A stretch of DNA of 25,734 nucleotides, taken from NCBI GenBank assembly GCA_964651185.1, contig CAZYWR010000349.1, positions 1 through 25,734 on the forward strand, written 5' to 3'. Under the pieces are notes generated by a model that was not told where the DNA came from, ran no database searches, and saw nothing but the letters and a program-made list of their open reading frames with translations. The DNA comes from an uncultured Polyangiales bacterium (lineage in GTDB: Bacteria > Myxococcota_A > Polyangia > Polyangiales > DASUME01). How positions within the stretch are numbered: the stretch's first letter is position 1; each line of letters opens with the position of its first letter. The position numbers and the translations under genes are program-made. Of the stretch, positions 1-25,734 are shown piece after piece.

Positions 1-806
1 CCATCGGCGCCAACGTTTCCGAATTGCCGGTAGGTCGCCGCGGCGTCGCCTTCCTGGATCGCCGACCAGGCGGCGCCCCGGACGATGTGGCATGGATAGT
101 CCGTGTAGGGATAATCGGGACCCGTGGGGTCCGTATCCGGCTTCGAGTCGTGCATGCCGCAGAGATCTGCCACCCATTCTTTGGCGTTGCCGGACATGTC
201 GTCGAGGCCAAAAAAGCTACGCCCTTTCGGGTAGCTCCCCACGTCGACAAGCTCGGCTCCGCCCAGCTTATACGGGCCGGACCAGTACTCGCGGGTCGGC
301 GCCTGGTTGCCCCATGGATAGAGCCTTCCGTCCGTGCCGCGGGCCGCGAACTCCCATTCCGCTTCCGTGGGAAGGCGACCCCCAAGCCAACGGCAGAACG
401 TGACGGCCTCCTCCCATTCGACGAAGTCTTTGGGTTGATGAAGCAATTGCTTCGCCCGCGGCAGAGCCGTGGGAGACCGATAGCATGCGCCCGCGTCCTG
501 ACACGCGACGTACGCTTGCTGGGTGACCTCGGTCCGGTCGATACAGAACGCGCGCGTGAGCGTGACGCGGCGTGGCTTGAGCTGCCACATCGGCCAAATG
601 TGGACCTTCGTCCCCATCTCGAACGCCCCCGCCGGCACGAGCACGGCACCCTTGGGGCATTGCGGCGACGAGCAGCCAGCGCAGACGCTCATGACGACGC
701 CAAGCACTAGCGCGCAGCTGACGATCGCGATCGCACGCGTCGACGCGCGCGACCCGTATGAAGACGAACTACGACTCGACGACTGATGGAATGCATCCGC
801 GCGCAT
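1..806 (-). CDS. FGE-sulfatase (SUMF1/EgtB/PvdO-family) domain protein, probable lipoprotein; 3' end runs off the left edge
   Basis: Not in the ORF track. My translation from ATG 806: MRADAFHQ...AIAIVSCALVLGVVMSVCAGCSSPQCPKGAVLVPAGAFEMG...FCIDRTEVT...RLPTEAEWEFAARGTDGRLYPWG...FGLDDMSGNAKEWV...IVRGAAW. These are hallmark FGE-domain motifs. The ATG overlaps the upstream TGA (TGATG). A hydrophobic stretch followed by AGC resembles a lipobox. Confidence 0.9.
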   Translation of the reverse strand, partial: MRADAFHQSSSRSSSSYGSRASTRAIAIVSCALVLGVVMSVCAGCSSPQCPKGAVLVPAGAFEMGTKVHIWPMWQLKPRRVTLTRAFCIDRTEVTQQAYVACQDAGACYRSPTALPRAKQLLHQPKDFVEWEEAVTFCRWLGGRLPTEAEWEFAARGTDGRLYPWGNQAPTREYWSGPYKLGGAELVDVGSYPKGRSFFGLDDMSGNAKEWVADLCGMHDSKPDTDPTGPDYPYTDYPCHIVRGAAWSAIQEGDAAATYRQFGNVGAD

Positions 807-2140
807 CAGGTCAACACTCCGAATAGTCGTTCGAGTTTGTCCGCCGTCACATCATCGAGCTCGTCCGCCGGCTCGCGTTGCAGTGCGGTGCGCTGAAAGA
901 GCGCGAGGGCTTCGCGCGTCCGAGGCCCCAGCAAGCCGTCGGTCTCTCCACAAGAAAACCCGAGAGCGTTGAGGCGAGCCTGCAAGGCGCAAATGGTCTC
1001 GTTTTCCGCGGACGTTTGCCCGCTTGTCACGTCCTCCGCGCTCTTGTGAAGAGGCGTTAGGCGGTTTGTCTCGAACGCCCACGTCAGGCCACGTGCCGGT
1101 AGTGCCACGCGGACGCGGCGCACGCTCACTGGAACGCGCTCGACGAGCTTGCCCGCGCCGTCGGTTGAACCCGTGCGTGGGGGTTCGTTGGGGTGGTCCG
1201 TGAGCCGGAGCTCATAGGCTTGTGCCTTGAACGGTCGCCCGTGGTGATCGCGCAAGATGACCCGGAACTCAACATCCGGAACGTCGACTACCAACCGATA
1301 CGTCGCGTCCGTCGCACGCACGATCTCACGCACCTCGCGTGGCGGAAGGGTCAGCTCGTCGCCCGGCCAGAGCACGTGCGGGCACTTGCGTTTCTTACGG
1401 AGCGCGTCGTTTTTCTGGTCGTTCCACACGCGCTTCCAGTCGGAGATGCCGTATCGGTGGGCAATACCAGTTAGACTCTCGCCGCGCTGCACCACGTGCC
1501 TTCGCGCACGATCGTTGCTGCTCGAAATATCGGGAGTACTGCCGTCGTCAGGTCGCCAGAGGCCGCCATCGTGCGACGTCACCCGGATCACGCACCGGCC
1601 TTGTACGATGGGATCAAAGCGCGCGCGGCCGCGCTCGTCGCTGACGAGCGTGCGCACCTCGCCATCCGCGAGCACGACCTCGCAGACGACATGACCAACC
1701 GGCGCGCCATCCGGGTCCACGGTCTCGAGCGCCAAGAATCCGCGCGGGAGCGTGAGCGGAACCTGCGGCAGCGGATCGACGACCGGCAGCGGCGTCCTCG
1801 CAGGGGGCGGCTCGCGCTTGCGCCGCGCCACGTAGAGGCAAGCGTGCCGAGGCGGATCGTCGTCAGTCGGGAACACGTCGCCTAGACCGTCGAGCAGCGC
1901 GTCGAGCATCGCAGACGTCGACTCATACGCAGACGTGGAAAACACGTGGCAAAAGATGTGCTTGATGCGCTGGCGATCGCCGTCGAGCTCGGCTCGTAGC
2001 ACGTGGCGCGCTTCCGCCACGCGTAGGAGCTCATACCATTCGTAGTGGGCTGGGCGCGGCGTGGCGCGCCAGCGGCTCGGCGCCACCAGCACGAGGTCTT
2101 CCCAGGAACGGCATGCACGAAGGTAGTCGTCGTCGAACAC
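806..2140 (-). CDS. LysM + C-terminal peptidoglycan-binding (PG_binding_1-like) domain protein, 444 aa
   Basis: LysM motif HVVQRGESLTGIAHRYG...LWPGDELTLP; PGBD motif LQARLNALGFSCGETDGLLGPRTREALALFQ. GTG start with GGAG 5 nt upstream; in-frame stop at 2174-2176 limits extension. Confidence 0.85.
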   Translation of the reverse strand: MFDDDYLRACRSWEDLVLVAPSRWRATPRPAHYEWYELLRVAEARHVLRAELDGDRQRIKHIFCHVFSTSAYESTSAMLDALLDGLGDVFPTDDDPPRHACLYVARRKREPPPARTPLPVVDPLPQVPLTLPRGFLALETVDPDGAPVGHVVCEVVLADGEVRTLVSDERGRARFDPIVQGRCVIRVTSHDGGLWRPDDGSTPDISSSNDRARRHVVQRGESLTGIAHRYGISDWKRVWNDQKNDALRKKRKCPHVLWPGDELTLPPREVREIVRATDATYRLVVDVPDVEFRVILRDHHGRPFKAQAYELRLTDHPNEPPRTGSTDGAGKLVERVPVSVRRVRVALPARGLTWAFETNRLTPLHKSAEDVTSGQTSAENETICALQARLNALGFSCGETDGLLGPRTREALALFQRTALQREPADELDDVTADKLERLFGVLT

Positions 2141-2226
2141 GGAAGCTCCGTGGGAATCGCGATCGGCTCCGTTCTACATGCAACCAGCAGAGCGCGCGAG
2201 CACCCCGCGGGATGACGGTTGGATCG

Positions 2227-2242
2227 CGCCACCTGCACGCCA
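2227..2242 (-). promoter_or_regulatory. Possible sigma54 (-24/-12) promoter for the LysM-FGE pair
   Basis: Minus strand reads TGGCGTGCAGGTGGCG: correct GG-N10-GC spacing, partial match to TGGCACG-N4-TTGC, about 87 nt upstream of the GTG. Confidence 0.3.
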
Positions 2243-2403
2243 AAACAGGAGCAAAGTGCAGCATCGTTGCAGGCAGGAGTCGTGCGCGCGATCCATCCGC
2301 GCCTCATCTCGCCGGCACAGCGTAGCGCTACTCATGAGCCGATGGCGATGGGTGCGCGGCGGGTGATGCTGGTCGAGCAGCGCTGAATCCCTGCGCGCGT
2401 GCG

Positions 2404-3903
2404 CTACCCGCGCAAGAGCGCAGGGAAGTTGCGGCGGCCGGGGAAGTCGAGGGCGAGGGCTTGGGCGAGGATGCTGTAGACGTCGCCTTCGGCGAGGCTC
2501 TGCTGTTTGTCGGGGGTGCCGGTTTGAGGGTCGAAGCCGTAGGTGAGGCCGGTCTTGGGGTCCACGCCGCCGTAGATGGCGTTGCCTTGGAGTAAGGGGG
2601 AGATGAGGACCGAGCCGTTGTTCATGTGGTGGCCGGTGCCCCAGGCGGCGGCGTCTTTGCTGCGCGTCTTGTCGCGGCCGAACTCCGTCGCGATGTAGAT
2701 CAGCGAGCGGTCCCACATCTTACCTAGCGCGGGATCGCCTAGATAATCGTAAGTCTTGAGTAAGGTGATGAGCTGATCGAGCAAGCTCGCGGTGCGGCCC
2801 CACATGATGCTTTGCACGATGCGATGCAGGTTGTGGGAGAAGTCGAACGCGATCGGTGTGCCGGTGATCTCGCCGTCGGCCAACACGACGGGGTCCGGCT
2901 TGTGGCCGAGCGTGACGCTCACGGAGACGCCGTAGTAAGCGAGCAAGAACGCCAGCGCGACTTGGGCTTGCGTATTGTCTTGGTCGAGCAGGGGCAGGCG
3001 CTGGCGCAAATCGGCTGCGAGCGGCGACGTTTGCAAGCCGTACTTCGGATCGACTTGCGTGGGGTCGAGCAGGAGCAGCTTGTCGACCAAGCCCGCCTGC
3101 TCGAGCACGACGCTCGTCTGACTGCGCGTGGACAGATACTTGCTCAGACGCGGGCTGTCGCGGAAGGTTCGCGCGAACAGCGAGCGCCGGTCGAGCTCGT
3201 TACGCACCATGCGCGCGTTTTCGATGAGCTCGCCCGCCGGAGCCCCGGCTATGCCGCGATAGCCATGCGTTCCTGCCGCGAACAAGAGCGGGGTGGCGAT
3301 GATCTCATGACGCGCCTCTTGCGGGACGGTGTTATCGAGGCCGTGCCGGAGATAGCCGTCGACGGACATGTTGCAGCTCGGCAGCGGCATGCCGCCGCCG
3401 TAGCGTATGGCGGCCTCTTCCATGATCGTGCGGCCGCGGTTGATGCCGGAGCCGTTGAGCGCGCGCTGCTGGCCGACGGCGTGGTTTACGCTCGATACGC
3501 CGTGCGCCACGATCGCCATGTCTTGGCCGTGGCGCACCAAGAGATCGCCCATCTCGGGCGGTGTGGCGTAGAAGCTGTAGTTGCCGAGCAGCTTCACGTA
3601 GCGGATGTTGCTGCCCGCGGGCTGCGCCACGAGCTGCTCCGGGAAGACATTCAATGTGCTCGCGAGATCGGTGTCACCGACTTCCGTGTCCACGATGGGC
3701 AGGAAGCTATCGATGATGCTCGCGCCGCCGTGCGCGCAGAACACGAACAAGAGCTTGCGGTCTTGCGGAGCGACGGCGGTGGGCATCGTTTGGCCGCGCA
3801 CGTGCCGCGTCTTCAGCATTGCGCTCACACCAGCCGCGACGGCGCCGGCCGCTCCAAGCTGCATCAGACGCCTTCGACTGAATTTTGGATCTCGCATACC
3901 CAT
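2404..3903 (-). CDS. DUF1501-like protein with twin-arginine (Tat) signal, 499 aa
   Basis: N-terminus KFSRRRLMQLGAAGAVAAGVSA (Tat-like); LLFVFCAHGGASIIDSF, FDFSHNLH, IYIATEFGR, GTGHH, ISPLLQGNAIYGG motifs resemble DUF1501. Confidence 0.75.
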   Translation of the reverse strand: MGMRDPKFSRRRLMQLGAAGAVAAGVSAMLKTRHVRGQTMPTAVAPQDRKLLFVFCAHGGASIIDSFLPIVDTEVGDTDLASTLNVFPEQLVAQPAGSNIRYVKLLGNYSFYATPPEMGDLLVRHGQDMAIVAHGVSSVNHAVGQQRALNGSGINRGRTIMEEAAIRYGGGMPLPSCNMSVDGYLRHGLDNTVPQEARHEIIATPLLFAAGTHGYRGIAGAPAGELIENARMVRNELDRRSLFARTFRDSPRLSKYLSTRSQTSVVLEQAGLVDKLLLLDPTQVDPKYGLQTSPLAADLRQRLPLLDQDNTQAQVALAFLLAYYGVSVSVTLGHKPDPVVLADGEITGTPIAFDFSHNLHRIVQSIMWGRTASLLDQLITLLKTYDYLGDPALGKMWDRSLIYIATEFGRDKTRSKDAAAWGTGHHMNNGSVLISPLLQGNAIYGGVDPKTGLTYGFDPQTGTPDKQQSLAEGDVYSILAQALALDFPGRRNFPALLRG

Positions 3904-3910
3904 CCCGGAG

Positions 3911-4557
3911 TCAGAAGAACAGAAACTCAGTCGTGGAGCCGATCGCGAAGCAGCTCAACGTGGCGAAGTCTGCCGCGGGCACGGGCTTCCCAGCTTGGTC
4001 GCGCGTCAACGCCGCCACCAACGGGAGCTCGTGCGCGTCCGGATCGCGCGCCAGAAGGCGCCGGTAGAGCGCGCTGACCGTCTCCGTGACGCTGGGATGG
4101 CCCGGCTCGGGGGCGTCGCCTTCGAGATCGAGCGCGCCGAACACGCGCGCCGCTTGCGGTCCGGCCGCGCGATCGAGCGCGACTCGCTGGCCGCACGCGC
4201 TCAAGAGCACGCGATCGATCGCGGTGGGCGTCGTCGCGAGCGGCTCGGCGCTCGGCTCGAGCAGACCGGTCGCGAACGGGTCGTTGCCGCCGAGCGGCAC
4301 CAGGTGCACCTCATGGATGCACGACGCGCGACCGAGCTCGTTGCACAGCTCTTCGGGCGCAAGCTCGAGCGCGCGCGTCAGATCAGCCTCGAGCGCGGCG
4401 TAGCGCTTCCACTGCAGGTTGGGCTGCGTGGACGCCCGGTACGCCGCCGTCTCCGTGTTCGGGAGGGCCGGCTGTGGTTCCGATCCTTTGGAACAACCGC
4501 TCGCCATGGCGAAAGCCAGGCTCAGGACCGCAGCCCATGAAAAACCCGATCGCTTCA

Positions 4558-4561
<4 letters not shown>
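3911..4561 (-). CDS. Hypothetical lipoprotein, 216 aa (middle gene of the operon)
   Basis: ATG 4561 overlaps the upstream TGA (ATGA). MMKRSGFSWAAVLSLAFAMASG-C is a lipobox. The ORF-track extension to 4759 overlaps the upstream gene and is unlikely. Confidence 0.8.
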
Positions 4562-6036
<1,475 letters not shown>

Positions 6037-6069
6037 GGCCACCTTGTAACGTGTAGACCAACCGCGTCG

Positions 6070-6300
6070 CAATCGTGCGTTCGTGGTTTGGCCCGTGGTC
6101 GTCCGCAAGCGTGCGGGCGCGCGCTGCAAGCAGCTGCAGCGCCAGCTCGCTCACGCTCAGCTTGCCCTCGCTGACGAGCGCGAGCGCGCGCTCCCTGCGC
6201 ACCTCGTCCAGCACGCGGCGGTACGACGTGCACGCCGAGGCGAGCCTTCGGCGCAACGTGCGCTTACTCATGCCGAGGATCGTCGCCAGACCGGGGGGCT
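6070..6300 (-). pseudogene. Remnant of an AraC-family transcriptional regulator (C-terminal HTH only)
   Basis: EQPPGLATILGMSKRTLRRRLASACTSYRRVLDEVRRERALALVSEGKLSVSELALQL matches the AraC HTH pattern. There is no N-terminal sensor domain (in-frame stop near 6380), and the GFxxxSxFxRAF second helix pair is broken after 6132. Confidence 0.7.
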
Positions 6301-6341
6301 GCTCGGCGTACGGAAGCTGACCGCTACAGGGGCGATCAGCG

Positions 6342-6382
6342 AGATGACTTGACGAGTCATCTTCATCTGACCATAAAGGTCA
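6342..6382. promoter_or_regulatory. Two palindromic operators overlapping a sigma70-like promoter of the TA operon
   Basis: AGATGACT-N5-AGTCATCT (6342-6362) and TGACC-N5-GGTCA (6368-6382); TTGACG (6349-6354)-N17-CATAAA (6372-6377). Confidence 0.7.
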
Positions 6383-6612
6383 TGGCGCAGCGCGGGGTGG
6401 AGGTGCAGGTGCTCGAGCGCGGCGTGCCCATCGCGTGGCTGGTCGCCATGCCGGCGCGGCCGGAGGCCAAAGAAGCCGGGCTCGAACGTCTCGTGCAGTC
6501 TGGCATCGTTCGACGCGGCCACGGCAAGATCAAGGCGCTGCTCTCGCGCAGGATCTCCACGCGCGCCGAAGTCCAGGTGGCGCTCGACGAAGACCGCGAG
6601 GACCGGCTTTGA
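6382..6612 (+). CDS. Phd/YefM-type (VapB-like) antitoxin, apparently N-terminally shortened, 76 aa
   Basis: RGVEVQVLERGVPIAWLV matches the Phd beta2-beta3 motif; C-terminal ALDEDREDRL; stop overlaps the toxin start (TTGA). ATG 6382 is preferred over TTG 6349, which coincides with the -35 box. Confidence 0.7.
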   Translation: MAQRGVEVQVLERGVPIAWLVAMPARPEAKEAGLERLVQSGIVRRGHGKIKALLSRRISTRAEVQVALDEDREDRL

Positions 6613-7039
6613 GGTACTGGGATGCCTCCGCACTGCTTCCGCTGATCGTGACGGAGCCCGGCAGCAAGTTTGTGGATGGTTGGATGCGCAGCGACGATGG
6701 CGTGTGCACCTGGGGCACGACGCGCGTCGAGCTCTCCTCCGCGGTCGAACGCCCCGCGCGCGAGGGAGCGCTCACGCGGAACCAACGCCGCGACGCGCTG
6801 AAGCTCATCAGCGAGCTCGCGAGCGCAGCGACCGAGGTGATCTCGAAGCCGTACGCGTGCGCGCGACGTCGGTTCTGGCGCGGCACGCCCTGCGGGCTGC
6901 CGACGCGGCTCAGCTAGGTGCGGAGCTCGTCATCGCGGAAGGAGGCTTGCGCAACCTTCCGTTCGTCAGCCTCGATCAGAGGCTCGCCGATGCGGCCGCG
7001 CGCGAGGGCTTCGAGGTCCTCACCTGGGACGAGCCCTGA
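6609..7039 (+). pseudogene. vapC: PIN-domain VapC toxin with a frameshift at about 6837-6843
   Basis: Frame 1: MRYWDASALLPLI...RVELSSAVER...ATEV. Frame 2: DLEAVRVRATSVLARHALRAADAAQLGA...FVSLDQRLADAAAREGFEVL. All four acidic PIN residues are present. The span is 431 nt, one base short of a 143-aa ORF. Confidence 0.85.
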
Positions 7040-7070
7040 TCCGCAGGTGTATGGCGCGGCGCACCTCGCG

Positions 7071-7997
7071 TCAGCAAGGCAGCGACAAAGCTCGCGCGCG
7101 ACGATGGCGCACCTTGCGCCGACTCGCGAGCGCGACGAGCGTCATCAGCGCGAGGCTTCCCTGTAGATCCCCGCGGCCCGTGCTGCAGCCGGAATCCGAA
7201 TCTGAGTGCTTCGCTTCCGAGTCGTCTCCGGCGTCCGCCAGCGGTGCGCCTGCATCGCTCGCTGCGCCGGCGTCGTGCGAGACCGCGGGGGCGCGGGCAT
7301 CATCGTTGCCGGATGTCGGCGCGCGACCTGCATCCAGGGTCGCGCCGGTCGCGGCGTCGGTCGCAGCCGGCGCCGTGGCCCCCGCATCGCTGTGAGGGCC
7401 TTCTGCGCCTGCATCCACGGGACCGCTGTTCGCGCCTGCATCGCCGGCGGCGCCCGCGTCTTGCGTGGGCTTCATGTACTTTGCGCCAGGCGAGAGAACG
7501 GCGACCTCAACGCGCAAGTCCGTGGGCACGTATTGCGGGTCGCCCTGCGGCTTGTTGTTGTTCGTGTCCTTGAGGATGAGCGGGATCCGCTTGACGCCTT
7601 TGCTCCAGTCGACGCCGGACGGTTGATAAAAATTAGAAAACGCGGTGGTCCACTCGTATTCGCCCGTCGTCGTGTAGACCGGCGATTGATCCGTGCAGCT
7701 GAATTGCGGCGTGCCCTCGAAGCAGACTTGGAAGCGCGTGGGCGCGTTGGTCGGCTTGGTCTTCACTTGCAGAAGCACGTGCACCGAGCCACTCGCGTAG
7801 TCCACGGGCGCCTTCCAGTTCGCTGGCGTGCTCGGCGAGGGATCGACGTAGTAGTGCGAGTCCGTCGTGGTGTCCGCAGCGTGCGTATATGTGACATCCA
7901 CCGCGATGAACTGCTCTGCACGCGCCTTGTCGCTGGCCGCCCACACGACGCAAGCAGCGCTCCAGCTAATAAAAATAAGGTGCGGTCGGTTCAGCAC
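7071..7997 (-). CDS. Secreted protein with MYXO-CTERM-like C-terminal anchor, 308 aa
   Basis: GTG 7997 with GGAG 7 nt upstream; signal peptide ending ARA-EQ; globular domain; DAG-rich linker; tail SDSGCSTGRGDLQGSLALMTLVALASRRKVR (GC, hydrophobic, basic). Confidence 0.8.
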   Translation of the reverse strand: MLNRPHLIFISWSAACVVWAASDKARAEQFIAVDVTYTHAADTTTDSHYYVDPSPSTPANWKAPVDYASGSVHVLLQVKTKPTNAPTRFQVCFEGTPQFSCTDQSPVYTTTGEYEWTTAFSNFYQPSGVDWSKGVKRIPLILKDTNNNKPQGDPQYVPTDLRVEVAVLSPGAKYMKPTQDAGAAGDAGANSGPVDAGAEGPHSDAGATAPAATDAATGATLDAGRAPTSGNDDARAPAVSHDAGAASDAGAPLADAGDDSEAKHSDSDSGCSTGRGDLQGSLALMTLVALASRRKVRHRRARALSLPC

Positions 7998-8020
7998 GTG
8001 ACAGCTCCGCTCTGAGTTGA

Positions 8021-8287
8021 GAGCTCCCACGCTACCGGTGCCGGCAGCCCGACGCAATGCGTGTGCTCCCCGGGAGCCCCCAATCCACAGCCCCGCTTGC
8101 GTCGAGGGCTCCCGGGAGCCCTCCAGTACCGACGTGTTCCTTCGAAGGCGCTCCCGGAGGCCTTCCAAAGCCTTCGAGCGACATCGCCGAGCCCCCCAGG
8201 AGCTCTTCAAACCTCGTGATCGCGTTAATCGACCTCACCAGGGCTCCCGGGAACCCTGGCAGCTTTTGCCATCGACTGGGTCCCTGG
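8021..8287. repeat. Array of five clear (up to seven) degenerate palindromes with core GCTCCCGGGAGC and unrelated spacers
   Basis: 8065-8077 GCTCCC-C-GGGAGC; 8104-8123 perfect 20-bp GAGGGCTCCCGGGAGCCCTC; 8144-8165 GAAGGC..GCCTTC; 8189-8205 GAGC..GCTC; 8238-8259 CCAGGGCTCCCGGGAACCCTGG (1 mismatch); half-sites at 8021-8028 and 8278-8287. Confidence 0.75.
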
Positions 8288-8328
8288 CGCATAGCGCACC
8301 CCGTCCGATGAGGCGGCGCCCCGCGCGC

Positions 8329-8357
8329 TTGACCGCAGGTACGGCGGTCACTATTTC
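8329..8357 (+). promoter_or_regulatory. Inverted repeat overlapping a putative -35/-10 promoter of the 8366 gene
   Basis: TGACCGC-N7-GCGGTCA (8330-8350); TTGACC (8329-8334)-N17-TATTTC (8352-8357); ATG at 8366. Confidence 0.45.
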
Positions 8358-8365
8358 GATGTGCC

Positions 8366-10069
8366 ATGCACGGTATCCACCGCGTTTGCCCCTCGGCATG
8401 CTGGCGCTTCCTCGCATTCGTTGCGCTCTGGCCGGGCGCTCCCGGATGCGCGGGCGAAGGCAAGCTGACCCGTGCGGTCGTCGAGGTTTACAGCGACTTG
8501 GGACCAGAGCTCGCCAGCGTCAGCGTGCAGATCACCAACGAGCAAAGCGGCAAGCAAAGCGAACCATACGCCTTTGAGGCGGCCGCCGAGCGCGATCCCG
8601 AAAAGCTGTTGCTCTCGTTCGCGGTGGCACCGCCCCCCGGTGACGCATCCGGCTCCTTCATCGTGAGTGTCAGGGGGCTCGACGCGAAAGGAGAATTCCT
8701 TGTCGAAGGGCACGCCCGTGGAAGTTTCATACCCGGCGAGTTCACGACCGTACGCGTCGACCTAAATCGCGCATGCCAGGGGCTCGAGTGCAATTGTCCC
8801 CCCGACGCGGACCTCGAGCACGAGCCCGGCAGCACATCGGGTAGCGGCTGCGTCGATGACGATGGAGCCGCGGCGGAACGTGACGCCAACGACGGCGCGC
8901 AGGCGGCACGCAACGACGCGGCCAGCGCCGTGGGCCTCGACGCAGCGTCGATGGTGATGACGCAAGATGCCGCGGCCGATGCCGGTGCCTCCCCGGATGC
9001 TTCGGGTGAATCCTCGTGCCAAGCCATCACGGAGGTGTGCGATGGCACGGACAACGACTGCGACGGTGAGATCGACGATGGCGTGAAGATCCGCTGCTGG
9101 GCGGACGCGGATGGAGACGGCTACGCCAGCGCGGGTGCAACGGTCACCGAAACCTGCGACGCATGCGGCGCGAAGCAAACAGCGATCGAGCCGGTCATGG
9201 GCAAGATCGACTGCGACGACACGAGCGCGACGAAGAGTCCCGGCGCGACGGATATCTGCGGCGATCGCATCGACAACGATTGCGACGGCACGCCCGACGA
9301 TGAGTCCAACAACGCGTGCGGCGGCCCGTGTTCGGTTCAGCTGCCGGGCAAGGTGAGCGACCCCTGCAACAATGGCCAGCAGGGGGCCTGCGCACGCGCT
9401 GGGACATACGAGTGCAAGGCTGACCACTCGATGGTCTGCAATGCTCCCACGGTGCAACCGGCAGCCGTAGATACCTGCGGCGATGGAAGCGACAATGACT
9501 GCGACGGGCATGTCGATGAGGACGGCCTAACCTGGTACCCAGATTGCGACGGGGATGGCTTTGGCGGAGGCGGAGCAACCAAGACTTCTTGCTCGAAGCC
9601 CGCATCCGCCACGCGCTGCGCTTCTTGGGTCAGTGGCCCGATCGACAACATGGATTGCGACGATGGGAACGCCTTTCACTATCCTGGCGCAACCTACAAC
9701 CTCGGTCTCCCCACGCCGGCATTCAGCGATGGTAACGGCGTTTGGCAGGCGTTGTCGCTCCCATTCCCCGACACGAAGTTGTTTGACGGCGACGTCAATT
9801 GTGACGGGCGAGTCGAACAGATCCTGCCGATGTTCGAGCGGAAGACCGAGAGCTCGACCGAGTCCATGAAGTACCATATGTTCCCTGCCTGTACGTCTCA
9901 GAACCGGTGTGCGACTGAAGCGACGTCCGACCAGGACGAGTGCTATGAGTACTCGCTGACGACATCCGTGACGCAGTGCGGACTGGTGCCTTTCTTCATC
10001 AGCTACAAAGATGAGCTTACCGATGCGTGCGTGCGTTCAGATGAGAACCTGTACATCGTCTGCAGGTAA
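8366..10069 (+). CDS. Cys/Asp-rich lipoprotein with repeated putative metal-binding motifs (MopE-like CDGxDNDCDG repeats), 567 aa
   Basis: Signal ending GAPG-C; EVCDGTDNDCDGEIDDG, DICGDRIDNDCDGTPDD, DTCGDGSDNDCDGHVDED, WADADGDGY, WYPDCDGDGFG, DCDD motifs. Confidence 0.85.
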   Translation: MHGIHRVCPSACWRFLAFVALWPGAPGCAGEGKLTRAVVEVYSDLGPELASVSVQITNEQSGKQSEPYAFEAAAERDPEKLLLSFAVAPPPGDASGSFIVSVRGLDAKGEFLVEGHARGSFIPGEFTTVRVDLNRACQGLECNCPPDADLEHEPGSTSGSGCVDDDGAAAERDANDGAQAARNDAASAVGLDAASMVMTQDAAADAGASPDASGESSCQAITEVCDGTDNDCDGEIDDGVKIRCWADADGDGYASAGATVTETCDACGAKQTAIEPVMGKIDCDDTSATKSPGATDICGDRIDNDCDGTPDDESNNACGGPCSVQLPGKVSDPCNNGQQGACARAGTYECKADHSMVCNAPTVQPAAVDTCGDGSDNDCDGHVDEDGLTWYPDCDGDGFGGGGATKTSCSKPASATRCASWVSGPIDNMDCDDGNAFHYPGATYNLGLPTPAFSDGNGVWQALSLPFPDTKLFDGDVNCDGRVEQILPMFERKTESSTESMKYHMFPACTSQNRCATEATSDQDECYEYSLTTSVTQCGLVPFFISYKDELTDACVRSDENLYIVCR

Positions 10070-10275
10070 AACATGTTCGGGTCCGTACGTGCCTCGAGCG
10101 CACTGGTGCCGCTGACCAATCTCCGCTGCACGCCGAAGACGTCTGTGTCGAAAGCGTCTCGGTGGAAGCGGATGCAGAGATGGCGGCCCGCATCAGTCGT
10201 GGAGGTCGCAGGACTCGAGGGCGCCGTCGGCCGGGCTACGTTGGCGTGCGATGTGCCTCGCTTACGCGAATCGAC

Positions 10276-11370
10276 TCACAGGGCGCTGCGGCCGGAGCCG
10301 AGTCCGATGGTGACGCCGACGATGCCGAGGTCGACGTCGAGGCTCAGGCCGGCGCTGGTCCCGCCGTCGGTTCCCGCATCCGGGCTGCTCGGGCCGGCGG
10401 TCCCCGCGTCGCTCGCTGCGCAGGCGCTCGTGCAGGACGGCATGGAGGTGGAGGAGGTCGCAGTAGATGAGGACGCGGAGGCGGGCATGGTCACGCCGGC
10501 GTTGGATACGGACGCTGGGGTGGACCCGCTGTCTGCGGTGGCTGACTGCGACGTGCTCGAGGCAGCGGCGCTCGACGTGGCCGGGGTGGACGCGCTCGGC
10601 GTACTCGAAGTGGACGCGCTCGGCGTGCTCGAGGTGGACGCGCTCGGGCTGGTCGTCGAGGTGGACGTGCTCGCGGGCGTCGTCATCCCTGAGGCGCTCG
10701 CGCCTGCGGCGGCCCCCGCCTGATTGGCGGCCGGGGTCGACACGTTGCTGCTCGGGTTCGCGCCGCTGGTCCCACCACTCGGCGTGCTCGTGTTGGCCGT
10801 GTTCGTCACGTTCGTGGGTGCATCCGCGCTCGCGACGCTCGCGCTCGGCGTGCTAGCGGTGACGCTCGGGCTGCTCGCTGTGCTCGAGCTCGCTGGACTC
10901 GCTGACGCGCTGGAAGCTACCTCGGTCGCGCCTGTAGGTGCAGAGGCTGAGCTCGCCGCAGCGGCGTTGGGTGCCTCGCTCGACGCGGATGCATGCCCTT
11001 CGGCAGCGGGCGCCGTCGGGCTCGCGGTTGTGTCATCGGACGAAGCCGCCGTCTCCGGGCCGGCGTCGGGCGTTGGCGGGTCGTCGTGAACACGGCCGGA
11101 GCTGTTGCCGGCACCTCTGTCGTGCGACGGCGCTCGCTCGGCGGCATCGCCCTCCGCGTCTTCCGCGTCTCGCGGCCCGCCCTGAGATGGATTGTCCGGA
11201 TGGTCAGGGTCGAGCACGCAAAAGCCGCGATAGCAAATCTGACCCGACGCGCAGCTTTCGCTCTCGCCACACGCCGCAGGACGTTCGGGCGGGTCGGAGC
11301 AGGCCCAAAAGGCGATGGCGGCGAGCGAGAGCGCCGTGCTCGCCCGTGGATCGCGTTCGCGCAATGGCAT
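10276..11370 (-). CDS. Hypothetical lipoprotein with small Cys-rich module and long Ser/Thr/Ala-rich region, about 364 aa
   Basis: MPLRERDPRASTALSLAAIAFWA-C; CGESESCASGQICYRGFCV; low-complexity body. Start uncertain (11403 or 11469 possible). Confidence 0.65.
   Translation of the reverse strand: MPLRERDPRASTALSLAAIAFWACSDPPERPAACGESESCASGQICYRGFCVLDPDHPDNPSQGGPRDAEDAEGDAAERAPSHDRGAGNSSGRVHDDPPTPDAGPETAASSDDTTASPTAPAAEGHASASSEAPNAAAASSASAPTGATEVASSASASPASSSTASSPSVTASTPSASVASADAPTNVTNTANTSTPSGGTSGANPSSNVSTPAANQAGAAAGASASGMTTPASTSTSTTSPSASTSSTPSASTSSTPSASTPATSSAAASSTSQSATADSGSTPASVSNAGVTMPASASSSTATSSTSMPSCTSACAASDAGTAGPSSPDAGTDGGTSAGLSLDVDLGIVGVTIGLGSGRSAL
10586..10684. repeat. Four intragenic 24-27-nt tandem repeats encoding TPSASTSS-like units
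   Basis: Units start at 10586, 10610, 10634 and 10661, each beginning GTGGACG(C/T)GCTCG. Confidence 0.8.
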
Positions 11371-11629
11371 GGTATGCCGCGGCGGGTTGGAGATGCTGCG
11401 CATGCCGCTTCGGCTTGCAGCCTTCGTGCCTGTGTTGGAATCGGCCTGCGTGTCGAAAGCCTGGCCCATGGCTGCCCGTGGCGCCTCAGTGCGGCAGCTT
11501 GGCTCGCCGCACCGATCGCGAAAGCCACGGCGAGCGCGCGCATCGATTCTCGCGCTTTGCGCGGCGGCGCGACACCATCTTCGGCGAAGCGTGCGGCGCG
11601 AGCGCGCGGGGCGGCGCTATGCTGCGCCG

Positions 11630-12490
11630 ATGCTCCGGGCCCCTTCGCCTCGGCACGCGAACGCGCGTCTGGCGCTCCTGCTCTGTTTGGCGCTGACCGC
11701 CGGCTGCGCCTCTGTCACGACGCGCATCGCGGGCTGGTACGTCACGCGGGAGATCGACAGCTACCTCGACCTGAACAGCGAGCAGAAAAAGGAGGTCCGC
11801 CACGAGGTCGATCGCACGCTCGATGCGCTGCGCCGTGACCAGCTCCCGCACTGGCTGAACCTGCTGCGATCGACGCGTGACACGATCGGCCGCGGGGCCG
11901 ACGAGCCGGCCGTAACGACCTTACAGACGCGCTACGACCAGCTGATGGACGCCGGCGTGGACCTGCTCGCGCCGAAGTTCGCGCGCGTCTTCGCGACGCT
12001 GGACGAACCCCAGATCGACCACTTCGAGCGGCACGCGAAGGAGCGGCTCGACGAGGTTTACGAGGATCGCGAGCTTGCGCCCGAGAAGCGCCGCAAGAAG
12101 CAGGATGAGCAGCTGGTCGAGGCGCTCGAGTCTGTGGTCGGAGGGCTGCGCGAGGAGCAAGAGCGCACGATCCTCGCTTTCGCGCACACGCTGCCCGACG
12201 AGTGGCCGGCGCAGTACCGCGTGAGCCGCGATCGTATCGGCCGCTTTGCTGCCTTCCTGCGCACCCACCCCGGCCCGAGCGCCATCGAGGCAGAGCTGTT
12301 TCGGCTCTGGCGCACGCGCTACGACGAGCTCGGAGCGGGCCGCGACCTCGCGGCCCGACGCGCCGAGCAGCGGCAGTTCATCCTGACGGTCGATCGCACG
12401 CTGTCGCCCGCCCAGCGCCGCGAAGGCGTCGACAACCTCAACGAGCGCATTCAGCAGCTCGCGCGCTTTGCGCTCCCGGAGGCGGATTGA
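11630..12490 (+). CDS. DUF6279-like lipoprotein, 286 aa
   Basis: Lipobox LALTAG-C; WYVTREIDSYLDLNSEQK...LRRDQLPHW resembles DUF6279; all-helical, charged body. The extension to 11315 overlaps the opposite-strand gene. Confidence 0.7.
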   Translation: MLRAPSPRHANARLALLLCLALTAGCASVTTRIAGWYVTREIDSYLDLNSEQKKEVRHEVDRTLDALRRDQLPHWLNLLRSTRDTIGRGADEPAVTTLQTRYDQLMDAGVDLLAPKFARVFATLDEPQIDHFERHAKERLDEVYEDRELAPEKRRKKQDEQLVEALESVVGGLREEQERTILAFAHTLPDEWPAQYRVSRDRIGRFAAFLRTHPGPSAIEAELFRLWRTRYDELGAGRDLAARRAEQRQFILTVDRTLSPAQRREGVDNLNERIQQLARFALPEAD

Positions 12491-12575
12491 GCGTCAGGTC
12501 GGGCATTCGCCTCCACGCGCGTCGTACGGGGCGTCGTCCACTCGAAGCCCGTCTGACACGTCGATCCGGAGTGCC

Positions 12576-13487
12576 TCAGCAGAGCAGCGCCCGCAGCGCG
12601 GCGACCAGCGCGAGCGGCTGGGCGAGGGGGACGTGGTGGCCGGCTTCCGGAATGGCGATGGGGCCCCGCCCGTGCGCGAGGTGGCTTACGATCTTCTCCG
12701 GCCGTCCGCCGTGCATGATCGGGCTGAGCGCGCCGTAAAGGTAGGTGACGGGGACCTGGATCTGGCGCAAGACGGCGCCGCCGTCGGGCTCGCTGCGGGC
12801 GTGGCTCAGGTTTTCGGCGAACTTCCAGCGATAGCCGCCCGGCACGGGCGCGAGCGAATGGTAGGCGACGTAGTCGCGCGCATAGTCGAGCACCGTGGGA
12901 TCCTCCGGCGTCAGACGGTAGCGCGCCTTGGCGTCGGCGATCGTGGGGTAGACCTTACGCGGTCCGAGCGTGAGCGGCGGGCCGCGCACGTCCGCGTCCG
13001 CAAAGTGCACGTAGCTGTCGATCACCAGCGCGCGCGCGACCAGCTCGGGTCGCTCCGCGCAGAGTTTGAGTACGCGACTGCCCCCGAAGCTGTGGCCGAC
13101 CAAGGTCGCGGGCGCGCTGCCGGCGTCGCGCATGGCCTCTGCGATCTCCAACGCGAAGCTCAGCGAATCGTAGGCGGCGCGCGGCGCGCTGTCGCCCATG
13201 CCCGAGAAATCGAGCGCGTAGACGCGAAAGCGCGCGGTGAAAAACGGCGCGATGCAGCTCCACCAGCGCGCGTGCGCGCGGAAGCCGTGCAGGAACCAGA
13301 GCGGCGGTTTGTCCGCTTCGTCGTGGTTCCAGGACAGGTAGTGAAGGCGCGCGCCGTCCGCCTCGACGTCATGGGAGCGCGTCGGCAGGGCGACTGCATG
13401 GCGAAACCACGCGGGCGCGCGCTCGTGTTGCCAGGTCGCTTCGGGCGGCGCGGCGGGCGCACCGGGTTCGCTTTCGGGATTTGACAC
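12576..13487 (-). CDS. Alpha/beta-fold hydrolase, 303 aa
   Basis: LHGF oxyanion motif, DFSGMGDS, nucleophile elbow GHSFGG, C-terminal AGHHV catalytic His. Confidence 0.9.
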   Translation of the reverse strand: MSNPESEPGAPAAPPEATWQHERAPAWFRHAVALPTRSHDVEADGARLHYLSWNHDEADKPPLWFLHGFRAHARWWSCIAPFFTARFRVYALDFSGMGDSAPRAAYDSLSFALEIAEAMRDAGSAPATLVGHSFGGSRVLKLCAERPELVARALVIDSYVHFADADVRGPPLTLGPRKVYPTIADAKARYRLTPEDPTVLDYARDYVAYHSLAPVPGGYRWKFAENLSHARSEPDGGAVLRQIQVPVTYLYGALSPIMHGGRPEKIVSHLAHGRGPIAIPEAGHHVPLAQPLALVAALRALLC

Positions 13488-13624
13488 GGTCCTCGCGAAC
13501 GATAACGTGCGCGCTGCTCGCGACCACTGCCCCCAACCTGTTTCCGTTTCGCCTCGCGGCCCTCGCGCCGGGAGGCGGCGCGGGCCGGGGACGGTACCAC
13601 CACGTTCGCCCGGGAGAGATAGCG

Positions 13625-15721
13625 ATGCTTGGAAGATTCGAAAAGCGCGGTGAAGTTGGAATTATCTTCGTCGAAAACCCTCCGGTGAACGCGATCAGCG
13701 TCGGCGTGCGCGAGGCGCTGATCGACGGCGCGGCGAAGCTCGCGGCCGACGCGGGGCTCAAGGCGGGCGTGCTCGTGTGCGCAGGTCGCACGTTCATGGC
13801 GGGCGCCGACATCACCGAGTTCGGCAAGCCCCCGCGCTCGCCCACGTTGCAAGAGGCGATCGACGCGCTCGAACGCAGCGCGAAGCCGATCATCGCAGCG
13901 ATCCACGGCACCGCGTTCGGCGGCGGCCTCGAAGTGGCGCTCGCTTGCTCGTATCGCGTGGCCGTGGCTCCGGCGCAGGTCGGCCTCCCGGAAGTGAAGC
14001 TCGGTATCTTGCCGGGCGCAGGCGGCACCCAGCGACTGCCGCGCGTGATCGGCGTGCAAGCGGCGCTCGACGCCATCGTGTCCGGCGATCCGATCGCCGC
14101 GCCCGCCGCGCACCAAGCGGGCCTGATCGATCGAATCGTGGACGGCGATCTTTTGGAAGGGGCGCTGGCGTTCGCGCAAGAGCTGATCGGGAAGGGCGCG
14201 CCCGTGCGCAAGGTGCGCGACCAGACGATCGACACCGCCGCGCTCCAACCCGGCTTCTTCGACGAGTCGCGCAAGCGCGTGGCCAAGGAGAAGCGCAACC
14301 TGTTCGCGCCGCAGCGCATCATCGATGCCGTGGAGGCGGCGACGAAGCTCTCGTTCGACGAAGGTCTCAAGCGCGAGCGCGAGCTGTTCGTGGAGTGCGC
14401 GAAGAACAGCCAAGCGCGCGCGCTCCAGCACGTGTTCTTCGCCGAGCGGCGCGCCGCCAGCATCCCGAACCTGCCGAAGGGAACCGCCACGCGCGCGATT
14501 CGTTCGGCCGCGGTGATCGGCGCGGGCACGATGGGCGGCGGCATCGCCATGAACTTCGCCAACGCGGGCATCCCGGTGACCGTGCTCGAGGTTAATCAAG
14601 AGAACCTCGATCGCGGCCTGGGTGTGGTGCGCAAGAACTACGAAGCCTCGGCCAAGAAGGGCAAGCTCACGAGCGCGCAGCTCGAGGAGCGGCTCGGGCT
14701 GATCAAGCCGACCTTGAGCTACGACGACCTAGGCGGTGCGGACCTGATCATCGAGGCCGTGTTCGAGACCATGGCGATCAAGCGCGAGGTGTTCGGCAAG
14801 CTCGATCGCGTGGCCAAGAAGGGCGCGATCCTGGCTTCGAACACGTCGTATCTTTCGATCGACGAGATCGCGGCCTGCACGTCGCGTCCGGGCGATGTCG
14901 TCGGGATGCATTTCTTCTCGCCCGCCAACGTGATGCGCCTGTGCGAGGTCGTGCGCGGCGCGAACACGGCGCCGGAGGTGCTGGCGACGGCGCTCGAGGT
15001 CGCCAAGCGCATCAAGAAGGTCGGCGTGGTCGCAGGCAACCACCACGGCTTCATCGGCAACCGCATGCTCAGCGGCTACGCCTACCACGCGCAGATCCTC
15101 ATCCTCGAAGGCGCCAAGATCGAGCAGGTGGACCGCGCGGTGCGCGAGTTCGGCATGCCCATGGGGCCGTTCCAGATGGGCGACCTGGCCGGCCTCGACA
15201 TCGGCTACAAATCGCGCAAAGACCGCGAACCCGGGAGTTACGACATCCGCTTCGCGAAGGTCGCGGACGCCTTGGTGGAGATGGGCCGCCTCGGGCAGAA
15301 GAGCAATGGCGGTTACTACGACTACGTGCCGGGCGACCGCACGCCGAAGCCCTCGCCGGTGGTCGAGGAGCTGGTGCAGAAGGTCGCGCGCGAGGTGGGC
15401 TTCAAGCAGCGCACCTTCAGCGATCGAGAGATCGTCGAGCGCTGCATGCTCCCGCTCTTCAACGTGGGCTGCGACGTGCTCGAGGAGGGCGTCGCTTACC
15501 GCGCGAGCGACATCGACATCGTCTACCTCTACGGCTACGGCTTCCCCGCGTACCGCGGCGGGCCGATGTTCTGGGCCGAGCATGAAGTCGGCCTCGCTCC
15601 GGCGCTCGAGAAGATCCGTCAGTACGGCGAGATCGTGGGCGAGCGCTGGACGAAGCCGTCGCCGCTGCTGGCGCGCCTGGTGAACGAGGGCAAGACCCTC
15701 GCCAGCCTCGACCAAGGCTGA
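13625..15721 (+). CDS. Bifunctional enoyl-CoA hydratase / 3-hydroxyacyl-CoA dehydrogenase (FadB/FadJ-like), 698 aa
   Basis: GGGLEVALAC, GLPEVKLGILPGAGGTQRLPR (crotonase); VIGAGTMGGGIA, ASNTS, GMHFFSPANVM, GFIGNRM (HACD). ATG 13625 follows GGGAGAG. Confidence 0.95.
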   Translation: MLGRFEKRGEVGIIFVENPPVNAISVGVREALIDGAAKLAADAGLKAGVLVCAGRTFMAGADITEFGKPPRSPTLQEAIDALERSAKPIIAAIHGTAFGGGLEVALACSYRVAVAPAQVGLPEVKLGILPGAGGTQRLPRVIGVQAALDAIVSGDPIAAPAAHQAGLIDRIVDGDLLEGALAFAQELIGKGAPVRKVRDQTIDTAALQPGFFDESRKRVAKEKRNLFAPQRIIDAVEAATKLSFDEGLKRERELFVECAKNSQARALQHVFFAERRAASIPNLPKGTATRAIRSAAVIGAGTMGGGIAMNFANAGIPVTVLEVNQENLDRGLGVVRKNYEASAKKGKLTSAQLEERLGLIKPTLSYDDLGGADLIIEAVFETMAIKREVFGKLDRVAKKGAILASNTSYLSIDEIAACTSRPGDVVGMHFFSPANVMRLCEVVRGANTAPEVLATALEVAKRIKKVGVVAGNHHGFIGNRMLSGYAYHAQILILEGAKIEQVDRAVREFGMPMGPFQMGDLAGLDIGYKSRKDREPGSYDIRFAKVADALVEMGRLGQKSNGGYYDYVPGDRTPKPSPVVEELVQKVAREVGFKQRTFSDREIVERCMLPLFNVGCDVLEEGVAYRASDIDIVYLYGYGFPAYRGGPMFWAEHEVGLAPALEKIRQYGEIVGERWTKPSPLLARLVNEGKTLASLDQG

Positions 15722-15742
15722 TCGCGCGCTCGTCCTCCGTGG

Positions 15743-15811
15743 GCGGGCGAGACGGGCGCGCCGGATCGTGCGCGTTTCGCGCGGGCGAGACAGGTGCGCC
15801 GGATCCTGCGC
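15743..15811. repeat. Two 31-nt intergenic direct repeats, 38-nt period
   Basis: GCGGGCGAGACGGGCGCGCCGGATCGTGCGC (15743-15773) vs GCGGGCGAGACAGGTGCGCCGGATCCTGCGC (15781-15811), 28/31 identical. Confidence 0.7.
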
Positions 15812-15861
15812 CCTTCGCCGGCGTTTTCAGGTAACTTCGCGGTCAGGAAGGTTCGTCCGCG

Positions 15862-17001
<1,140 letters not shown>

Positions 17002-17025
17002 CTTCGACGATCGACGGCGTCGAAG
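17002..17025 (+). terminator. Hairpin directly after the stop codon (possible terminator or stabiliser, no U-tract)
   Basis: CTTCGACG-N8-CGTCGAAG perfect 8-bp inverted repeat. Confidence 0.3.
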
Positions 17026-17078
17026 CGCCGCCCGTCGAGTCGAGCGAGGAAGCCCCTTCGAATTTTCGCCGGAGGCGG

Positions 17079-17275
17079 CAGCTCGATCTCGACTCGCCCA
17101 TTCCACTGCTCCGCGCCGTACTACGCGAGGGCCGCAGGGTGTACGAGCGCGCTCCCGGGGTGGCCGCTACTTTGCGTCGCGCGCGCGCAGCGTGCTGGAC
17201 CTCGATGGACCCGGCTATGATCGGATGATGCGCGCGTTCATCGCGCGGGTGGCGCAGCGGGGCGTCGGCACGTGA
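17079..17275 (+). pseudogene. C-terminal remnant of a minimal nucleotidyltransferase (MNT/MntA-like antitoxin), frameshifted
   Basis: QLDLDSPIPLLRAVLREGRRVYERAPGV, then after a one-base shift at about 17163 RYFASRARSVLDLDGPGYDRMMRAFIARVAQRG. Resembles MNT C-termini; the catalytic GS..DxD N-terminus is absent. The stop overlaps the next GTG. Confidence 0.55.
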
Positions 17276-17421
17276 TCGACCGCGGGGCGATCGTGGCGAA
17301 GCTCGCAGAGCTCGACAGGCGCGTCCGCCGCGTGGAGGCTGTGCGCCAGGCAGGGGCCGCTGAGTATGATCGCGATGAAGCGGCGACCGAGCTCACCGCC
17401 TTCAATCTATCCAGCCCGTGA
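17272..17421 (+). pseudogene. N-terminal fragment (49 aa) of a DUF86/HepT-like HEPN toxin
   Basis: MIDRGAIVAKLAELDRRVRRVEAV...DEAATELTAFNL resembles the DUF86 N-terminus; GTGA coupling to the MNT remnant; ends before any RxxxxH motif. Confidence 0.65.
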
Positions 17422-17425
17422 CCGC

Positions 17426-17620
17426 TCAGGCGGGGCTGACCGCTTCGTGGCGCTTGGGTAAGGTGAACGTAAAGGTCGAGCCCTTACCGAGCTCGCTCAC
17501 GGGGATGTGCCCGACGCGCGCCTCCACGAAGCCGCGCGCGATGTACAAACCGAGCCCGGTCTCCGAGCTGGTGCTCTCGCTTTGCGATAGCAAATCATAT
17601 TCTCGACCGTAATGCCGCAC
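17426..17620 (-). pseudogene. C-terminal fragment of a sensor histidine kinase HATPase domain
   Basis: TGLGLYIARGFVEARVGHIPVSELGKGSTFTFTLP is a G2 box plus terminal strands; H, N and G1 boxes are missing. Confidence 0.75.
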
Positions 17621-17784
17621 GGCGGTACACCGGCGCAGAGTCCCCGCAACCGCGGTCGGTGTGGCGTGCTCGGCGTGACCGTGCTTGCCTGGACCCCGGA
17701 AAAAGTGGTCACATGAAGTCTTCCTTCCCCCGGGGGCTCGCCGCGACTTCCCTCCCGGTGGGGGGCAAGGAAGGTGGGGGCGCG

Positions 17785-20199
17785 ATGACCGCGGGCATGC
17801 GTGGGGGTCCCGGCTCGTTTCGTAAGCGCGACAGGCTGCCGCGCATCACGCCGCTCGAGAGCGCGCGTGTGCTCGATGCGCTCGAAATCGGCGTCATCGT
17901 CCACGACGCTTCGCTCCGCATCGTCTACGCGAACGATGCGGCGGCCACGCTGCTGGGCGTCGGCGTGGCAGAGGCCATCGAGCGCACCGTGACCGACCCG
18001 CGCTGGGTGGTGATCCATCCCGATGGAACGCCGGTCGCGCCCGAAGATGTCCCCGCGTCCGCCGCGCTGCGCACGCGAAAGCCCGTGCGCGCGATGATCC
18101 TCGGGGTCACGCGCGAGGACGGCGTCACGACTTGGCTCATGGTCGACGCCGTTCCGCTCTCGGGTCCGGAGGGCGAAGTGGAGCTCGTCGCCGTGACGAT
18201 CTCCGATGTCACGAGAGAGCTCGTGGCCCGTATGCAGCTCGAGCAAGTCGGGGATTCGCTCGGTCGCACCATCCAGGAAAGGGAGGCAGCCCTGGGCCGC
18301 GCCGTGCAAGCGCTCGAATCGTCGGAGGCGCGCTATCGCGCGGTGCTTCGCGCGATGTCCGAAGGCGTGGCGGTCCACGCGCCCGACGGGTCCATCCAAT
18401 TCGCGAATCCGGCCGCCGAGCACATTCTCGGGCTGTCGCTCGAGCAGATGCAGGGCAGACACCCCATCGCGGCGGACTGGCAGCTCACCGACGAAACGGG
18501 GGCTCCCCTCGCCCCCGAGGAGATCCCGTCGGAGATCACGCGCCGCACGGGGCGTCCGCAGCGCAGCACCCTGCTCGGCGTGAAGCGAGGCAACTCGGGA
18601 GAGCACGCCTGGCTCATGGTAAGTACGGATCCGATCGGAGCGGCGACCGAGTCGAAGCACGAAGGCCCGTACTCCGTCGTAGCCACGTTTCAGGACGTCA
18701 CCGCAGAGCAGATGGCGCTCGCGGACGCGCAGCAGGCGCGCGACCACCTGCGCGCGATCGCCGCCGCCCTCCCGGGAGTCGTGCTCGAGTATTTGGTGCG
18801 CTGCGACGGAACGGATCGCTTTCTCTACATCTCCGAGCCGGCGCGCGACTACTTCGGGATCGATCCCGAGCTCGCTCTCAAGGATCCTCGGCCGATCTGG
18901 GCCCGCGTGCATCCGGAAGATCGCGAACCCGTGATGGCGCAGTTCAGAGCGGCGATAGCGTCTGGCACGGGGATACAGCTCGACTTCAGGGCGCTGCATC
19001 CCGACGGCGCGTACCGGAACGCAAGGCTCCATGCCGGTCCGCCCAAAGCTGTACCGGAAGGTTTCTTGTTCCGCTCGGTCGTGTTCGACGTCACGGACCA
19101 ACGGAGGCTCGAAGAGACGGTGCGCGAAGCGCAGCGCCGTGAAGCCATCGGAACACTGGCGGCGGGGATGGCGCACAACTTCAACAACATGCTCGCGGTG
19201 ATCGTGCCGAGCCTCGAGATGATGCGGGCCGAGGCGCCGCAGTCGCTGCAAGCCGACCTCGACGATGCGCGCACGGCGGCGCGCGCCGCTACCGAGCTCG
19301 TCAGGCAGCTGATGCAGCTCGTGCGCAGAGACGCGAGCTCCGGCACGGTTCCAGTCGATATCGCCGTTCTCGTGGAGGACATCGCGCAGATGTGCCGCCG
19401 GACGCTGGATGCGGGCATCGAGGTTCGCGCCACCATCCCGCAGGTCCCCTGCATGGTCCTGGCGCGGCGCGCCGAGCTGCAGCAGGTCCTCGTCAACTTG
19501 TGCATCAACGCGCGCGACGCGCTCGAAGGGCGTCCTGCGCCGCGGGTCGAGCTCCGCGTCGCCGTCGAACCCGACTGGATCGTCATCGCGGTGGCGGACA
19601 ACGGAGCCGGCATGTCGCCCGACGTGCAGCGCCGGCTCGGCGAGCCGTTCTTCACGACCAAGGCGCCGGGCCACGGCACGGGCCTCGGGCTCGCGACCGC
19701 TTACGGCATCGTGACGGAGCTGCGCGGTACGCTTCACTGTCGTTCGGAGCTCGGTCGCGGCACTTGGTTCGAGTTGCGGCTCCCCCGCCACCACCAAAGC
19801 GCCGAGGCGACGCGGTCCGATGCCGCGGGGGCGCCCGTGCCAGCGGGTCTACGCATCCTGCTGATCGACGACGAGGAGCTCGTCTGCAACACGCTGCGAC
19901 GCGCCCTCGAGCGCCTCGGAGCCAAGGTCTCGTGTGCGGCCACAGGCGACGAAGGGATCGCCCTATTCCAGACGCGCCGCGACGTGCAGCTCGTGCTCCT
20001 GGACCTGGCGATGCCTGCCATGGGCGGAGCCGAATGTCTGCGCCGCTTGAAGGAAATCGATCCGCTTGTCCCCGTTTACATCATGACCGGCTTCTTGCCC
20101 GACGGACTCGACATCCAAGCCGCGAACGGCGTGCTGGCCAAGCCCGTCGATCTCGTGCAGCTGCGCGCGCTCCTCGGCGGCATCGCGAAAGCCGTATGA
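17785..20199 (+). CDS. Cytoplasmic hybrid sensor histidine kinase (3xPAS-HisKA-HATPase-REC), about 804 aa
   Basis: Three PAS/PAC repeats; H-box [10 protein letters not shown]; N-box [13 protein letters not shown]; DNGAGM; PFFTTK; GTGLGL; REC with DD..D..T..K. Start 17785 after AGGAAGG (17713 possible). Confidence 0.92.
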
Positions 20200-20200
20200 G

Positions 20201-21235
20201 TCAAGGCGTCGCGAGCTCGCGTAGGCGAAAGGCCATCGCGCTGAGGGGAACGGCCATGTCGGCGAGGCCTTGCGCGATGGCTGCGCCGGGCATGCCGAAC
20301 ACCACCGAGCTCTCTTCGTCCTGCGCGATCACGCGCCCGAGCGCCGCGCGCACGCTGCGCAGCCCGGCGACGCCGTCTTGTCCCATGCCGGTCAAGATCA
20401 CCGCCAAGGTCGCGCTCCCGAACACCTTCGCCACCGATTCGAAGAGAAACGTGGCCGACGGACGAAAGCCGCCGATGGGCGGTGTCTGCACGATCGCGAG
20501 GGTCGAGCGATCCGCGAGGCCCAGGTGGCCATCATCCGGCGCCACGTACACCGTGCGTGGACACAACTGCTCGCCCTGCTCTGCCACCTTGACGCGCACC
20601 GACGCGACCGTGTTCAGCCAGCTGGCGAAGCCTTGTGCGAAGCCCTTCGAGATGTGCTGGACCACCAACATGGGTAAGGCAAAGTCGCCCGGCAAATCCG
20701 CGAGGATGCGCGCGAGCGCCGGAGGCCCGCCCGTCGAAGCCGCCAATGCGACCACGCGCGGTCGAGCGCCGTGCTGCGCGCGCGCGACCGGGACCGGCAC
20801 CGTCTCCTGATGAGCCGGCCAGCGCCGCACGACTTTGACCTGCGACATGGCTTTAATCGTCTGCACGAAGCGCCGGCGGTGTTCATCGAAGCCCGGCGCT
20901 TCGGGCCCACGCGGTTTGGCTAGCAAGTTCAGCGCGCCGAGGCGCAGCGCGTGCAAGGAGATCTCGACCTCGTGCACGTCGTAGCTGCCCGACACGATCA
21001 CGATCGGCGTCGGCGCTTCGACCATGATCTGCCGCGTCGCCTCGAAGCCGTCCATCTTCGGCATGCGGATGTCCATGGTGACCACGTCCGGCCGAAGCTG
21101 CTTGGTCATCTCCACCGCCTCGAGCCCGTTCTTGGCCTCGCCGACGACCTGGATCTCCGGGTCGGAGCGCAGGATCTCGACCAGCAGCTCCCGGGAGGTC
21201 GCGGAGTCTTCGGCGACGAGCGCGCGGATCATCAT
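20201..21235 (-). CDS. cheB: Chemotaxis protein-glutamate methylesterase CheB (REC + esterase), 344 aa
   Basis: REC domain (DVVTMDIRMP); catalytic ASTGGP, VQH, LTGMGQDG motifs. Confidence 0.97.
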   Translation of the reverse strand: MMIRALVAEDSATSRELLVEILRSDPEIQVVGEAKNGLEAVEMTKQLRPDVVTMDIRMPKMDGFEATRQIMVEAPTPIVIVSGSYDVHEVEISLHALRLGALNLLAKPRGPEAPGFDEHRRRFVQTIKAMSQVKVVRRWPAHQETVPVPVARAQHGARPRVVALAASTGGPPALARILADLPGDFALPMLVVQHISKGFAQGFASWLNTVASVRVKVAEQGEQLCPRTVYVAPDDGHLGLADRSTLAIVQTPPIGGFRPSATFLFESVAKVFGSATLAVILTGMGQDGVAGLRSVRAALGRVIAQDEESSVVFGMPGAAIAQGLADMAVPLSAMAFRLRELATP

Positions 21236-21239
21236 GACC

Positions 21240-23555
21240 TCATAGCAGCTGGGCTATCGTATCGAGCAGCTGACGTTGATCGAAGTGGCTCTTCGGCAGG
21301 TAGGCATCCGCGCCTACCTCGAGGCCGTGCGCCTTGTCCTTTTCGCTCTCGAGCGCGGTCACGAGCACTACGGGCAGGTCGCGAAGGCGCTTCGAGCCGC
21401 GGATCGCCTCGCACAGCCCGAAGCCATCCATGCGCGGCATCTCTACGTCGGCGACCACGAGATCGGCGCCTCGCTCCTGCAGTAATTGCCAGGCATCGCT
21501 GCCGTTCACGGCGATCAGCACCTCGTAGCCGGCCGCCTCGAGGATGCTTTTCTCCAGGGTGCGCGTGGTCACGGAGTCATCGACCACCAACACGCGTCGC
21601 TTCGCCTGCGGGCGCTCTTCACTCAAGGCGCTGGTGAGCGTGTGCCCCGAGACGCGCGCGCCCACCTGCTGCGTCAGCTCCGCGGCGCTCAGGATGAGCG
21701 CGATGCGTCCGGTCGGAAGCACGGTCGCGCCGGCGATGTTGCGCACGCGGCGCAGCCGCGCGCCCAGGCTTTTGACGACCAGCTCCTGTTCCGCGATCAG
21801 CTCGTCGACCGCAAACGCGACCTGTCGCTCCCCGGACGCGAGCACCACGAGCGGAACCTTTGCGCTGGAGCGCTCCACGCTGGCGTTGGCGAGCCCGAGC
21901 ACCTCCGCGAGCGCTACCACGGGCACCGGCGGCCCGGCCGACAAGAACACCTCGCGCCCCTCTACCGACGCCAGATCGTCGGCCCCCACACGGACGAGCC
22001 GCCGCACGCTGGTCACCGGCAGCGCAAAGATTTGCCCGCCCGCGCGCAACAAGAGCGCGCGGAGCGTGGTGAGCGTGAGGGGGACGGTGAGCATGAAGCG
22101 CGTGCCGGCTGCGGGCTCGAACGCGAAGTCGACATGGCCATGGAGCGACTCGACCCGATGCTTGACCACATCCAGCCCCACGCCGCGACCAGACAATTCA
22201 GTAATGATGCGGACGGTCGAGAACCCGGGCAGAAAGATGAGCTGCGCCGCCTCCCGATCGTCGTCGGGGATGCTCATCTCCTTACGCCGCGCCTGATCGC
22301 GAATCTTACTCAGATCCAGACCGCGCCCATCGTCGGCCACCAGGATTTCGACTCCTCCTCCGCGTAAGGCGGCCGCGACGGTCAGCTTGGCGCGCGCGGG
22401 CTTGCCGCGCGAGAGCCTCTCGTGCGGCGCCTCGATCCCGTGGTCGATGGCGTTGCGCACCAAGTGCAAGAGCGGATCTTTCAGCTGTTCGAGCACGGCG
22501 CGATCGAGCTCCACGCCGCCGCCCTCGATGGCCAGCTCCACCTCCTTGCCGGCCGCCTGCGCCAGGTCGCGCACAGCCCGCGCGAGGCCTTCGCAAGCGT
22601 CGGCGAACGGCAGCATGCGCACGCGCAGGATGCTCTCCTCGAGCGGCGCCGCGACCTGCTCGAGCATGTGTTGATCCGAGGCCATGCGCGACACGAGCTG
22701 CTCCAAGGTGCGCTCGACCCGCTTGAAATTCTCGCTCGTGCGCTCGAAGGCGAGGAGCGCCCGTTTGGGCAGCATGACTGCCGGCGCGGCGCGCGCGTCA
22801 GCGCCGTCGTGCGGCTTGGAAGGCGCGCCGTTCCCGTGTCCGCTGCGCTGCAGCAGCTTGCGCAGGGGCTTCTCGAGCTTGAGCCACTCCGTCCGAGACT
22901 GCTGGATCGCCTCGTAGAGAGACGTGACGTCTTCCTGGCGCGAGGCGGCGCGCCGGCGCGCGACCAGCAGCTCGCCGGTGCGCGCCAAGACCGTATCCAG
23001 CTTGTCTGCAGACACGCGCATGAAGCCATCGCGCGTCTGCACGTCGGGCGCAGGCGGCGGCGCGGAGCCAGGGACGCGCGCTCCCGGCGGTACGGGCGGC
23101 TCGGACTGTGCGGTCGCGGGCGGGTTCGCGGGCGCCGCTCGCGACTTGCGCTCCGTTCCACTCGCGCTCGCTTCGAGCCGGCGCAGCAAGCCCTGGATCG
23201 GCGCGTCGGCGAGGTCGCGCTGGTCTCGCAGCCGTTCGCCCGCGTCTTTCAGCGCGTCTGCGGCCGTGAACAAGAGTTGCATCGCCTCCGGGCCGATCGC
23301 TCGCAGCCCGTCGCGCGCGCCGCCGAGAATGCTCTCGAGGTGGTGGCAGGCCGCCTCGATCGGCCGAACGTTCACCGAGCGCGCGGCGCCCTTGAGGCTA
23401 TGCGCGGTGCGAAACAGCGTGATGAGGAGCTCGCCCCGACCTGCGCCGCTGTCCTGCTCCAGCGCCAACAGCTCGCGATTGAGCGCCCGGACGTGCTCCT
23501 CGAGCTCGCCGAGGAAGGTCGCCATCAGGCGCTGGATGAGCTTCTCTCTGTCCAT
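21240..23555 (-). CDS. cheA: Hybrid CheA-REC kinase (HPt-dimerisation-HATPase-CheW-REC), 771 aa
   Basis: LFRTAHSLKGAA (HPt); DPLLHLVRNAIDHGIE; DDGRGLD; IFLPGFST; SGRGVGLDVV; CheW domain; C-terminal REC (DLVVADVEMP). Confidence 0.97.
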   Translation of the reverse strand: MDREKLIQRLMATFLGELEEHVRALNRELLALEQDSGAGRGELLITLFRTAHSLKGAARSVNVRPIEAACHHLESILGGARDGLRAIGPEAMQLLFTAADALKDAGERLRDQRDLADAPIQGLLRRLEASASGTERKSRAAPANPPATAQSEPPVPPGARVPGSAPPPAPDVQTRDGFMRVSADKLDTVLARTGELLVARRRAASRQEDVTSLYEAIQQSRTEWLKLEKPLRKLLQRSGHGNGAPSKPHDGADARAAPAVMLPKRALLAFERTSENFKRVERTLEQLVSRMASDQHMLEQVAAPLEESILRVRMLPFADACEGLARAVRDLAQAAGKEVELAIEGGGVELDRAVLEQLKDPLLHLVRNAIDHGIEAPHERLSRGKPARAKLTVAAALRGGGVEILVADDGRGLDLSKIRDQARRKEMSIPDDDREAAQLIFLPGFSTVRIITELSGRGVGLDVVKHRVESLHGHVDFAFEPAAGTRFMLTVPLTLTTLRALLLRAGGQIFALPVTSVRRLVRVGADDLASVEGREVFLSAGPPVPVVALAEVLGLANASVERSSAKVPLVVLASGERQVAFAVDELIAEQELVVKSLGARLRRVRNIAGATVLPTGRIALILSAAELTQQVGARVSGHTLTSALSEERPQAKRRVLVVDDSVTTRTLEKSILEAAGYEVLIAVNGSDAWQLLQERGADLVVADVEMPRMDGFGLCEAIRGSKRLRDLPVVLVTALESEKDKAHGLEVGADAYLPKSHFDQRQLLDTIAQLL

Positions 23556-23561
23556 CGTGCG

Positions 23562-25247
23562 CTATCCGCCGAGATCGCTGCGCGCGTAGCTGCCGAGCAG
23601 CTCCTTGAGCCTGCCTCCGAGGAGATTGAGGTCCTGCGCCGCTTGCTCCGCTTGCTTGGTGGACGCCAAATTCTGCGTCGTGACCTGACTGATGTTGCGC
23701 ATGGCTTGGTGGATCTGCGCCATGCCCGCCGCTTGCTGACCCGCCGAGGCGGCGATCTGCAGCGCGGCTTGCGCGGACTCGGCGATCGTATCGGTGAGCG
23801 AACGGATGGTGTCGCCCGCCTGATCGACCACCTTGATCGCGCCGTTCACGCTCTTCGTGCCGTCCTCCATGGCCATCACGGCGCTGTTGGTCGCCTTCTG
23901 AATGTCGCCGAGGATGCGCCGCACCTGCGCGGTCGCCTTCTTCGACTGCTCGGCCAGAGCCTTCACCTCGCTCGCGACCACCGAAAAGCCGCGGCCGTGC
24001 TCGCCCGCGCGCGCGGCTTCGATCGCGGCGTTGAGCGCGAGCAGGTTGGTCTGCTCGGCGATCTCGTTCACGGTCGCGATGATCTCGCCGATCTGCTGCG
24101 CCTGCTCGGCGAGCGCGAGGATGCTCTCCGCGACCGCCTCGACCTGGTCTTTGACCTTCCCCATCACGGACACGGCCTCGTCGACGGACCTGCGCCCGGC
24201 GCGGCTGATCTCGACCGTACGCTGCGAAGATTCAGCGACGAACTTGGCGCGCTGCGCGGCTTGATCGGACGTCTGCGCCACCTCGTCCACGGTCGTCACC
24301 GTCTGGGCCACGCCGGCCGCCTGCTCTTGCGCGCCCGACGCCTGCTGCGTGGTCGCGGCCAGGATCTCCGCCGCGGCCGAGGCGACGTTCTGCGCCGTCT
24401 CGGTCACCCCCTTGAACAGGCGCGACGTGCCCTCCTCCGCCTGCTTGCGTTCGCTGATGTCGATGATGGAGGCGAGCACGAACGTGCCTTGTTCGTTCGT
24501 GACTGGGCTCAGTCCGATCTCGACGGGCACCTCGCGGCCATCCTTGCGCAGCGCGAACAGCTCGCGCCCCACGCCCATCGAACGCGCGTGCGGGTTCGAA
24601 AAGAAGCCTCCGCGATATTCCGGATGACGTCGACGAAAGCGCTCCGGGACCAGCATCTCCACCGTCCGACCGAGCAGCTCTGCGCGGGGATAGCCGAAGA
24701 TGCGCTCGGCCTGCGCGTTGACCAGCGCGATGGCGCCGCTCCGATCGATCATCAAGATCGCGACCGGGGCGGCCTCGAGCATCGTGCGCAGCCGCTCTTC
24801 CGCACGTTTGCGCTCGCTGAGGTCGATGATCGAAGCGAGCACGAAGCTGCCGGATTCGATGTTGTACGGGCTGAGGCCGATCTCGACCGGCAGCTCGCGC
24901 CCGTCCTTGCGCTGCAAGTAGAGCTCGCGACCGGCGCCCATCGCGCGCGCCGACGGTCTGGCGAAGAACGCGCTGCGGTGGCCAGGGTGGCTGGCGCGAA
25001 AACGCTCGGGCACCAAGAGCTCGATCGGCTGGCCCAAGAGCTCGCGCTTCTCATAGCCGAACAAGCTCTCGGCGAGCGCGTTGACCAAGACCATCGCGCC
25101 CGCGCCGTCGACGGTGATCATCGCGACCGGCGCGGCCTCGAGCGCGGCCCGAAATTGCGCGTCGATGTCGCCGTTGGCCTTGCGTCTCGGCTGCGATGGC
25201 CGGCGAGTCGGCTTGTCGCGTACAACGTCGATCCGCTCCTTGGACAT
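23562..25247 (-). CDS. Soluble methyl-accepting chemotaxis protein with two N-terminal PAS domains, 561 aa
   Basis: No transmembrane segment; two similar PAS repeats; signalling hairpin [40 protein letters not shown]. Confidence 0.95.
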
Positions 25248-25264
25248 GTCGCTCTCTCCCCTTC

Positions 25265-25734
25265 TCAGGTTGCACTGCCTTCGCTTTGATCGATGAACAG
25301 GCGCGGATCGCGGAGCAGCACCGCCCCGTCGAGCACGATCAGCGCATCGACCGTCACGCCGAGCAGGTACGTCCGCTCGATGCCGGTCAGGGATGCAGGC
25401 GACGAACGGACGGCGCTGCTATGGAGCGGCCCGATCTCGTCTACGTCATCCGCCGAGATCCCGAACTCGGCGCTCTCGGCGCCCAACACGATGATGCGCG
25501 ACAGATCGTTCAAGGCATGCTGCCGCACGCCCAAAAACCGGCGCAGATCGACGACGCACAGGACCTCGCCGCGCAGGTTGGTGACGCCGAGCACCAGCTC
25601 GCCGGCGCCGGGCACGGGTGTGAAGTCGGTGAGCCGCACGACCTCGCGCACGAAGCGCGCTTCGATCGCGTAGCGCTCGGGGCCGAGCGCACAACGCAGC
25701 ACGTCGAGCGTCTCTCCCGCCGCGGAGGGGGGCG
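25265..25734 (-). CDS. cheW: Chemotaxis coupling protein CheW; 5' end probably beyond the right edge
   Basis: [13 protein letters not shown]...[27 protein letters not shown]; the frame stays open to the window edge ([11 protein letters not shown]). Confidence 0.93.

Follow-up and report, generated by a model that had tools for sequence, protein, structure and literature searches.

The non-coding gap between two divergent genes in the window (the whole 25,734-nucleotide stretch analysed, from an uncultured Polyangiales bacterium) holds five solid palindromes and one half-site kept in register with them. We tentatively favour the reading that this is a helically phased, non-coding array to which a DNA-binding protein is predicted to bind as a homodimer with sequence specificity, and that this protein is probably the product of a gene found beside related arrays and here called gene A. 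The window array appears to be a stray member of an apparently undescribed family of repeat arrays in soil myxobacteria. Since the family often adjoins the gene for a small helical protein, the array resembles a docking site for a protein. That a protein binds here, which protein it is and any effect on the flanking genes are points that we infer from the sequence.

Palindromic units in the intergenic gap

The gap measures 367 bp (7998–8365), and its units are listed in Table 1 together with the two flanking genes. When the sequence is written in a 42-bp register from 8017, the sixth unit is represented by its left half alone. The sequence of unit 2 is also the consensus of the family. Centre-to-centre spacings between units 1 to 5 are 42.5, 41.5, 42, and 51.5 bp, the last of these, from unit 4 to unit 5, corresponding to about five helical turns. 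The initial annotation had described seven palindromes separated by nearly whole helical turns. The five solid units with the centres it gave, their spacing and the half-site at 8021–8028 all hold up, but the seventh site proposed at about 8281 falls under the threshold in both weight-matrix scans. The spacers had also been called unrelated, so that a simple tandem duplication would not explain the array. This agrees with our analysis, as no mutual similarity among the spacers was detectable from column identities and Tandem Repeats Finder reported nothing for the window array because the linkers are unrelated.

Table 1. Units of the window array and the genes on either side, with weight-matrix scores of the units in bits.
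Feature	Position	Strand	Description	First matrix	Other-genomes matrix
Flanking gene	7071..7997	-	308-aa secreted protein, without Pfam family; start GTG 7997		
Decayed sixth unit	8021..8028	.	Left half-site GAGCTCCC only; exact 42-bp register with next unit	under threshold	under threshold
Unit 1	8065..8077	.	13-nt palindrome GCTCCCCGGGAGC; centre 8071	15.0	
Unit 2	8104..8123	.	Perfect 20-bp palindrome GAGGGCTCCCGGGAGCCCTC, 100% complementary; centre 8113.5	22	22
Unit 3	8144..8165	.	GAAGGCGCTCCCGGAGGCCTTC, imperfect palindrome, left arm +1 base; centre ~8155	17.8	16.3
Unit 4	8189..8205	.	GAGCCCCCCAGGAGCTC, core decayed most; centre 8197	16.7	10.0
Unit 5	8238..8259	.	22-bp palindrome CCAGGGCTCCCGGGAACCCTGG, one mismatch, 93% complementary; centre 8248.5	18.7	14.8
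Flanking gene	8366..10069	+	567-aa putative lipoprotein, MopE-type metal-binding motifs; PF11617, 5e-15		

The motif is confined to this place in the genome. Allowing at most one mismatch, GGCTCCCGGGAGCC occurs only at the window array in 7.05 Mb, and a weight-matrix scan likewise gave no further cluster of the motif; the assembly is about 90% complete. A weight matrix built solely from arrays of other genomes gave four matches of at least 9 bits in the 367 bp against 0.017 expected (Poisson P 3.7e-9). For palindromes in general the excess is only modest, as there are nine against 4.5 ± 2.0 in dinucleotide shuffles, with 31 of 1000 shuffles reaching nine. Two other CTCCCGGGAG sites in the window (18769 and 21188) were dismissed as chance matches within coding sequence.

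Related arrays and gene A in the order

Using the pattern GCTYCCGGRAGC-N30-GCTYCCGGRAGC, with the reversed pattern counted per genome as a control, we found matches in 40 genomes, from 26 genera, among the 401 examined in the order, which includes Sorangium and Minicystis. Family arrays occupy unrelated sites, lying between divergent genes, between convergent genes or beside an IS91 transposase, and several other orphan arrays are located upstream of genes or between divergent genes. There are one to four arrays per genome and no solitary copies. Among the fetched arrays, one in G394 has 10 units and one in G006, a genome of the window's own genus, has 5. The period is 40–43 bp or occasionally 21 bp, the 21-bp arrays having the same kind of core; periods of 21 and 42 bp each equal a whole number of helical turns. 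Spacings of 34, 37, 44, 48, and 54 bp are likewise seen. The arrays often coincide with contig ends and so break assemblies. A search of viral contigs gave no exact two-core match, and for a suspected tRNA beside the G006 array ARAGORN found no complete gene.

In 31 units from four genomes, information is confined to about 20 bp at the dyad, and the linker holds approximately 0 bits. Only 5 of 116 non-consensus core pairs show Watson-Crick compensation, while 67 are true mismatches. As there is almost no compensation, it is the core sequence that is kept and not hairpin pairing. At five loci (L068, L060, L091, L029, and L036) the linkers are near-identical or alternate, which suggests growth by tandem duplication. 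TCCA was considered as an orientation marker relative to gene A and rejected as inconsistent. The unit has no orientation, because in this subfamily the flanks are the outer part of the 20-bp dyad.

All-vs-all comparison of the array flanks revealed one shared protein, found in G006, in G394 (twice) and in G129 (twice). It is the product of gene A, a multicopy solitary gene encoding an all-helical protein of ≈270 aa. Gene A is present in 128 of the 401 genomes, often about 300 bp from contig ends. A 39–44-bp periodic array was found within 1.5 kb at 13 of 30 gene-A loci; control loci had one periodic region in 123 kb, and the window's own genome has 21 in 7.05 Mb (about 3 per Mb), several of them evident coding repeats. 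The enrichment of arrays beside gene A is about 45-fold. Some arrays start at the gene-A stop codon and others lie within a few hundred bp, upstream or downstream. In Sorangium So0157-2 (CP003969), for example, gene A is located at ~12,907,568–12,908,437 with six 43-bp units just downstream.

The palindromic core varies with the gene-A clade. The core GCTCCCGGGAGC is seen in G394, G103, G006, and G129 and GGCGGTYSGACCGCC in Sorangium, while GGCTGCCGCGCAGCC, GCTTAGCTAAGC, and AACGCTCTGAGCGTT occur at other gene-A loci. In G006, gene A adjoins an array with the same core as the window, and a second array with this core (C46) is an orphan. Most of the ≈22 fetched arrays with the window core type have no gene A within 3 kb, and five are cut by contig ends. 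Neither the window nor the rest of the 90%-complete assembly contains a gene-A homolog, and the window array is therefore an orphan. In its at least four dyads, its GCT...AGC-type core, its 40–43-bp pitch and its location in non-coding DNA it corresponds to the rest of the family; what it lacks is a gene-A homolog within about 1.5 kb.

The gene-A protein has no match in Pfam, NCBIfam, PADLOC, or PHROGs and no recognisable DNA-binding domain. Its structure model is confident (pLDDT 88, pTM 0.82) and has no Foldseek match in the PDB (entries released up to April 2026) or in BFVD. Gene-A neighbourhoods include ParE toxin-antitoxin, restriction-modification, ABC-3C system and HEPN/REase genes, and no ParA-type partition NTPase gene was seen in the seven that were annotated. 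The idea that arrays bracket gene A like terminal inverted repeats was dropped, as the apparent second array at L068 proved to be gene A's own coding tail, which is of low complexity.

A predicted docking array for a homodimeric protein

Phased sites for a dimeric protein were one of several explanations offered by the initial annotation, and this is the one we favour. The dyad and the linker length are both kept, the periods are whole helical turns, the cores are uncompensated and related arrays lie beside a dedicated gene. Each unit would then consist of a 16–20-bp dyad (consensus GAGGGCTCCCGGGAGCCCTC) and a linker of about 22–26 bp, the sequence of which is free. Since total length would be held near 42 bp, successive dimers would share roughly one helix face, four turns apart with one gap of five turns. 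The reader of the array would be the gene-A protein or a factor of similar specificity. If still occupied, the array would lie between the promoters of the two divergent genes and might silence them or act as an insulator.

Arrays would grow by tandem duplication, after which the linkers would drift while the cores are maintained by selection, gene conversion or both. The window copy would be an old, diverged orphan array. A sister strain from soil, roughly 94% identical, has six clustered substitutions in unit 4 (8194, 8200, 8204, 8207, 8210, and 8215), and the right-hand flank of the unit has become AGCCCTCCAG, as in unit 2. This suggests gene conversion or homogenisation. Changes between the strains number about seven in the cores vs. 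three in the linkers, so at this level the cores are not better conserved, and their likeness could be held by gene conversion alone. Phasing is not strict, since indels of −3 and +1 alter the spacing in the sister strain.

A close architectural parallel is the plasmid centromere or, more broadly, any array of centromere or iteron sites that adjoins the gene for its binding protein. The sopC site of the F plasmid consists of 12 tandem 43-bp units immediately downstream of sopB, and each unit contains a 16-bp inverted repeat bound by a dimer of the ParB-family protein SopB. The family arrays resemble sopC in their 40–43-bp period, their 12–20-bp dyad and their frequent location directly beside the gene for a small protein. 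The same plan of arrayed dyads beside the gene of their binder, as in sopC/parS, is seen at loci related to the window array, which itself has no partner gene. There are also clear differences. The sopC units are near-identical over their full length, whereas only the dyad is kept in the family arrays. Centromeres of this type are served by a ParB-, ParR- or ParG-type binding protein together with a ParA, ParM or TubZ NTPase. Unlike SopB, the gene-A protein does not resemble ParB and matches no known family or fold, and the seven annotated gene-A neighbourhoods have no ParA-type ATPase partner. Finally, the gene-A modules are chromosomal, multicopy and situated in variable islands.

A wider picture is possible, although it is speculative. 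Gene A and its arrays might form a two-part module of the Polyangia (Sorangium, Minicystis and many uncultured relatives), in which a fold-orphan protein of ≈270 aa is paired with its own matching palindrome array at four-turn spacing. The module would be multicopy, would diversify into classes of differing specificity, with core and protein clade varying in step, and would reside amid toxin-antitoxin, restriction-modification and ABC-3C genes. Orphan arrays such as that in the window would serve as docking sites acting in trans, where a one-faced nucleoprotein filament built by the protein might silence or mark chromosomal regions. Such a module would add a new class to the proteins that read specific DNA sequences, and it might take part in defence or in conflicts between mobile elements. 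If gene A does read the array, its product would also bind DNA through a new fold that comes with a ready-made set of variants differing in specificity. Taken alone, the window array is no more than a minor non-coding curiosity, and it is of value as a lead to a recurrent, apparently undescribed pairing of protein and array, which is directly testable because cultured Sorangium strains carry it.

Alternative explanations

A selfish or neutral origin would be a different account of the same arrays, and we consider it unlikely. In this case a hairpin-prone 42-bp minisatellite behaving like REP, BIME or MIRU elements would arise by tandem duplication in permissive intergenic DNA, and its cores would be homogenised by gene conversion without a dedicated reader. 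The proximity to gene A would then reflect a shared location in variable, repeat-rich islands. Such an origin would fit the unrelated array loci (divergent, convergent or beside an IS91 transposase), the assemblies often broken at arrays, the plain tandem repeats of young arrays and the orthologs of the 308-aa flanking gene that have no array. The clustered substitutions in unit 4, suggestive of gene conversion, and the cores that are no better conserved than linkers between strains point the same way. Against it, the 12–20-bp core is constant across 26 genera while the linkers are saturated, and the ≈45-fold enrichment is beside one protein family whose clade the core type tracks. One to four arrays per genome without solitary copies is also unlike REPs, and the genome has no RAYT gene.

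A REP/BIME-like cluster, as the initial annotation had suggested, is in fact contradicted on several points. The likeness is that of short, GC-rich, clustered extragenic palindromes that occupy unrelated places between genes and have probably been homogenised by conversion. However, REPs have tens to hundreds of dispersed extragenic copies, and there are no dispersed single copies of the window motif, only the few arrays per genome. A search for the Y1/RAYT transposase (PF01797), the REP-associated tyrosine transposase that might have been expected, gave no match in the 90%-complete genome, while it was found in six control genomes. Each unit is a symmetric dyad, repeated at a constant pitch of ≈42 bp, and there is no alternation of orientation with S/L linkers. 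REPs follow a rule of a conserved GTAG/CGTC tag (PMC3733652). In the window this tag is inconsistent, with CGTC before unit 2 only.

An element acting at the RNA level is distinctly unlikely in our view. The array would be transcribed and cut into hairpin RNAs of ≈42 nt, and these would associate with the protein encoded next door, much as in ToxI/ToxN or stem-loop TIGR arrays, and the window would hold an orphan RNA array. Type III toxin-antitoxin systems (ToxIN, CptIN, and TenpIN) have tandem units of 34–45 nt beside a single protein gene among defence genes. The 40–43-nt unit is within this range, and the arrays adjoin a solitary gene, upstream or downstream, in defence-type neighbourhoods. 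Yet in type III antitoxins the entire repeat unit is almost invariant, and the repeats are found upstream of the toxin gene on its own strand, preceding it across a terminator, whereas the arrays described here have free linkers and are sometimes downstream. The toxins are ToxN-type endoribonucleases as opposed to the helical gene-A protein. Both strands of the window array fold better than shuffles (z −4.0 and −3.4), which at first sight favours RNA hairpins, but these scores reflect only pairing among like palindromes. An Rfam scan with E up to 10 returned only noise (E ≥ 0.6, far under gathering scores), no promoter- or terminator-like site was found in the array region, and a search of RNA sequencing runs turned up none that contain the window. 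The multi-hairpin non-coding RNA of the initial annotation is thus disfavoured, both by the Rfam result and by the compensation of only 5 of 116 core pairs. Nor would a protein-bound folded RNA tolerate linkers without information, as seen in old arrays.

Stem-loop TIGR arrays deserve separate mention. They are made of regular palindromes with variable sequence in between, beside a small protein gene upstream or downstream, and are found in mobile and defence contexts; each unit has a stem that encloses two intervals of box C, a 9-nt spacer and box D (14 nt each) and a loop of ~9 nt (PMC12045711; bioRxiv 10.64898/2026.09.09.750476). The family arrays share the regular palindromes, the variable linkers and the small protein gene on either side in defence-type contexts. 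TIGR-Tas was also attractive because the cores are preceded by TCG and followed by CCA or CAA; it was dropped in view of the unit size and of the searches by Nop domain and by fold. No Nop domain (PF01798) was found in the genome or in gene A, whose product by fold search is neither Nop- nor ToxN-like. The interior between half-palindromes is 24–30 nt, which is too short for two 14-nt intervals and a loop, and a perfect CCA-N9-TG interval occurs in unit 2 only. Unlike those of TIGR arrays, the linkers appear to stem from duplication and drift, and the cores are without compensatory change.

It is very unlikely that the array is a local operator, with sites for an ordinary transcription factor that is encoded elsewhere, is not gene A and co-regulates both divergent secreted-protein genes. 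Its position in a divergent promoter region would suit an operator, as would the several orphan arrays elsewhere with a position ahead of a gene or within a divergent gene pair and the intact cores in spite of the missing gene A. Set against this, the motif is at no other promoter of the genome, six sites over 240 bp are unusual for a simple operator, and the same arrays occur between convergent genes elsewhere. No regulator gene or partition NTPase gene was found among the window ORFs tested. In seven genomes with an ortholog of the 308-aa gene, the array and the adjacent lipoprotein gene are both missing, and the 567-aa lipoprotein has no full-length ortholog among 41 relatives. As the array is absent at the orthologs of the 308-aa gene, it is unlikely to be an ancient operator conserved with the two flanking genes.

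The 308-aa gene on the minus strand has a GGAG ribosome site at 8005–8008 and a signal-peptide-like N-terminus, and the 567-aa gene starts with ATG at 8366 and has a lipobox-like sequence (...ALWPGAPGCAG) in its N-terminal part. A coding repeat, in the form of a minus-strand N-terminal extension with LEGSREPS-type repeats, or a decayed CRISPR array has for practical purposes already been refuted, even though a frame is open from 8210 into the 308-aa gene, 42 and 51 bp, the periods seen, are divisible by 3 and the genome has two cas1 genes. Judged by its composition, the extension to 8210 is not coding: GC2/GC3 is 0.68/0.72, without the contrast of the 308-aa gene (0.56/0.77). Homologs of the 308-aa protein align only from residue ~25 onward, past the signal peptide, the sister strain has +1 and −3 indels within the extension, and family arrays have steps of 41 and 43 bp. 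The conserved coding extension (GSREP repeats) that the initial annotation had named as the finding that would overturn its reading is therefore not supported.

The window array does resemble CRISPR in that its repeats are partly palindromic and alternate at regular intervals with unrelated sequence. CRISPR arrays have near-identical repeats of about 23–48 nt and unique spacers of comparable or greater length. However, a 42-bp period (a repeat of ~20 bp and a "spacer" of ~22 bp) is under the CRISPR range, the repeats are degenerate and the "spacers" appear to derive from duplication. The cas1 genes are linked to arrays with a period of 71–74 bp and repeats unrelated to the window motif. Of the decayed orphan CRISPR-like array proposed at the outset, only the word orphan remains apt, as gene A is missing. 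For annotators, the arrays are neither CRISPR, TIGR nor REP, and they break short-read assemblies. The other regions of the genome with a 42/43-bp period were also considered; they comprise several coding repeats and otherwise only small tandem repeats unrelated to the window array.

The palindrome array in the divergent intergenic region

The intergenic gap between a minus-strand and a plus-strand gene holds five clear GC-rich palindromes, with centre-to-centre spacings of 42.5, 41.5, 42 and 51.5 bp, and a sixth unit of which a half-site is present. The array is genuine and lies far outside chance expectation; it comprises six of the seven palindromes of the initial annotation, whereas the seventh, near 8281, scored below threshold in matrix scans. 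A weight matrix trained solely on the arrays of other genomes produced 4 hits within the 367-bp gap, where 0.017 would be expected (P = 3.7e-9). A search of the window's own genome (7.05 Mb, 68% G+C) with GGCTCCCGGGAGCC at up to one mismatch found no second site beyond the array, and no further clusters of the motif were seen there. The linkers between the cores are mutually unrelated, as had been claimed, and Tandem Repeats Finder reported no repeat over the array.

Features in and around the intergenic region (window coordinates)
Feature	Position	Strand	Centre	Remark
Periodic stretch	7229-7409			weak ~42-bp periodicity
Minus-strand gene	start GTG 7997	-		GGAG seven bases upstream; N-terminus signal-peptide-like
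Divergent intergenic region	7998-8365			
Sixth unit	8021-8028			left half-site GAGCTCCC only; one period upstream, exact register
Unit 1 palindrome	8065-8077		8071	
Unit 2 palindrome	8104-8123		8113.5	perfect 20-mer GAGGGCTCCCGGGAGCCCTC
Short palindrome	8139-8148			perfect 10-bp CCTTCGAAGG, just left of unit 3
Unit 3 palindrome	8144-8165		8155	
Unit 4 palindrome	8189-8205		8197	
Unit 5 palindrome	8238-8259		8248.5	
Plus-strand gene	start ATG 8366	+		lipoprotein-like product, MopE-type metal-binding motifs

The alignment of the minus-strand gene to its homologues begins only at residue ~25. The remainder of the window carries ordinary chromosomal genes (FadB-like enzyme, chemotaxis cluster, sensor kinases, secreted proteins), and no mobile-element or regulator genes were present among the ORFs tested. 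CCTTCGAAGG is the outer part of the extended dyad GAAGGC...GCCTTC of unit 3. Short half-period palindromes in units 2-4 (ACGT, TCGA, GATC) are weak and not significant. The periodic stretch at 7229-7409, detected by a k-mer periodicity scan, lies inside the coding sequence of the 308-aa secreted protein and is probably a coding repeat. Elsewhere in the genome, C301:1957-2217 encodes a sequence paralogous to the first 90 residues of the 567-aa lipoprotein (56% identity); a palindrome array was not detected on that contig. Further non-coding tandem arrays, with a 42-43-bp period (3-5 units), were seen at C1364:2310-2480, C1083:3010-3200 and C1335:1810-1940; one of these, just downstream of an ssb-like gene, contains an internal hairpin GAGCTCGCGCACA...TGTGCGAGCGCTC.

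Related arrays across the order

In a genome of the same genus (G006), one contig has three exact copies of the core in 42-bp steps and the core recurs on a second contig; both loci are arrays of 5-7 units. A pattern of two cores with a fixed 30-bp gap, with the reversed pattern counted per genome as control, was found in 40 of 401 genomes from the order, representing 26 genera; this order takes in Sorangium and Minicystis and relatives labelled Myxococcales or Polyangiales MAGs. In twenty fetched loci, successive cores lie 40-43 bp apart in runs, the largest arrays reaching 10-11 units, and steps of 82-85 bp occur where one core had decayed; a few arrays repeat a core of this kind every 21 bp. 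The sites are unrelated (between divergent or convergent genes, upstream of single genes, or beside an IS91-type transposase), and no array overlapped a frame of coding composition.

When 31 units from four genomes were aligned, information was confined to ~20 bp around the dyad (G.GGCTCCCGGGAGCC.tCC), with essentially none in the linkers. Linkers are near-identical or alternating in some arrays (e.g., L029, L036, L060, L068 and L091) and saturated in others, including those of the window and G006, which suggests that arrays may grow through tandem duplication, after which the linkers would drift while the core is retained.

Several loci had features of their own. The orthologous loci L043 and L044 (G299:C1:6186878 and G348:C1:7418) of two large genomes, with flanking genes ~85% identical, carry 21-bp-period arrays of the GCTCCCGGGACC-GGGGGATCG type. 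On a metagenome contig with P0059 (L098 2350-2677), the 42-43-bp units each contain two distinct palindromes, GCGGTCGGACCGC and TGGATCCA, about half a period apart, and several other arrays likewise show short palindromes with GATC or TCGA at the half-period position. The array at G006:C46 (L013), which lacks the partner gene described below, is followed at 3520-3560 by a fragment resembling a tRNA 3' half (GGTTCGAATCCC T-arm), in which ARAGORN found no whole tRNA, and then by an IS91-type transposase gene (4103-4963); this suggests an integration scar.

Gene A, a protein gene tied to the arrays

All-against-all comparison of array flanks revealed one common protein of ~270 aa (gene A). It directly adjoins the array in G006, G394 (twice) and G129 (twice), where two duplicate copies of the unit [ABC-3C-system ABC ATPase][gene A][array][PP2C phosphatase] lie 12.7 kb apart. 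This 12.69-kb segmental duplication (L034, G129:C1:3433000-3452500) has a 42-bp array, and MopE/M43 peptidase, metallophosphoesterase and ABC-3C CTD6 and MC2 components lie between the copies. Gene A was found in 128 of the 401 genomes; copy numbers of six or more are common, as is a position ~300 bp from a contig end. A strict k-mer criterion placed a 39-44-bp periodic array no more than 1.5 kb away at 13 of 30 fetched gene-A loci, with several further loci recognized by eye; control loci gave one such region in 123 kb, and the window's genome has 21 in 7.05 Mb, several of them evident coding repeats. Seven 43-bp units lie upstream of gene A in Sorangium sp. So ce136 and six units downstream in S. 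cellulosum So0157-2, most copies in the paralogue clusters of G225 and G082 have an array beside them, and at a metagenomic locus the array begins at the gene-A stop codon and is identical in eight samples.

The core follows the gene-A clade: GCTCCCGGGAGC goes with the proteins of G394, G103, G006 and G129, GGCGGTYSGACCGCC with Sorangium, and GGCTGCCGCGCAGCC, GCTTAGCTAAGC and AACGCTCTGAGCGTT with other carriers. Gene A had no match in Pfam, NCBIfam, PADLOC or PHROGs and no sequence relative in the PDB. Its AlphaFold2 model is confident (pLDDT 88, pTM 0.82) with twelve helices, and Foldseek found no match in PDB or BFVD (top E = 0.37, TM <0.2). The array family is statistically tied to a solitary protein without a detectable fold match. 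Neighbours of gene A differ between loci and are often conflict genes, e.g., ParE/antitoxin, PD-(D/E)XK nuclease with methylase, AHJR-like nuclease with HEPN/RES, CHAT/NB-ARC and ABC-3C. Most arrays of the window's core type are orphans, i.e., without gene A, which was not found in the window's assembly (90% complete, highly fragmented). The window array belongs, as an orphan, to a family of ~42-bp-pitch palindrome arrays in Polyangia that appears to be undescribed.

What the array might do

Among the options of the initial annotation, phased sites for a dimeric protein are best supported, and we tentatively regard the array as a putative docking array for such a DNA-binding protein. This fits better than a folded RNA, since the linkers are free of information yet constrained in length, the same core is used at 21-bp and 42-bp pitches, the gap between units 4 and 5 is about five turns, and what is conserved is a dyad-symmetric element. 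Of the 116 core pairs in the GCTCCCGGGAGC subfamily that were off consensus, 5 were Watson-Crick compensated, 44 of G.T/A.C type and 67 true mismatches; it is therefore the sequence, rather than pairing, that stays near consensus. The spacing is not strict, as steps of 34-54 bp occur and a ~94%-identical soil strain has -3 and +1 indels.

Selfish or neutral repeat DNA is a serious rival, though less probable. Between the two strains, change in the cores was no smaller than in the linkers, and six changes are clustered in unit 4, where the sister strain's right-hand flank becomes AGCCCTCCAG, as in unit 2; this pattern suggests gene conversion, a process that could keep the cores alike without selection.

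An RNA-level array, e.g., type III toxin-antitoxin-like, seems unlikely. The TIGR stem-loop reading was weighed seriously, as most cores of the window have TCG before them and CCA/CAA after them. It fails on the unit interior, which is too short, on a gene A that is not a Nop protein, and on linkers derived from duplication, and the same points speak against a type III-like array; no Nop domain was found in the window's genome. An Rfam scan of the array gave only noise, no sigma-70-like promoter or intrinsic terminator was predicted in 7900-8450, and none of the RNA runs searched contained the array region. A local operator of another factor is more doubtful still.

The REP/BIME option is contradicted by a genome with neither a Y1/RAYT transposase nor another motif cluster. 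A decayed CRISPR-like array was rejected as well: the genome has two cas1 genes (C1479:895-1737 and C314:2208-3071), yet its CRISPR-like arrays (C314:3772-3989 and C401:1094-1472) have 71-74-bp periods and repeats unrelated to the window palindrome. Finally, the open frame running from 8210 into the minus-strand gene is not a coding extension, since it lacks that gene's codon-position G+C contrast, the indels of the sister strain, known from other soil metagenomes, fall within it, and steps of 41 and 43 bp occur besides 42 in the related arrays.
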